Position numbers and translations under genes: made by a program
The notes under the pieces: model-generated
What the model was told of the DNA's origin: nothing
The model's input: the letters and a program-made list of their open reading frames with translations, nothing else
The model's database searches: none
Shown: positions 1-64,000 of the stretch, in pieces
How positions within the stretch are numbered: position 1 is the stretch's first letter
How the letters are laid out: the number at the start of each line of letters is the position of its first letter
Assembly (NCBI GenBank): GCA_004764695.1
Contig: SMSO01000014.1
Coordinates: 2,413,648-2,477,647 of the forward strand
Origin: Schizochytrium sp. TIO01
Taxonomy: Eukaryota; Protista; Bigyra: Labyrinthulomycetes
DNA: 64,000 bases
Direction: 5' to 3'

Positions 1-1716
1 CTTCTTGTACGCCACATATTCCGTTTGCAGCTGACGCAGCTGGCGCCTCGTTTGCTGAAGTTCCTCCATTTTTTTTGAGAAAATAATCTCGTCTCGTTCA
101 AGATCAGCTCTTGCCTCTTCAAGTTCTGAACGTAAATCTTCAATTCGCGAATCACATTCTGAATGGTCCGGTTGCATAGGCGCTGCTAAAGCTTGCCCCA
201 TTGCTGTAATTTGATTAAGTAGAGAAAGGCGTTCATGTTCCCATTCGCGTTCACGGGATTCTAAAGCTTGAATACGATTAAACAGGGTGTCGTCTGGCGT
301 TATTGAATAATCTTGAGTCGCCCTCGGGTTTGCATGTCTTTTCTTCAGATGCGAATCTTTTGATTTTCTCGATACAGCTGGGCTTGATCCTATAATACTG
401 GGCGAACTTTCAGCATCTGATTCAGAGTCACTTAAGTTGGGCTGAAGGCCATTCAAAATCGGCAAATTCTTGATATTGCGAGCTCGGTTTGCATATTTTA
501 GAGTATTTAAAGTTTCAGCAAGACTATCGTCAGTTGGACTTATGCATGCCACGAAGAGAGTGTGAGAGTTTCCTCCTAGGGAGTCTCTTAAGAGTCGTGT
601 CAGCTTAGACTGTCGGTAAGGAACATGAGCACTTTGTTGCCGCCTCTCATCACCAAGTATGCTAATAACATTTCCTAATGCCAAAAGTCCTTGATTGATT
701 TGAATAGATTCTTGGAAACGCTCTCCAACCGCCATAGTTCGTTTGTTCCGCTCGCTGCCAGCAAGGTCAACCAGGTGAAATTTGGCAGATCGTTGCTTCC
801 AGGTATCACCTCCCCGTTGTTCGAGATTTATTGTAAATATTGCATGCGATCTTGAGGATTCTGAGTTCATCTGGGTTGAGCCAGTCGTACGAGCTTGCGC
901 CCCGACTTCCAGTTGTGCTATCATATCAGTGATATTTTTCACAGGCACTTCCGTAACGCCCTGCACAAGGAGATTACCCGTACCTCCATCTCGAATATTA
1001 AGAGTGGGTCTGCTCTTCCCTATACGTACTGGAGCAAGTAGGTCGCGCACACTTTCATTGTATATTTCCAAATAAGATACGCTCAAAAAAGACTCAATGT
1101 GACTAGGTAATGCTTGGCAGATTGTAGAAAATGCAAAGCAAACGCGTGGAGCCAAGCCTAAAGATGGATCCAATGAATGTTCGAGCTCTCCACCCAAAGC
1201 TTGAAGTGTTAAACTAGCAGCTTCTACTCCCATGCCCATTGTGTATGTCTTTCCAGATCCTGTCTGTCCGTAGGCTAAAACTGTTGCATTATACCCTTCA
1301 AAGCACCTCTGCACTAAATCATATACTCCATTTTCAAAAAGTTCTACCTGTGATGACTTCGGACCGTAGGCAATATCGAATGTGAAACCTCGGTCCTTGC
1401 TAAGTACAATTTGACGTCCTTCGCGAACCTGGGCACACTTGACGCAGCCACGAAGGCGCTCCTCTCGTGCAATCGGTCTTACTCGCACAGCAACCCGAAC
1501 CTGCTGAGGAGGTGAGGTCACCAATCTAGGTATTGGTGGGAGGCACGCTTCTGTGTTAGGTTTCTCCCCAGGTTTCTCTCGTGAAGGTCCATCCTGAGAA
1601 CCGCTACTCGCAGTGGCGTAGCGCTGGAGCTGGTTCTGATTGCCTTCGAGGTCGTGACCAAACCCATCAATCCTTTCTTGTTGAGGTCTACGCTGTTGAG
1701 CCCAACGTGAGGACAT
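1..1716 (-). CDS. Kinesin motor protein (kinesin-4/KIF4-KIF21-KIF27-like), C-terminus continues beyond the window start
   Basis: Absent from the ORF track because no stop falls in the window. Manual minus-strand translation from ATG at 1716: MSSRWAQ...VRVAVRVRP...FTFD...GYNATVLAYGQTGSGKTYTMG (P-loop), NSESSRSHAIFTI (switch I), FHLVDLAGSER (switch II), HVPYRQSKLTRLLRDSLGGN, ETLNTLKYANRARNIKN, then coiled coil. Confidence 0.93.
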   Translation of the reverse strand, partial: MSSRWAQQRRPQQERIDGFGHDLEGNQNQLQRYATASSGSQDGPSREKPGEKPNTEACLPPIPRLVTSPPQQVRVAVRVRPIAREERLRGCVKCAQVREGRQIVLSKDRGFTFDIAYGPKSSQVELFENGVYDLVQRCFEGYNATVLAYGQTGSGKTYTMGMGVEAASLTLQALGGELEHSLDPSLGLAPRVCFAFSTICQALPSHIESFLSVSYLEIYNESVRDLLAPVRIGKSRPTLNIRDGGTGNLLVQGVTEVPVKNITDMIAQLEVGAQARTTGSTQMNSESSRSHAIFTINLEQRGGDTWKQRSAKFHLVDLAGSERNKRTMAVGERFQESIQINQGLLALGNVISILGDERRQQSAHVPYRQSKLTRLLRDSLGGNSHTLFVACISPTDDSLAETLNTLKYANRARNIKNLPILNGLQPNLSDSESDAESSPSIIGSSPAVSRKSKDSHLKKRHANPRATQDYSITPDDTLFNRIQALESREREWEHERLSLLNQITAMGQALAAPMQPDHSECDSRIEDLRSELEEARADLERDEIIFSKKMEELQQTRRQLRQLQTEYVAYKK

Positions 1717-2570
1717 AGCGTCAACTAATAAACTGAAATGCAGCCCAGAAAGTTTGCATGAGGACTCTACGTTCGTTCCGTTTGCGTACTTCAATGTTTG
1801 ATGCAAAATGTCTGCCTTAGTTTTGCTGGAAAAGTACCTAGTACCATCCTACGTACTATTAGTTGACGTTGAGGACCATTCTTAACTAGAGAATGTAGCA
1901 CCAACTTACTAAGTGCCTAAAAATAGTTCCTACTAATACTACTGCAAAGTCGAAGCACTTGCACCAGGTCCTATTCAGAGTTGAAAATTTCATTATTCAT
2001 GATAGTCTCAGTTGTAGTAGTTAAGTGCAGCGTACAATAGCCTACAAAGCCAACAAAATCAAAGCCAAGCCCACTCTGTCGAACCAAGGTCGCTTCACTT
2101 ACGTAGGTACTCTTGCTACCGGATTCATGAATCTCGATGCACGCAGGTTATACTACGTACCTCCCTGCCGGTAAAGGTGATCTGACTTCTATTAGACTCT
2201 TAAGAATCCTGTAGGAGGTTCCCAGATATTCTATTATATGGTAGGTAGGTAGAGAGATTAGACACGTTACCCTCACAATGCGCATCCACCTGGTGCTAGT
2301 TCTAAAAGGCTCTGCACATGGTACAACACGGCACATGTGTCATACTAATATTTATCATTTTAATTATCTTATCATTTGCTGCACCGTTTCATGCTTCTCT
2401 GGTTGTCTAAGTTCTGTGCCTGCTCAGACCTCTTCGCTCAGCTACGGCAAGCTTAGCTGCATATATTTAGCTGCACCAGCCATACTCAGGCCTTTGTAAA
2501 GCTTTTCAGCTTTCTCTAGCTAGAGTAGCACTACATAGCCAACTACTATATGTACTACTAGTAGCTAGCC

Positions 2571-2650
2571 AAGCAGAGCACAGCAGAGCACAGCAAAATA
2601 AAGCGAAGTAAAGCAAAGCAAAGCAAAGCAAGGGAAGCAAGCAAGCAAAG
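2571..2650. repeat. Degenerate (GCAAA/GCAGA)n pentanucleotide tract upstream of the ABHD13-like gene
   Basis: Directly visible: aagcagagcacagcagagcacagc...aagcaaagcaaagcaaagca...gcaagcaagcaaag. Confidence 0.7.
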
Positions 2651-2827
2651 AATTTCAAAGGAAGAGAGAATCCAACTCTTCGCGTGCTAAGTTGAGCCAG
2701 AGCTGAGAGGGTACTGGCAAGGACAATATTCAATCCAGCAAGACCTGTTTCAGGTTTACCTCACAGTCTCACAGTAAGGCACAAAGACGGCCAGGAAATA
2801 CACAAGTAGCTTTTAGAAATATAGGTT

Positions 2828-3907
2828 ATGTCACTTAAACATGCTGCTGTGCTCGCTGGAGCCGTCGCAATAGGCGTTCAGACAGGTCGTGTGCAACCTG
2901 AGACGCTCATTCAAAGCGCTCAGATGGCTTTGTGGATGGTCTTTGGTCTAATTGCTTTTCTCATCATCAAGCAAAATGACATCTTGTATATTCCACATCC
3001 AGACCCAACAATCTCACGTGCACCTGCTGTCACTCCGTTAGAATTCGGAAAGATGCCTTATGAGGACGTTCATATCGAAACCGCGGACGGGGCGCGAATT
3101 CATTCATGGTTGATTCTCCAATCTGCTACTGACGAAGCTGAGAACCGGAAAGCTAGCACCCTGATATACTTCCACGGAAATGCTGGAAACATAGAAAACA
3201 GGCTACCATACTATGCCTCACTCTACGACACTGTAAAAGTGAATATCCTTGCTGTTGATTATAGAGGTTACGGAGGCTCTGAGGGAAAGCCAACTGAAGC
3301 TGGGCTTTGTGAAGATGCTCGTGCAGTTGCAAAGTTTGTAGCATCCTGCAGACATATTGATCCGGACCGTGTCTTCGTTTTTGGACGCTCATTAGGTGGA
3401 GCAGTTGCGATTGAGCTTCTAGCTTCGGAAGAGTGTGAAGTCCCAATCCAGGGACTTATTGTAGAAAACACATTTCTGTCAATTGCTGACATGGCTACCA
3501 TTCTATACCCGTTCCTTAAACCTTTAAATCCACTGCTCTGCCGGCCTTGGTTGCGTAATGAGTGGCGTTCTCGTGATCGCATTGGAAAAATTGCGGTGCC
3601 AATACTCTTTATTTCAGGCGGGCAGGATGAGCTCATTCCACCAGAGCATATGAAGCAGTTGTTTCGTCTATGCAAGCGTGTCCCAGGAACCCAGTTTCGT
3701 CTTGTACCGAATGGGGGTCACAATGATACACCGATACACGGCGGAGAGGATTATCTTACTTCAATTGGGACTTTCATCAACGAAGTGGTATTAGGGCAAG
3801 TAGATCAGCAAACTATTCAGGGAGACAAAGTTCGTAGAGACACTGGCTTCTCGGTAGATTCAATCTTATCAGAACCTGATGACTTTCATCATCACATATT
3901 TTCCTGA
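2828..3907 (+). CDS. ABHD13: Alpha/beta hydrolase, ABHD13/BEM46 family
   Basis: N-terminal TM segment, YFHGNAGN, DYRGYGGSEGKPTEAGL, nucleophile elbow GRSLGGA, ENTF, DELIP, GGHNDT (catalytic His). Confidence 0.9.
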   Translation: MSLKHAAVLAGAVAIGVQTGRVQPETLIQSAQMALWMVFGLIAFLIIKQNDILYIPHPDPTISRAPAVTPLEFGKMPYEDVHIETADGARIHSWLILQSATDEAENRKASTLIYFHGNAGNIENRLPYYASLYDTVKVNILAVDYRGYGGSEGKPTEAGLCEDARAVAKFVASCRHIDPDRVFVFGRSLGGAVAIELLASEECEVPIQGLIVENTFLSIADMATILYPFLKPLNPLLCRPWLRNEWRSRDRIGKIAVPILFISGGQDELIPPEHMKQLFRLCKRVPGTQFRLVPNGGHNDTPIHGGEDYLTSIGTFINEVVLGQVDQQTIQGDKVRRDTGFSVDSILSEPDDFHHHIFS

Positions 3908-4773
3908 TTCTCTGCACGAGGTTTTTCTAGAAGAGCTATACAATTGTTTCAGGTTCACTTTCTTTGCAGGCTAGCTGCATTATAGCTGCGTTATATCCGT
4001 GGCCAATGTGGTCTTCAATGTCGAATTTCCCTCCTGGATCTTACTAAACGGAAACCTAGTCGTTATAGAACATATGGAATGTGCTAAAACTCTTAATTTT
4101 CCTATACATGGACGATTTCGTCATTTTTATGTTGTGAAAGTGAAATCGAAACAAATTAAGAGGCACTACCAGAAACTCAGTCTGGGAACATCAGTCTTAT
4201 CTTCAAGAACACCAAACTTCATGAGGATTTCACGTAGGCCCAATCTAAATGTGATCCGCTTTAGATACTGAATATTGCGTTCTAAAATTTCGAGCTACGT
4301 TAAATTGAAACATCATAAGTTATTTGGTGCTAAAGGGTGCCAACACAAAATGAAAAACTGATTTTGTGTAGGCCTATTTTGATTTTCATAAATTTATATA
4401 TATATACATATAGATTTTTATTTTTATTTTTATTTTTATTTTAACCAAAAGAGAAAAGAAAGGAACAGTGAAGCTGGCTGGCTCCGTCACACTCTGTTCT
4501 TCAGTGATTCTTTCATATCTTGCTATTAATGGAAAAGGTAAACTACGACATCATGTTCAGGCCACTAGAAATAGATGGTGTCCACAACGAAAGAAGCATG
4601 GTGCTTTCCTTATTCCTACTGTGTTGCTCAAAAGTTAAATGTTAAATTGTTGCAGAATTGTAGTAAATTGAGCATCAACAATTCGACAGATCCCACAAAT
4701 GTCATTCCTGGTTTTTAAAGTTTTATAAATAAGGACAACGAGTAGGAAAAAAAGATAACATATAAAAAAATCG

Positions 4774-7674
4774 TCAAAAATACTTGAACAATGCGGGGAT
4801 GGCTGAAAAGCTCGAAAGACCAATGAGGATGAGCGCAATGCTTGAACTTACTTTGTACGTGCTTTCAAGGTTACGCATCATTTTTTGACGTCGATTACTA
4901 AAATGTTCCAAATCTGAAACATGAATGCAGATGCGACCGGAGTTTCCAGGAGGCGAAAAGTGAGGTACCCCCTGTTCTTCTAATATCTTTCGAACTTGCT
5001 CTCTCAATATAGGCCCCCGACGATTACTCCTTCGATCACCAATGCCTCTGCCAGTAACAATAATGAAAACAGGGTCAGGTTCGAGACCCAATTGCTCAGA
5101 TGAAACCTCTAAGGAAGCTCTCTCTGGTACCACATTGTCGTCGGCACAAGCTTCATTTAAAAGACGCTTATACTCAATTTGAGCATTTGATAAGGCTTCG
5201 AGATATGCCAGAAGAGCGATTTGTGTTTTTGCGCGGCTGCACCCATGCAGATCGAGCTTATTCGTGAAAATTGACTTGCCGTCAGTTCGTGGACCCAGCA
5301 CCCCGTCGGTAAGTAAATTGCGATTATCAATATACTCGCGTGGTTCGGGAACTAGGTGGGGGTGCTCGATTCGCAGAAGCTCCGCTCCATATGGACTACC
5401 TGCAAATGCTTCTGCAATGATTGATGCGGTTCCTGAGTCGGTCATAATGCCACGCGCCTTCATATCAGTGTACAACGCGTGCACTTTGTCGATGTCACCC
5501 TTTGCAACGTATGCATGAAGGAGAACATTATAAAGAAATGCATCAGGAGGTGGCCACCGCAGTTTTTCTGATGTACTACCAGTGGGTACAACAGGTCCAG
5601 ACATGAGTCGTGGCCGTTCGCTGGTGTCTTCAGTATCACTTGGGTTCTGTCCACTAGCAGCTGGACCATACAGAGTGGGATCCTCCACTAATCCTGTAGC
5701 TGAGTATCCACGGAACTTATTTAGAAGCCATTCCCACAAAGGCTGATTGTAATTGACACCAGGTTCCCATGGAACACTGTGGATCATGTTAGCAAGAATT
5801 TGCTCTGCACGCTCAAGATCATTGTTGTAGCAGTACATTTCAACTACGCTACCTGTGATAAGTCGATGTGGGACCGACTTGGAACGTTGAATTGCTTCAA
5901 GAGTTTTGTTCACGCTATCTAAATCCCCGAGTTTGCCGTAAGCGTGAATTACGCGCATCCAAATACTAGGGGAAGGTGGAATACCTAAGGATTGCATTTC
6001 TTCAAACAAGTGAAGAACATGATGCAAAAGAGACGGGTCTTGGTAGCGGTCAAATTGTCGCACGAAGAGGCGCATGCATAGCAGATACTTGAGTGAAGCG
6101 TTCTGATTGCGATCTTTTTTGGCCCTTTTAGCATCCTCGTCTCGCAAAATGTCAAGTAGCATCAGAGCGGTCGGCACAGCATCCTTATCCACAGGAGCAT
6201 CAGAACCGATCTGAGAGCACGCGGAAAGCATATTAAGAAGAACAGTTGGATACTGCGGTGGCGGTGCAGTTGACTTATGGACTGAGTTAATCATGAAGTA
6301 GATGAGCTCTTGCGCAGTGCCCCACCACCCAACCATCATAAGCCCCTCGAAAAGTATTGCCACAGGAAACTCAGATACAACACTTGGGAAAAGCCGCGCA
6401 GCAAGCTGTCCATCACCTAAAATACGAGAGTCTCGTTCTGCAGCAGGCAAAGCAGCGTGTATAGCTTTGTAAGTCTCCATAAGTACAGCAAGTTCTCGCA
6501 TGTTAAATCGCCCCCCGGCGTTCTGATCCCATTCGCTCTTGGCCTCAACACGCTTTTGCATCATCGCATACAAAGCGGATGCATTATGCGAAGCTGTGGC
6601 AAAAAGGCGGTCGCGGCTACTTGCAAGAATCTCTTCACAAGAGCTGATGAGTGCACGGCGCTCTCGCATGAAGTTTTGCTCTTTAGTAGCCCGTTGGTGA
6701 GCACGCGAGTTATTTTCGCTTAGGACCTCACTTTGGTCTTGCGCAGAAATGTTTACGTTACCCAAGCGTGACAAGAGTCCTCCAGCTGGAGCGGGGATGG
6801 GTGCTGTCTTGCGCTGTTGGGCATGCTCCTTCCAAGATCGAAGAAGCTCCTCGTTTCGAGTCTGCTCCTCATTAAAGGATCTTCTTGCAATGGACTCGGT
6901 TGTTTGTCCTCTACCAGGGGTCTGAAATTCTGTTGGTTTTGTATTATTCACCTTTATACTGTGAGGAGGTCTGTCAAAACATGAAGTGCTTTGGTCAGCG
7001 CTTTGGTTGTTCTCAACTGATGGGCCGAGCTGAGTTTTGTTACTCACTGCCACATAATCACCGAAACCATCTTGTGTCTGATTAGGTCTAGTCATACTTG
7101 CATTGGTTTCCGCATCAAGAAACTCGCTCTCCATCATCTCAAGATCGTCTACAACACCTTCAGCAAGATGGGAAGTCAAGGGTGACTTTTTGATTTTCTG
7201 CACTCGCACAGCTCGGCGCATTCGGTTTTTTGCCTTCATTTGAGACATGGCTGACTTTGATGGAGACCTTGGGCGAGGTAATGAAATGTGTTCGGGACGG
7301 ATAGCCTCATGTAACTCATGATCTTTGCTAACAACCTGACTACGGGGACGACTCTCAGACCCATCTTGCAGCTTGGTTACGTTGATGATAGTTGGATTTG
7401 TCTTTCTAACATTTTGTGCTTTAGGCTCAGCAGTATTAGTATCAGCTAGCCAGCTCCCAACAGCCGCTGTAGATCGAGTTCTGGTCCGTCTGTTGCTGGG
7501 CTGAGATCGTTTTGCATTTGCAAGCACTTTCTTGGTCTTCTCTAGTCCTTGAGAAGCTCTATCATGGTTTGTGTTTGACTTGGATGCTAACTTGCGGATT
7601 TGTACCTGTGCTGATCGAGAAAAACTAGTCTCGCTTAAAGGTATACTCGACTTGACGATCTGCCACGCTAGCAT
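4774..7674 (-). CDS. Pentatricopeptide-repeat protein with C-terminal Smr domain (PPR-SMR)
   Basis: 966-aa ORF. PPR-like repeats (LFEEMQSLGIPPSPSIWMRVIHAYGKLGD; PDAFLYNVLLHAYVAKGDIDKVHALYTDMKARGI). Smr motifs LDLHG, IIVTGRG and NSGRI. Confidence 0.85.
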   Translation of the reverse strand: MLAWQIVKSSIPLSETSFSRSAQVQIRKLASKSNTNHDRASQGLEKTKKVLANAKRSQPSNRRTRTRSTAAVGSWLADTNTAEPKAQNVRKTNPTIINVTKLQDGSESRPRSQVVSKDHELHEAIRPEHISLPRPRSPSKSAMSQMKAKNRMRRAVRVQKIKKSPLTSHLAEGVVDDLEMMESEFLDAETNASMTRPNQTQDGFGDYVAVSNKTQLGPSVENNQSADQSTSCFDRPPHSIKVNNTKPTEFQTPGRGQTTESIARRSFNEEQTRNEELLRSWKEHAQQRKTAPIPAPAGGLLSRLGNVNISAQDQSEVLSENNSRAHQRATKEQNFMRERRALISSCEEILASSRDRLFATASHNASALYAMMQKRVEAKSEWDQNAGGRFNMRELAVLMETYKAIHAALPAAERDSRILGDGQLAARLFPSVVSEFPVAILFEGLMMVGWWGTAQELIYFMINSVHKSTAPPPQYPTVLLNMLSACSQIGSDAPVDKDAVPTALMLLDILRDEDAKRAKKDRNQNASLKYLLCMRLFVRQFDRYQDPSLLHHVLHLFEEMQSLGIPPSPSIWMRVIHAYGKLGDLDSVNKTLEAIQRSKSVPHRLITGSVVEMYCYNNDLERAEQILANMIHSVPWEPGVNYNQPLWEWLLNKFRGYSATGLVEDPTLYGPAASGQNPSDTEDTSERPRLMSGPVVPTGSTSEKLRWPPPDAFLYNVLLHAYVAKGDIDKVHALYTDMKARGIMTDSGTASIIAEAFAGSPYGAELLRIEHPHLVPEPREYIDNRNLLTDGVLGPRTDGKSIFTNKLDLHGCSRAKTQIALLAYLEALSNAQIEYKRLLNEACADDNVVPERASLEVSSEQLGLEPDPVFIIVTGRGIGDRRSNRRGPILREQVRKILEEQGVPHFSPPGNSGRICIHVSDLEHFSNRRQKMMRNLESTYKVSSSIALILIGLSSFSAIPALFKYF

Positions 7675-9231
7675 GGTGCTGAAGTGTCGGAGTAGTACGC
7701 CGGCAGGTCTTTGGCGTTTTTATGGACCTACTGGTTATAGCGAAGCAACATGAACGGACAGCAAGATCAGAGATGCAAAATCAATGACTCCAACCGAAGT
7801 CAGAAGGAATTTTCCACAAAAATTTAAGAATGTACACAGATTTGGCTGTCTTTTACTGTGCACGGCACAAGAGACGTTCTTCGATCCTTGTTTGGGTTTT
7901 ATGTATCGTCGCGATGGTCCGAGAACCACCACTATCAATGTAACGCTGGGTCTCGTCAAGAAAAGCGTCAGCACTTTCAAACTTCAAGGGGTAAATGGAG
8001 GAAATTATTCTGTCACTATTGGGCGATTGAGCTCCTTCCCGCAAGTGATCTTCAGCCAGCAAATGATCTCGTCAAGCTACTGCGACCTTTCTTTCCTCAC
8101 TTTCTCCATTTCTCCTTTTGCTTGAGTGGTCTGGACAGTGACTACTATAAGAAAAAAGAAATTACTATCAGACCTAGTAAAAACCCGATTTTAAAATTAA
8201 AGAAATAAACTCTTCTTCTTCTTCTAAGAGAATGTATAATACCTGCCTACTAGTCAGGCTAAAACACTACATAGTATTCTGCTATGATGGCCGCAATAGT
8301 GGTAAGAATCTAGAAGTCTCATTAAATATGAATATGTGGCCTTTATTAGTACATACTGCTAGTTTATTTTTTAAAATATATTTTTAATGACGTACGCAAG
8401 CATCGCTGTTGACTATGAGCATGTCTTCTAATCTCAGTAAGTTTGTGGCGAGTTGAATATTATACAATAAGTCGCTTAGTTACATCAAAACATTAACTTT
8501 TGCTATCTTCATGGAATATGATTCATGTAATCTAATCTTAAGTAATACAAGGGTGAATGCAGTCATTCAACAACTTTTACAACAAATCATTCCTGCATGG
8601 GGTTTCTCTCGTAAAAATAATTACAAGAGGGCAATTACTTCTCCTACGTGAAAATAAACAACTTCCCGGAATAATTGTTCACACATTTGTCGAAGTGGAT
8701 CCAAGTGCCTAGTTTCAAAAGTTAGAGAAATGGCTCCTTCTGGTAATGATGGAATTCTCACACTTAAGTCCAATCCTCAGGAAAGTATACAAATAGCTTG
8801 CGATATGCAAATTCGAGCTTTTATACCTTGAAATAGAAGGTTTAAGTAGTAGCAGAGGTGACGTAAACTTGGGTATTTACATCAAGACCTATTTAGATTC
8901 TAGAAATAGTCAGTATTAGTAAGGATGGTCTGCACCAAAAATAAGAAAGCTATTAGAATTTCAATCCCCGAACCGTTCTTTTGGAAAACAAGTAATCATA
9001 TAAGAAAAATCTAGTGATTTTTTGTTGGGCAATGAATCAGGCTCAGGGTGATGATATTGATGGTGAAAAGTGGCTTTTACGCGTAGACTTAGGTGTTTTA
9101 GATATCTTTTAATGGTACAATTAAAAATTGGTCTTTAGAGATAACTGTGGGCTCCCATAAGGAGGGTTTGGGCTGTAGCAAACCATATAAATTAACTGAT
9201 ACGCTGATTCCTAGGAATGACGAATATCCAT

Positions 9232-10629
9232 TCATGCTCTTCCAGCAAGATGTCTATTGGCTGTTTTTAGTTTGCTCTCTTCGCGGTCAATTCTATGAGC
9301 TCTTTGTAAAAGAGTCCGATTCATATCCTGCTCAATTTTTGACATAGTTCCATCTCCACGATCGTCACGCGCTCGTCTAATATAATCTTCTTCTGCTTGG
9401 TCGAATAACTCGTCGCGATAATGCAGTTGCCGTTGGCGTGCTTGCACAATTCCTCTGAAATAATCTTTTTGGGCTTGTTTGAATTCTGCAGCAAATCTCA
9501 ACCCTTCTTCATACCTAGCCTTGTTTTGTGCGTGCCAAGATTGTTCCCGTTGTGCAATCTGATCCTTTATGCTGGTAAGAGTCTCAACTTTACGTTGATG
9601 CTGTGCAATAACTTTTGCGCGAGCCTCTGTATCCTGCTTGAACTCAAATGCAGCACGTTCGCGAAGCGCTCGTTCCTCCTCAGCTCTTACTTTAGCTTCA
9701 ACTTTTGACTGGGTTTGCTTTCCTAAGTCTGCAAGTCGCTGCTGTTTCTTTTCAATATCTAGGAGTTCTTGCCTTCTTTGAGCATCTTTTACTTCCATCA
9801 TTGCTTCATAGTCACGATTTGCTTGCTGCTCTAATTCAATATGCAATTTGCGTTCTACTTCTCGGGCAATTGTTTGTTCCATACGATCTTTTGAAATCCT
9901 GGCTCGCTCCGCAGCAAGCCGTTGTTTGTGTGCTAGCTTTTTGGCCTCTTCAAGTTGAATTGCTTCTCGAATTTTTTCCAACTCCTTTCGTTCCCCTTCA
10001 AGCTTTCTAGCTTGAACCTTGCGGCGCTTATCATCAAACTCCGCTTCTTGCTTTTGGCGCATTCTTATCGCTTCTGCGAACAAAATCTTTTGTTTTTGTT
10101 TCTGACGAAGGCTCTCTCGTTTCTCTTGCTCAATCTTAGCTTTAAGAAGTTCACCTTCCTGTACGCGATCTTGATTTTCTGCATCTTTCCTAGCCTGATG
10201 AGCTTTATTTTGCAAATCTAGCGCATTTCTGTACAGCTGTTGGTGATATAGCTCGAGTTCTCGAGCAGAGCGTTTGTCTTCAGCATCTTCTCTGGCATTC
10301 AGGTGGATGACTGCAGCCCAGTCACGGTTTGGTGGCTCGAGAAGAGCCTTCGCAGCAAGATAAGCTGAAGTTTCCCTCCCCCTTTTAAAACGCATCATGT
10401 TTTTTGCGCTCATTTTAGCTCCATATTGCTTGCCAGGTAGCTGCATGTCAATTTTTACCTGCAATTGTCGAAATTCTTTTCGCCGTTCTCCAACGCGGTC
10501 TTGTTGACGACTTAAGCGCTCCTGTGCCGACTGACGCTTTTGGTCGTGGGTTTTCCGCAACTCAGTTCTCGCGATGCTTGATTCTGCAGCTTTGCTAGCT
10601 AACCTCCTTACGCTAGCCTCGGACAACAT
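9232..10629 (-). CDS. Long charged coiled-coil protein (TPH/trichoplein-like, possibly flagellar)
   Basis: E/K/R/Q-rich helical ORF. First ATG is at 10629; the track start at 10680 is TTG. Family assignment rests on composition only. Confidence 0.7.
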   Translation of the reverse strand: MLSEASVRRLASKAAESSIARTELRKTHDQKRQSAQERLSRQQDRVGERRKEFRQLQVKIDMQLPGKQYGAKMSAKNMMRFKRGRETSAYLAAKALLEPPNRDWAAVIHLNAREDAEDKRSARELELYHQQLYRNALDLQNKAHQARKDAENQDRVQEGELLKAKIEQEKRESLRQKQKQKILFAEAIRMRQKQEAEFDDKRRKVQARKLEGERKELEKIREAIQLEEAKKLAHKQRLAAERARISKDRMEQTIAREVERKLHIELEQQANRDYEAMMEVKDAQRRQELLDIEKKQQRLADLGKQTQSKVEAKVRAEEERALRERAAFEFKQDTEARAKVIAQHQRKVETLTSIKDQIAQREQSWHAQNKARYEEGLRFAAEFKQAQKDYFRGIVQARQRQLHYRDELFDQAEEDYIRRARDDRGDGTMSKIEQDMNRTLLQRAHRIDREESKLKTANRHLAGRA

Positions 10630-11975
10630 GGTTGTAAGCAGAGGTTTCTGCCGAAACTCTGCAGCTAGGAAGGAAGTCAAGCACTGTGCGGGTTGTGCTT
10701 GTAGACGTCCTGCTCCTGGTGTTTTTGCAGCGCAATACGCTATCCTGGATACTTCTCAACACGTGCAGTATTGGGGAAAATAGCGATTAACCCATATTTT
10801 TTCGCACACCTTAAATTGAACGGATATAACATATACACATAGGCCTAATTTTATAAAGACGACCAGCAATCTGTAAACAGTATTCTAGAATATAGATAAT
10901 CGACAGGAATATAAAAAAAATAAAAAAAATTGGAGATGCTTCGCTGAGGCTCACAATCAAGCGCTCCAAACTCTACATTACATGCGAAGCGCTGGATATG
11001 CATTTTTGATTGTGGTCTAGTTAATTTATATAGAAGAAAAGAGCATTTTTTTTCTATTTTTGTTTTAAAGGCTTGTTAACGCGCTGTGGCATATGTTTTC
11101 TTGCTTATAAATGAAGTTTCTTTGCTGGCTTCATTCTATGGCTTCTATTTGCTTCACACTACAACAAAAATCAAGTAGAATTCTGACATTTTCATAATTC
11201 AAACATAACAGAAGTCTATCAACTTTGTCTCTTTAAAGTTGTACAGCTAGATCTGCGATATCCCAGCTTAATCCTTAAAAACAGATCAAAACTATAACTT
11301 TATTTCAACAGGAAGTAGTAGTTTATCTGGTAACAAGTTTGATTCTTTAAGAAAAGGTGAAAATTAAATAAATTAATTTACAAAACTCTGCTTCTTAACA
11401 GATAGCTTCTAGGTTATAGTTACCATCGCTTGTAAACAGAGGTGTAGCGCACACATGGTATTATGAAATAGAGCATAAAACGATGTGAAAGCCGTTAAAT
11501 ATCTAATTTACACACAAAGACGTACACCAAGCCAGATTTCTTCCCATGAATAGAAAAGAAGCACTTCCAATAATTTGACGGATTGATTCATATGATAAGC
11601 TGGCCAACCGATGGTTTGAAAGGAAGATACTCAAGAGGTTCCACAAAAACGAGAGAACAAGTAAAAGGTCAAAGAACATATTTATCCTTTTGAAGATAAT
11701 TAATTCGATATTATCATACCCGAGTTTCTTTCATGGTGTTCCTGTGGAGATCTTCTAGATGCACAATTCCGTAGCGGCAATGCTCGGATATTTACGTATA
11801 ATCTCTAGACTGTATCAGCCCTCTTCAAGTTAGCAAATTGAAAGCAAGGAAAATGGATACTTTATTATCTCGAGAGATTTAATGCAATTTACTTTTTTCG
11901 TTTGAGAAATACATGAGAAGACACACAATCCCAAATTACATATTCGTTAAAGACAGTTCAAGTGAGAGGGACAAG

Positions 11976-12869
11976 TTACTTCTCATCAAGTAGCGCAGCT
12001 TTGCGGACCTCTGCAAATGCATCAGTTTCTACAAACCCATACATGACAAAGTTGCGCAGATCATCCATATCTGATTTGGATGCCTTGCTTGAGGAGTTTT
12101 CGCCGTGATAGTTAGCTGTTAATTCAGCTCCAGGTTCTAAGTCTTGCATAATAGTAACTACAAAGAATCCTTTTGGGAGTTTTGGCCGCCATTGGACCGT
12201 AGGATTGGCTGCATTGTGATTCATAGAATCTGCAAAGGGGAGCATGCACATAATCTTAGGCTCAACCATATTAAAAGCTCGCGAAACGACCATTGAGCTT
12301 GCCCAGATAAACTCCTCATATGTAAGGGGCTGATCAACAGGGAAAGCAAGACACAGCTCGGGCATATCTTTAATTGAATGCAGGGAAAGCAGCTGCTGAG
12401 CGCGACTGAACTCACCCCTTAATTTTTCTTGTTGGGCTTCCAAAGCTCGTAGCAAAAGCTTCTCCTTCTGTAGTGCGTCAGCAAGAGCTTGACATGTTCT
12501 CTGGCGGTCCAGAAACGTGATTGGGTGAAATTGCATATTCTGCGGAAGAATATCTAGATATGGTTTCCAAAAACTTGCATCACCACAACGTTTTTCGTGA
12601 ACCAAAAAAACGGCAAAAAGTGTATACCGGTCGAGACCACGCAGGGCTTGGCCAACGCGGGATGTTTCAATTTTGTCCATGGTCAAAATACATGCAGGGG
12701 GTACTGGGAGCCGTAGGTTTCTGCGAAGCTTTCCCGTCGACCGAAGCACCCGATCTCCATACCCTGACGAAGGGTCGGGCACCATGTCTACACATGCATC
12801 TTCAGTCCAGTGTTTCTTTAATTTTTCAGAGTCGCAGTTTTCTGCTAGCCAGCTTATAAGAGCATCCAT
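11976..12869 (-). CDS. SET-domain protein-lysine methyltransferase (Rubisco LSMT/SETD3-SETD4-like)
   Basis: SFWKPYLDILP, WASSMVVSRAF, PFADSMNH, GAELTANY and YGFV are characteristic of this SET class. Confidence 0.85.
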   Translation of the reverse strand: MDALISWLAENCDSEKLKKHWTEDACVDMVPDPSSGYGDRVLRSTGKLRRNLRLPVPPACILTMDKIETSRVGQALRGLDRYTLFAVFLVHEKRCGDASFWKPYLDILPQNMQFHPITFLDRQRTCQALADALQKEKLLLRALEAQQEKLRGEFSRAQQLLSLHSIKDMPELCLAFPVDQPLTYEEFIWASSMVVSRAFNMVEPKIMCMLPFADSMNHNAANPTVQWRPKLPKGFFVVTIMQDLEPGAELTANYHGENSSSKASKSDMDDLRNFVMYGFVETDAFAEVRKAALLDEK

Positions 12870-13489
12870 GTTTGCGAAGCCCCGCGTCCAAGAACTTGAA
12901 CTTGCTGCTCTTCAATAATGTAGTAAGGGATATTCTCTGCCAACAGGCGCCTCACTCTCAAGGTTTGAAAGCGTTTTGCATAGCATCTAGTCCTAATACT
13001 AATACGATCAACCTCATGGGCTTCACACTGAGGGCAAATTCAATTTACTTGCAAAAACTCAAGTAAAAATTACAACGCTACTGTTTTGAATTCTGGACAC
13101 GGCCTATAGAGTACTCCAGGGCTAGTCCAGGCGTGTTTAGTAAGTTGCTAAGTAGTTAAATATCTGTCAAGTGAGAGTCTACATACATCAAAGTCAGCAT
13201 TGCTCAAAGAAGCTGCCTGTCCGCATCGTAATAAAGTTGGGCGTAGTAGAATATAGATAGGGGATAGTTACCTAGGCACTAGTAAGGGGTAAAGTCATAT
13301 GCATTATAACTTGAAGTTTACCTACAGACTTATCTAATATTAACTATACACCTTCAAGTTGGGAGATTAATTGAAAGATTCACGAAGTATCGGACAAAGG
13401 ATTCACCTGAAACAAATTCTGGCAACTTGAATAGATGACTCAGTAAAAACGCAAAACAGACCGGAGCTATTTATAGAATCTTTTCCAAG

Positions 13490-14839
13490 ATGTCTCAGGA
13501 TAGTTCACCGCAAGCTACAGCTAAGCGCAGTCTGTACTTTTGTTTTGACCTTTGTAGTCCACATGCGTACTTAGCTTCCGAGCGTATGGCCTTGCTGGCA
13601 CTTAGTGCTCAGCAGGCCGCTGTTCGCGATGGTGCCTCCCTGAGAGTTGAATGGAAACCTGTATCTCTTCAAGGAATTCATGGTCTAGCAGACGATTCGA
13701 ACAGCAAGAGTAGGAGCATTAATAATACCAGTCCAATTAACAAAAGAGTTCTAGTCCAGGAAGACCTGGAGCGCGAGTTTGCACGTCATCATATATCTAT
13801 TTCATGGAATAAGAAAGCAACTATTCAGACGCACGCTCTGCAGTGCTTTTTATGTGGAATCAAAGATCAGGATGTTCTGATTCGAGTTGCTAGAAGACTC
13901 TTTCACGCCTATTGGGTACTCTGCGTAGACATTTCTGACTTGGATGTTCTCATGAGGATTGCTCAAGAAGAAGGTATCACGGACGCAAAAAAGCTTGCCC
14001 GAGTTAAATCTTCGAAGAGGCAGCTCGAAGAGAATACAGATTGGGTTGTAAGTCAGGGAGCATTTGATGTCCCCTCATTCATAGTAGAGGTTGGGGACAC
14101 TTCACGTATATTTGTTGGAAACGATCGCACCCACTTTGCTATGCTCCAACTTGGCGTGCTGCCAAGCCATAGCCTTGCCAAACCTTTACGTGTTTTACCA
14201 ACTCTCTGTGCGCCTAAAGGCAAGGGCCCGCGGCTTACCTTTTATCATGATTTTTCTTCACCTTGGTCGTATCTAGGCTCGACGCAAATATTTCGGCTTG
14301 CAAACGACCATGGAGCACAACTAGTATTTAGACCAATTCTTTTAGGCGCTTTGTTCCGAAATATCGGAACGCCGAACGTCCCCATGCTTGCAGTGTCACC
14401 TGCAAAGCGTGCCTACGGTGGATTGGATTTGAAGGACTGGTGTCAGTTTTATGGCGGGATCAAGCTGCGTTTTCCTGATGAGTTCCCACTTCGAACAGTA
14501 TTGCCTCTACGCGTTGCAATCGTCAACCCCGCAACAACTCTTCATATTTATCAAGCTGCGTGGGTACAGAACAAGAATATTGGTGACTCTAAGATCTTAC
14601 ATGGAGTGTTGGCTAGCGCAGGGTTTGATGCAGAATATCTGTTAGCTCAAGCTGAAACTCAGGAGATTAAGGAACAACTAAAACAAAATACAATAGACGC
14701 AGAAAAGCTTGGTGTCTGCGGTGTTCCAACATATATAGTTGGTACAGGAGCTATTATTTGGGGCCAAGATCGTTCCAACGTTGTTGCCGATATGCTTTCT
14801 GACGATATTCAAAAACATTTAGCTAATGCAAAAATTTAA
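13490..14839 (+). CDS. Tandem two-domain GST-kappa / 2-hydroxychromene-2-carboxylate isomerase (DSBA-like) protein
   Basis: Two repeats: FDLCSPHAYL...GAFDVPSF..GNDR and FYHDFSSPWSYLG...RPILLG...GVCGVPTY...WGQDR. Confidence 0.88.
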   Translation: MSQDSSPQATAKRSLYFCFDLCSPHAYLASERMALLALSAQQAAVRDGASLRVEWKPVSLQGIHGLADDSNSKSRSINNTSPINKRVLVQEDLEREFARHHISISWNKKATIQTHALQCFLCGIKDQDVLIRVARRLFHAYWVLCVDISDLDVLMRIAQEEGITDAKKLARVKSSKRQLEENTDWVVSQGAFDVPSFIVEVGDTSRIFVGNDRTHFAMLQLGVLPSHSLAKPLRVLPTLCAPKGKGPRLTFYHDFSSPWSYLGSTQIFRLANDHGAQLVFRPILLGALFRNIGTPNVPMLAVSPAKRAYGGLDLKDWCQFYGGIKLRFPDEFPLRTVLPLRVAIVNPATTLHIYQAAWVQNKNIGDSKILHGVLASAGFDAEYLLAQAETQEIKEQLKQNTIDAEKLGVCGVPTYIVGTGAIIWGQDRSNVVADMLSDDIQKHLANAKI

Positions 14840-15164
14840 TTCACTGGACTTACTTCACCTCATATTGCATTGCAATATAAGTCTCAGATACGCAATTCCA
14901 TATAAATCAATTGTAAACAACTTTTCTTCGTATAGTTTATAGCAATTATTGATGAAATAAATCTTTTAGCGTATTACTGTATTCAAATATATCATCAATC
15001 AGTCAAACTAAGTGGTGCTGAAACTCGAATACAAACAGCAGGTGTCTGACTTCTAAGTGTCTTGAACATTACAATGTCTATGAGTTAGGAAAGATAAAAT
15101 TCTATATTTTCTCTCTTTTAAGAAAACAAGGCTGCACCAATCAAAATCTCTTCTAAAATCAATT

Positions 15165-16642
15165 TTAGATCCTTTTAGATTTCTTTGTGCTATTCTTCTT
15201 AGCGCTTTGGACCTTGAATTTGACTACGCTGTCTTCAATTTCGAGATTCGATGAGTGCTGCAAAAAGTTTTTCAAACTGCTGTTAAATCCAAGTTTTTTA
15301 AAGCTCTTCTTGTATCTGTCGAGAAATCGTGAACCTAGTTCAGCAATACTCATTTCCATGCCGGGACTATCCTTCACGAGCTCTTCAAACGCACTAACGA
15401 CTTCAGTTTTCGTCACCTCACCACTACTAGCCAGCTTCTCGACAGACAAAGGAGTGTTCACTGCAGTCTCAGAAGTTTTGACCTTTTTCGCTGAAATCGG
15501 GACAACTTGCTTCTCAATTGAGTCATCTTCGCGTCTTCCCCGCTTCATCTTTTGCACTAAAACGTTCGTTTCTTCAAGCGAAGCCTGATTATTACACAAA
15601 TTAGCTCAAACGTCAGTATTTTGGAACTTCGTGAAACCTCAAGACACTATCAAACTCACGGATTCCTTCTTCTCACTTAAGGCGCTCTTAGGGCGTGCTA
15701 CAAGGGTGTTGACTTGCACCAGGGTGTGAGGTGCTTGCCCATTTTCTCCCTTGTCTTCGGCATCCACCATCCCCATCTCGTTGTCTTCGTCCTCGTCCTC
15801 GTCGTCATCTTCGTCTTCGTCGTCATCTTCGTCGTCGTCGTCGTCGTCGTCGTCTTCGTCGTCATCTTCGTCTTCGTCGTCGTCTTCGTTGTCTCCGTCT
15901 TCATCTTCGTCTTCCTCATCATTATAATCTTCATCTTCATCGTCATCGTCATCATCGTCTCCTGGCGCGTCAAAAAGCTGGCTGGACATGAAGCCTTGGT
16001 AAAGACTTGGCTGCATATTTTCTTGCTCTGGGTTCATGTCTTCGTCTGCATCGAGAACGAGGCGACCAACAAGATGTATAGATGTGGACGCAGGTGCAAC
16101 GACTGAGAAAGTAAATTCAGTTTGGCTAATGGGAAGGTCAAGAGCAACATTTTCGCTGTAGTACGGAACTAAACTACAAATTGTCATCTTCGTTGTAGAT
16201 AAATCTGAGTTTTTATCCTTGTTCTTTTGAGAAAAGTCTAGTTTTAGCGTGGCTCTATCCTTTGGTGATCCGATATTTTCGCCAAGACATGCTGCAGTAA
16301 TGAGCAGCACATCACCTTCTTCTAGACGTACAGTCTGTGGGTGCCCTGGTTTGATCTCCAAACCTTTGAAAGTTATAATTATACAGAGTTAGTATCGTGA
16401 ATTTGGAGTGATTACACACAATTAAAGAGCTCTACACAAAACCAAGAGATGGTTGGGATACAGAGCTCGAGATTATTCCTCACTGCGTACTCACAGCAAG
16501 CCAAACTTGTAGTTCTTGCCGATCATAAAGATCCTGCCTGATATTCGCCGTCTTCACGGGATCTCTCGTACGTGGCCCTTTTGCAATCAAATCACTTACC
16601 AAACGGTCTGTCAGGGACAGGGGCGACAACGTGCGATGACAT
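15165..16642 (-). CDS. Nucleoplasmin-like (NPL) domain protein with acidic tract and C-terminal LOTUS/OST-HTH-like domain; 3 exons (16642-16600, 16363-15660, 15584-15165), ~388 aa
   Basis: Intron 1 (16599-16364): GTAAGT...TACTAAC branch point...AAG. Intron 2 (15659-15585): GTGAGT...CAG. Splicing restores one frame and gives MSSHVVAPVPDRPFGLEIKPG (NPL FxGxEIKPG start), ITAACLG, SIHLVG, a D/E tract, then a basic C-terminal domain. Confidence 0.82.
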
Positions 16643-18111
16643 ATTGCTGCGTGCGTTCAGCATTGCAAGCCTTCACTTGGCAATTTGCTTCTAACGTTGA
16701 TGATGTTCGCGCTGACAGGGCTCAACTCAAAAGAATGCTCTGAGAGATCGTTGCAGCTTTCGGACGGCGACCTTCCAGCGTTGGTCGCCCTCTGGGGATA
16801 TAGATTAGCACGTGTGCGAATAAAGAACAGCAAGTGGTTTTAGAGCTGTTCCGCCAACGAGGCACTGTGGTCTGTTTTGATAGCTTTGATTGATTCTCTA
16901 AACCTTGAGCCCAAGTGATGAAACTACTACTATCCCAACTGGCTGCGACTTTGGTCTTTTGCTGTAGAATCTATTTACCTAAGAATGATGCCTAGTCTTA
17001 TTATTTACTTGTACATAGATGATCCTTTGTTAGTAGTTAGTTATTCAGATGTAGATCTACCTATTTTTTTAAATTAATTAAAAAAGTTTTAGTTATTTAA
17101 AGAGTTTTTTCTTAATAAAAAATATGAAGAACTTCAAAGTTGGGTTTTAAAAAAGTCAGATATAGTGGGTTAGTAATATCTACTAATGGTAATGCCTATT
17201 CTCACTCGTCAGAGGTAACTCCATTCCAACCGGTTAAAAACTCAAGCTAAAACAATCACCCTTCACGCGTACCGCATAGTAGCGGGACGCGTTTGTTCAA
17301 CCTTTAACCTCCCTACTATGTATTTGGATAATGTAATCAATCCTCTTATTTATTTTGAGTCATCATTGAAACATTAATTTAAAATTCCTGAGAGAATTAG
17401 AAAATCCTTATCAAATACATAATGTATTTGATAGCACTGCTTTTGATAATATAATTACTATCTAAAGGAAGACTACCTCGAATGTACAGCCTTTCAGATA
17501 TTCATTTGTAGCGATTGAATAAAGCTCTATCTATGTTGATTTAGGATACTCTGTTGTGTGCTATAAATAATTTTGATGCTCAAGTTTGTGCATGCCGCGA
17601 AGCCGAAGCATCATGATTGGAATTTAGCTATGAGGCAAGTGAAAGGTAACTAAAGATCTCTCCACTAGGAGTATAGCTTGCTCAGCTTTTTGAGGTTCTA
17701 ATACGGTTCAAGCTAGAAAAACCCGACTCTGAGTTTTGGACTGTCGCGACATACTTTCATCTTGCGGAGATCGAGCTACAAAATTTTCCTAGTTTCTAGG
17801 CGACATAAATGAAATAACTTCGAACTGAAGACACAATAATATGGAGGAGATTCTAACAGAAACATCAGATTTTGCATATCTGCGAAACTTCGATATCGGT
17901 CTTCCTATCGCTAGGAACTTTACATTTTTCACTCACCTATGTATATTATAGACACTTTATGTCTTCCAAGACACTCGTCAATTGTTCCGTTATAATTTTT
18001 GCATGTATGGTGTGCAACCGAGTACAAACTCCGTACACCGAGGGGTGCGGAAGAATATCTGGTTCTTCATTGAGTACGTATTTTACTCGAGAGGAACAAA
18101 CATAGAAAGAA

Positions 18112-18852
18112 ATGCCGTATGCAAAAGCTCTTTATACCTTCCATGCACAGGACTCTGGCCAACTATTTTTGGAACCTGGCGACGAGCTTCTTGTTGACCA
18201 TACTACAAAGCAAGGTTGGGTATTTGGAGAGCATCGAAAAGAGCACGTCTACGGTTCAAGAAAGGGGTATTTCCCGAGGGCTTATGTGGAACTTATTGAA
18301 GATGTGTTGATTAGATCAAAAGGCGTTGAGAATGAAACATTGCGTGGGGATCTAGATAGCCTTAGCCAGCAACATATATCCCCTCCTACCTCATCGAACA
18401 TTAAGCAAGATATTTGTCAAAACAGTCAATTAACTTCGGGCTATCTGCGTGTACTTGAAGACTTTATTGGGACGCATGGGCAAAATAGCTTGACCGTCCG
18501 GAAAGGTGATGCTGTAAAACCATGCCAGGCCGATTGGGAAAATGAAGTATGGGTTTTCTGTACAAATAAGCAAGGCGATACAGGGTACATACCACGCACG
18601 CACATAAGCAGTATATCATACATTTTTTCTGAACTTGAGCGAGCAAGCACGTGTACCAAAAAGCGTTGCGAATCACTGGAATGTTTCGGGATAGCTCGTC
18701 AGGGTTCAAATATTTGTCAAGGGTGTCAAAACTGGAACATGCTTCAGCGTAAAACTCTTCAGAGAGAGGGGGATTCCCCTTCTTCTGGAGATCCAAGCGC
18801 AAAACAAAGTATGTTGCAGCTCTTGACAGCAAAAATCATTATTTTCAACTAA
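18112..18852 (+). CDS. Protein with two SH3 domains and a Cys cluster; possibly a truncated or decaying gene
   Basis: AKALYTFHAQDSGQLFLEPGD...GWVFG...GYFPRAYV, and a second repeat VLEDF...SLTVRKGD...WVFC...GYIPRTHI. Confidence 0.7.
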   Translation: MPYAKALYTFHAQDSGQLFLEPGDELLVDHTTKQGWVFGEHRKEHVYGSRKGYFPRAYVELIEDVLIRSKGVENETLRGDLDSLSQQHISPPTSSNIKQDICQNSQLTSGYLRVLEDFIGTHGQNSLTVRKGDAVKPCQADWENEVWVFCTNKQGDTGYIPRTHISSISYIFSELERASTCTKKRCESLECFGIARQGSNICQGCQNWNMLQRKTLQREGDSPSSGDPSAKQSMLQLLTAKIIIFN

Positions 18853-20303
18853 GAATCAAAAGAATCATCTTTGAGAGTGAGCTATTCGTATTTTATAGTG
18901 ATTAAAGTGCACGGCGATTGCAGTTTGATAAATAACATTGTGAAGTTGAAATAAACGGAACCCGTGTGCTTCAACAACCAAAGACATCTAAGGCAGATTG
19001 AAAACAGCTTTTGCTTTATAAGATACTTTTGACAAAACTCAAGTTCAAATACATTGGATTTAATAGGCACGCGTAGTAACGAAGTAAGAATGCATTCAAT
19101 GCTTTAAAATAGTCTCAAGAAAGGTTCCAAGCAAGTTGAAGTAAAGCTACTGCGAGAGGAAGTAGCTACTTTAGCTTTAAATAGTCTTTATTTAGTTCTA
19201 GAGTCTATTTTAATTAGAATGAAACTGAGCTACCTAACCTTGTGTACGTTCTACTCTTTTTGAATATGTCATACTCTGCATAGTTAGCTCGCTATGTGTC
19301 TGAGTGGGGAATTTGGGTAAATGCTCTCAGTTCTGCAGGTTTGAGTATGTATTGCAAATAAACTAAAAGCCATCGACGACTCTTAGTAGTAAGTGTGTAA
19401 AATGGGGCTAGTCCTCCGGTTAAATTGTATTTCAGGTCTTTCACATTATTTTCATGTTTGAACTTACCTAGATTTCTATTCTACATTTTAACATTAACTT
19501 ACCTAGTTGAAAACTCTGGCGTGTTGTGGAGTTTCCTTGAAGTAATTCAAGCACTTAAAACTGCGTTGGGTTGGGTTGTCATGGTAGATGTACTATTGTC
19601 TTACCTAAGCATCGTTATCTACCATACAATGCCGCCTCAGGAGTGCTTTATTATTATCAACATAAGTAAATAAGATAATAATGGTAATAATAACAATGAT
19701 TTATGATAACTTTATTCGGAATGATTACAAATCAACCAAAAAACTTATGTTTTCATCCACTGCAGGGGAAACAATCACGTGTCTTCAACTTGATAGTGGG
19801 GGTGGGAAAACCCAAGATTCCAGCCCTGGCTAGTTGGATTAGTACCTTATTGATGCCAAGTTCTTTAGTATTGCAGGGTGGTCTTATAGGGGAGTTTTTA
19901 ATGTGTTTCTGAATGCAGTTTTCAAGCATTTTCCCCGAACAGCCTCTGTGTGGTAGGTAGTATCTTCATTGTATCTTCACCCGGTTTCCTTCATGCAATT
20001 TTTAATTTTGTTTAATTGAAATTAAATTTTAAATAAAATTACAAAAATAAAAATACTAGCAGCTAGTTAAGGAATACCATGGTAGTATGACTATAGTATG
20101 TCTATTTTAGACTCCCATAGGGATTAAATGCATGACGATGTTCTAGAGAATCCTTTAGCTAAGGTGTATAGTTAGCTGCCCAATTATAGCTTGCAGCAGC
20201 ACACTTCAAGCGATAAAGAGCAGAGCAAAAGAGCTACAGAGCAAACTTCAACCAAGATTGGAGAGAGTTTGAGCAGCAGGTTGCTGAGCCTGTTTTCTTC
20301 ACG

Positions 20304-21417
20304 ATGATGCGCATTGCGACAAGCCGTAGTTCGGGTACTTTTACTCGTACAACTGCGCGCTTCAATGCCTTTCGCAGCCTTTCTAACTCAGCTTCGAATG
20401 AGGCTCCCTTGTACCTTGATCAAGAAGCTCGAAGCAAAATTTGCAAAGAACTTGGCGTCGCAGAAGATCGTGTAGCGTTAACGATTGCGGAGATGAGGCA
20501 GTGGCGAAGCAGTAAGGCTCAATTTCGCACAACAGAGACAGAGGGAGAACTTATCAATCCTTCAGTTGGCTTTGTACCTACAATGGGAGCTTTGCATGAC
20601 GGGCCACATGAGTTTACTTGCTACATCGACGAAAAGCTGCGATTTTACTGCGGCTAGTATTTTCGTTAACCCAGCCCAGTTTGCTCCTCATGAAGACTTT
20701 GGTAAATACCCTCGCCAGCCTGCTAAGGACCTTGCTGCTCTTTTTGAGAATGGTGCTGATGTCGTATTTGTCCCCAGCCAGCAGGAAATGTACCCTGGCT
20801 CAAAGCACGGACAAACTAGCACCCAGGTGACGAAAACCCATGTAGTTCCGGACGGTGCAGATTTCGTTTCTGAAGGCGCAGCACGCCCAGGCTTCTTTCG
20901 TGGCGTTGCTACTGTTGTCACAAAGCTTCTCAACATTGTGCAGCCGACATATCTCTTTCTTGGCCAAAAGGATGGTCTACAACAGATCATTGTGCGCCGA
21001 ATGGTGCGTGATTTGAACATTCCTTGCGATGTCATTCCGTGTGATACTATGCGAGAGTCAGATGGTCTCGCCATGAGTAGCCGCAATGTGTATCTATCAG
21101 AGGAGCAACGTCTTGCCGCCCCTGTTTTGTACAAGGCACTTTGTGCTATGCGGGAGGCTTATAATGGTGGAGAGCGCAACTTTACTCTGCTCAAGCAGAA
21201 GGGTCTTGATATTCTTGACGACGAGGACCTATTTATGGTGGAGTACCTCAGTCTGTGCGACAACCTTGAAGGTACAGAGTTCTCATCGAGTGACCCTCTT
21301 CCGGAAGGGAACATTATGGCGTCATGTGCTGTGACGTTCGGAAATTGTCGCATCCTTGACAATATCCTTCTCGGTGAACAGCCTCATGTCAAGAAGGCCC
21401 CTAACTCTACTCTCTAG
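20304..21417 (+). CDS. panC: Pantoate--beta-alanine ligase (pantothenate synthetase) with N-terminal transit peptide; interrupted by one extra base at 20601-20605
   Basis: Frame 1 gives VGFVPTMGALHDG. Frame 2 continues HMSL...SIFVNPAQFAPHEDFGKYPR...EGAARPGFFRGVATVVTKLLNIVQP...GQKD...RESDGLAMSSRN...RILDN. Removing one base from GGGCC restores the HxGH motif. Confidence 0.93.
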
Positions 21418-23131
21418 ATAAAATACTAATACAGCATATTTTATAGCCCGAATTTGGCCGACTCTGCTTGCGCAGATAGTATTTCTAATAGGATATGCAA
21501 TTAGAAAGTATGTTGATTTGTTTCCTTGCTCCTATATTTCTATGCCTAGATAATGATAAGTTGAATCAGTTCCATCAGATTTTGAACATTTGTGTCGCAA
21601 GATTGCTTAACTTAAAAGTAGCGTGTCGACGCACGCTACAACTCTAAGAAAAATTAGAAGGTAAAAATTGTTATTCTGAATTGGAAGAGCGTTTTTACTA
21701 GGATCATGATTCATACTTGCTACTTCTTCTGTGCAAATCAAATAGGATGATTGATCTTCCTTGGACTACAAACTAGAACTCAACTTCAAACATTGCATCT
21801 AAGGTTTGCGGTTAAATCGTACTGACTGTTGCTGGGGAATTCTGACCATCAGCTAGATAAAATTCCAACTATAGAGTGCATGATCATTTAGAACTTAATT
21901 TGACTATGGTAAATATCAGTCTTAAGAACTGTAGTTATTATTTCGAATAGCTTTTTGGATTGTCAATCTTGCACACATCCTCTTTTTATTTCTATTCTTA
22001 TTTTTCCTATAATCAGATTACTCATGGAGCGTTAAGTATACACTAATTAAGAAGTATGAATAATCGATTCAAACAGAAAAAAAAAAGACAAAGAGTCTGA
22101 ACTATCAAGGCACAAGCGTTACTTATTTTGGCACTTTTGAGGTTTCCAATTCTCAGTAAAAATATATCAGCTTGCTTTGCTCACCGGAGTTGGATGTTTT
22201 GATTAATTAAAAGGCACTTTTGGTGAGGCCGGCTGGGTCCTCAAAGTAATTAGAAAGCAGGCTATATGATATAATAGAAAATAAGATCCTTCGTTTTATC
22301 TTGTTTGTCCTCCGTCCTGGGATTTTTAAAGTCCAAAATGCTATTTATTCCTTCCTTTCTACCCAGGTACGAAAGTGATACCAAGAATTTTCAAGCTGGC
22401 TAGGTCCTACTCAGGCAGAGGTTGTACTGGTACTAGTGTTGTCTATAACACTGGTAGAGTACCCATGTATACTCCACGATACCGGAACTCGAATTATAAG
22501 TCGTTGTTTATTAAGAACAACGACGATCCAAAATCAAACGAGTGCCAGACTTATATTAGAAGGATGAAGTATTATCTTTGGTTCTTGTATATCTACCTAC
22601 CTAGATGTTGTCTGTAATATGAACTAGGTATAGATGAAAAACCTGAACTCGATACAGGGTACTCGGTAATTCCTAGGTATTACATTTTATGTTTTGTACA
22701 GTCTTTAGTAATCTTAGCTCTCAGGCTAGTAGGTATTACTATTATTGGGTAGCAATATGGGTAGCAGAGAGGCTTAGTACAAGATGTTCTCCCGCTTATA
22801 TTAAAACTTAAAGCTCAGCTATTAGGTACTTAGCGATAAATAAAATAGAGTGATCCTACAAGGTTTACCATCAAAACGCTCGCAAGCCGGTCAACTCCTC
22901 CTTCACTCGAAGTCATATGCGTACGCCCTCCCTGATACCAATACTCACTACAGTAGACTCGTGCACGTAAGCTTGCACTTAGAACGGGGGCGAAGATTCA
23001 AAGGAGTAGACCCCAGGAAGGAGAAAAAAGGAGCAGTAGCAGGCAAATAAGATCTCCGGTTGTGTCCTTTGCCAAAGGCGTTTGTCAGAACCAGAGTTTG
23101 ATAAGAAGTAATATCATACTTCGCTATCTCT

Positions 23132-25417
23132 ATGGGGCAATCCAAATCGAGGTCGAGGAAACGGCGGGATATTGGCTCTACAACTGGGAAGCACTGGCCT
23201 AGCTCTCAAAGTACCAAAGCAGAAGCAAAAAATGAACTGGAGGCATCTAACCTTTCAGCATCAGGGCGCAAACTTCTCGTACAAGCTCTAAATAAAGATG
23301 AATGCACACCAATTGGAGATGAAAACAGTTCGATCAGCGGAAAAGGCAACGTTGATGAATCTAGTGATATCAATCTCTCGCTGAGTACATCTGATAGAAG
23401 GTCTCGAGGCCCTAGCCAAGGTCTGGTTCCGATTGTGCATTCTTCAGCGAATGACGGCTCAGACGGCTCAGACGGCTCCTCTTCTAGACTAGGCTCAGAA
23501 TCACTGCGAACAAAATTGTCTAATGACTCTCCGAGCTCGGTTTATGCCCTAAAGGCAAAACTATTGAGGCTACAATCAAGCCCAGGAAATGAGATTTGTG
23601 CAGATTGCCCTGCACCCTCATCCACTTGGGCCAGTACAACTTTTGGGGTGTTTGTATGTGCTAATTGTGCAGGAGCTCATCGGTCGCTGGGCGCGCATGT
23701 TTCATTCATGCAGTCCATAACTCTAGACCTTGACAATTGGAAACCAGAATGGACTGAACGCCTTGAGATGATTGGGAACGCGCGGTCAAACGCAAAGCTG
23801 GAGTTTTATGTGCCGCCAAGCTGGCCAAAGCCGGGAAATGAAACACCAGGTTCTTACTTAAGGGAGTATATCAAAGCCAAATATGATGATCAGCTGTTTT
23901 CTCGTGATCATAATGCAGACAAAGCTGCGGGACTTGACCCTGTACCTTGGGCTGAGCGAACCACACGCCTCACAAGGGCGAGTAATTCAATGGGTGTTGG
24001 CCGGATCGAATATGTCGGTATCGTTTCTGTTCGCGTATTAAAAGCTGAACATTTGACTCCAATGCCTGGAGCGATTCCACTGGCCCCGGCTCCTGCATTT
24101 TACACTAATCCCTACTGTGTTGTTCGTCTTGGACCTCATGAAGCCCGAACAAAAACGATTAACCGCACGTTAAATCCTGACTGGAATGAGGGTCCACCGG
24201 AAAATGTTCGCTTTAGTATGTCCTGGAATGGGGTAGCCTTGTTGGAAGTCTCGGTTTGGAATCATGAAAAAATTGGCAAAGATAAAATCATTGGATCTGC
24301 GCTTGTTGATATTAATCAATTGAAAGTTGATGCATCTGCTATTGATTCACTAATAAATCAATCAACGCAGCCAACGGGTATGCGAAGTGTCTGCGTCAAG
24401 CTTTTTGAATATCGCCCTCAAGCTGCTCAGGAGAGCTCGTTCAATGATTTATTAGACGAGGACGGAGCATCTTCGTCTTCAAATCTAGATTCATATTCTC
24501 AACTGTACAGTGACCAACGCTCTAAAGAATACCTTTCAGCTCACTTGGTTAATTCGCAGCCACTATCTAGGCACAGTAGCAGTAATAGTAGCAGTAATAG
24601 TAGCAGCAGCAGCAGCAGCAGCAGTAGTAGCAGTAGTAGCAGCAGCAACAGCAAGCATAGGGATTTAATTTGTACTAATGATGACCAGAATTGTGGCGAC
24701 GCATCACGACAACGTATTGAAGATAGAAGTGATAGCAGATTTCCAACAGTAGAGTTGTTGCACCACCAATGCCAGTTTTCAGGATCCAATCTGAGAAAAT
24801 CTATTGATGAACATGGTTTGAAATCTTTACTACCGCGTGATAGCTCGACAGAGGCCATTCTCCGGGCATCAACTACTGATCAGGAGCACGATGAGTTTGC
24901 GGATGGAGATACCTCAAGTGAAAATGAAGATGGTGACGAATTCAACACTGCGCCTTCACAATACGGCAATGACGATTTATTTCCTAAAGAACGAACAGAA
25001 GAAGGCACAGGTCACTTTTCAAATGTAGAGACGAGTGGAGCTAGAGTCAGAGCTAAACAATTCTCCAGCACAACTACTACCACTACCACTAGCACTAATA
25101 ACATCAACACAAGCAGAAGCTCCCAGGTATCCTCCGTTGTGAATAGTAGTAATGATACGGCCGTTCAAAGTCATCTAAATCGTGGGATGAAAAAATCGAG
25201 GCATGCCCGAAAGCGTAGTCTAACGAAGCTTCACCTTCGAGAGAAAATGAAGGATGCAGTTGAAAATCTCGTAAACGTTCTTTCTCAAACTGGAAATATT
25301 GATAGTGAATACTACATGGAAGAGGACAACGATGATCTCGGTAAAGCTCGGCGCGAACGAGGATACTTCTTTGTCGGTAAACTTCACCTCGAGCTCTCCT
25401 TTATGGATTTAAGGTAA
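23132..25417 (+). CDS. ArfGAP domain plus C2 domain protein (AGD11-13/ZAC-like architecture)
   Basis: CADC-x16-CANC zinc finger with GAHRSLG and YIKAKY. C2 domain: VSVRVLKAEHL, NPYCVV, RTKTINRTLNPDWNE, DKIIGSA. Poly-Ser tract. Confidence 0.9.
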   Translation: MGQSKSRSRKRRDIGSTTGKHWPSSQSTKAEAKNELEASNLSASGRKLLVQALNKDECTPIGDENSSISGKGNVDESSDINLSLSTSDRRSRGPSQGLVPIVHSSANDGSDGSDGSSSRLGSESLRTKLSNDSPSSVYALKAKLLRLQSSPGNEICADCPAPSSTWASTTFGVFVCANCAGAHRSLGAHVSFMQSITLDLDNWKPEWTERLEMIGNARSNAKLEFYVPPSWPKPGNETPGSYLREYIKAKYDDQLFSRDHNADKAAGLDPVPWAERTTRLTRASNSMGVGRIEYVGIVSVRVLKAEHLTPMPGAIPLAPAPAFYTNPYCVVRLGPHEARTKTINRTLNPDWNEGPPENVRFSMSWNGVALLEVSVWNHEKIGKDKIIGSALVDINQLKVDASAIDSLINQSTQPTGMRSVCVKLFEYRPQAAQESSFNDLLDEDGASSSSNLDSYSQLYSDQRSKEYLSAHLVNSQPLSRHSSSNSSSNSSSSSSSSSSSSSSSSNSKHRDLICTNDDQNCGDASRQRIEDRSDSRFPTVELLHHQCQFSGSNLRKSIDEHGLKSLLPRDSSTEAILRASTTDQEHDEFADGDTSSENEDGDEFNTAPSQYGNDDLFPKERTEEGTGHFSNVETSGARVRAKQFSSTTTTTTTSTNNINTSRSSQVSSVVNSSNDTAVQSHLNRGMKKSRHARKRSLTKLHLREKMKDAVENLVNVLSQTGNIDSEYYMEEDNDDLGKARRERGYFFVGKLHLELSFMDLR

Positions 25418-25509
25418 TCAAGCCGCAATTTGCCATATTCAACATTAAAATATACTTTGTAAAATCTTGAGAACATTTCGAATCCCTAAGCCTAATAATT
25501 TGATATTGT

Positions 25510-26193
25510 CTATGATAATGCTTCCAAGTCTGCCTTTGTGGAACGTATTACCATTAGGAGCTCATTCTTGACTCGGCGCTGAGTAATTATTTTTGCAGTA
25601 GCCATACCAGATGCCAGAAGTTTATCGCAAATATCATTAGGTTTGTTTTCCACGATGGCAATCAAATAAAATATCCCTTTCGAAGAGAGCAGACTGGATA
25701 CCCTTGGAAGCAGACGATCAAGAACCTCCCGCCCATCGATACCTCCAGCCCAAGACCTCGCAATCAAGGATTCTGAAATTTCCTCTGTTGGTGTCACCAC
25801 ATATGGTGGGTTAAACAAAAGGACATCAATTTTCCCTTCCATTGCAAAAGCCTGATCGAGATCGCATATCACAGCGTCTGCTGTGAAAACTTGATTATAT
25901 TCAGCTGTTCGCACGGCTGTTGCAGCAGCTACAGGGTTGATGTCAACCATGATCATTCCTGGGGGTGGGGAGAGTAAAGTGGAAAGAGCGGTTGAAACAC
26001 AGCCAGAACCCACGCCAAGCTCAACAGCAAGAGCTGGTCTCAAGGAGTCAAGTAGTGCCTTTTCGCTGTGAAGCGTGTCCACCAACAAGTATGTGTCATC
26101 CGATGGCTCGTACACAAACTCGTAGTCAGCCATTCGTAGATGCTTGAGGTCTGGGAGAGAGCATGCCTCTGGATCAACGAACCCTGCCATCAT
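25510..26193 (-). CDS. N6AMT1: HemK2/N6AMT1 (Mtq2) eRF1 glutamine methyltransferase
   Basis: VYEPSDDTYLLVD, ELGVGSG, DINP, LLFNPPYV, WAGGIDGREV. Confidence 0.93.
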   Translation of the reverse strand: MMAGFVDPEACSLPDLKHLRMADYEFVYEPSDDTYLLVDTLHSEKALLDSLRPALAVELGVGSGCVSTALSTLLSPPPGMIMVDINPVAAATAVRTAEYNQVFTADAVICDLDQAFAMEGKIDVLLFNPPYVVTPTEEISESLIARSWAGGIDGREVLDRLLPRVSSLLSSKGIFYLIAIVENKPNDICDKLLASGMATAKIITQRRVKNELLMVIRSTKADLEALS

Positions 26194-26966
26194 GAACAGA
26201 GTTGTGCACGGTATGCTTCTCTTTACGAACTAATTTGATCCTGCAGACCAGAAAAACCATACAACCCATTCATCTCTTTGTAGAGAATGGTCAGTAACAT
26301 CAGACTCCTATTACTCCTACCATATGTAGTCAGTACCTACCTCTAGGTGCAGAGAGATATGAGTTTTTAGCTAAGAGAGTGAGAGTGCCTCCACATCTGT
26401 TCTGGTACCATTGCGTCGATTGCTTTTGCATGTGCGTCGGTCTATTGAGTGATCTTGGTGTCTGCACTTCATTTAATAGAACATGTTCAAAAGGAAGGCT
26501 CAAAGGGCGACCTTCCACTATTTTACGAAATAAAAATAAAACGTCAACGAATACACCTACTACCTAACGAGTAGTTCTTTTGGTGATGAATTGTGGCATT
26601 CTTTAAAACTGAGTTTATTCATTCATATGATCAATCTATGAAGTTGATGTTCAATGAGCATTTCAGTTCCTGGTTCGTGAGTCGCGCGTATATAATCCCT
26701 AGCCATGGACTGGCATCTGGAGATGCCTTCACAAAGCTATTTGTAGTAATTGTGATGGTGTGAAGACAAACTACCTGGTCTAGCATAGTAGGTTACAATA
26801 CAATTCAAGGCCTAGCTGACATAAAAAAGGTTCCCGGTAATCCAAACCATAGTGTGGTGCACTCCATGTAAAAGTAGCAAGCACATAGATCTCAGGATTT
26901 GGTGCGTCGTTGTCCCAGAAAAAAATAAAAACAAAAACAGGAAACAAAAACATTAAGTCCTGTGCA

Positions 26967-26996
26967 TTATACTTATACTTATACTTATACTTTTAC
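26967..26996. repeat. (TTATAC)n hexanucleotide microsatellite, 4 perfect units plus 1 variant
   Basis: Directly visible. Confidence 0.8.
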
Positions 26997-27718
26997 TGAA
27001 ACTAAAATAATGATATGGATTATTCCAACTTATCAACAGTATCGAGATGTACTGCTCACCGAAGGTAAAGTTAACATTAAGGAGAATGCTGCATTATGAC
27101 GAAAGAGATCTTCAAATCACCAATCGTCATGAGCAATTTTTGCTTGAACGAAACTCAATCGCTTCACCACTGGTAATGCAAGTACCTAGGTACAAAGTAG
27201 CTAGTGCGTTTGATAAGGGTCTTTAAAACATACTGCTACCTGAAGATTCTATCTAATTAGTTAGTATTAGTCAGTGTCTCTCTTCACTTTTGAAAATTCG
27301 TAGAAAGATTTCTGAATTTTTTAAAATGGCGGTATTAACCAAGGACCCCGAGTGATAATTCTGACTTGAGTTTTCACCCAGGGCCAAGGAAAAAGTTTTA
27401 AACTAATCAGCCTATTGAGAATGGGTTTTAAGGGTTTAACTCTCAGCTACCTATCTCCTACTACGTATGGTAAGTGTACACCCACAACTAGAAATTTTAA
27501 ATAGATAAAAAAGAAAAGAATACAGAAAGAAAATTATGTAGTACTACAATATAGGTGTGCTTTTCCTTCTGCTCACTCCAAACATCGTACGTGGACTCTT
27601 CTTGTCCAGTTGCTCACCAAATCCCTGACGCTTGCCCTGTGAAGGCAACAGGGCGTCCGGAACGAAGGTGGTAAGCTTACCTAAGCTTAGTTTCTGGGCT
27701 ACGTTGTGAAACCTTAAG

Positions 27719-29326
27719 ATGAGCCTTGCTCCCACCGTGGTCGTCGGAGACGCACCAAATGCCGCACCGACCTCTCGTCGAAGGCTCTCCTTCGATATAG
27801 AGGCGACAAGCTTAACGATACTCTCTCAAGTTCCGAATCAAGTCTCTAGAGGAGTTCTTCTCCTAGCATTTGTGTTTGTTTTCACGCTTTTCTTCAGTAT
27901 TGCAGAACTTTTTGCGGGCCTTGCCTCGCAGTCTTTACTCTTGGTTGAGGAATCCGTACATATGTTTGCTGACTCAGTGAGCTTTGGCATTTCTCTTTGG
28001 GCTGAGTTTAAGTCCGAGACAGAGCACTCCGAACGTGCCAATCTAATTGGAGCAGGCATTAGTTTGCTCACTTTGACGATAACAATGTTTGCAATTGGTA
28101 TTGAAAGTGTGAGGCGGATTTTCCATCTCCATGACCACGCCGTAGAGGTCAACTCAGGGACAATGCTTGGGTTTGGGCTGGTCCTTTCGTGTTTTCATCT
28201 TTTTTGCTTAGCTCTTTACTTCTGCGGTGGTATTTCAGTTCACTCGCATGAGCAGCACGTAAACCACGATTGTGCATCGCACAACCTTGTCTTAGCGAAC
28301 GACAAATGTGACTCTTCCGATGAGATTGTTCACAGCGATGAATGCTATGACGATCACCATGAACTTGTTTGCACCCATCACCATCATCACTTTCATCATG
28401 AAGACAACTGTGCGTCTGCCTCTGAAGGACTTCGAATTTCGCATATCAAAGCTGAGAAGGCCCTTGGCCACGGTAGAAAACAAAATGGAGAGCACTCATT
28501 CACGAAGGTTCCTCTCACTTCAGTTCATTTAACTTCTAACATTTATGATAAAGATACTCATGAAGTCGACAAAGAACATGTGCATCCGGTTCACCCAGAG
28601 GCCTGTTCTAGCCATCAAGGGTGCGCTCATGGCCACTCGCATGGAGATGGCAACATAGAGCCAGTTTCCTCTTCAAGTCAGAGCTCGGATGATGATCTCC
28701 ACGGCCACAGTCATGGCCATAATCACAACCACGGCCACAGCCACGGCCACAGCCACGGCCATGGTGGTAGTCATAGTGACAGCTATAGCGTCAGCCATGG
28801 CCAGGGCCATGGCCAAAACGGGTCAAACGGAAACTCATGCTATGATCACAATCATGAAGACCAACATCAGGATAAACACGGTTCCCATGGACATTCCCAT
28901 GGACATTCTCATGATCATGAGCATGGTTGCGATGCCCACCATCACGAAGAATGTTCGCATGGACACAGTCACTCGTGTTGTGGGATTGATCACACTTCTC
29001 TAAACATGGCATCGGCGGTGTTTCATATATTTATTGACTTTATGCATTCCTTTTTCGTAGTGGTTACTGCACTTTTTATTCGGGCAATCGGACCCACAAG
29101 TCCATTCGCTGGGATCGTTGATGCTGTTTCTTCTCTAATTGTAGCCGGAATCATTGGAGGAGGTGTTTTTATCCTAGCGCGCGAGTTTTTTGCAAGATGC
29201 AAGGAATCGTCTTACTTTCAGGCGCAACTCTCAAGTGACAAGGTTGAAAACAGTGCTTCATTAAAAAGCAGTCAAGAACACCCTACTATGGATTCTTGCC
29301 GTCTACAGCCAATGACCATAGCTTGA
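27719..29326 (+). CDS. Cation diffusion facilitator (ZnT/MTP) metal transporter with very long His-rich loop
   Basis: TM2 HMFAD and TM5 NMASAVFHIFID metal-site motifs, six hydrophobic segments, (HGHS)n loop between TM4 and TM5. Confidence 0.9.
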   Translation: MSLAPTVVVGDAPNAAPTSRRRLSFDIEATSLTILSQVPNQVSRGVLLLAFVFVFTLFFSIAELFAGLASQSLLLVEESVHMFADSVSFGISLWAEFKSETEHSERANLIGAGISLLTLTITMFAIGIESVRRIFHLHDHAVEVNSGTMLGFGLVLSCFHLFCLALYFCGGISVHSHEQHVNHDCASHNLVLANDKCDSSDEIVHSDECYDDHHELVCTHHHHHFHHEDNCASASEGLRISHIKAEKALGHGRKQNGEHSFTKVPLTSVHLTSNIYDKDTHEVDKEHVHPVHPEACSSHQGCAHGHSHGDGNIEPVSSSSQSSDDDLHGHSHGHNHNHGHSHGHSHGHGGSHSDSYSVSHGQGHGQNGSNGNSCYDHNHEDQHQDKHGSHGHSHGHSHDHEHGCDAHHHEECSHGHSHSCCGIDHTSLNMASAVFHIFIDFMHSFFVVVTALFIRAIGPTSPFAGIVDAVSSLIVAGIIGGGVFILAREFFARCKESSYFQAQLSSDKVENSASLKSSQEHPTMDSCRLQPMTIA

Positions 29327-30795
29327 GTTAAGATGACAAAGTGTGCCGGTACTGCAAGTTCAGATTAGTTTTGAGCGCGATGGCATGCATTAATTGGTGC
29401 AAGCGATGGTTTTCCTTTCCTTGGTTTCTTCAAGAATGAGGAGAAACTGGGGTATACATGACTAGGCATGGGGTACATTTCAGTTTGGATATGTGTTGGG
29501 CATGATATACTTTAATTTAGATTATTTATCTAAAAAGTGGTTAAAAGTTGACAACGATGCATGGGCTTCTCTATAATGAAATCTACATTTTTTCTGTTTT
29601 GGAGGAGGGGATATATATTTTTTTGGTACTCTTGTTATTTTGAAAATGTTCATCTTGCATTGGTTTTTTATCGGAAGGGATGCAAGAGTACTAAAGAATT
29701 AATAGCGCCATTCATAGGATATGAATTTAGAGCCACCTTGAGTTCCAAATAGATACTACGGCACCTTTTCAAACGGTGAAACAGATACAAGTTGGGAGAA
29801 AACATCCTACAGCATCTTCAGAGCTGATTTTTATTTAATTTTATTCACAAGTCAGTCAGTCTAGTTCGAATTTGAATTTAGCAGTTTCTTGGCTTTATAG
29901 ATTTGTTTACTATTTATTTATTTTAAAAATTAATAATAAACACTCTGAGAAGCAGTGCAAGCATGTTTACTTTGCTATCCTCTGGGTTTCCGCAAGTTTC
30001 AAAGAGCCCTCCCCACCAAAAAAAAACTCGAATTGGAATAAACTGTTTCTCAGCATGCGATTTAACCCTATATGAATCTGACAATCTTTTTTTGTTCTTC
30101 TTTATTATCCTAATAAATGAATTTTAAAAAAGAAGAGGAAACATGTATAAGTGATCATAGGAGAACTTTCTGATAGAAAATATTCGTGGCGTTCTGAAGA
30201 ATGAGTTGCATTCGAAATATAGCGTATGCCTTTTAATTCAACCATACTGGGTTGATCCATCCTTGATACTCTTTCCTCAATGCTGAATTCATAGACATGA
30301 TTAGCTTTGGTACTCCTATTCTGCCTTGATAGGGGCGCACACCCTGGAAATGTCCGTTCAAGGTTCCAAAAGTGCAAATGGCGCGGAAGATTGTGTTCTT
30401 CTACAGACTGAGATATATCTGTGGAGCACTCTCGGAGGGGACAGCTTTAATAAGGCCCTATCCGCGCCGCACGGGCCAGCCAAGCAAGAACTAGCACTTT
30501 TTGTGGAAGGCATGAAAAAGAGCTTTGTCAGCACGTGAATGTAGCAGAGCCGAGCGAAGTCGGTGTCGAAGCACGACAGGCGCAGCTAAGTAAATTCGGT
30601 GGCACGAGGCCCGAGGCACGAGCACAAACACCTGTCGGACGTGGACCATAGAGACTTGCAAAGGAGGAAGCTTTTACTAAGGCCTAGCAGCAGATAGCAC
30701 GCCTGTGCAAGTTTGCGGCGCGTAAGTATATACCTCGCTTCAAGTGGCGCTGTGCGCGCCTTGGCGTGCACAGCAACCGAGGAATTATCTGAGTC

Positions 30796-32490
30796 ATGCA
30801 TCGCTATAAGCTGCTAGCCAAGAAGGGCGAGGGCACCTTTTCTGAAGTAATTCGAGCAAAATGCCTCACCAACAACCGCGAAGTGGCTATAAAGGTCATG
30901 CGGAATAAATTTGAGTCTCTAGAGCAGGTCAATTCGCTGAGAGAAATTCAAGCCCTACGACGACTCTCACCTGACGCAGGCATCATTAAGTTATACGAAG
31001 TTCTTTTCGATGAAGCAAGTGGGCGCCTTGCTTTAGTTTTTGAGCTGATGCAGATGAATCTGTATGAGCTTATCCGTGGTCGCAAAAACTTTCTACCTGA
31101 AGCACAAATCAAAAGTATTCTATATCAAGTTCTTCGAGCTGTCGATCGAATGCATCGTAATTCGATTTTCCACAGGGATCTCAAACCAGAAAATATATTG
31201 GTAACGCCACAGACTCTAGGTGGTCCGAGTCCAGCGGACCCAGTCGCAGCAGGAAATAACTTATTGGTCAAGGTTGCTGACTTTGGATCATGCAGGGGCA
31301 TCTATTCCAAACAACCATATACAGAGTATATTGCAACGCGCTGGTATCGTGCTCCCGAGTGCTTGCTTACATCAGGTTATTACTCCTTCCGAATGGACCT
31401 TTGGGCGATAGGATGTATTGCATTTGAGATAATCGCTTTATTTCCTTTGTTCCCGGGATCTAATGAACTTGACCAAATTGAGCGTATACATAACATCATG
31501 GGAACTCCTGACGACGAGATCCTTGGCAAGTTTAAACGCTTTGCGACACACATAGATTTCAACTTTGCAAAGAAGAAAGGTGCAGGTATTGCACCCATGA
31601 TCCCACATGTCGACCAGCATTGTATTGACCTCATTCAAAAATTGTTAGCTTATGACCCAGAGGAACGTATGTCAGCTAGGCAAGCACTTCGACATCCGTA
31701 CTTCCGCGAACTCCGTCATGCTGACAAGAAAAGAGAGAAAGCCCATAAACTATCCAAGTCGGGGGGTGATGCATCTTCAGATGTTGGAGATGGGCCACGT
31801 GATCTCCAGGCAAAATTTCGAAAGAACAAAGCGGGGGTGCGTGGAGGAGCGAGAGGAGGAATGAACCGTAAAAATCTTCCTCATATACCCGGCAAGTTTG
31901 GCACTGGAGGGGAGTCAGAAAAGCTACACGGACCAAACCTGACAGATCCTCGCAATCCTGTCGCTTTGCCAAATCTTCCTCATCAGAACAAGTATCGAAA
32001 GGAGGCCGGAAGCCTTGCGCAGCAGCCACACGCGCATATTCGCCAGGCACCTTACTTGAATAAGATTCCAGATGGCCCAGCACATAGCAGCAACAATCAC
32101 ACGGATAGCAGTGGAAGTCATGCTGGAATCCATGCGAAAAATAAATATCTTACACATGCTCCAAACGACACCAGTACAATAGCCGGGGTTGCAGATCATG
32201 GAAATAGTACTGAGACAATACATTCAAAGTCTAAACATCGACGCAGTCAAAACTCTTACGGCCCGATTGTACAGGGTGATGGGGCAACAGGTCCTTTATC
32301 TGGGGCAAACCAAGTTGTACCTGGCAAATCTAAGCGGGGAGGAGGACAAGCCGGAGTATCCAAGAAGTACGGACACTCCAAAGCAGTTGCAACAGTACAT
32401 AAAGCTCAATATGCTACATACAAAAGTACCTACCAGAGTCCTTATTCCCAGAAGTATCTTGCAAGAAGTAGAGTTCCGGGTATTTTGTAA
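30796..32490 (+). CDS. MOK: MAPK/MAK/MRK overlapping kinase (MOK/RAGE-like Ser/Thr kinase)
   Basis: KKGEGTFSEV, EQVNSLREIQALRRL, HRDLKPENIL, DFGSCRG, YTEYIATRWYRAPECLLT (TEY activation loop), low-complexity C-terminal tail. Confidence 0.92.
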   Translation: MHRYKLLAKKGEGTFSEVIRAKCLTNNREVAIKVMRNKFESLEQVNSLREIQALRRLSPDAGIIKLYEVLFDEASGRLALVFELMQMNLYELIRGRKNFLPEAQIKSILYQVLRAVDRMHRNSIFHRDLKPENILVTPQTLGGPSPADPVAAGNNLLVKVADFGSCRGIYSKQPYTEYIATRWYRAPECLLTSGYYSFRMDLWAIGCIAFEIIALFPLFPGSNELDQIERIHNIMGTPDDEILGKFKRFATHIDFNFAKKKGAGIAPMIPHVDQHCIDLIQKLLAYDPEERMSARQALRHPYFRELRHADKKREKAHKLSKSGGDASSDVGDGPRDLQAKFRKNKAGVRGGARGGMNRKNLPHIPGKFGTGGESEKLHGPNLTDPRNPVALPNLPHQNKYRKEAGSLAQQPHAHIRQAPYLNKIPDGPAHSSNNHTDSSGSHAGIHAKNKYLTHAPNDTSTIAGVADHGNSTETIHSKSKHRRSQNSYGPIVQGDGATGPLSGANQVVPGKSKRGGGQAGVSKKYGHSKAVATVHKAQYATYKSTYQSPYSQKYLARSRVPGIL

Positions 32491-33247
32491 TTAAATTTCT
32501 ACTTCTGACTGCTTGTACGTTATTGATTTCCAAGACTGTTTTAACCTGATCAGAAATTGTATCGCTATTATATTGATCCTTCGGAGGTTCTCCAAATGAC
32601 GTGTACACTCAGCTGGCCTCATCTCGAAACAGAGCATGTTTTCTTGCCACAGTCCACATAGATGAGGTTAGGACTCTGGAAGAAAAATGAAAAGAAAAAA
32701 AAATGAAAACAACAATGTTAATTTACTTTGGCTTTGCTGATTTTCATACCTTGTAGGTATGTACAGAGATATCTACGAAGAAAAATAGAGTGATTTGTCA
32801 ACGCATGAAAGTAGGGGAGAAGGAAATATGAAAGTTGGTTTTGGCAATGGGTGGCATATGCATGGGAAATTTCTCTCCTTACCTGAACTCGTTACTCATT
32901 TCTTTGATCGCGTGTGTCCTTTAGCTGAGAGCATTCCAGAGCAGCTTTTATGGCAAGGAAAAACTGCAAGGTTTTGTTTCTTATTTTCACAGCAGATTAA
33001 GCTCTCGCATCTAAAGTGTAAAATGTTCAACTTTACTTGAAAACCCATAATTTCTCGCAAATTTGTTTGTGCGATTGAGAACATGTGAATAGTGAGATAC
33101 GATTATGGCAATCTGAGAAACAGTGAAGAAGTGGAAGGTCAAAAACAAATGTGCGAGATAGGAACTAAGGACAAAAGAGAGATTCGCAAGACCAGCCTAG
33201 AACAGGGAAAATTGTCATTATCGCAAGAAAATCCCGCACCAGCTAAC

Positions 33248-33514
33248 CTAAGCATCCTTCTTTTTCTCCCATTGTGCAGGGGTATAGGTCTTCAATTCAA
33301 CGGCATGGATATGGTTCATAGCCTCATCGATAGCCTCCTGAACCATCCGGTGTCTCTCAAGGAGCTTGACTCCTTCGAATGCGTCAGTGACGACAGTGAT
33401 ACGGAACTTGTCGCCGCAGCCGTCAGAAAGGTCTATAATTTCGAGATGAGACACGTTCGCAACAGATTCACGGATCATCCGCTCCAGTGACTCGGGCGTC
33501 TCTGAAACAGCCAT
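33248..33514 (-). CDS. BOLA2: BolA2-like protein
   Basis: DLSDGCGDKF, FEGVKLLERHRMV, IHAVELKTYTPAQW. Confidence 0.92.
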   Translation of the reverse strand: MAVSETPESLERMIRESVANVSHLEIIDLSDGCGDKFRITVVTDAFEGVKLLERHRMVQEAIDEAMNHIHAVELKTYTPAQWEKKKDA

Positions 33515-36006
33515 AGTTCAACCCAATTTGGATATCAGCACTTTTAATCTACTATCTCACGCAACTTCACGTGGGCTGCGGCAGTGTCGAACTTTTCCGT
33601 GTAAGCTCTGATGATTATTTGTCTTCCCTGCGATGATCGCTGATTGGCTTGAGCCAACTCTAGGCTGGGGCTTGTTAACAATTTTTTAGTTATCTTTGTA
33701 GGTAAGTACACATAATAGTATATTGTAGATGCTATGATTAATTAATTAGATTGTACATAGTACTTACCTACTTGGTATCTAACTTGACCTCTTTTTATTT
33801 TCATTTTCATTTTATTAACAATTAAGAATTAAATTAAATTAAAATGGAAGTAAGACCTTCATATCAAATGAGTAATCTACATGGGAAAAACGCAGATGTG
33901 TTGCTCATCGTCACGCTTCACCACAACATGAGTTTCATGTAATCAGAACTTCGAAGTGTTGCACTTATGACACTGCATACGGCACCATACAAGGAAAGGT
34001 AAGGCCAGCATGAGTGCTGATTTGTAGTTAGTAGCACTTAAACTAGAGGGACTTGCAGAAGAAAGCTCGCAAATTTCATGCTCTCGGTACCACTCATCTG
34101 AAATGCTACCATGATTTACACACTGTACAGTTGAACTTATCTTGGGACATTTAAAATAAGATTATAAAACTTGAGATTTGACCACAAGAACTACTACGAG
34201 TATGGTATGCATATTGCCAAATTAAGTGTGAAATTCTCAAAGAAAGTTTAAAAAAAGCTCATGCATAATCTCAAACAAGAATTAATCAGGGTATTCACTA
34301 TGATACTACTTTAAAGCGTTTCTGCTCTTTGTCTTTATTCCTGATCGTTTCCGGAAGATGTAAGTAGCAACAGCAAGTTTATTTCAGTCCAACACTTAAA
34401 CTTTTGACACTAAGGCGTCTTTACTTGTTTCCGAGCAAAAGCTCCAGGATATACTGATCGCCATTCACGAAAGAAATAAAAGCTGGTGCGAAGATAATCC
34501 TTTCAAATGCACGCATCTCATATTCCTCACTTTTACACCGGGTCGGATATCGCTTTAATTGCACTTTTCCTGCATCCTGTAAGTCTCAGTCATCGCAACA
34601 CTGTTTCGGTGTCAATTTGATCAGTTTGTTGGTATTGAACTATTACACAAAAATCATAGCTTTGTTCTACCTACCTGCGTCTACCTAGAGTGCCCATGGC
34701 TTGAGTTTTAAACCCCTAAAAAGGACTGATTAGAGTGTTGCAAGGCACATTTCAGGTATTGTAGCCTGATCAGGTACTAGTAAGGATTGAGTTCAAGGGC
34801 GTGTATTATCATGTAGATGGCTATACCAAGCTCTGCATTTTCTTTGTCACCATGCACATAGGTACAACTGGGTAGATAGATGCTTCTCTTACTCAAAGTC
34901 CTCACTCTCAGAGCCAGAGGCATGTTACAGAAAGGCAAAAGTAATAGATAATTATTTTGGCTTGAGTTTTGTCCAGCCCAAGCTAAAAGATATTAACTCA
35001 TTACCTCTGAGAGTGCTTTCTTATTTTTGTATAGTAGTTAGTTACCTCCTACCCTAGGAGTTTACTCTCAATCAGAGTAAACATTGAAAAGCCAAAACGA
35101 TGGTGAGAGGCATCGATAAATATGTGATAAAGTTCTCTAATTCGCTAGATCTACAATTCCCTCTAATGCCACTGAGTCCTACATCACCATTTCCCGTAAC
35201 GTCACATTAGTCCTTGCAGCTTCTCCCACCAGTTGATGAGTGATTGTTTTGGTTCTAGCTCGTTAGAGACAACTTTAGATGCGGTGAGCAGGATTGGTCA
35301 GTAGTTAGTAGTGTCTGGTAAAAGTTCTTAAAGATCCTTTGCGTTCGTTTGGGTCTTTCAAGTCACTCAAAGGTAATGAGTTAAATTAAAAAAAAGCATG
35401 GCTAAAACCCCAAATTTAAAATATCACTCATTAAGCATTCAAGTCAATACCCTTACCCAGTATGATTATCATTGTGGTTGAAAGAAAGTGAAAAAAACAC
35501 TCAAGCCGTCAGTTAAGAATAAAACAAAAGGAATAACTTGGCCTGGATCCCTTTGTCTACCGTCTTCGTAGGTAGACTAAGATGCTAACCTAAATAGATA
35601 GTTAGGATATTAAAAAATAATTTGTGTCATGAAATGTTTTGGTTTAGCGATTTTCATCTTTCCAGAGGATTTATTATAGACAGACTGTCAGCATTGAGAA
35701 AAGACTTTGAAGCTCTTCATGTATTACTACTGTTGTCGTATATTTCATGGGTATGAAAACCTCATAAGTTTAGTATAACCGCCGCCCTCCTGGAAAATAC
35801 ACACCTACAGAGAGGTAGATACTAAGAAAGGAAAGGTTCACTACTAATCCATCGTAGCACCTACCTAAGTACCTACTTACCTGCCTACATCTGCAACTCC
35901 TAGTACGTAGTCCCCTGTCATACCCTCATTAGTAGTGAAGCAGTCATAAAACCTCCTAGCTTAAGCGAAACAAGCCTATACACTACTAGTAGGCACTAAT
36001 ACCTAT

Positions 36007-36076
36007 TGTATGTATGTATGTATGTATGTATGTATGTATGTATGTATGTATGTATGTATGTATGTATGTATGTATG
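36007..36076. repeat. (TGTA)n microsatellite, ~17 units
   Basis: Directly visible perfect repeat. Confidence 0.97.
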
Positions 36077-36088
36077 CATCGAAATGAA

Positions 36089-36122
36089 GCAAGTAATAGT
36101 TATCGGCAAGTAATAGTTATCG
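36089..36122. repeat. 17-bp tandem duplication GCAAGTAATAGTTATCG x2
   Basis: Two exact adjacent copies. Confidence 0.9.
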
Positions 36123-36990
36123 ACTAGGTAATAATATTATACAGGAGGTACCTACAGACTTACTACTGAGTAGAAACAAAGCATTCACTCTGCTCTGCTT
36201 GAATCTACGATTCCGACTCTTCTTCTTATTGATAGTACTACTACCTCTACTTCTATCTCTAGTTGTCTCCTAGTAACGGGACACTAGGTAGGCATTTACT
36301 AACAGTCTGCAAGGGTGTGGAACTACTGGAACTTCTGCTGGCAGTGCTCCTATTGTTACAAGTAGTAGCTAGATAGGTCACTCCTGTCATGTTGTATCTA
36401 GGACGCAGGCTGACTCTGCTTTGCTTCTGCTGCTCATAACAATGCCTAGTGCTACCTATGCCCCAGCTGCCTCTAGGGTTTTCAATATGTGAGACCTTGC
36501 ACTAGAAGTTGCTTACTTATGCCTATACTTTGCGCCCTCCTTAGGACTTCTCTCTAGCACTCTACTGCATTGACTGCACTCTCGATTGCTGGCTCCACTC
36601 CTATAGTATCCGCTAGCATCCTGTGAACTCCTAGCGATTCAGATATCTAGGCCCTATTCCTCTCTCCACTGCAGTCACTGCATCACTGCATTGCTCAGCA
36701 TTGCTCTCTGTGTCCGTATTTTCTTCTTCTCTCACCCCCTCTCAGCACACAGACTCTCACAATAATCCGACTATCATCCCGTCTTGCATACCATGGCTAG
36801 TATATATAGTATGGTATGAGAAGGCCCTCAGAAGAGGGGGGCATTGAGCGTATGTGCGTGCAAGAAGACAGGGTCATGGTGGGATAAAATGTCTGCGAAA
36901 GAGAAGAAAGAGAGAGCAATGGCAGCACTGCTGACGAAGTAATGTCTAAGCGGAGGTAGGTGGGGATAGCGATGAGATCATGGATAGGCG

Positions 36991-37238
36991 CTTACTTACT
37001 TACTTGCTTACTCACTTACTTACTCACTTACTCACTTACTTACTTACTTACTTACTTTCTTATTTACTTACTTATTTACTAACTTACTAGCTAACTAGCT
37101 AACTAACTTGCTAACTTCAATAGACATGCGGATAGAGAGTGATAAGTAAGTGAATAGATAAGGAGATAGGAGAAGGAAAGGAGGAGAGAAAGACAGAGAG
37201 ACACAGAGAGACACAGAGAGACACAGAGGGAGAGAGAG
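36991..37238. repeat. Compound microsatellite: (CTTA/CTCA)n, (CTAA/CTAG)n, then GA-rich (GAGAGACACA)n
   Basis: Directly visible, immediately upstream of the gene at 37328. Confidence 0.88.
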
Positions 37239-37327
37239 ATCATCTTCATTCATATCGCTTCCTCATCTTTCGCACGCACAGAATCGATCGGAGTCGCGTG
37301 TAGACAGACAAAGCGAACACTATCATC

Positions 37328-37723
37328 ATGCTTGGTGCCCTTGGAGGAGCTGCTGCTCGCAGCGTGAGCCGCGTTCGCGTGGCCACTGGCCCTGCCGCAT
37401 CCCGCGCTGGTGCCCGCCGTGGTATGGCTGGCGGCCATGCCAACGTGCAGTACGAAGGCGCTGAGGCCGTTGTGCGCAAGTACCTCCCTGAGGACCATCA
37501 CATCGTGCTCGCCAACATGGCCTCCTGGGTTGTGCTCTACGGCTTGTACAAGTTGGTTGCCGGTGGCTCCAAGGAGGAGGCCAAGGTCGAGGCACCCGCT
37601 GCTGTTGGCGGCTCCGAGACCGAGGTCCCTTCTCTCCTTGACGAGAGCTTCGAGGAGTGGTCCAAGGTTCCGGGCAACCTCGAGAAGTGGGAGAAGTCCG
37701 TGGAGGACTGGGCCAAGCAGTAA
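37328..37723 (+). CDS. Small single-TM mitochondrial protein with presequence, likely highly expressed; candidate respiratory/ATP synthase accessory subunit
   Basis: Arg/Ala-rich acid-free N-terminus ending RRGM-AGG, one TM helix (IVLANMASWVVLYGLYKLV), extreme codon bias (about 5 of 131 codons end in A). Confidence 0.8.
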   Translation: MLGALGGAAARSVSRVRVATGPAASRAGARRGMAGGHANVQYEGAEAVVRKYLPEDHHIVLANMASWVVLYGLYKLVAGGSKEEAKVEAPAAVGGSETEVPSLLDESFEEWSKVPGNLEKWEKSVEDWAKQ

Positions 37724-38479
37724 CTTGAATCGCCAAAAATATACATCCAACAAAACCCACATCTTTTTTTCTCATTGATTTGATTGATATAATCTCTCTT
37801 CTTCTACACATTCGCCATCTATCGTAATCACCATTCTTTCATCCTTCTAAGTCCTTCGCCAAAAGCGTCGTTCTCGTATCGTTTTTTTGTTCCTGTTTCA
37901 TGTATGTGGGGCATGCATAGACGCATGGATTCACATGACTCCGTTTGGCACGCTTTTCCTTCCTTTGCCCCGAGACACCCAATGGGATAATAAACACACA
38001 TGCTAGATTTGTAATCGATAGAAGTGAAGGTGCAGAAGAGGATACACGAAAAGTTGTGTGCTTATAGAAACGCAAATCCCCCTTGAACTTTCTTGAATAT
38101 ACTTGTTTTCAATGGTATCTAACACAATGGCGCTACTACTGGCAGGGTTTAGAATGTTCATTCGAGCATACCAGTATTTAGTGGAGCGTGATCCTCCTGA
38201 ATGGCGTACTGTGTTAGATTGCCAAACTTGATTAAAGGCATGAATGCATTTTTGAAAAGCAAAATAAAATAAAAAGTTGCAATTATAGTGACAACCTTTC
38301 CTACATCCATGTGCATACGCTTCATGGATACATAGGTACATATGTTTTACACGATTGGAAGAAGGAACTTTGTAGTTGCTATTAAACTAGTCTTTACAAC
38401 CGTATTGTCTTTTGAATTCAAGAACTACAGCTCTTATCTTTGCTATCTATTAAGAGTCAGTCGATAGGTGGGTGCCTCA

Positions 38480-39499
38480 TCAAAATATATCTTTGGAATG
38501 AGATGAAGATGTGGCGGCCTTGCCCTTTAGGACGACAAGTCTTGAGCTATCGCCATGGGTCGCGTGGTAATAGGCAATCAAATCACGAAGTTGAAGATTA
38601 GCTTCGAGAACTACATCCATGAAATCCTTGTGGGAAGCTGACTCCACAGCGCCCTTCGAGGGTGGTATAAGTTGATCCTTAGACATAATTTGCTTGTTTG
38701 CGTCCAATGGTACACGGAAGCAGAATCCAACGTTGTCGCGAAGTCGTAGGTCTCCCTCGAGGCTTGCATACAATGAAAGAAACCTATTCATTATCTCTGC
38801 AACACATGCTGGGTTCTTGCGAATGCTCAATAAGTAAACTACCCCCAGTATGTGGTGGGGACAAATTTCTGCACGGGGTACAATTACAGCACTACCAAAA
38901 CCTCCTGCGCGGTGTGATTTCAAGCGTCTACAATCAGACAATAAACTTCGCCACGAATGTGATGGAATACATGGGACTCGGGTGTTTCGCCGGAAGAAAC
39001 TCCTCATATACGCACGTTGCAGCATTAAGAGAACCTCGTCTCGAGTTGCCTCTAAAGTCACACGCGGAATGAATTGAGCGCCGATCATTCTTAGGGCACG
39101 GTTTTTCCAGAGCAAATCTTGGCAGGCAGCCTCACGGCACTCCCGTGATGTTATTGCAAGAGCGTTGAGGTCTCTAGTCTCCAAATAGAACAAAACATTA
39201 CTGTACAGATCTATAGATCCTAATACGCGTTCCAATGCTGCTCGGGTCTTGATTTTCTTACGCACAAGCGCTTCGAGCTCATGACGCTCGATTACGTCGC
39301 GTCCAGCATCGCCTAATATTGCAGAGAGTTCCCGCGTTGCTAGCGACTCGACTTGGATCTTGCTTTGCTCTTGTTGCGCTAAAACAGTGCTGTCTCTAAG
39401 AAGGGCAGTTGCTCGTACGCTGTGTTTTCGTCGCCAGCGAGACCAACGATCTCGTGCAATTGACTCACCGGCATTGCCGGTCCCACGCAGAGCTTGCAT
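38480..39499 (-). CDS. F-box-like domain protein
   Basis: 339-aa ORF. DLYSNVLFYLETRDLNALAITSRECREAACQDLLWKN resembles the F-box consensus. Confidence 0.65.
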   Translation of the reverse strand: MQALRGTGNAGESIARDRWSRWRRKHSVRATALLRDSTVLAQQEQSKIQVESLATRELSAILGDAGRDVIERHELEALVRKKIKTRAALERVLGSIDLYSNVLFYLETRDLNALAITSRECREAACQDLLWKNRALRMIGAQFIPRVTLEATRDEVLLMLQRAYMRSFFRRNTRVPCIPSHSWRSLLSDCRRLKSHRAGGFGSAVIVPRAEICPHHILGVVYLLSIRKNPACVAEIMNRFLSLYASLEGDLRLRDNVGFCFRVPLDANKQIMSKDQLIPPSKGAVESASHKDFMDVVLEANLQLRDLIAYYHATHGDSSRLVVLKGKAATSSSHSKDIF

Positions 39500-40565
39500 C
39501 GAACACTCTCAGGTTCTTGTCTCCCTTACGTTGGCAAATGCTCAGCCAGGCCCTTCAAATCCCAATGCGCTAATAGTCCTACTGTATAGCATATATACTT
39601 TACACTATGAGTCGAACTTCAGAGCCTCGCAGAAGAGCATACAAAGTAAAGTCCCTCTTGTTAATAATTCAATAAACAAGTCAATTGCAGACAAACACAG
39701 ATGCTGCAATTCGATGGGTTTTAAACCTGAGCTGATAGAAGAGAGTGAAGGAAATGTGATATTTCATCTAAGTAAAATATCTTTCATTGGAGAAAAGGAA
39801 CTCAGGTTTGACAAAATAAGGTAAATACTCATCATTGTATCGTGGTATTATTTCCTAGGTAGGTACAGTATGGTAATATTCTGCAAAAATCTCGTATGGT
39901 GCCATTATTGTTAAGAATTTCGTAGTTGTGAAGCTATGAGTTCGCCTCTACAATTGGCCAAGTCTGATGAAATTTCAGAGGAGCGAAATCAATTTACGCT
40001 TGAGGTTTCATCTTTTTCTTTTTTCTTTTTTACACATTTCTAAAGCCTTCTTCTAAGGGGTTTAGAATGATTTATTCTCTTTGGAATGCTTCTTTAGCTC
40101 ACATCTATTCTTTTTTTAAACACACTCAGTACTAATGTAATTAATACTCTATATGAATGTTTCATTCTGATGAACATCAGCTTCTTCCAGTCAAAGTGTA
40201 TTCTAACATTCTGATAATCTTTTTGCTATTTACAACAAATGTTCGGTCTTTATAGTTAAGTGAAGTGAACTTGAGGTACGTGTGGTACAATATCTAACTA
40301 AAAAATTAAGCACAAATCTCTAGCAAGATTGCAGAATATGACTCCAACGCTTGATTCTTGAGAATTTGAAGTTCTATCATTTTAATGTATAAGAGTAAAT
40401 ATAAAGACAGAAATGCTTGAGCTGTACGATAACATAAACCACATATTCCTTCTACAAGACTAGATTTAGCAGTAGATCGAATAGTTCTGATGTTGACAAT
40501 GTCTGTGACCTGATGATCAGCATGACGACATGCATTTGAGGTAACAGCTAGGAAATAAATAAATA

Positions 40566-40608
40566 AATATATATATATATATATTTGTATACGTGTATAT
40601 ATATATAT
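40566..40608. repeat. Interrupted (TA)n microsatellite
   Basis: Directly visible. Confidence 0.85.
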
Positions 40609-41189
40609 AGAAGAGACTTCAAAAATTAAATATAAAAACAAAGAAAGCAAAGGTTTTCTCATCGCAAATTTATTGATCAGCTGAGGTCCTCAATGAAAAT
40701 GGGCTTTCATTCACCCTGGCACTCTTTATTCGGTCTTGCTTTTGTATTCTTTTTTTCTGTTTCGAAAGTCAATTTAAAAGTTAGAGTCTCTAAAGCTTAC
40801 TACGGTTTCTTTTTCTTTTTTCCCGTTTTTATTCATTCAAAGAACTCAAGAAAAGGAGAACTAAAGAGAAGGAAGCAGAGAAAGAAAGCTTTATGGAGTT
40901 TATAGTAGTAACAGGTACCTAGGGTAGGTAGTAGTACCTGATTTGTAAAGTGAGAGAAATACATTCTTTTCTGCACGCTGGGAGAGGTGTCCGGCAAAGA
41001 ATAGGCCTGGCCGACTCAACAGCAAAGAGGATAGCCCTTCAGGGCTGAGCGGAAGTATATGGACTTGGCTGTGTGCATGCGCAATTCTTATCGCTTCAAT
41101 TGTCCTGTCAACTAACCGAGCACTCACTTTAAAACTACGAGACTCGGAAGGACCGGCAGGTGGAGTGTGCAAGGTCAATCTGTGGAAAG

Positions 41190-44100
41190 ATGGACCCAGA
41201 AAGCAAAAGTAATCTCAACCAAATAATACGCAAGGGTGCAGACACGTCAAATGTTCAGGATATTCCTACTCGCAGTGTTCGTAGCACCACCCCATATGCA
41301 AAGGGCAGTTCTTTCTCTAATTCCAAGCTTAATCTTGAGACCTTCGAAGTCTATTTAATTAACCGCTATAGAGCTAGGAAGAAGCGGTACCTTGTTGTTG
41401 ATGTTGTCGCTCGAACCCTCAGTAGAAGCAATAGGGATGAAATCACAGAACCTTTGTCAGCTGGGTCATCTGGAAGTACTGCTTCTAATGTAGGAAATCT
41501 ACGCAAGACTGTCCCGATTACCCCGATGCTTCTCCTCCTGCCAAGCGAGACTGATAAACGTAAATTGAAACTCTTTGTTGAACCTCAATCCAGAGGTCTA
41601 GATATAATCTTTTCCAGTGCCTCCGAGCGAGAGCGGTTTAGTGCTTTACTTCGGCATGTAAGGGCTCACTCCATTCAATATGAATATGATTCGTTTGACT
41701 CAACTAGCTCTCTAGGAAGAGACATGTATTCTGGTGCTGCCCCACCAAGATTAAATGTACTTTGTACTACATTTAACTGTTCGAAAAACCCAGCACCCCA
41801 CATCTGTAGAGGCAACGACGCGTTAGATTCTGGGAGTGTGTGTTCCTCATTTCATGAAGTTTCGGATTCAGATTACGAAGACTTAAATGAGCAAAGCGGC
41901 AAGTTTGCTCTGAGTGAACACGCCTCTTTATCAGCAAAAGAAGCGCTTGTCCACCAAGGACCAGAGGTGCCAGATATTACAGAGGACACTCTTAAGCGTT
42001 GGATATGTTCAGGAGAAGGGGATCTGTACTTTATTGCATTGCAAGAGTGTAAGTCAAAATTTCTCTCCGACTGGATCCAGTTGTTTATGAACGAACTTGG
42101 CCCAGATCAGTTTACAATACTTGGAGTTGCGAGTATGTGGAGTATACATGGAATACTCATTACTCGAGTATCTCTCCGGCAATATTTTTCTCATCTTCGT
42201 ACTGATACACGTGCATGTGGATTGGGTGGGATGATTGGAAACAAAGGGGCAGTTGGAATTAGCGTTCGTTATGGAGATGGAGTCAGTACTTCAAGTACTT
42301 CATTTGCTTTTGTGAACTCCCATCTTGCAGCTCGTGCTGAGCGTGTATCCCAGCGTGCAAGTGACTATCAAGAGATTTGTCATTCTTTATTGACCACGCG
42401 TAAAGGCCAAGGTTCAGGTGTACAGCTGCTTCATGCATATGATCATATCTTTTGGGCTGGCGATTTAAATTATCGGCTAGACATGGGAGATCATGGGAGC
42501 GATGTGGAGTTCGATCACGTTGTTTCAAAGATATCTAGTGCAGATGATGAGATATTTGCGAAGCTTCGTGATCATGACCAGCTTGATCACGAACGGGCTA
42601 AACACAATGTGTTTGTAGGGTTTCGTGAGGGTGAACTCACCTTTCCACCAACCTACCGTCTAGAAATGGGTCAGCGAGGGGTATACAGCAATAAGAGGAA
42701 TCAAAATCCGTCGTGGACGGATCGCGTTTTGTGGAGGTCAAGGCCTGGAGTTACGTTTAAAGTTGAACTCATTGACTACACGTGCATGTCTGATGTCCTC
42801 ATGTCCGATCATCGACCTGTCCTAGCCTGCTTCTCAGTTTTGACCGAAGCAGCACTCTTCGGCTCTCCACAAGGCATTGAGCCAGGGGTGGAATCTGAAA
42901 GAATAGGTTCTGCTTCTCCTTCGGCTATATCTGACAACACTCCAACTGCTCAAACATCACAATCAGCTCCGTCGTGGTCATCCAGACCATCAGCAATTGG
43001 CAGAAACGCTCCTTTACAATTATCATCGCTGCATCAGTCCGAACCTAGTTCGGAGAAATCCCAAGTTCAAATTTACATTGGAGATGTTGAATTTTTTTGC
43101 AAGCATGTTGATGCCCAACAAGAAGCAGCGATGAGAGTTCTAAATGATCCAGCTTTTTTAGAGAAGACCAGATCAGCAGCCCTTTCTAATTTAGAAGAAG
43201 TTAGTGACGCAGAAGATGACGATATAGATTCTGACATGGGCCAGGACCAATCTCATCACACGTCAAAGCAGCGCGAGCCTTGGGGGTGCTCGAAGGTATC
43301 AGAGTCTCACAAGACGGAAGCGAAGTCTGATGTGTCTTCTATTTCATCAACTGGATCCACATCATCTTCTTCATCAAGAAAAAGTATTGATAGTTGTATG
43401 GTGAGTAGCAGGCGTCAACGTCCTAAACGTTCACGCCAAAATAGTTACTACCGGCCCTTGCATAACTCAATGGGTACGAAGAACTCACTTTTTACTGGTT
43501 ATGGGTTTGCTGGAGGTTCAGGTAAGATTGACTCAGAAGGAGCTTCACATTGCGATAAATCATCATCGGAATTCTCGAGGTATGTAACCAGATCAAACTT
43601 AGGAGTTCACTCCGGATATACACGCGTATCAATGCGGTTCCACTCTTCTATACTAGAAGCGGCCTCCCAATCTGTTGCAGTGCTTGGGCACTGTGAGCAA
43701 GGTTATGTACGCTTTCACTGGCCTGACGCCAATGTATCTTCATTGGAACCCTTTCTTACAGATCCTGTTCACCTTATAGATCAGCAGATCATAGTGACTT
43801 TGTACCGAACAAGCAACTTCAGGCAAGATTTAATTGGACAAGCCCAGATCCCGCTACGATCAGTGGTTCAAAACAAAAACTCGTGGTTTGCAGTCCCAGT
43901 TCTACTAAATGGTCTTCCTGCTGGAATTCTTCGAGGAAATCTTTTCAACCCACGCTCTGAAGAGATGGTAGAACAACTAGAAGACAGACGTAGTCTAAGC
44001 TGCCTTGACTCGCGCCCAACATTGCCAATGCTACCAAATCTTGCCTCAATCGGATCTCTAAACTATGACAGTCCTGCTGAAGATTCCATTATTATGGATG

Positions 44101-44972
44101 CCACGAGTGCTACCTTTTTCGAATTCGATGGTGTCGATCATGCAAGAGAAAATTTGAATGATCTAAGCGAGAGTGTCAAAGAAGAAGAAGAAGAAGAAGA
44201 AGAAGAAGAAGAAGAAGAAGATGATGGTAAAGACAAGGATGAAGATTGTACTGGGCAAATAGAAAGCACCCACCGTGATGATTGCACTGTACTAGCTAAG
44301 GATGCTAGTACCAAGTGCAAAACTCCCAATACACATGATATTACGACACGCAAGAGCAGTCGCATGAAGCATCGCAGTACAACTGCATTACATGATGCTG
44401 ACGGTGCCGGCAAAAGTATATGTAGGGGCTTGTCTGATCAGACATGTGGTGAGGAGATCGACTATATAGATACCGCTGAGCTCAAAGATAAGGAGGTTGA
44501 GGAAACTGAGGCAAACTCAGAGACTATAACACGTAAAAGGGGATCACTTGCCAAGTCCTTACGAGAACAAAGAGCGTCACAACACTCTTCAGGCTCTAGG
44601 ACTACGGCGAGATCATCATTATCGCGACAAGACGTGGCAAAACATTCTAAAAAGTCCCCAACAAAAGAAACCAACGATTCTTCTCCACAACAACGTACCT
44701 CTTGGTTGTCACGAACATTTCAACGTTCAAAGCGAGAACAGCCAAACGACATGCCTAAAAATCTTGCACATTGCGTTGCAGATGAAAATGAACCAATATC
44801 TTATGCGAATTTGCTTTCGCACCGCTTTGAACTTGGCCTTGACCAGGCAAAGCTAGAAACATATCTCAGTGATGAGGAGTTTCATCAGGTTTTCCAAATG
44901 ACACGTGAAAAATTCAATGCATTACCGCATTGGATGCAAATACGTCACAAAAAACAAGTCAACTTGTTTTAG
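41190..44972 (+). CDS. Inositol polyphosphate 5-phosphatase, SHIP-like (PH-like + 5-phosphatase + C2) with C-terminal villin headpiece
   Basis: IALQEC, GNKGAVG, FVNSHLAA, FWAGDLNYRL, FPPTYR, PSWTDRVLW, SDHRPV. C-terminus YLSDEEFHQVFQMTREKFNALPHWMQIRHKKQVNLF. First ATG at 41190; track start 41160 is GTG. Confidence 0.92.
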   Translation: MDPESKSNLNQIIRKGADTSNVQDIPTRSVRSTTPYAKGSSFSNSKLNLETFEVYLINRYRARKKRYLVVDVVARTLSRSNRDEITEPLSAGSSGSTASNVGNLRKTVPITPMLLLLPSETDKRKLKLFVEPQSRGLDIIFSSASERERFSALLRHVRAHSIQYEYDSFDSTSSLGRDMYSGAAPPRLNVLCTTFNCSKNPAPHICRGNDALDSGSVCSSFHEVSDSDYEDLNEQSGKFALSEHASLSAKEALVHQGPEVPDITEDTLKRWICSGEGDLYFIALQECKSKFLSDWIQLFMNELGPDQFTILGVASMWSIHGILITRVSLRQYFSHLRTDTRACGLGGMIGNKGAVGISVRYGDGVSTSSTSFAFVNSHLAARAERVSQRASDYQEICHSLLTTRKGQGSGVQLLHAYDHIFWAGDLNYRLDMGDHGSDVEFDHVVSKISSADDEIFAKLRDHDQLDHERAKHNVFVGFREGELTFPPTYRLEMGQRGVYSNKRNQNPSWTDRVLWRSRPGVTFKVELIDYTCMSDVLMSDHRPVLACFSVLTEAALFGSPQGIEPGVESERIGSASPSAISDNTPTAQTSQSAPSWSSRPSAIGRNAPLQLSSLHQSEPSSEKSQVQIYIGDVEFFCKHVDAQQEAAMRVLNDPAFLEKTRSAALSNLEEVSDAEDDDIDSDMGQDQSHHTSKQREPWGCSKVSESHKTEAKSDVSSISSTGSTSSSSSRKSIDSCMVSSRRQRPKRSRQNSYYRPLHNSMGTKNSLFTGYGFAGGSGKIDSEGASHCDKSSSEFSRYVTRSNLGVHSGYTRVSMRFHSSILEAASQSVAVLGHCEQGYVRFHWPDANVSSLEPFLTDPVHLIDQQIIVTLYRTSNFRQDLIGQAQIPLRSVVQNKNSWFAVPVLLNGLPAGILRGNLFNPRSEEMVEQLEDRRSLSCLDSRPTLPMLPNLASIGSLNYDSPAEDSIIMDATSATFFEFDGVDHARENLNDLSESVKEEEEEEEEEEEEEDDGKDKDEDCTGQIESTHRDDCTVLAKDASTKCKTPNTHDITTRKSSRMKHRSTTALHDADGAGKSICRGLSDQTCGEEIDYIDTAELKDKEVEETEANSETITRKRGSLAKSLREQRASQHSSGSRTTARSSLSRQDVAKHSKKSPTKETNDSSPQQRTSWLSRTFQRSKREQPNDMPKNLAHCVADENEPISYANLLSHRFELGLDQAKLETYLSDEEFHQVFQMTREKFNALPHWMQIRHKKQVNLF

Positions 44973-45127
44973 TTGATGGTTATCCTTCGGTGGGATAAAG
45001 GAATTAAAAAGGTGTAACCTGTAAGACGCTGTCGAAAACTTTTTTAATTAATTTGAGCTCTAGTATGGCTTTATTTTGCCAACATTCTATCGTCAGCAAG
45101 TTTTTTTGGATGCCTCATGATTCCTAC

Positions 45128-46360
45128 CTAGTCCTTTTGGCTGTTTCTGCGGCCTTTGTCTGCTTCGTCAATATATTTCTTCACGATGGATACAGTTGAA
45201 GTTTTGTCTTCCCATTTGCGAGGATGCTTTGCCCCGCTGGCAGCTAAAAGACCAGCAATGACTGGCACACGACCGCAATTATCCCCGCCGGCAAGGATAT
45301 TACGTCTGATTGCATAAGTGAATTTATTGAAGTCCTTGTCTCCAGAAGTTGCAACAACTTCCACATCTAGGCAGAATTTAAGTCCAACCACAAATGATTG
45401 GGGGAAGCCGCAAGTTTTGGGCTTGAAGCTCCGATATGCTGGGTTGTCCCCATCTTGCGCAAGTTCATCTGCATACTCAAGTAAAAAATTAGCAACTTGA
45501 TCCATGGAAGCTTCTTCTTTACTCGCAATAGCCGAGCTTAGAGCTTTGTCGATCGCTTGTTGAGAAAGCTCACCTACTGCACCGTTGCTGATTGCTGTCT
45601 TGACATCAACGCCATTAACAATGACATCGTTTAACATCTTGGCAAGTGAGAGGCCGTACTCCACAGCTTCATCGTGATTCTGATGTGTTCGGATAGCTTC
45701 CTCTACCTTCTCTTGATACTCTTTGGCACCAACGTAACGTGTCATTGTTACGATCGTTTTCCAGAAAGCATTTGCTTGTGCATCATCTGCTCCACAATCA
45801 GGGTACCAGGACGTTTGACCTTCCTTCTTGAGCTGTTGAACATTCTCTTCAAAGAGCTTGGTGGCATGGTTTTTGCGCCCAGAATACGCTTCTGCCCATT
45901 CAAAAAGTGACCTGGCGAATCCTTCTCCACTTTCGAAGTTTCCATGACATTTGTTGATGTACTCAATCAACGCTAACGCTTCCTCAGCATAAGGAGAGGG
46001 CATGCCGTTCATGTAATGTCCAGGGAATTCCTCAGTTGAATAAAAAGGGCAACTGGGAGGTTCATGGAACTCTGGGCTTTCCTCGCTGCCACTTAGCACT
46101 TCTTTCAGCTTCTCGCTATCGTAGATCCAATGAGTGCCCATGCTAGCTGCATCAGCAACCAAACATGCTACCAGAGTATTGGCCATTTTCTGCTGCGCTC
46201 CGTTTTCCGTGGATCCAACAGATCCCATAGTGATGGCTTGGATGTGCGTTACGTTGCTGCGCAGACTGACGAACCTCACCTCCTGATTCCTGCAAATTGA
46301 AACTTTGCGACTCAATGCCGAATCTCTGCGAATACACCTGGGAATCACTCTTGAGAGCAT
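45128..46360 (-). CDS. ADP-ribosylglycohydrolase-fold protein, J1-crystallin/selenoprotein J-like (Cys form)
   Basis: VADAASMGTHWIYD, PEFHEPPSCPFY, GADDAQAN, KTCGFPQSF, AIRRNILAGGDNCGR. Confidence 0.85.
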   Translation of the reverse strand: MLSRVIPRCIRRDSALSRKVSICRNQEVRFVSLRSNVTHIQAITMGSVGSTENGAQQKMANTLVACLVADAASMGTHWIYDSEKLKEVLSGSEESPEFHEPPSCPFYSTEEFPGHYMNGMPSPYAEEALALIEYINKCHGNFESGEGFARSLFEWAEAYSGRKNHATKLFEENVQQLKKEGQTSWYPDCGADDAQANAFWKTIVTMTRYVGAKEYQEKVEEAIRTHQNHDEAVEYGLSLAKMLNDVIVNGVDVKTAISNGAVGELSQQAIDKALSSAIASKEEASMDQVANFLLEYADELAQDGDNPAYRSFKPKTCGFPQSFVVGLKFCLDVEVVATSGDKDFNKFTYAIRRNILAGGDNCGRVPVIAGLLAASGAKHPRKWEDKTSTVSIVKKYIDEADKGRRNSQKD

Positions 46361-48935
46361 TCACTTCTGTCGTTCGCCAAGATATCTCAATTCGAGTCTG
46401 GAATTCAACCTTCAGAAGTAGAGCATTTCTTTCCACGTAAACACAAAATACCTTCCTATGCACTACTATCTATCTATTGCTTACTTTCCTGTACTTATGA
46501 ACCTAATAATATGAAAATTCCTGGCACGCCAAACTTGACGAATCACTATTGGGATATCGTAATTGTTCATTCAACAGTTGCGGAGAATCTTCGTGAAGCC
46601 CCGACTTCCCGAGATGTTAGGATTCCTTGAAGCAGGAAGCATGTTGTCTACCTAACTATTGATACTGCCTACTACCAATTCCATAAAAGCAAGGCCGGGT
46701 ATAGATGGAGCGATGGTATTTAGCCGAGGAATAGAGAAGGTACCTCATGCGTTCACAGATTAAGTCATCTCTGGAACAAGTTTATCTATGGTAGGAGCCT
46801 TTTGAAAAGGCGTCCGCCCCTACTATGAGATGCACACTTTAGGCCTATCTGCTTAAAAAAATATTTAAACAGTTACTAATCAATTGTTTATGCTGGCAGT
46901 CTTAGCGAGCAAGAATTTTGAAATCAGGCCGAACATCCCCAAAGACGAGCGCTTATCTCAGGGGTAACACACACCTCGTTTATTTTCTCTCAAACAGTGT
47001 ACCATTAATTTAAAATGCTGTCTTTAAGGTTCATTTTGTAGTTTATTGTTTATTGTTTCCTACTGCTCGCTGACTTTGTCGAGGTCCACTGAGGTACTTT
47101 GGCTCATTTCAATGCGTTGGCTTACTGCTATAATCTGCATCGGTAGCCAGTTAACACTATTTTGGATGTCGGTTCTCATCTCTTAAAGTCCCCATCTTAA
47201 CGTCCAGGATTAGAAACTTTAGCTTTTGTTCTTGATCAGATATTTTCTCCCTTCACATATTTCGCTATATTTTTTTCGGGCTAGTCTTCTGACCCTCCGA
47301 ATATCACTCTAGCAAAGTTTCTCTGTCTTTATCTTCTCTCTTTGCATAGTTTTCTTTACCTTCCACGGAGCAGCATTGCCTGGGCCACCGCCATGTACAC
47401 TGTTTTTTTGTTTTTATATTGAGCGTTGCAAAATCATTGATTTATGTGCACAGTTCCAGCATTTCTTTTAGTACCTTAACCAAATTTATTTCGTACAGTG
47501 AGACAAATACTCTCAAGTGACGTCAGCTCCTTTTGCTTGTTTTGAAGAATCACATCGTCATTTGATCTCGCTAAATTTTGGAAAGCCGTTGACTGCCCAT
47601 GGGTTCTTTTTGCACAAATTGGTGCTCTGTGGATGCCGAACATGAGTAATATGCTACTGGCTGTATTTCTTCTCATATGTTTAAGGGTTGATTTTCCCAA
47701 GGCACTGCTTTTGACAGGCAACGCAATTAGAGATATGCTATTAATCGCTGCGTTTCTCATTTGAGCGAGAGCGTAGTTACTGTGATCTGATTGGTTACGA
47801 TCCTCCAAACCTGTGGTAAAGAACTCTTTAAATTGCCATGTTTGCTACGCCTCCTAGTCTAAGAAATTTAAAATATCCTGTTGCGTTCAATTCTGCAGCA
47901 TCTTGACATCCTCTGTGTCCTCTTTTTAATGACTATTTCGCAACAAGTCACCATGGGTCTATCCTAGCAGAATGAGATAGCGTTTTGAGGTGGAATTAGA
48001 TCGGCAGCACTATATCGGGGTTGCATTCCACGCCATGTGAATTCACTAATGCGGTGGAATTTACGTGTCAATCTGCTCAGGATAAGTCTCAGGGTGAGAT
48101 ACAGTTCCGCAGCAGCAATCTTAGTGCTATGGCTCATATTCGAGGTTGTTTCATTACGCTAACAAGCACGGGAAACCAGCCCGTGGTTGCATTGTTGTTC
48201 GAGGTAATTACGGCAAGCCAGAGTAGTCGAGTTTTGACATTTCAATATCACTATTATTATATTCTTTCAACCTATCCCTGAAACAGCTTCTTGTAGTCTT
48301 GAGTTAATATCTAATACTCACCATAAATTACATTCTTGTTGTTCATGTAACGGGCTGGGTTTTCAGTTTTTTTGGTTATACATTCAACATTGAAAAGAGT
48401 GGCATAACAGTGTAATTCTTTGTTTAAATCCTCAGTACTCAAACTTAGATATCTTAAGCGGACAATATGTTGAATTGTTTGAAGAGTTGCCGTCTGATAA
48501 GAGTAGAATCAAGAACACAACCTGCTCATGACCCCCCCACCCCACAGTCTCACTCATCAGAGTCTATTTCCCTAACTTAACTCGAACCGTATTCTCATTA
48601 AACTCTGAATTGTGATTGAGCCTTTTGGCTTGGATTTCTACATTTCTTCTCAAGTCAAAAGGCTGTGTGACCATCCTCTGGCTAGTAAGAGTGGAAACTC
48701 CCATTAAATGAATTGGTGCCATTTTGGAAACTAGAATAATTTATTAGAGCAAATCGAAATAAGTCACACCCAGTAGTCAGAGTCAGAAGCGGCTTCTAGC
48801 AACCTTTTTATACGTAAAAACTTAAGTTAAAGCATTCATGCCATCCTGTAAAGCTACTCTCATGAGTTAAAGATAACTCCTATCTTGAGAAGAAACTCGA
48901 GGCAAAATAATTACTCGTTACCTCCCGATAAGATC

Positions 48936-49100
48936 CTATTGAATTACTCTCGAATTACAATCTGCAAAACTTGCATTTCCTATGGTGACAGAGTGCGGGG
49001 CTAAGCCCCAATCTCGAGTTTAAAAAAAAACTAACCCATGACTCAAAAACAATTCTCAAACCACGTCTTTAAATCGGTAGAACGAAAGGGCGCCTCTGGC
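48936..49100 (-). ncRNA. Candidate Fanzor omega-RNA (copy A): scaffold plus flank-derived guide
   Basis: Lies directly 3' of the RuvC-III codons. Shares hairpins GGGGC-TTA-GCCCC and TGCAA-GTT-TTGCA with the other copies. Expression and boundaries are inferred. Confidence 0.45.
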
Positions 49101-49400
49101 GGCATGGACATCACGATCGACTACAGGTTTGCATTTTTGGGGGGGCATTTGAAAACCTTGGATGTTCTGAGCTTGTCGTGGATTGTACATATCCTCTGCA
49201 TGGTTTCGAAGTATCCCCAAATGCAACCACGTAGGCGGTCGTGATATCCACGCCGGCAGAGGCATCCTTTTCCGCTGTCGATTCAAAGACGCAATTTTAG
49301 AATTGTTTTTGAGTCGCGGGTTAGTTTTTTTAAAAACTCAAATTGGGCCTTAGCCCCTCACTCTGTCACCATATGGAAAATGCAAGTTTAGCAAATTGTA
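48956..49400. mobile_element. Non-autonomous fold-back (MITE-like) element made of two inverted Fanzor 3' ends
   Basis: 48956-49145 is an imperfect inverted repeat of 49215-49400 (~80% identity by eye), with TA at both outer ends. Left arm plus loop (minus strand) reads DTSKPC..IHDKLRTSKVFKCP..KCKPVVDRDVHAARGAL with frameshifts. Right arm (plus strand) reads KCNHVGGRDIHAGRGIL. Homologous to 57101-57355. Confidence 0.85.
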
Positions 49401-49420
49401 TTGGTTAAATTCTAAATGAC
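49260..49420 (+). ncRNA. Candidate Fanzor omega-RNA (copy B): scaffold plus flank-derived guide
   Basis: Directly 3' of RDIHAGRGIL. Hairpins GGGC-CTTA-GCCC and TGC-AAGTTTA-GCA. Expression and boundaries are inferred. Confidence 0.45.
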
Positions 49421-49723
49421 AACTTCTGTCAAAAAGATAGAATATAAAGAGTATGACGAAGCAGTAGGTACTACTACTTATTAAGCACGCTTTATATTGT
49501 TATGGAGGTACTCTAGCTAGATATAGAATATTAAGTAGATATCTATCTAGAGTACTGACTACGTCGCTTTCATTACTTTCATTCAAAGTTGAAAGAGAAA
49601 CGTGAGTAAATGATTGTCTTAATTCACCGCGCAAAGAAAACCTCAAGTTGACAGACTTCCCAAGGTGACGGGCCTTAATACCAGTTCAAAAAGGCGTATC
49701 GAAGTGCCAAGGAAAGTATCAGC

Positions 49724-50287
49724 ATGGACGCGAAAGGAGAGTCCTTCAAAGTGAAAGTAGAGCGTCTTCTTTTGCCCTTCGTTTCGAGATGGTGGTTTCC
49801 TTGGGCAGTTGGTTGCCTCAGTGCTCTCAATAGTTTTGTTGTTATCTTAAGTGCACCTTTAGTGGTACTGTACATCTCTGCTGTACTGGCCCGCCCTGAG
49901 AGAAGATTAATTGCAGCTTTCGCCAACGCTGCAGGCGTAACTATTGGAGCAGCTGTGCTGGTCTTTGCTGGTGCTTCATCCGAGGCATTCCCTACATTTG
50001 ATTCAGACCAATTCGAGCGTACCCGAACCCTTGTACAAGATTATGGAGTTGTGGGATGCGCACTCTATTCATGCTTGCCGATAATCTTACATCCTATAAT
50101 CTTCTTTGGGCTTGTCTTTCAGCTGGATCCGTTGCTTTTGCTCTTGGCAATTTTCGTCGGCCGCGCCGTCAAATATATTATTATGGGTCAGCTTGCTCTG
50201 TCAGGAAGTAGCTACTTGCAATTATTTGGCACTACAGCAGTAAGCGCGGCTAAGCAACAAGATGATAAATTCAAAAAGATGGAGTAA
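49724..50287 (+). CDS. Small polytopic membrane protein, DedA/VTT (YqaA-like) family candidate
   Basis: Hydrophobic 187-aa ORF with ANAAGVTIGA, YGVVG...CLP and IFVGRAVKY patterns typical of DedA/SNARE-associated proteins. Confidence 0.65.
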   Translation: MDAKGESFKVKVERLLLPFVSRWWFPWAVGCLSALNSFVVILSAPLVVLYISAVLARPERRLIAAFANAAGVTIGAAVLVFAGASSEAFPTFDSDQFERTRTLVQDYGVVGCALYSCLPIILHPIIFFGLVFQLDPLLLLLAIFVGRAVKYIIMGQLALSGSSYLQLFGTTAVSAAKQQDDKFKKME

Positions 50288-50482
50288 GACTAAAATTAAA
50301 CGAGCTACACGGAAACAAAATAGAACCACGGTTTTGCTGAAAATGAGCAACATGATTGCTATAGCCCATTTTTATCTAAAGTTCTAAAACATTAACTTAT
50401 TCAGCCTCTCATTTAGTTTTTTCATAGCCATAGCTTTAGACCTATCAATGGCTGCGCATGGAATGACAAGTGGATGCAACGG

Positions 50483-52096
50483 CTACATAGGCAATCTGAG
50501 AAGATCAAGGAGAAATGATACAGAAGCCTTTGTATCAAGCTGATCTCCTAAACGTGGTACATTGTCACCTCCAAAAATCTCGGAGTAAAGCCTCACAGCT
50601 TTACCAGCATATTCCTGTGCATCTTGAGAGTAATCAAAGTAGCTGTAAAGTTTTGCCAACATTGCATAATGTATAGCAAGAGCAGGGGAAAGCGAAGGTA
50701 GACGCACTTCTAGCTCCTTTGTGATCAAAGCCCCACAAGCAAGTGCATGTTCGAACTTACCATTTTCTATGTCCATTTGCATCCGCCTTTGAGCCAGAAT
50801 TATGAAAGCTGAGGTTGCACCATAACCTGCTGCAGTGAATAGTGCAAGAGTGCTTGGTCTCGCGTCGGGATCTCGGAAAAGTGCAATGAGCTCTTCGAAT
50901 CCATTCTTTGCATCAATATGGTTTTCTTCTTCAAAATGGAATTTATAGCTCTCACAGAGCGTAGAGTTCATTTCTTCTTTTCCTCGAGAGGCAGCTGCTT
51001 GGGCACCTTCGCACAAACGTTTTCGAAGTAAATCTTGGCTATTGGTTTCATTGGACGGAGACATCACAGCTACGTATACCTTCTCCCTATATGTTGCGAA
51101 CTGCATAGTTTCTAAGCCACTTGACTTGCATCGGGAGCCATCTGAGATACTTAAGAAATTGAGGGATGCATCTTTTGCATTTGAGTTTAGGTTGAAGCTT
51201 GAACCTTCCAAATCACTGGTGGCGATGTTGTAGTGCCATTTTAGTTGAATTTCTTTCTGAAGCTCACTTCCAAGTTGGTCAACATATGATATTGTAATCT
51301 CATCACCTACAGCAATCTCTTTTGTCGCTACAAGGATGATACGGGGTCTGCCTTGCTTGCATAGCTTGAATATTTGCACTGTATTAGGCAAATCTGCATG
51401 GTTCACAAGACGCCCCCGATAGCCAAACAAGGCAATTCCAATAGGTTGCTGATCCCCATTGACAATATTATGTGCATTAGCGCGAAGTTTGGCTAGGTGA
51501 CGCGCGAGTTGCATAATCTTCGCTGAATCTACCGAGTCCCCCCAAGGATCTTCTCCAGCTGCTAATTTTGCACAAGCAAGATACGAGTGTGCGCCTCTGG
51601 CCATAAGTATCAGTTCTTGTTTCTCATCATCACTTAAGCACTCTAAATGATCTGGCATCTTATCAAAGATCTTCCTCAGAGAAGGGTCTTTGGCGACCCG
51701 CCATTCCAGACGACAGCACAACCTAACAAGAGTCGGGGGTAGTTTGGGACCCATTCGTGCACACCAATGCTGAAGAGCAATTGCCTCTTCCCTGAAACCC
51801 AGCTTCCAGTCTTGTGCTTGCTCTTGGCGTCCTAAATATCGTGCGAGTTTTGACTTGGAGCATCGCAGAAGCTTCTCACCACACAAAAGCGTGAGATGAC
51901 ATCTTTTAGACAGTTGATTTGGTAAGGGAATTGATACCAGAGCTTCTTCCTCGAGCACAATTTGCCCTCTCTTAAAACCTCGACTTGCGACAAGCCCAAG
52001 GCCTTTGGCGCCTCCGAAGTTGCAAACCTCCAGGTCAGAATCGTTGCCTTGATTAGACACTGGCGTTGGCTTTCTGTTGACGCATAAATCAGTCAT
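50483..52096 (-). CDS. SMYD-like SET-domain protein with degenerate MYND finger and TPR-like C-terminus
   Basis: KGLGLVASRGFKRGQIVLEEEALV, LRANAHNI, GIALF, LVNHADLPN, EIAVGDEITISYVD. Confidence 0.82.
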   Translation of the reverse strand: MTDLCVNRKPTPVSNQGNDSDLEVCNFGGAKGLGLVASRGFKRGQIVLEEEALVSIPLPNQLSKRCHLTLLCGEKLLRCSKSKLARYLGRQEQAQDWKLGFREEAIALQHWCARMGPKLPPTLVRLCCRLEWRVAKDPSLRKIFDKMPDHLECLSDDEKQELILMARGAHSYLACAKLAAGEDPWGDSVDSAKIMQLARHLAKLRANAHNIVNGDQQPIGIALFGYRGRLVNHADLPNTVQIFKLCKQGRPRIILVATKEIAVGDEITISYVDQLGSELQKEIQLKWHYNIATSDLEGSSFNLNSNAKDASLNFLSISDGSRCKSSGLETMQFATYREKVYVAVMSPSNETNSQDLLRKRLCEGAQAAASRGKEEMNSTLCESYKFHFEEENHIDAKNGFEELIALFRDPDARPSTLALFTAAGYGATSAFIILAQRRMQMDIENGKFEHALACGALITKELEVRLPSLSPALAIHYAMLAKLYSYFDYSQDAQEYAGKAVRLYSEIFGGDNVPRLGDQLDTKASVSFLLDLLRLPM

Positions 52097-52493
52097 CTGT
52101 GGCGGGGTAGGCGCAGATGTTTAAACCTCAAATCTATCTTCCTCGCTAGTCTCTGTCTCTCTCTCTTCTTGACCAGCTACTAACTTGATTCAACGTTACG
52201 GAATGACTACATCAACTGCAGCTAGCCTTGCTCGCTCTAACTGTGGTAATCTAAAAGTCAATCCTCAATGTATTGTGAGGCCCAAGCGCTTGAGGTTTGC
52301 TTGACTATTCAAAACACGTAAAGAGATAGAGCCTTGAGAGTGCCAATACTTCTGCGACACTAGGTGCCTATGAGTTACTACTAGGTAGTGAATATTAGGT
52401 TAGACTGAAGGCCGTTCGACGAATCCAAGTCTTTAAAGCACGGAACGCGTAGACAGCAAGGGTGACTAAGAGGTGAATCACAGAATCCTTGCG

Positions 52494-54968
52494 ATGACAG
52501 AGAATGATAAAATTTCTGCCCTTGCAGCCCTCCGCTCTGGAGCACCAGAAGACAACCAGACTCCCTCTCTTGGTAAACATCATGAGGGTAGTTTTCGAGT
52601 TTACATGAGACACAAGCGGGCCAAGCTTGGGAACCAATATGCACAGCTTCGTGACGAAAGGGTACCCCAAATATTTGCAGGAGAGGTATTTTGGATCAAT
52701 GGTGTTACTGCGCTTGAGCCCTGCGGTAAATCTCAGAAGGACATGAGAGATACTATACTTCGGCATGGAGGCCTTTACGTTGATGTTGATACTCCAGATG
52801 TAACGATTGTTATATGTCGTAACCTAAATCACGAAAAAGCTCGTAAGGAAAAGACAATCAAGCGTGTTCACCGGAAACGATTCCTACTCCCATCCTGGGT
52901 AACAGACTGTGTGAATGCTGGGCAGAAACTCCCAGAACACAATTATGTAATTGAAGAGTTGCGACCTGAAGGCAACCATCGTATGTTTGCACGCCTTGGC
53001 AAATCGCATTCTTCTTCTGCCGTATCTGTGGTTGTTCGCGCTCGGTACTGTAATATCTTGCAATTGGCTGCGGATGCATCAAATGATGAAGCTGTTGCTA
53101 TCAAAGGGATCGTTCAATGGGTTGGTGAGAAGGCACCAAAACCAATTTACGTTGGAATGCCTGTTTTTCAGGCGTCTGGATGGAATTGTATAGTTCGGCA
53201 CCTTGACTCTTCCGTTCTGCTTCGATTCGCGGATAAGTGGCTCACCAGCCTACGTGCAATGGCTGTGCGTAAGCAAGTCCGCTCTCTTAACCTTGAAGAG
53301 GCTCTGTGTGTTGTTCCTACTTCACTCGAGATGCAAGCCCTGGCCGCAATCATTGAGCAAAAACTTGCACCTGGTAGTCAAGTAGCTGTAGACTGTATTG
53401 AAGGTACCCTTCCATATGGAAAACATAGCAGTGAGCAGCTGCAGTCAATGCAAAAGCCAGACGTATTGTTTTCTGTACCTTCCTCTTCATTCACGATACC
53501 TCAAGAAGGAAATGGAAAGTCCTCATCAAATGAGGTTCAGAGTATCTCAAACCAGCCATCTAATATGTGCGCAACGCGAACCTTCGGATGTCAGTTTGCG
53601 TCAGCTAAAGATATGGTTTTTGCAGTGGAGTCATTGCTTCACAAACTTGCAGGTGATATACAGTTTGTGACTTTGAAAGACAAGTTTTTTTCATGTACCC
53701 TTTGGTATCGTATTCCAGCAAGTGGTGCGTCTAGCATCAGAGGTGATACCTTTGAAACTAATTTTGAAAGAGAGAGCATTCAAATTATCGCAAATGCACT
53801 CGTGTCTGGGCTCCCCTATGCTTCTATTCTTAGTTTGACTCTTAAGTGCAGTGATGTAGATCGCCTTGCTGTTCCAAGAAATATCCCTGTCAATCTGACA
53901 ACACTTAACCAGACCATACCCATTGAAATCCATGATGAAGAATCATCATTGAATTCGCAAAAGCAAACTGAATTTCGGGTGTCCTCTGAATTGAACAAAA
54001 GAACCGCAATTGGACAAATTGATCCGGTAATACTTGCCTCATTGCCAATGGATTTGCAGAATGAAGTTTTGCAAGCTCCTGAAGGGTACATGTCTCCAAA
54101 AACACATTCAAAACAAACAGAAGGCTCTTCTAGTATAGTAGATTTATTAACCCCAGAAAAGCGTCATGGCGTTTCGGCGAATCGCTGTGCTTCACAACAA
54201 TCCAGCGGAGGTAGTCAATCTATTGATATGAGCGTCTGGAACTGCTTGCCAGCGGATGTGCAGGATGATCTTCGTCGCGAAGCAAATGCACATGCGGTTC
54301 AAAGTGCTTTTAATACTGCAAATCGCACCCAGGACGCTATAAGAACAAAAAATGGTATAAAGCGAGAACGTCGCCACCAGAAATCCATGCTGGACTTTGC
54401 TCAAGTTGTGAGTAAGAAGCGTAGGAAAGATGTGCACGCTAAGGCTGTTCGTCATGCAAGTCGCCAATTCAAAGCTAGTATGCGTCTTTTTACAGATTCA
54501 ACTACTGATCAAGATAACAAAGCAAAGTCACAACAGCCCCCGGCGCTAAGTCCTGTAAGTGGGAGGGGCGATAGAAACATAGTCGAAGGTGAAGATTTAT
54601 ATGATGGTTATCTTGAAAAGGATAGTGAATCCGTAGTTGGCTTATATGAGAGCTGGTCTGACATTCGCCCGGTAATTCTTGATTTTGTTGACAATATTTG
54701 TAGCGAGTTAATCAAGTACAAAGAAGAAAAGGAATGGCCCCCATATGCACAGGAGCTTCTTGCGTCGGCATCAAACTCTTTGTCATCATATCTTTGTGGA
54801 CTCACAAAGGCTGAACAACTGTTCAAGGTACAACAGGTACTCCGTTTAGTGCAATTTCAGCTTCAAAAATGTTTTCCAAAGCTTTTGGATAGCTTATGGC
54901 CTTCTATTTTGGAGAATACGCAACAGGCTTGCATCGTGACATATGGTACACAAATGAGATTAGTTTAA
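52494..54968 (+). CDS. REV1-like protein: BRCT, degenerate Y-family polymerase core, two UBMs, REV1-C-like end
   Basis: FRVYMRHKRAKLGNQY..IFAGEVFWING..ILRHGG..PSWVTDCVNAGQKLP (REV1-type BRCT). UBM-like QIDPVILASLPMDLQNEV and SIDMSVWNCLPADVQDDL. First ATG at 52494. Confidence 0.75.
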   Translation: MTENDKISALAALRSGAPEDNQTPSLGKHHEGSFRVYMRHKRAKLGNQYAQLRDERVPQIFAGEVFWINGVTALEPCGKSQKDMRDTILRHGGLYVDVDTPDVTIVICRNLNHEKARKEKTIKRVHRKRFLLPSWVTDCVNAGQKLPEHNYVIEELRPEGNHRMFARLGKSHSSSAVSVVVRARYCNILQLAADASNDEAVAIKGIVQWVGEKAPKPIYVGMPVFQASGWNCIVRHLDSSVLLRFADKWLTSLRAMAVRKQVRSLNLEEALCVVPTSLEMQALAAIIEQKLAPGSQVAVDCIEGTLPYGKHSSEQLQSMQKPDVLFSVPSSSFTIPQEGNGKSSSNEVQSISNQPSNMCATRTFGCQFASAKDMVFAVESLLHKLAGDIQFVTLKDKFFSCTLWYRIPASGASSIRGDTFETNFERESIQIIANALVSGLPYASILSLTLKCSDVDRLAVPRNIPVNLTTLNQTIPIEIHDEESSLNSQKQTEFRVSSELNKRTAIGQIDPVILASLPMDLQNEVLQAPEGYMSPKTHSKQTEGSSSIVDLLTPEKRHGVSANRCASQQSSGGSQSIDMSVWNCLPADVQDDLRREANAHAVQSAFNTANRTQDAIRTKNGIKRERRHQKSMLDFAQVVSKKRRKDVHAKAVRHASRQFKASMRLFTDSTTDQDNKAKSQQPPALSPVSGRGDRNIVEGEDLYDGYLEKDSESVVGLYESWSDIRPVILDFVDNICSELIKYKEEKEWPPYAQELLASASNSLSSYLCGLTKAEQLFKVQQVLRLVQFQLQKCFPKLLDSLWPSILENTQQACIVTYGTQMRLV

Positions 54969-55274
54969 AAAAGAGTCAAATCTCAATACGCAAGTTGCGA
55001 TCCAACATGATAAGAAGAGCTTGAATTCAAGTTGTCAAAATGAACATTTTAAAATGTTCGAATTCTAAATTCGCTGTTGCATTGAATGAAATGGACGTAG
55101 AAATTTATAATATTAATCAAATAGCTGAAAACTATACATGCATGCAATCACAGCACTTATTTACCGAGAATAAAATGGAAAGCTTACCTTATGCATAGTA
55201 ATAGAAGAACAAAAAAATAAGAATTTGTTTACTGGTTTCGACGGGCATGCCTTTTCCAAGAAAACTTCGAGATA

Positions 55275-56858
55275 TCAACCTCTTCCGGAGCTAATAGCGA
55301 GTTGTTCTCGAAAATCATCATCATTACTGCGTGAAATAAGGTCTAGTACCCGCCAGTATTGTAGAGTCCCACCACCTTGAGGTGATTCCATGAGGCTGTC
55401 ATCCGAACATGACAAAAAACCCCATGGGTCATGTAAACTCCAATCAAAATCTGAAGCAGGAGCTTGGTGCCCAGCATGTTTAAAAAATGGCATGGGCTCA
55501 TTCTCTGAGAGATCTTCGTTCAACCCAAGGTCCCAAATTAGAAAATCTTTCTGCTCATCTGTGCTCGCAAAGTAATGACGGTGGTGTGGCGACCATCGAA
55601 CATTGAGAACTGCAGACTCGTGGCCTTGAAAGCGCCGGACGACTCCAGGTGTCTTTCCAGGATCTCCAGTGTTAACTGTTGAAGAAGAGCTAAATTTCCT
55701 GGTGTCAAGCAAACATATATGCTTGTCGGAACTTCCAGTCAGAATATAGTATTCGTCATGAGCATTCCATGCGCAACAGTTGACATCACTCGTATGGATG
55801 CGTAGCAGATGAGTTGGGTTAGTGCCTTTACGGGCATCCCAAAATGCAGCCAATTTGTCGTCTCCCACAGAAATAAAGTTGTTACCTTCACTATGCGGAT
55901 TGAAAGCACACCCTTCAATCGGCCCGCTATGACCCACATAAATACTTCGAGCATCTGTTTTGCCATGGTGCATAAGGGCCGACTCTGCATCTCTGAGGTT
56001 CCATAAGCATAAGTCGCCATCAGATCCGCCACTTAAAATATGGTCTGATGTTGCCGAAAAATCAAGAGCATATTCTGCTTTTTTAGAATGGCCAGCAAGG
56101 GTGAGGTCAGGGATACTGGCATGTTGCGGAGTAAGCTTTTGAGACTTTGACGCAGCCACTACAGCATCTGAAACTTGGTGATCGTCACCAGATTCCTTTG
56201 CTGCTTCCGCAGCAGCAGCGGCCGAGGCTGCAATTGCACTTCCCCCATTCTTACCAGATCGATCTGGTTGGTTTTCAACATCCCAAATGAATACATAAGG
56301 CGAATCACTGTGTGTAGCAATAATGCCAGGTCGCAGAACTGACGGGCGCACACGATTTACTTCGCCAGGGTGGATAATACGTTTCTCAATAGTAATACGA
56401 GACGATTGGTTTGTTTCAGCGAATCGAGCAAGGTATTTGCGACGAGATGTGTTATTGAGGTTGATATCAACATTTCCGACCAATAGCAAGCTTGGCTGAC
56501 CCGAACTCCACAAATTAGTGCCAGGTGAATACTTTGCATCGGTTCGGCTTGAAAAATAGATCTGAGTATGTGCCCACGGATTCTCTTCATCACGTACACC
56601 AGGCCGAACATCAAAGGCGCACGTGAGGCTTGCCCAGTTTAGACTGTGGTGAAGGATGGTGTCGTAGAGTAGTGGAATATTCCGTTTCCATGCAACAAAG
56701 TAGTCTCTGGGGGAGGTAACATCCGGGCGAGTAAGGCCATAGTCTTTCAAAACAGGATCAATTGATCCGGTTCGTGGACGACGCGTCTCCTTCGTACTAT
56801 TTCCAGCCCTCTCCGTTGCTTGGCGGCTGCGTTTGCCCCCAGAGCCATCACCTCCCAT
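55275..56858 (-). CDS. WD40 histone-binding protein, RBBP4/MSI family (MSI4/FVE-like)
   Basis: WKRNIPLLYD..HSLNWASLTC, IIHPGEVNRVR, THSDSPYVFIWDVENQP, several WD repeats, FKHAGH, GGGTLQYWR. Confidence 0.9.
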   Translation of the reverse strand: MGGDGSGGKRSRQATERAGNSTKETRRPRTGSIDPVLKDYGLTRPDVTSPRDYFVAWKRNIPLLYDTILHHSLNWASLTCAFDVRPGVRDEENPWAHTQIYFSSRTDAKYSPGTNLWSSGQPSLLLVGNVDINLNNTSRRKYLARFAETNQSSRITIEKRIIHPGEVNRVRPSVLRPGIIATHSDSPYVFIWDVENQPDRSGKNGGSAIAASAAAAAEAAKESGDDHQVSDAVVAASKSQKLTPQHASIPDLTLAGHSKKAEYALDFSATSDHILSGGSDGDLCLWNLRDAESALMHHGKTDARSIYVGHSGPIEGCAFNPHSEGNNFISVGDDKLAAFWDARKGTNPTHLLRIHTSDVNCCAWNAHDEYYILTGSSDKHICLLDTRKFSSSSTVNTGDPGKTPGVVRRFQGHESAVLNVRWSPHHRHYFASTDEQKDFLIWDLGLNEDLSENEPMPFFKHAGHQAPASDFDWSLHDPWGFLSCSDDSLMESPQGGGTLQYWRVLDLISRSNDDDFREQLAISSGRG

Positions 56859-57079
56859 CCTTTACCAAAAGCTTTTAAAAGCCGTGCAGCACACGTGTTG
56901 GTGTCTTTGACAGGTTAATTATATCATGCAAAGTCAATCAGGAACAACAAACGTTTCGCCCCTGTCATTGCCTGATCCTTGGCGTTCAAGTTATTTCATG
57001 ATCTTCGCAAGAAGATTATTATTTTATTCTGCTGCTTTTGCCCGGTAGCACCTAGCAATCCATAATAAATGGTGGGGCT

Positions 57080-57240
57080 ATTTACTTAGAGATTCACCTA
57101 TAAAATTTGCAAAACATGCATTCCCTATGCTGACAATGGGGAGCTAAAGCCCAATCGTGGGTTAAAAACAAACCCGCAACTCAACGAAAATTCTTAAATC
57201 ATGTCTTTGGATAGATAGGAAGCACAGAAGGATGCCTCCA
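57080..57240 (-). ncRNA. Candidate Fanzor omega-RNA (copy C) / transposon right end
   Basis: Directly 3' of the Fanzor relic and homologous to both fold-back arms. Hairpins GGGTT..AACCC, GGGC-TTTA-GCTC and TGCA-TGTTT-TGCA. Confidence 0.5.
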
Positions 57241-57890
57241 GCGGCGTGAATATTACGATCGGCTACGCATTTGTATTTTTGGGGGGTCATTTGCAAACCC
57301 TGGATGTTCCCAGCTTGTCGTGGATGATACCACATTCATTGCGTGGTTTGGAAGTGGCAAATAACCAGTTTACACCACTGGCAGGGAGAAGCTCGGCTTT
57401 GTAAATGAGCGTTTGTCGGAAGCGAACAAACGGCACATCATTCGAGCTGTCTTGATTTTGATCCGTCTTGTAAACCTATTGAGGTTTCGGATTTAGGCAA
57501 AACATCGTAGTTTTCACAGAGCCAAGCGCAAGCTTGCGGTGAATCTCGGTAGTTCAGCAGGGCGCGCAAGCCCAGCCTTTAATGATATTGTAGACGGCGG
57601 AGGCGTCTGGATGGGCACGCTGGAGGCCACCCATATGGTGCTTCAAGTTCGCTTTTTATTTGACGGAGGACACTCCTGGTGTAGATAATGCTCGCGCGGC
57701 TGCCGGAACAAACCGCTGTTATAGGTGTGCTCAGCGTCGTCACTTGAATATATGCGTTTGTCTCCGGGGAAGTACCCAAAGGGCTCTTGCTAAAATGCCA
57801 AACTTCTGGTTGGAGTACTTTGTTGGCTTGTATTTTAGCTTTGCTTCGCTTGTAGCGTTCGGAGCTTGGTGGTTCCTTGGCCATTCCATT
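57222..57890 (-). pseudogene. Degraded Fanzor (TnpB-like RNA-guided RuvC nuclease, Fanzor2/IS607-type motifs)
   Basis: Co-linear motifs across frameshifts: EIHRKLA (57547-57527), WLCENYDVLPKSETS (57524-57480), KTARMMCR (57453-57430), RFRQTLIYKAEL (57424-57389), WCKLVIC, TSKPRNECGIIHDKLGTSRVCK (57355-57290), KCVADRNIHAAGGILL (to ~57225). The 5' boundary is uncertain. Confidence 0.88.
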
Positions 57891-59125
57891 TTCTTACCTA
57901 ATCTCCGCTTTAAAAACAAAACAAAACAAAACACTAAAATAAAGACCTTACTAATATAATCTATCATTCATTATATGGAATAGTTCCTGCCATTTGGAGG
58001 TTATATAAGTTTTAACGTTTCGTAGGTGGTTTCGATTTAAGCCAAAGATTACCTTCGTGCAAGCTCAGGGGTGAACCAGATCCAGTGAAAAAGTGCAGAA
58101 AGCAGAACAACTTGCCCGAAAGAGGTCTCAAGTGGTCATTAATCGCGATGGAAAGAGAAAGAAACAACAAGGAATCTAAATGCTAAATAATGGTGTTCAA
58201 ATGAAATTAAAAAAGCAATGAAGGTTTAAAATCTCCTAATTTAACGAACAATGATTTATACTTGATCATGTGAGCGCGATTTCGTGACAAGTTTAACGAA
58301 TATTTCAATCGGTCTTGATACTCGGTGAGAAGCTGGTATGTATGTGTTGCGTTAGGCTTCGTTTCGTAATTATATCACCTTGCAAGAAATCGTACGTTTT
58401 TAGTGTGGTGCTAGTTCTGTTCTCTTCATGAGTTAATCATAGCTATCATGTTTCGGATGGCTATGATTTATGAGTTCGCTTTATACGCAAAGTACTTTGT
58501 TCGAAGCTAGCAGCAAAAGTGATTAAACATATAAACAATATCTGCTCTGAAGGCAACTTTTGCCTTCCTCTTGACAATCAAGGATTGCATTTTCACAAAT
58601 ATCTCTGCAATTGCAATTAACAGCCAATGGAGTCTAATATTAAGGACTGGATGGTTTATTTGTGAGATTTTGATTGCATAGCCTGAGTATTCGGTGACCC
58701 CACGTAGTACTACAACTGATAGAACTCACAGCATGATTAGCGATAGTAACAATATCGGGTACTCGGATTGGGGTAAATAATGGATATAAGTATTATTACT
58801 AGCAATGTTTTTAGAATGAAGAAAAAATACTCTTCTCTAAGTAAAATATTTGTCTGTTCCGAATTCTTAATTCTTACTTGTACTACCTGCCTACCTACTA
58901 CCTGCCTACCTAAAATGACCTAGTAATATTTCATGCTTATATTCGGGTGTTGGGGACTAGTTATGTAGAACAGAACAGAGTAAGAAAGAACAATAAAATA
59001 GAATGAAAGACTCAGAAGCCCTATTTAGGAAAGAAGACGGGCATGGCAGATAACGTACGGAGACAGACTATATAGCGACAAAGGAGAGGCAGATAAGCAA
59101 CAGGCCCAGAGACGCAGGCCTTGGA

Positions 59126-61370
59126 ATGACATCTACTGCACTGTCTGGGGAAAACAAGGGGGCGGGTCTGGGAAGTCTGGGAGGGACTAGTGTTGCAAGC
59201 CACATGCATCAAACTCAGACCCGAAGGCGATCTGATTCTGGAGGCAATGCAGAGGAGATAGCAGCCATGGCGGCTGCAAGCTCGGCGAGGAAATTGTCGC
59301 CGTCAACACCAAGCAAAGATTTAAGAAGCAGACTTGGGCTTACTCCAATTTCGACAGGACCTGGGACCGGACCTGAAGCAGTGGAGCTTGTCGCATTATC
59401 GTCATCATCAACAGTAATTGCGTCTTCCTCTTCTTCAGGAGTTATGTCCACAGCAACAGGAGGCGCTCAACTCAAGGTTGATGAGCTCATGTTCAAATTT
59501 CTTTCCCAGGAGAATAATCATGCAATGCTCACTCGCCTCGTGGAGGACTTTGAGGCTGGGCTAGATCTGCAGCCCTCAACAAACATTCGGCCACTTTCTT
59601 CACCTGTGCTCTCTCCGCGAACCAAAGGTCAACGGCAAGCCTTTTCGCCACCGCGGAGCCCTCGGTCACCAGCATCGCCACGTTCCTCGCCTCTTTCATC
59701 GCCTCGAGCATCACCTCGAGCTAGGTCTCCTCGTGCTGGTCTTTCGGCTCACGTTTCTCCACGCAAGAATTTAGTGGGGAAGCTCATCACTGCAGATAGC
59801 CTCACTTTAGACGGTAGAGGTCCTTTGCAAACAGAGCCGGGGTCTGAATTTGACCATAAAACTCTTAGCGATGGCACAGCCTCTCCACACGACGAATCGC
59901 GCTCCAGTAGCCAAGCAACACAGCAATCCCAAGTCCTTATTCCACCTTTGCGTATTGCCCGGGAGCGATCGCCAGTCCGTGTAGCAGATCTTTCCATAGA
60001 GATTTCTCGTGAAATCGATCGCTACTTTGACTGCGCAAATTCAAATGGAATATGCAAAAACGACTTCGTTTCTGTATGCAAGGGACTTTGCAACTTCCCC
60101 ACGTTTCTTAACGAAAGTCTCTGTAAGCGAATCCTAGAGATTGCCCCTGGTGATTTGGGAAATTCAACAGAAATCCTGGACGGCTCTCGCCGAGCCGAAG
60201 GGAAATCTAGCGACCCTCCTGAGTTTTCTTCACGGCACGAATCAAAAACTGATCGCGGATCTGCTCCCGAAGCTAATGGGGACGGGGAAACCTACATCTC
60301 TAAAAAGCAATTCTTGAAATTTTGGGTTGAAGAAATGGAACCATACGATGATCAAGATCGTTTCTTCCGGTTGCTCAAACCAATGCATCGCGACTATATG
60401 CTGAGCGAAGATTTCATGCCACATTTAGAAGAGCTCTTAGCTTATCATCCAGGACTTGAGTTTCTCGAAAGTACTCCGGAATTCCAAGAAAAGTATGCAC
60501 GAACTGTAGCAGCACGCATAATGTTTCGGAATTAACACATCACGGAGTGGGCACATTACACGTCGGGAATTTCGGAAATCTGATCTTCTAGAGGTTTGTC
60601 ATCAAGTTGATGAAGAAGAAGACATCAATCTTGTTTTCAAATATTTCAACTACGAGGGTTTCTATGTTTGCTATGTCAAGTTTTGGGAACTTGATACTGA
60701 TCATGACTTTCTTCTTTCCAAAGAAGATCTTATGCGGCATGGTGGGCATGCCTTGATTCCTAAAATTGTTGATCGGATCTTTGAGCAACCTGTCTACCCC
60801 TTCATGAGTGGGGATGAGCAGGGGCGTATGGGTTATGAAGACTTTGTGTATTTCTTCCTTGCTGAGGAGGACAAGAGTAATGAAGCAAGTATTCGGTATT
60901 GGTTCGATTGTGTAGACTTGGATGGAGATGGTGTGATTACGCCTTGGGAAATGAAAATCTTCTATGATGGCCAGCTTTCCCGCCTTCAATCTTATGGTCA
61001 TGAAGCTATCTCATTTGCCGATGTACTATGCCAGGCTCATGATTTTGTCCATCCGCGCACAGAGGGAAGATTTGTTCTTGCCGACTTCTGCAAGCCTGAG
61101 GTAATCAAGATTAGTGGCATGATGTTCAACATACTGTTCAACCTTAACAAATTCATTGCTTTTGAACAAAGGGATCCTCATTGGATCCGTGCCCAGCATG
61201 AAAACCCTGACCTTACTGACTGGGATCGTTTTGTTGCGATTGAATACGCGCGCCTTGCCTCGGCAGAAGAAGAACGTGAGCTGGAGGAGGAGGATATGGC
61301 TAATTGGTCCGCCGACGGTAATCAGTTTGATCAGCAATCCTGGCAATTTAGTAGCGAGTCTCCTTTCTAA
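59126..61370 (+). CDS. Protein phosphatase 2A regulatory subunit B'' (PR72/PPP2R3 family); interrupted by one extra base at 60528-60531
   Basis: HPGLEFLESTPEFQEKYARTVAARIMFR, then in the +1 frame INTSRSGHITRREFRKSDLL...YFNYEGFYVCYVKFWELDTDHD...FFLAEEDK...YWFDCVDLDGDGVI (EF hand)...TDWDRFVAIEYARL. Confidence 0.92.
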
Positions 61371-61894
61371 TGGGTCATATATTCCTACTAAATTCGCGGC
61401 TGCTGTGTACACGATGCTGTTTCCTCTACGCAATCCTTCAAATAGGTTGTATTCTTTTTTTATTGTGAGATGAAGATAACAAGTGAGTATTTTAAAGTAA
61501 ATAGTTGATCCAATGAAGTCACATACCATGGTGGGTACGGTAAAACTGAAAATCAGAGGGGGAGAGCGGATTGAGGTTTAATGAAGTCCACAATCACTTG
61601 TTTTACTAGCGGGAGAGTCGCACCAACAACGAACACTGGAAACTGGAAATACAAAATTGGAGGATTTTGTATATTTTCATCGCTAAAACAGAGAGGTGCA
61701 CTTGGCACCGACCGCTCTGGTGTAGGGGATCGGTCTATTCATTGAGGATTTTGTTCTGCCAGACAGCAGCAAAATCTTCGAATAGAGGAATTAAAAAAAA
61801 AAAGCAAATAGACTATTTATTTATTTTCCTTCTGTGGAGTTGTTCCGGAAAAGAGGTAGATGCGAACGTATAGAGCCCTCATTTGCGTTTCAAA

Positions 61895-62677
61895 TTATTG
61901 TCCCCATCGGTCAGCAGTTTTCAGGTACTCTTCCTCTTCCGGAGTACTCTGGCGACCGAGAACAGCATTTCGATGGGGATAGCGGCCAAACTTCTCGATG
62001 ACCTCTGCATGCGATTTTGCAAAGCTAAGACCGTTCTGCGCATAGGCCTTCTGCCATCCATCAGGAAGGCAACCTTCTTGAGTTTCATAAAATTCAATAA
62101 CTTTTTTGTGGTCCTCGATATCTTCTGAGTGCATCAATGGCATATACCAAAATGTTCGGACAGTAAAAGGAAGGTCAATGTCCATTCCATTATCAAGAGC
62201 TTTTTTGACAATGCCTCGAACTTTTCCATCCTGTGCAAACGCCTCAGATTTTCCGCGATAGATGTTACGTGACATTTGGTCTCCAAGAATGCATGAAGCA
62301 GTTACACCTTTGGCAGTCTCAGGCCACTCATCATATTTGCCTTCTTTGAACTTCTGCAGATCTTCTCCAAACTTATTGCGAATATCTTCGTCAATGGCGT
62401 GCTTTTCCTCAGCTGATAAAGGTTTTCCATCTTCTACGCCAAACCATAGGCGGCCCGCTTTTTTCAAGCCATCTTGGCCGAACCCTGTTTCCTCCAGAGC
62501 CTTAAACCAATACTCATACACAGCTTTCTGCCGTTCGAGGCTCTCGCCTTTGGCGCCACGGCTTTCGGTTTGACCCATCGCAGCAGAATATCCACGAGTG
62601 CCTTTAATGAGTTGCAAACCTACAGAACGAGAGGTGGTTCGGAACAGCTTCAAGTTATTCTGCGCACACGAAAGCAT
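61895..62677 (-). CDS. DUF924 family protein with N-terminal transit-like peptide
   Basis: ILGDQMSRNIYRG..AFAQD, FWYMPLMHSED, FGRYPHRNAVLGRQSTPEE. Confidence 0.92.
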   Translation of the reverse strand: MLSCAQNNLKLFRTTSRSVGLQLIKGTRGYSAAMGQTESRGAKGESLERQKAVYEYWFKALEETGFGQDGLKKAGRLWFGVEDGKPLSAEEKHAIDEDIRNKFGEDLQKFKEGKYDEWPETAKGVTASCILGDQMSRNIYRGKSEAFAQDGKVRGIVKKALDNGMDIDLPFTVRTFWYMPLMHSEDIEDHKKVIEFYETQEGCLPDGWQKAYAQNGLSFAKSHAEVIEKFGRYPHRNAVLGRQSTPEEEEYLKTADRWGQ

Positions 62678-64000
62678 CCAGGCGATTGGGGTATGGAGCA
62701 GGGTTCAGGTTGCTTGATGCAGATCCAGACTTTCGAGTTCCGTAATTTCCCCTAGATTAATTTTTACGATTCTGTCTGTGCTTCAGGTAAATGAGCGTTT
62801 ACAACCCTGAAGTTGTTTCACTGAGGCTCTTAGAGCTCTGCTAGTGCATTTATACAACTTCATAGTAGTAAATATGGTATAGCAGGTAGCTAGAAGATGC
62901 TACCTACCTCCTTTTCAAAAGGAGGGTTCTCTTGTTCTTTCTAAGGCAATATCAACTCGTTCCTTGTTCTTCAGGTGCAGATAATAATACTAGGTAGTTT
63001 CTAGTTCGAGTGAACGATATTGAACATTAGTGAACAATGTCAGAATGAAAAGAAGTCACTTTGTGGAGAAATCCATGTAAAAACATCTTTCTGATTGATG
63101 CACAAAATGAAGCCATCCTCAGTGTTCCTCAGAGAAAAGCCACAGCTAAAACAAGCTAAATCAAACATTTTCTTTCTTGCACATTGATTGGATATCTAAA
63201 GCTTATTAGAAGACCAGCCAAATTATTATGTGCTTGTGAGCAAAAACCACATCCAAAACACTCGTTCAGGAAATCCCATTGATGATAAAGGTCAGGGAGT
63301 TCAACTGATTTATTTTTACAGGTCTAAAGTATGAATCTCAAAAGATATAAAACTACAATTGTTTTTGGATTCCTCAAATTTTCTACAATCTTATCTTTAC
63401 GATGCTATTAGATAAACTCCTGACAAAGTATTGCACTTCAATTCGTTACGGTCGATTGAGCTCTGCAAGATTTCTTGCCAAACGCCGATGATAAGCAAGG
63501 ATTGAGCGGTGGCTCGCTCAAGTAGATCTTACTGAGCTCCACGTTGAAAGAACAAATTGGTAATTTACCTCAGAAGCTTTCCAGCGAATCCACCATTGCT
63601 CTCATCTCTCTGGGTAAAGTAACATTTGTTGTGTTTTTATGTTCTCAAAGCAGCATGCACTGCATAGTAGAATGCAGGAACTGAAATGAAATCTCCATCT
63701 GAGCACCTAATACCTCGATTGATTCTTTGACTTCGTTTCGAGAGATTTCAAGTTGTATTGGAATTCTCACTCAATATATAACCACTACATTTATCTGAGT
63801 TTTGATCTGATGAACAAACAGATTGTCTAAACTCTATCGACCATATTTGAGAGATCCCAATCTCAGCAAAATAAAATATGAATACAACACTAAATAGTTT
63901 CGCCATTAAGTCTTACTTATCTGTCCCACACTAAAATCACCTTTATGTTCGCAAACTGAAGTTTCTTTACTACTGCCTCCCATGAACTCCGGTCTTCGTA

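Follow-up and report, generated by a model that had tools for sequence, protein, structure and literature searches.

The window analysed here is a 64,000-nt stretch of DNA from Schizochytrium sp. TIO01. At positions 48930–49418, it contains two 5'-truncated 3' ends of a TnpB/Fanzor transposon that face outward. An inverted-repeat search of the window returns three pairs at this locus, at 48956–48983/49373–49400 (86% complementary), 48976–49029/49325–49378 (81% complementary) and 49016–49136/49219–49339 (79% complementary). The pairs are colinear and jointly cover 48956–49136 and 49219–49400, with their inner ends 82 nt apart. A 26-nt arm motif occurs exactly twice in the window, once in each arm, against an expectation of 0. 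The predicted fold of the whole fold-back as a single RNA strand is one long, imperfect hairpin, at -248.6 kcal/mol (z = -17.9). The features of the locus are as follows.

48930–49212, minus strand: left copy, a 5'-truncated relic equivalent to nt ~1930–2199 of the intact element (alignment to intact and relic copies)
48930–49055, minus strand: non-coding tail of the left copy (alignment to intact and relic copies)
48994–49011, minus strand: small conserved tail hairpin of the left arm, GGGGC-UUA-GCCCC in RNA sense, -9.5 kcal/mol
49056–49058, minus strand: stop codon of the left copy (alignment to intact and relic copies)
49059–49212, minus strand: coding remnant of the left copy, zinc ribbon and RuvC-III (DRDVHAARG; BLASTP, E 4e-9)
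49137–49218, minus strand: the "loop", which is the first half of the left copy's zinc ribbon and is unpaired in the shorter right copy
49199–49218, no strand assigned: junction, readable in part as either copy (local alignments, nine family members)
49199–49418, plus strand: right copy, a shorter 5'-truncated relic equivalent to nt ~2005–2199 of the intact element
49216–49296, plus strand: coding remnant of the right copy, PKCNHVGGRDIHAGRG... (alignment to intact and relic copies)
49297–49299, plus strand: position of the family stop codon in the right copy, now TTA (alignment)
~49344–49360: right-arm counterpart of the small tail hairpin, with one mismatch, -6.2 kcal/mol

The left-arm translation (FQMPPQKCKPVVDRDVHAARG...) aligns with the last 32 residues of the C-terminus of the intact genomic Fanzor (BLASTP, E 4e-9), and the right-arm translation (PKCNHVGGRDIHAGRGIL...) with the last 27 (E 3e-11). 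Neither of the two arm ORFs has a significant Pfam match. Since shortness or decay accounts for this, family identity is set by alignment to intact copies. Each arm contains the last zinc-ribbon and RuvC-III codons, followed by the conserved non-coding tail up to the family right end. The left arm keeps the RuvC-III motif as DRDVHAARG. In the right arm the motif reads GRDIHAGRG, the first D of DRD is gone and the family stop codon is gone as well. Family matches that cover positions 1–257 of the fold-back query continue through the loop stretch, 49137–49218. The anatomy given in the original prediction is thereby confirmed in most respects: the inverted arms (three colinear pairs, 79–86% complementary), the two outward Fanzor/TnpB 3' ends with a conserved tail on each, the zinc-ribbon end and RuvC-III encoded by both arms, and a loop that derives from zinc-ribbon coding DNA further upstream in the left copy.

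The outer limits of the element differ from those first proposed. A multiple alignment of the arms, 8 relic copies and 4 intact ones shows that the right arm reaches the family terminus at ~49418 (...TTCTAAATG, compared to the family ...TTCTAAGTG). The left arm reaches ~48930 with a small indel, and its terminus is less clear than that of the right arm. The letters TA are present at the outer ends of the inverted arms as described, but the element does not end there. They are part of a conserved ...TTGTA... motif that lies 18–26 nt inside the true termini. The flanks outside both right ends have no inverted similarity to each other (score 18, compared to a shuffled mean of 22 and maximum of 35). 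The TA is not a TSD, as it is internal, the flanks share nothing and intact copies have no TSD. A Tc1/mariner-like TA duplication was rejected because the TA is internal and the flanks of intact copies carry no duplication. Helitron-like ends were ruled out by the terminal sequences.

A genome search with PF07282 returns 43 matches, approximately 17 of which lie within open frames of 615–682 aa. From ten intact loci and their flanks, the element emerges with sharp boundaries and a length of ~2.2 kb, and its copies are 94–99% identical. The left end reads (A)ACAAAAA(A/C)CGT... and the right end ...GCAAATTTTGTAGTTTAAAATCTAAGAG. Neither TIR nor TSD is found in the ten intact copies compared at both ends. 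The long frame ends in ...KCNHVADRDVHAARGILLRYLSKDMI and is followed by a non-coding tail of ~105 nt. Its protein has above-threshold matches to PF07282 (2.4e-13) and PF12323 (IS605-OrfB helix-turn-helix) and a weak one to PF01385. Among solved structures, its best relative is the TnpB-like protein L79 of mimivirus (9b0l, E 2e-18), which we take to be the mimivirus Fanzor2 studied by Jiang et al. A match to PF00239 (resolvase-type serine recombinase, tnpA) lies inside the intact elements at nt 110–808, in a different frame than the Fanzor. As the PF00239 tnpA and the Fanzor2-like nuclease share the same elements, the family is, judged by its gene content, an IS607-type transposon with a tnpA and a predicted Fanzor2-like nuclease. 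The representative copy is listed below.

L044:1461–3659 (G000:C32:2840760–2842958): example of the intact element, with ~16 further loci

The IS607-type family in this genome is young and apparently autonomous, with at least 17 copies that carry open Fanzor frames. The Fanzor frame is open across the whole tnpA gene in a different frame (nt 102–2090), so its start is putative. One young subtype (L048, L050 and L053, mutually 98–98.6% identical) contains an extra ~295 bp located ~190 bp from the left end, which brings the element to ~2.49 kb. In L048, read as the reverse complement, this segment is at 1341–1635. The family agrees with published accounts of Fanzor2 in IS607-like elements that lack TIRs and TSDs (PMC3627910; PMC6188088). 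Mimivirus IS607 copies carry a conserved structured guide RNA that extends from the 3' region of the ORF to the right end (PMC10530073). According to the IS607 literature (PMC6188088), movement needs both a left and a right end.

Many other copies in the genome are decayed. In an all-against-all comparison, 26 loci form a repeat family with homology over 900–950 bp from a common end, and two longer copies of ~1.9 kb (L030 and L031) have a further ~1 kb. The relics in this comparison are full of stops and frameshifts and are ~69% identical among themselves. Dozens of family relics are present at 72–78% identity. One relic C-terminal piece (L030:4995–5408) matches PF07282 (Cas12f1-like/TnpB zinc-ribbon) above the curated cut-off (E 1.1e-10), and three further relic pieces have no significant Pfam match. 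At least 15 relics share one deletion, in which nt ~45–511 are joined to nt ~1703–2197 (lost nt ~512–1706). The resulting derivative of ~950 bp keeps both ends and the guide-scaffold region, whereas its tnpA lacks the 3' part and its nuclease gene is mostly gone. Its breakpoints are common to the relics, which indicates that the ORF-less derivative was itself amplified. On this evidence, most of the old relics are copies of one amplified ~950-bp derivative. Its loci are listed below.

57101 to ~58010 of the window (L007): example of the ~950-bp derivative, with at least 14 other loci
L003, L006, L010–L016, L018, L019, L022, L026, L027 and L029: other loci of the ~950-bp derivative

At L005 (G000:C4:724463–727684), two old relics lie in the same orientation ~1 kb apart. 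Approximately 100 bp from the right end of the first relic is a 98-bp piece that shares 98% identity with the young element's right end. Together, the piece and the two relics form a small insertion cluster.

In local alignments with nine family members, the 5' homology limit of the left copy falls at 49206–49218, mostly at 49212. The limit of the right copy falls at 49191–49219, mostly at 49199. Approximately 14 nt at the join therefore fit either copy and constitute an imperfect microhomology. This stretch can be read both ways because the zinc-ribbon coding region of the family contains two short, similar segments that are mutually inverted. A join at imperfect microhomology is characteristic of DNA repair or template switching and not of a transposon end made by a recombinase.

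The whole 445-nt query has 79 matches in its own 64-Mb genome when the best 40 of 164 candidates are scored. Among these candidates, the other loci are 71–79% identical to the query and each matches one arm alone. In this pattern, query positions 1 to ~257 match one strand and ~244/260–445 match the opposite strand at the same coordinates, because the query is palindromic and the target is single-copy. Only the locus itself aligns over 1–445 among the best 40 of 164 candidates. A 151-nt junction probe finds no second locus with the same junction among the best 40 of 108 candidates. Nearly all of its matches elsewhere cover either 1–73 or 74/80–151, which is one side of the junction. Three exceptions (1–79, 63–147 and 60–135) pass the junction by 4–16 nt, within or just past the microhomology. 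A copy with the same junction would rank among the best-scoring candidates, so a hidden one is unlikely, and a very diverged second fold-back could escape the scoring of the best 40. No left end or other family homology is found within the fold-back or in ~1.5 kb on each side. The proposed mobile unit with a repeated junction is not recovered: the junction is matched by its own locus only among the best-scored candidates.

A maximum-likelihood tree was built from the ~200 nt that 25 relics, 8 intact copies and both arms have in common. It places the arms as sisters (ultrafast bootstrap 97, SH-aLRT 94; the bootstrap did not fully converge and these values are rough). The stem that leads to the arms has a length of 0.057 and their terminal branches are 0.10 and 0.16, compared to a median of 0.13 for the other copies. 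The arms share several derived states that are absent from every other aligned copy and are visible in the multiple alignment. They are 69–75% identical to the active family. The sister relationship means either that both arms come from one source copy or that sequence was exchanged between them, and gene conversion between the arms could imitate it. Judged by these branch lengths, the fold-back event is probably old and the arms have since changed as fast as other dead copies. The ~79% complementarity of the arms is accounted for by their summed divergence. A comparison of the tree branches gives no sign that pairing is maintained or that compensatory change has taken place between the arms.

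The fold-back is very probably a single, old and decayed rearrangement of two dead IS607-type 3' ends, and a non-functional DNA relic. It encodes no protein. It cannot move, since transposition in this family involves a left end together with a right end. Under the most likely origin, to which we give about even confidence, two sister copies would have come to lie head to head. The second was probably derived from the first, or both may have come from one local source. The centre of the resulting long, unstable inverted repeat would then have been lost by a microhomology-mediated deletion that took both left ends and most of both bodies. The joined remnants are the last ~280 nt of one copy and the last ~205 nt of the other, connected 5' end to 5' end with their right ends outward, and both arms have decayed neutrally after the event. 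This centre-deletion model accounts for intact right ends on both arms next to unrelated flanks. The main alternative origin, in which snap-back or template switching made an inverted copy within the limits of the element, is rather unlikely. A snap-back duplication of the chromosome is disfavoured, as the inverted similarity ends with the two right ends and is absent from the flanks. Nested insertion of one copy inside the other was also rejected, as the sequence past the right arm's right end has no homology to the family.

A functional reading with a slim chance of being correct is that read-through transcription of the locus gives a dsRNA that is diced into small RNAs, and that these silence the active IS607/Fanzor family. 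The predicted hairpin is very stable at -248.6 kcal/mol, an active family worth silencing is present, and many independent DNA data sets still contain the locus. In fourteen DNA-like runs, which come from at least 6 studies and carry several organism labels, 73–98% of the words sampled from 48600–49800 are present, which indicates that the locus is widespread among sequenced isolates. The identity runs argue against silencing. The longest exact identity is 17 nt between the two arms, 17 nt between the left arm and the active element and 14 nt between the right arm and the active element, and runs of 17 nt or less are too short for perfect 21–24-nt targeting. The arms are only 79% complementary and drift at the neutral rate with no compensatory upkeep of pairing.

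The RNA-like data point the same way. In the contigs of three RNA-like runs, the unique outer boundaries have a depth of 0–5, compared to 23–60 for the neighbouring gene. Low-depth contigs over the right arm occur in two of the RNA-like runs. One covers 49204–49396 (depth 3.7, 0 mismatches). Another extends from 49209 to 49459 and crosses 49418 (252 nt, depth 2.1, 5 differences); contigs of this kind show neither strand nor transcript ends and may miss low-level or small RNAs. No listed RNA-like contig reaches across the centre of the fold-back, and its unique parts are at trace depth. High apparent depth over the arms was rejected as expression, since it consists of 45–55-nt pieces with 3–6 mismatches that belong to other family copies at the 90% threshold. 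The hairpin silencer of the original prediction therefore finds no backing, given that no listed RNA-like contig spans the centre and that identity runs do not exceed 17 nt. In these contig-level data, the locus essentially combines a unique junction with a lack of transcription, the outcome that was named in advance as speaking against a functional element; what remains is the trace depth at the boundaries.

The gene on the right (ORF 49724–50287) is predicted to encode a multi-pass membrane protein and has a depth of 23–60 in all three RNA-like runs. Its contigs start at 49482–49740 (window positions 49480–50600), which places the fold-back 60–320 bp upstream of an expressed gene. In RNA-like run X15, which has a different organism label, a low-depth contig contains a 7-nt insertion, TCAACAG, behind window position 48955. 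The insertion falls within the terminal portion of the left arm and represents a polymorphism of the relic between strains or species.

In a broader version of a regulatory role, the fold-back is kept because read-through from the promoter of a neighbour makes it a source of imperfect hairpin RNA, or of two outward guide-like RNAs, that damp or misdirect the active family. If true, it would be a host- or element-derived regulator made of guide-RNA scaffolds. We consider this very improbable.

The conserved tail was compared between intact copies and the two arms. The intact tail is predicted to fold into four hairpins (z -3.2 and -4.4), and the folds of the arm tails are at the level of shuffled sequence (z -0.4 and -1.2). 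A long stem of 13 bp has a folding energy of -16.5 to -19.0 kcal/mol in intact copies and -2.9 to -13.9 kcal/mol in relics. In the fold-back it is degraded in both arms, to -5.6 kcal/mol in the left and -2.0 kcal/mol in the right. The two small tail hairpins persist in both arms. RNAalifold on 13 tails recovers the small hairpins only. It misses the long stem because of indels in the loop, and the stem was accordingly scored sequence by sequence. The Rfam search (E <= 1) has no match for either the fold-back locus or the intact element, so the tail belongs to no curated RNA family.

In the young elements, the two subtypes differ in the 13-bp stem (L044:3570–3600 compared to L048:1420–1452, minus strand) by paired changes that keep the helix. 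The stem arms are GGGCUAGU/ACUAGCUC in the one and GGGUUAGU/ACUAAUCC in the other. The hairpin next to this stem also differs between the subtypes, yet it still folds. These compensatory stem changes support a putatively functional structured RNA in the living elements.

These results bear on the suggestion that the fold-back is an ORF-less double guide-RNA cassette, with outward arm RNAs that take their guides from the flanks and are loaded into an intact Fanzor made elsewhere. At least 17 intact Fanzor frames are available in the genome, and the Fanzor2/TnpB guide RNA overlaps the 3' end of the ORF and extends as far as the right end (PMC10530073). The small tail hairpins kept in both arms and the low-depth RNA-like contigs over the right arm also fit. 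The suggestion is nevertheless hard to credit, because the dominant 13-bp stem is degraded and the arm folds are at the shuffled level. The arms are no closer than 69–75% identical to the active family, and they bear no sign of constraint. The 20-nt flanks, as candidate guides, match only themselves in the genome at 2 or fewer mismatches, and the sole 2-mismatch match of the flank 20-mers equals that of a reversed-pattern control. With no other genomic match, such guides would have nothing to cut but the occupied site. Both boundaries between right end and flank have a coverage of 0–5, compared to 23–60 for the neighbouring gene. The double guide cassette is therefore not substantiated by stem, flanks or boundary depth. 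Across the structure, flank-match and contig-level RNA tests, there is no evidence that the fold-back supplies guide RNA or silencing RNA.

Equally strained is a MITE-like fold-back in which the right-end scaffolds serve as TIRs and the family transposase moves the whole. Its inverted arms do carry transposon ends outward, the family did produce an amplified non-autonomous derivative, and the intact tnpA copies could act in trans. The ends of IS607-type elements are asymmetric, however, and the amplified derivative has a left and a right end, whereas a left end is missing from the fold-back. The best-scored candidates include no second copy of the junction, the arms differ by ~21%, and the TA is internal to an element that has no TSD. 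The MITE originally envisaged thus fails on its unique junction among these candidates, on the missing TSD and on the missing left end.

A false head-to-head join of two different relics during assembly has next to no probability. In one independent DNA run, the listed contigs stop inside the fold-back (48557–49174 and 49241–50600) and none of them bridges the centre, as such an artefact would allow. In the same run, however, the left flank is contiguous with the left arm and the right arm with the right flank. The fourteen DNA-like runs contain most of the sampled words, and two contigs enter the right arm, one from 49204 with 0 differences and one from 49209 with 5. Assemblers make no joins over imperfect inverted homology of ~14 nt, and sister arms are not expected from a random mis-join of two relics.

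As a decayed rearrangement of two dead 3' ends, the fold-back alone matters little: it is another rearranged piece of a decayed transposon. It is of use as a negative example: a striking inverted pair of guide-RNA scaffolds need not be an architecture. Its genomic context, a young IS607-type family together with an older, amplified ORF-less derivative, is of more interest. The young family and the ~950-bp derivative form a good natural system in which to ask which sequences are needed for movement in a eukaryote.

Rearranged inverted transposon pairs and palindromes with a deleted centre are known from the maize "double Ds" and from the centre-break resolution of long inverted repeats. The fold-back likewise has inverted copies, an asymmetric centre and a microhomology join. 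The known inverted pairs are cut-and-paste elements with TIRs, some of them mobile or chromosome-breaking, whereas the fold-back has no sign of activity.

The IS607 elements with Fanzor2 (for example mimivirus ApmFNuc/L79; Bao & Jurka 2013, PMC3627910; Jiang et al. 2023, PMC10530073) are the closest counterpart of the parent family, which likewise has tnpA followed by TnpB/Fanzor and no TSD or TIR. The parent family also has a structured tail of ~105 nt from the 3' end of the ORF to the right end. The fold-back differs from these elements in that it consists of 3' fragments of ~205 and ~280 nt, without tnpA, a complete nuclease or a left end. Among ORF-less TnpB/Fanzor derivatives, the same family's ~950-bp element (at least 15 copies) keeps the 3' scaffold as the arms do. 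That derivative is multi-copy, with a left end and a right end in each copy, whereas the fold-back, with its two right ends, is single-copy among the best-scored candidates.

Follow-up and report, generated by a model that had tools for sequence, protein, structure and literature searches.

The window, by which we mean the whole 64,000-nucleotide stretch of the Schizochytrium sp. TIO01 genome that was analysed, carries on its minus strand a gene for an MSI4/RBBP4-like protein at 55275-56858, whose product is matched at 100% in Logan assemblies alone and whose nearest named relative is from Hondaea fermentalgiana (66%). The ATG of this gene, at 56858, lies 227 bp downstream of a degenerate element of about 0.95 kb on the same strand, which truly extends from 57083/57085 to 58030 and is here called the relic. 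A preliminary description, made from the letters of the window, had placed a Fanzor relic at 57101-57890; the place was right, but the element reaches about 16 bp further on its 3' side and about 140 bp further on its 5' side, and although the Fanzor C-terminus had been seen, a tnpA remnant and both transposon ends had been missed. The parts of the relic are listed below with the evidence that delimits them.

57083-58030, minus strand: whole relic (alignment to the intact element L031; more than 25 genomic matches; conservation falling to background outside)
58011-58030, minus strand: left end, ACCACCTACGAAACGTTAAAA (anchored comparison of left ends; flanks diverge upstream)
57907-57945, strand not assigned: (AAAAC)n microsatellite insertion, private to the relic, in the 5' non-coding part (absent from the sister alignment)
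57581-57886, minus strand: tnpA remnant (IS607 serine recombinase), residues about 1-118, with stops and frameshifts (tblastn with intact TnpA)
57551-57587, minus strand: family-wide deletion junction, tnpA codon about 135 fused to Fanzor codon about 536
57197-57550, minus strand: Fanzor2 C-terminus remnant, residues about 536-662 (tblastn, HMM of external homologues, frame map)
57356-57357, minus strand: site of a relic-specific 11-bp deletion, with loss of the alternative RuvC-II Glu codon (sister-copy alignment)
57083-57193, minus strand: 3' non-coding right end with three hairpins (right-end alignment)

The left end of the family reads GTACCTAnGAAAACGTTAGAA, and the microsatellite insertion adds about 26 nt relative to the sister copies. 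Within the tnpA remnant we could read the HTH part KYKPTKY.QKFGI and LQRAHPDASAVY, while the Fanzor2 remnant spans the RuvC-II region, the zinc ribbon and RuvC-III across at least five frame changes before the original Fanzor stop codon at 57194-57196 (minus strand). The hairpins of the right end stand at 57156-57178, 57141-57152 and 57108-57120, and the relic finishes with CTCTAAG(TA) at 57083-57085.

Translation of 56900-58000 recovered all seven of the motif blocks that had been described, in the order and place given to them, on the minus strand and spread over three frames. Their coordinates are the following.

57479-57553, minus strand: HRKLA
57441-57578, minus strand: AWLCENYDVLPKSETS
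57373-57492, minus strand: KTARMM
57290-57475, minus strand: RFRQTLIYKA...TSKPRNECGIIHDKLGTSRVCK
57339-57437, minus strand: WCKLVIC
57165-57335, minus strand: KCVADRNIHAAGGILL
57197-57262, minus strand: YLSKDMI and stop

Similarity searches revealed matches to both genes of an IS607-type element. By tblastn an intact Fanzor of the same genome matched 57197-57550 (E=7e-9) and an intact TnpA matched 57581-57880 at 38% identity (E=1e-11), and by blastn the DNA of an intact element matched 57085-57550 (E=1e-40) and also 57775-57910 (E=2e-31). For an HMM we took 117 homologues of other organisms, using the last 155 residues of each, and ran it on all 2668 six-frame stop-to-stop pieces of the window; its ranks 1-8 went to five pieces of the relic (best E=5e-5, with a sum of about 55 bits) and to three from a fold-back at about 49.1-49.4 kb. 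Chance similarity was considered and rejected, as tblastn, blastn and the HMM all match the relic, and the resemblance to TnpB/Fanzor on which the preliminary description stood or fell is therefore there. Eight relic pieces searched singly against Pfam gave no match at E<=10, so that the relic is invisible to piecewise ORF and profile searches. The description had also counted three related ends within about 8 kb, and blastn places the other two at 48935-49416.

We searched the genome (64 Mb, 37 contigs) for intact relatives. A six-frame search with PF07282 (Cas12f1-like TNB zinc ribbon) gave 52 matches, 17 of which lie in open frames of 615-682 codons, and the 30 Resolvase matches are located at Fanzor loci; the full-length frames and the linked serine recombinase that the preliminary description proposed to look for by tblastn were both found, at the same loci. 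An open Fanzor frame is present in at least 17 elements, each about 2.2 kb long, and in most of these the tnpA frame is open as well. Full copies share these 2.2 kb and diverge sharply outside (in L031, from 4056/4061 to 6259/6261), and six that we aligned are 95-99% identical, with the Fanzor frame open in 6/6 and a tnpA frame of 237-243 codons in 5/6. The two genes of L031 are placed as follows.

4170-4868 of L031: tnpA, 232 residues (Resolvase, Pfam 5e-20)
4162-6147 of L031: Fanzor frame (HTH_OrfB_IS605, OrfB_IS605, TNB zinc ribbon)

The intact element has no terminal inverted repeats and no target duplication is visible in its flanks, which also gave no clean reading of a crossover dinucleotide or target motif; the left end starts GT and the right end finishes ...CTAAG(T/A)G. 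Intact TnpA matches the IS607-family transposase equivalog NF033518 (NCBIfam) over the full profile with 144.9 bits against a cut-off of 110. The C-terminal RuvC/zinc-ribbon architecture of TnpB/Fanzor that had been claimed for the relic is confirmed in its intact relatives, which score above cut-off with PF07282 (2.4e-13) and PF12323 (2e-9), below cut-off with PF01385 (9e-4) and, with NCBIfam guided_TnpB, at 7e-27 and 94.7 bits, just below the cut-off of 100. Their frames end in CPNPKCNHVADRDVHAARGILLRYLSKDMI and a stop, the same C-terminus that the relic retains in its last two pieces. The best solved structure for the intact Fanzor is mimivirus Fanzor2 L79, which is TnpB-like (9b0l, 2e-18), followed by Cas12m/Cas12f/TnpB-type chains, with no chain named Fanzor1 among PDB sequence matches at E<=0.01; one homologue is named after PBCV-1 A625R. 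The intact protein thus appears closer to Fanzor2/TnpB than to Fanzor1.

Fanzors are separated from ordinary TnpBs by DPG, a Glu six residues before the first CxxC and an Asp 4-8 residues past the second Cys pair (PMC10711439). The intact Fanzor has DPG at residue 416 (RuvC-I), an alternative Glu, which the preliminary description had put just before YTSK, 145 residues on and six residues before the first CxxC (E-x6-CNEC, CQESYTSKTCNEC), and the RuvC-III Asp four residues after the last Cys; its second Cys pair is CPNPKC (C-x4-C), which is the sole reason that the strict regex of PMC10711439 fails. A Pro at the canonical RuvC-II Glu place, likewise described there, can be read in LLPKFET of the intact copies, with its placement taken from the alignment pattern. 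The Fanzor2-like label holds as well, the partner being an IS607 serine recombinase, and the 2.2-kb element can be classed, on these predicted features, as a Fanzor2 in the IS607-type arrangement, as in PMC3627910. The closest public protein to the intact Fanzor is a MMETSP transcript (90%), such that a near relative is transcribed, and the next matches, at about 47%, come from metagenomes and the dinoflagellate Durusdinium.

A side observation on the intact elements is that their Fanzor frame is open across the whole of tnpA, always in the +1 frame, and the TnpA motif GQVVVMHRDRLARIA, when read in +1, gives AKLWSCTATDLRESQ. Synonymous-codon shuffles of tnpA would lead one to expect about 3.3 stops in the Fanzor frame, with P(none) about 0.007. 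Among metagenomic relatives with a TnpA of only 36-43% identity, about six independent ones have this nesting in the same relative frame; in four of these the nested frame is stop-free over the tested part of tnpA (P(none) 0.0008-0.015), and two have one stop, near the tnpA start. The genes neighbouring these relatives are mixed (Rpb1-like, RibD, AAA ATPase). Database homologues of 618-642 residues possess an alignable N-terminal extension and, after the tnpA ATG, 7/9 downstream ATGs inside tnpA fall in the Fanzor frame. Nesting may be a way for a two-gene bacterial insertion sequence to obtain both proteins from one transcript. The overlap of tnpA and Fanzor is nowhere mentioned in the two key papers.

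Set against L031 in a gap-tolerant alignment, the relic can be aligned end to end (4084-6256 of L031) save for one gap of about 1250 bp, at L031 4517-5766, and with it the RuvC-I region is gone. More than 20 small indels are spread over the rest, and the relic diverges by about 24% from its sisters and by about 20-33% from the young autonomous elements. The roughly 127 surviving Fanzor codons fall in three frames, with stops, and no single open frame with RuvC-I DPG, the alternative Glu, zinc ribbon and RuvC-III is present. At the alternative Glu the sister copies read ...TTTGC CGAGAGGATTG CAC... (C R E D C T S K), whereas between 57357 and 57356 the relic has TTTGC joined directly to CAC; the 11 bp are present in 12/13 sister copies, and the remaining one has a larger gap there. 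A short deletion had been proposed to have removed this Glu, and the private loss indeed took the R-E-D-C codons. With frames broken, RuvC-I deleted and the Ealt codon lost, the copy is inactive, as the preliminary description had concluded; the relic encodes nothing and has drifted neutrally since its insertion. We are highly confident that 57083-58030 on the minus strand represents a dead copy of an internally deleted, non-autonomous derivative of an IS607-type Fanzor2 transposon, where the assignment to IS607-Fanzor2 runs through transitive homology and the HMM built from external homologues.

A genome search with the relic DNA revealed 241 first-look candidates and, among the 47 matches listed (the relic included), most are contiguous over the whole 830-870 bp at 68-75% identity. 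More than 25 other genomic places are contiguous with positions 76-902 of the relic query at the same 68-75% identity, and the matches are single and scattered over at least 10 contigs. The copy number is a lower bound, with more than 40 scored among the 241 candidates. A rough, independent hint comes from a DNA run, where summed contig depth over 57805-57991 is about 17,500 against a baseline of about 380, an excess that suggests roughly 45 near-identical words.

Twenty family copies were taken for comparison, 13 long (L052-L064) and 7 shorter. All 13 long copies, independently located on 7 contigs, share the breakpoints of the relic, with element position about 516-524 joined to about 1708-1718, and 4/7 shorter copies (L065-L068) have a further, nested deletion from about 164 to 439. 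The left-end and right-end motifs are common to the relic and its sister copies. The short form thereby retains the left end, the first 135 or so tnpA codons, the last 127 or so Fanzor codons and the right end. Long copies are 71.5-78.4% identical in pairs (mean 75%, K2P 0.31) and related in a star-like manner, as against 95-99% for the autonomous elements. Along the copies, agreement with the column majority varies little (about 0.80-0.88) apart from one mild peak at 57869-57898 that reaches 0.93, and it drops to background level beyond both ends.

The same junction in independently located copies implies a deletion older than the insertion at this site. The relic is, by this comparison of copies, a member of an old, amplified, non-autonomous family of 0.85-0.95 kb, and a full-length nuclease gene would never have stood here. 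The preliminary description of a Fanzor relic was accordingly correct in that the copy is dead, but what landed was an already shortened element, not a gene that decayed in place. Its claim of a multi-copy family with intact members in the genome stands, while the trans-acting guide loci that it envisaged find no support beyond inherited hairpins.

Two other origins for the stretch were weighed against this derivative-family reading. Insertion of a complete autonomous IS607-Fanzor2 copy, followed at the site by loss of its middle and by decay, would agree with the presence of both ends and of pieces of both genes, and in-place deletions do occur; we consider it very unlikely, however, as the junction from about 516-524 to about 1708-1718 is common to 13 independent copies and an identical deletion is hardly to be expected to recur. 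Still less credible is that a giant-virus genome integrated here and that the stretch is what remains of it, with no cellular transposon family behind it. Giant viruses are enriched in Fanzor2/IS607 elements (PMC10530073) and one metagenomic relative adjoins an Rpb1-like gene, but the copies here are single, on at least 10 contigs amid ordinary host genes (REV1-like, MSI4-like and EF-hand at this locus), and the elements have sharp limits of 2.2 kb or 0.9 kb.

For the family derived by deletion, the following course of events may be proposed. On the evidence of the common junction, about 1.25 kb between the middle of tnpA and the last part of the Fanzor gene must have been lost from one ancestral element, and the short form must then have multiplied to dozens of places. 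Amplification with no complete tnpA points to movement in trans by the TnpA of full-length elements, presumably through serine-recombinase cut-and-paste with a circular double-stranded intermediate and without inverted ends or target duplications, a step modelled on the known IS607 mechanism (PMC6188088, PMC10711439). The retained 3' 490 bp or so would carry the right-end guide-RNA scaffold, with which short copies could use Fanzor made elsewhere for homing. As for the present state of the window copy, the data suggest at most that it is transcribed passively within the upstream region of the MSI4/RBBP4-like gene.

The right end can be regarded, on its sequence, as a candidate former guide-RNA scaffold, and we evaluated its hairpins in an alignment of 23 right ends with shuffle controls. 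Most copies possess the three hairpins named above, in which 87% of cells are paired. On every measure, covariation included, the hairpins do no better than the shuffles (87.0% paired against 86.8% in shuffled alignments, with 213/500 shuffles reaching the observed value), and the RNAalifold consensus is weak (-4.45 kcal/mol) and has a different long-range helix. The hairpins are inherited, and there is no sign of selection on them after insertion. The relic could in principle still act as a donor of guide RNA in trans, its scaffold loading the Fanzor of intact copies to cleave matches to its 3' flank, given that its three scaffold hairpins remain largely foldable, that transcription seemingly crosses its region in the same direction as the neighbouring gene and that the genome holds intact Fanzor genes. 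We consider such a role highly improbable: the absence of covariation fits neutral decay of inherited hairpins, the relic scaffold differs by about 30% from its counterpart in the young elements, its first hairpin has a C-A mismatch and there is no evidence that relic RNA is processed.

Evidence on transcription comes from unstranded contigs that break at repeats, in runs whose RNA label is a guess. Probable RNA contigs of two runs (X17, X19) extend from the MSI4-like gene through 57085 to about 57820-57827, and these runs have no cover over the intergenic 58000-59100. Relic sequence is present in 4/4 differently labelled runs (DNA and probable RNA), consistent with an old, fixed insertion. 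That the relic lies in the leader or promoter region of the MSI4-like gene is a lead and not a finding. Co-option as a promoter, transcription start or 5' UTR of this gene would be a later layer compatible with the derivative-family origin; contigs that join gene and relic up to about 57820-57827, with none over 58000-59100, speak for it, as does the best-conserved block of the family (57869-57898, 0.93 versus about 0.84), which stands just upstream of the contig end. We nonetheless see co-option as possible but rather unlikely, since contigs give neither starts nor strand and break at the repeat word 57861-57906, another run (X13) covers the intergenic region as well, the conservation peak is mild and, in compact genomes, insertions persist mainly in intergenic DNA anyway.

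Combining these threads, one could imagine the 0.9-kb derivatives as a 'guide-only' parasite of IS607-Fanzor2, selected to keep the scaffold and borrowing both TnpA and Fanzor, with the scaffold of the relic in the MSI4-like leader still loadable and the overprinting of tnpA yielding both proteins from one transcript; as a joint proposal this would be quite improbable. The relic itself is ordinary, neutral debris, and its value is as a pointer to the family. This family adds a new host to the record and offers intact copies on which experiments could be done: the thraustochytrid lineage appears as a long-standing host of IS607-Fanzor2, in which an old burst left the short copies and at least 17 elements form a young set. 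From the young set one could naturally draw a compact, predicted RNA-guided nuclease of eukaryotic origin and the transposase that belongs to it. In a culturable protist, trans-mobilisation and homing by a serine-recombinase element become testable. Less ordinary is a result obtained in passing, namely that tnpA is nested in the Fanzor frame and that this nesting is conserved.

IS607-type elements with a Fanzor2 are already well known from protists and giant viruses. In the literature searched, thraustochytrids are nowhere mentioned together with Fanzor, TnpB or IS607, the supplement of PMC10711439 lists no thraustochytrid taxa, and no description of amplified non-autonomous eukaryotic IS607/Fanzor2 derivatives was found in the literature searched; such absences are no proof of novelty.

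The nearest known systems are the Fanzor2/IS607 elements of Acanthamoeba and giant viruses (ACa-1/2, ISvMimi_1/2, ApmFNuc / mimivirus L79, PDB 9b0l), with which the present elements share a serine-recombinase TnpA and a TnpB-like nuclease with N-terminal HTH, DPG, alternative RuvC-II Glu and zinc ribbon (PMC3627910, PMC10711439, PMC10530073), as well as the lack of TIRs and TSDs. They differ from these in their thraustochytrid host, in a second zinc pair of C-x4-C rather than CxxC, in a tnpA wholly within the Fanzor frame and in dozens of deletion-derivative copies, of which the one in the window is dead. Bacterial IS607 elements (IS607, ISXfa1) are alike in a TnpA that passes the equivalog over the full profile and in the order of tnpA then tnpB with a right-end RNA region 3' of tnpB (PMC6188088, PMC10711439); here, in contrast, the nuclease scores 62 bits against a cut-off of 350 for IS607_TnpB, the ends show no evident GG crossover dinucleotide and the genome is eukaryotic. 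The short copies resemble MITE-like elements and the PATEs of IS200/IS605 in being short and non-coding, in keeping both ends and in outnumbering their autonomous parents, but their parent is an IS607 element with a serine recombinase and with neither TIRs nor TSDs, and they keep about 490 bp of the 3' end with its presumed scaffold. Fanzor1 (e.g. SpuFz1 of Spizellomyces punctatus) is likewise a eukaryotic TnpB homologue with DPG and a rearranged Glu (PMC10711439), but it is more diverged and resides in eukaryotic transposons with TIRs and TSDs, whereas the partner here is an IS607 TnpA.

In the intact ~2.2-kb autonomous element of this genome (L031), the Fanzor open frame encloses the whole of tnpA, the serine recombinase gene (L031:4162-4868). 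The same nesting is seen in the metagenomic relatives L072, L074, L075/L076, L077/L078, L081 and L082/L083, with an offset of +1 in every case, and is kept in relatives whose TnpA identity is 36-43%. Across tnpA the Fanzor frame lacks stops, with 3-5 being expected from shuffles (P of none at most 0.015 per lineage), save in two relatives that have one stop near the start of tnpA, and it holds 7/9 ATGs within tnpA. Judged from sequence, one transcript may yield both proteins, or a long Fanzor isoform may exist.

Comparing the state of both genes among young autonomous copies revealed a stop within tnpA in several of them (C5:1374200, C13:2775152, C13:3979978, C31:5077397, C32:1870798 and C36:1883650, all on contigs of the window's own genome, and also the copy at L034). 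A Fanzor frame of 661-665 codons remains open at four of these six places and at L034, with the frame being 632 codons in the C13:2775152 copy and just 286 codons in the C13:3979978 copy. About 2 kb from the young copy at L034, an open frame of 405 codons (L034:8250-9464) carries sequence that resembles a retrotransposon polymerase of the copia type.

Within the non-autonomous family to which the decayed relic belongs, the best-conserved part is the tnpA-start block (window 57861-57906; 0.93 to majority). This block is also a very high-copy word in a DNA run, where the bin at 57805-57991 reaches a depth of ~17,500 vs ~380. Downstream of the relic on its own strand lies the following gene:

Window 55275-56858, minus strand: MSI4/RBBP4-like gene.

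Contigs of probable RNA runs, which are unstranded and break at repeats, extend upstream from this gene through most of the relic, to ~57820 (window 55000-57830), and gave no cover at window 58000-59100. The relic may thus form part of the leader or promoter of the MSI4/RBBP4-like gene. An open frame of 831 codons (window 52473-54968) adjoins the same gene.

The preliminary description had also pointed to further related ends, and homology confirmed these as two more decayed Fanzor 3' ends that lie back to back at window 48935-49416 and diverge from ~49214. An old inverted fragment of the same family (L036:3421-4015), 70-74% identical, directly adjoins a young autonomous copy. Elsewhere in the window, tblastn gave spurious matches at 15736-15990, where trinucleotide repeats coding for serine form a long tract.

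The intact Fanzor itself departs from the known pattern in its zinc ribbon, where C-x4-C (CPNPKC; L031:6070-6090, protein residues ~589-594) replaces CxxC as the second cysteine pair, and because of this replacement the published Fanzor regex fails on L031, at that pair only.
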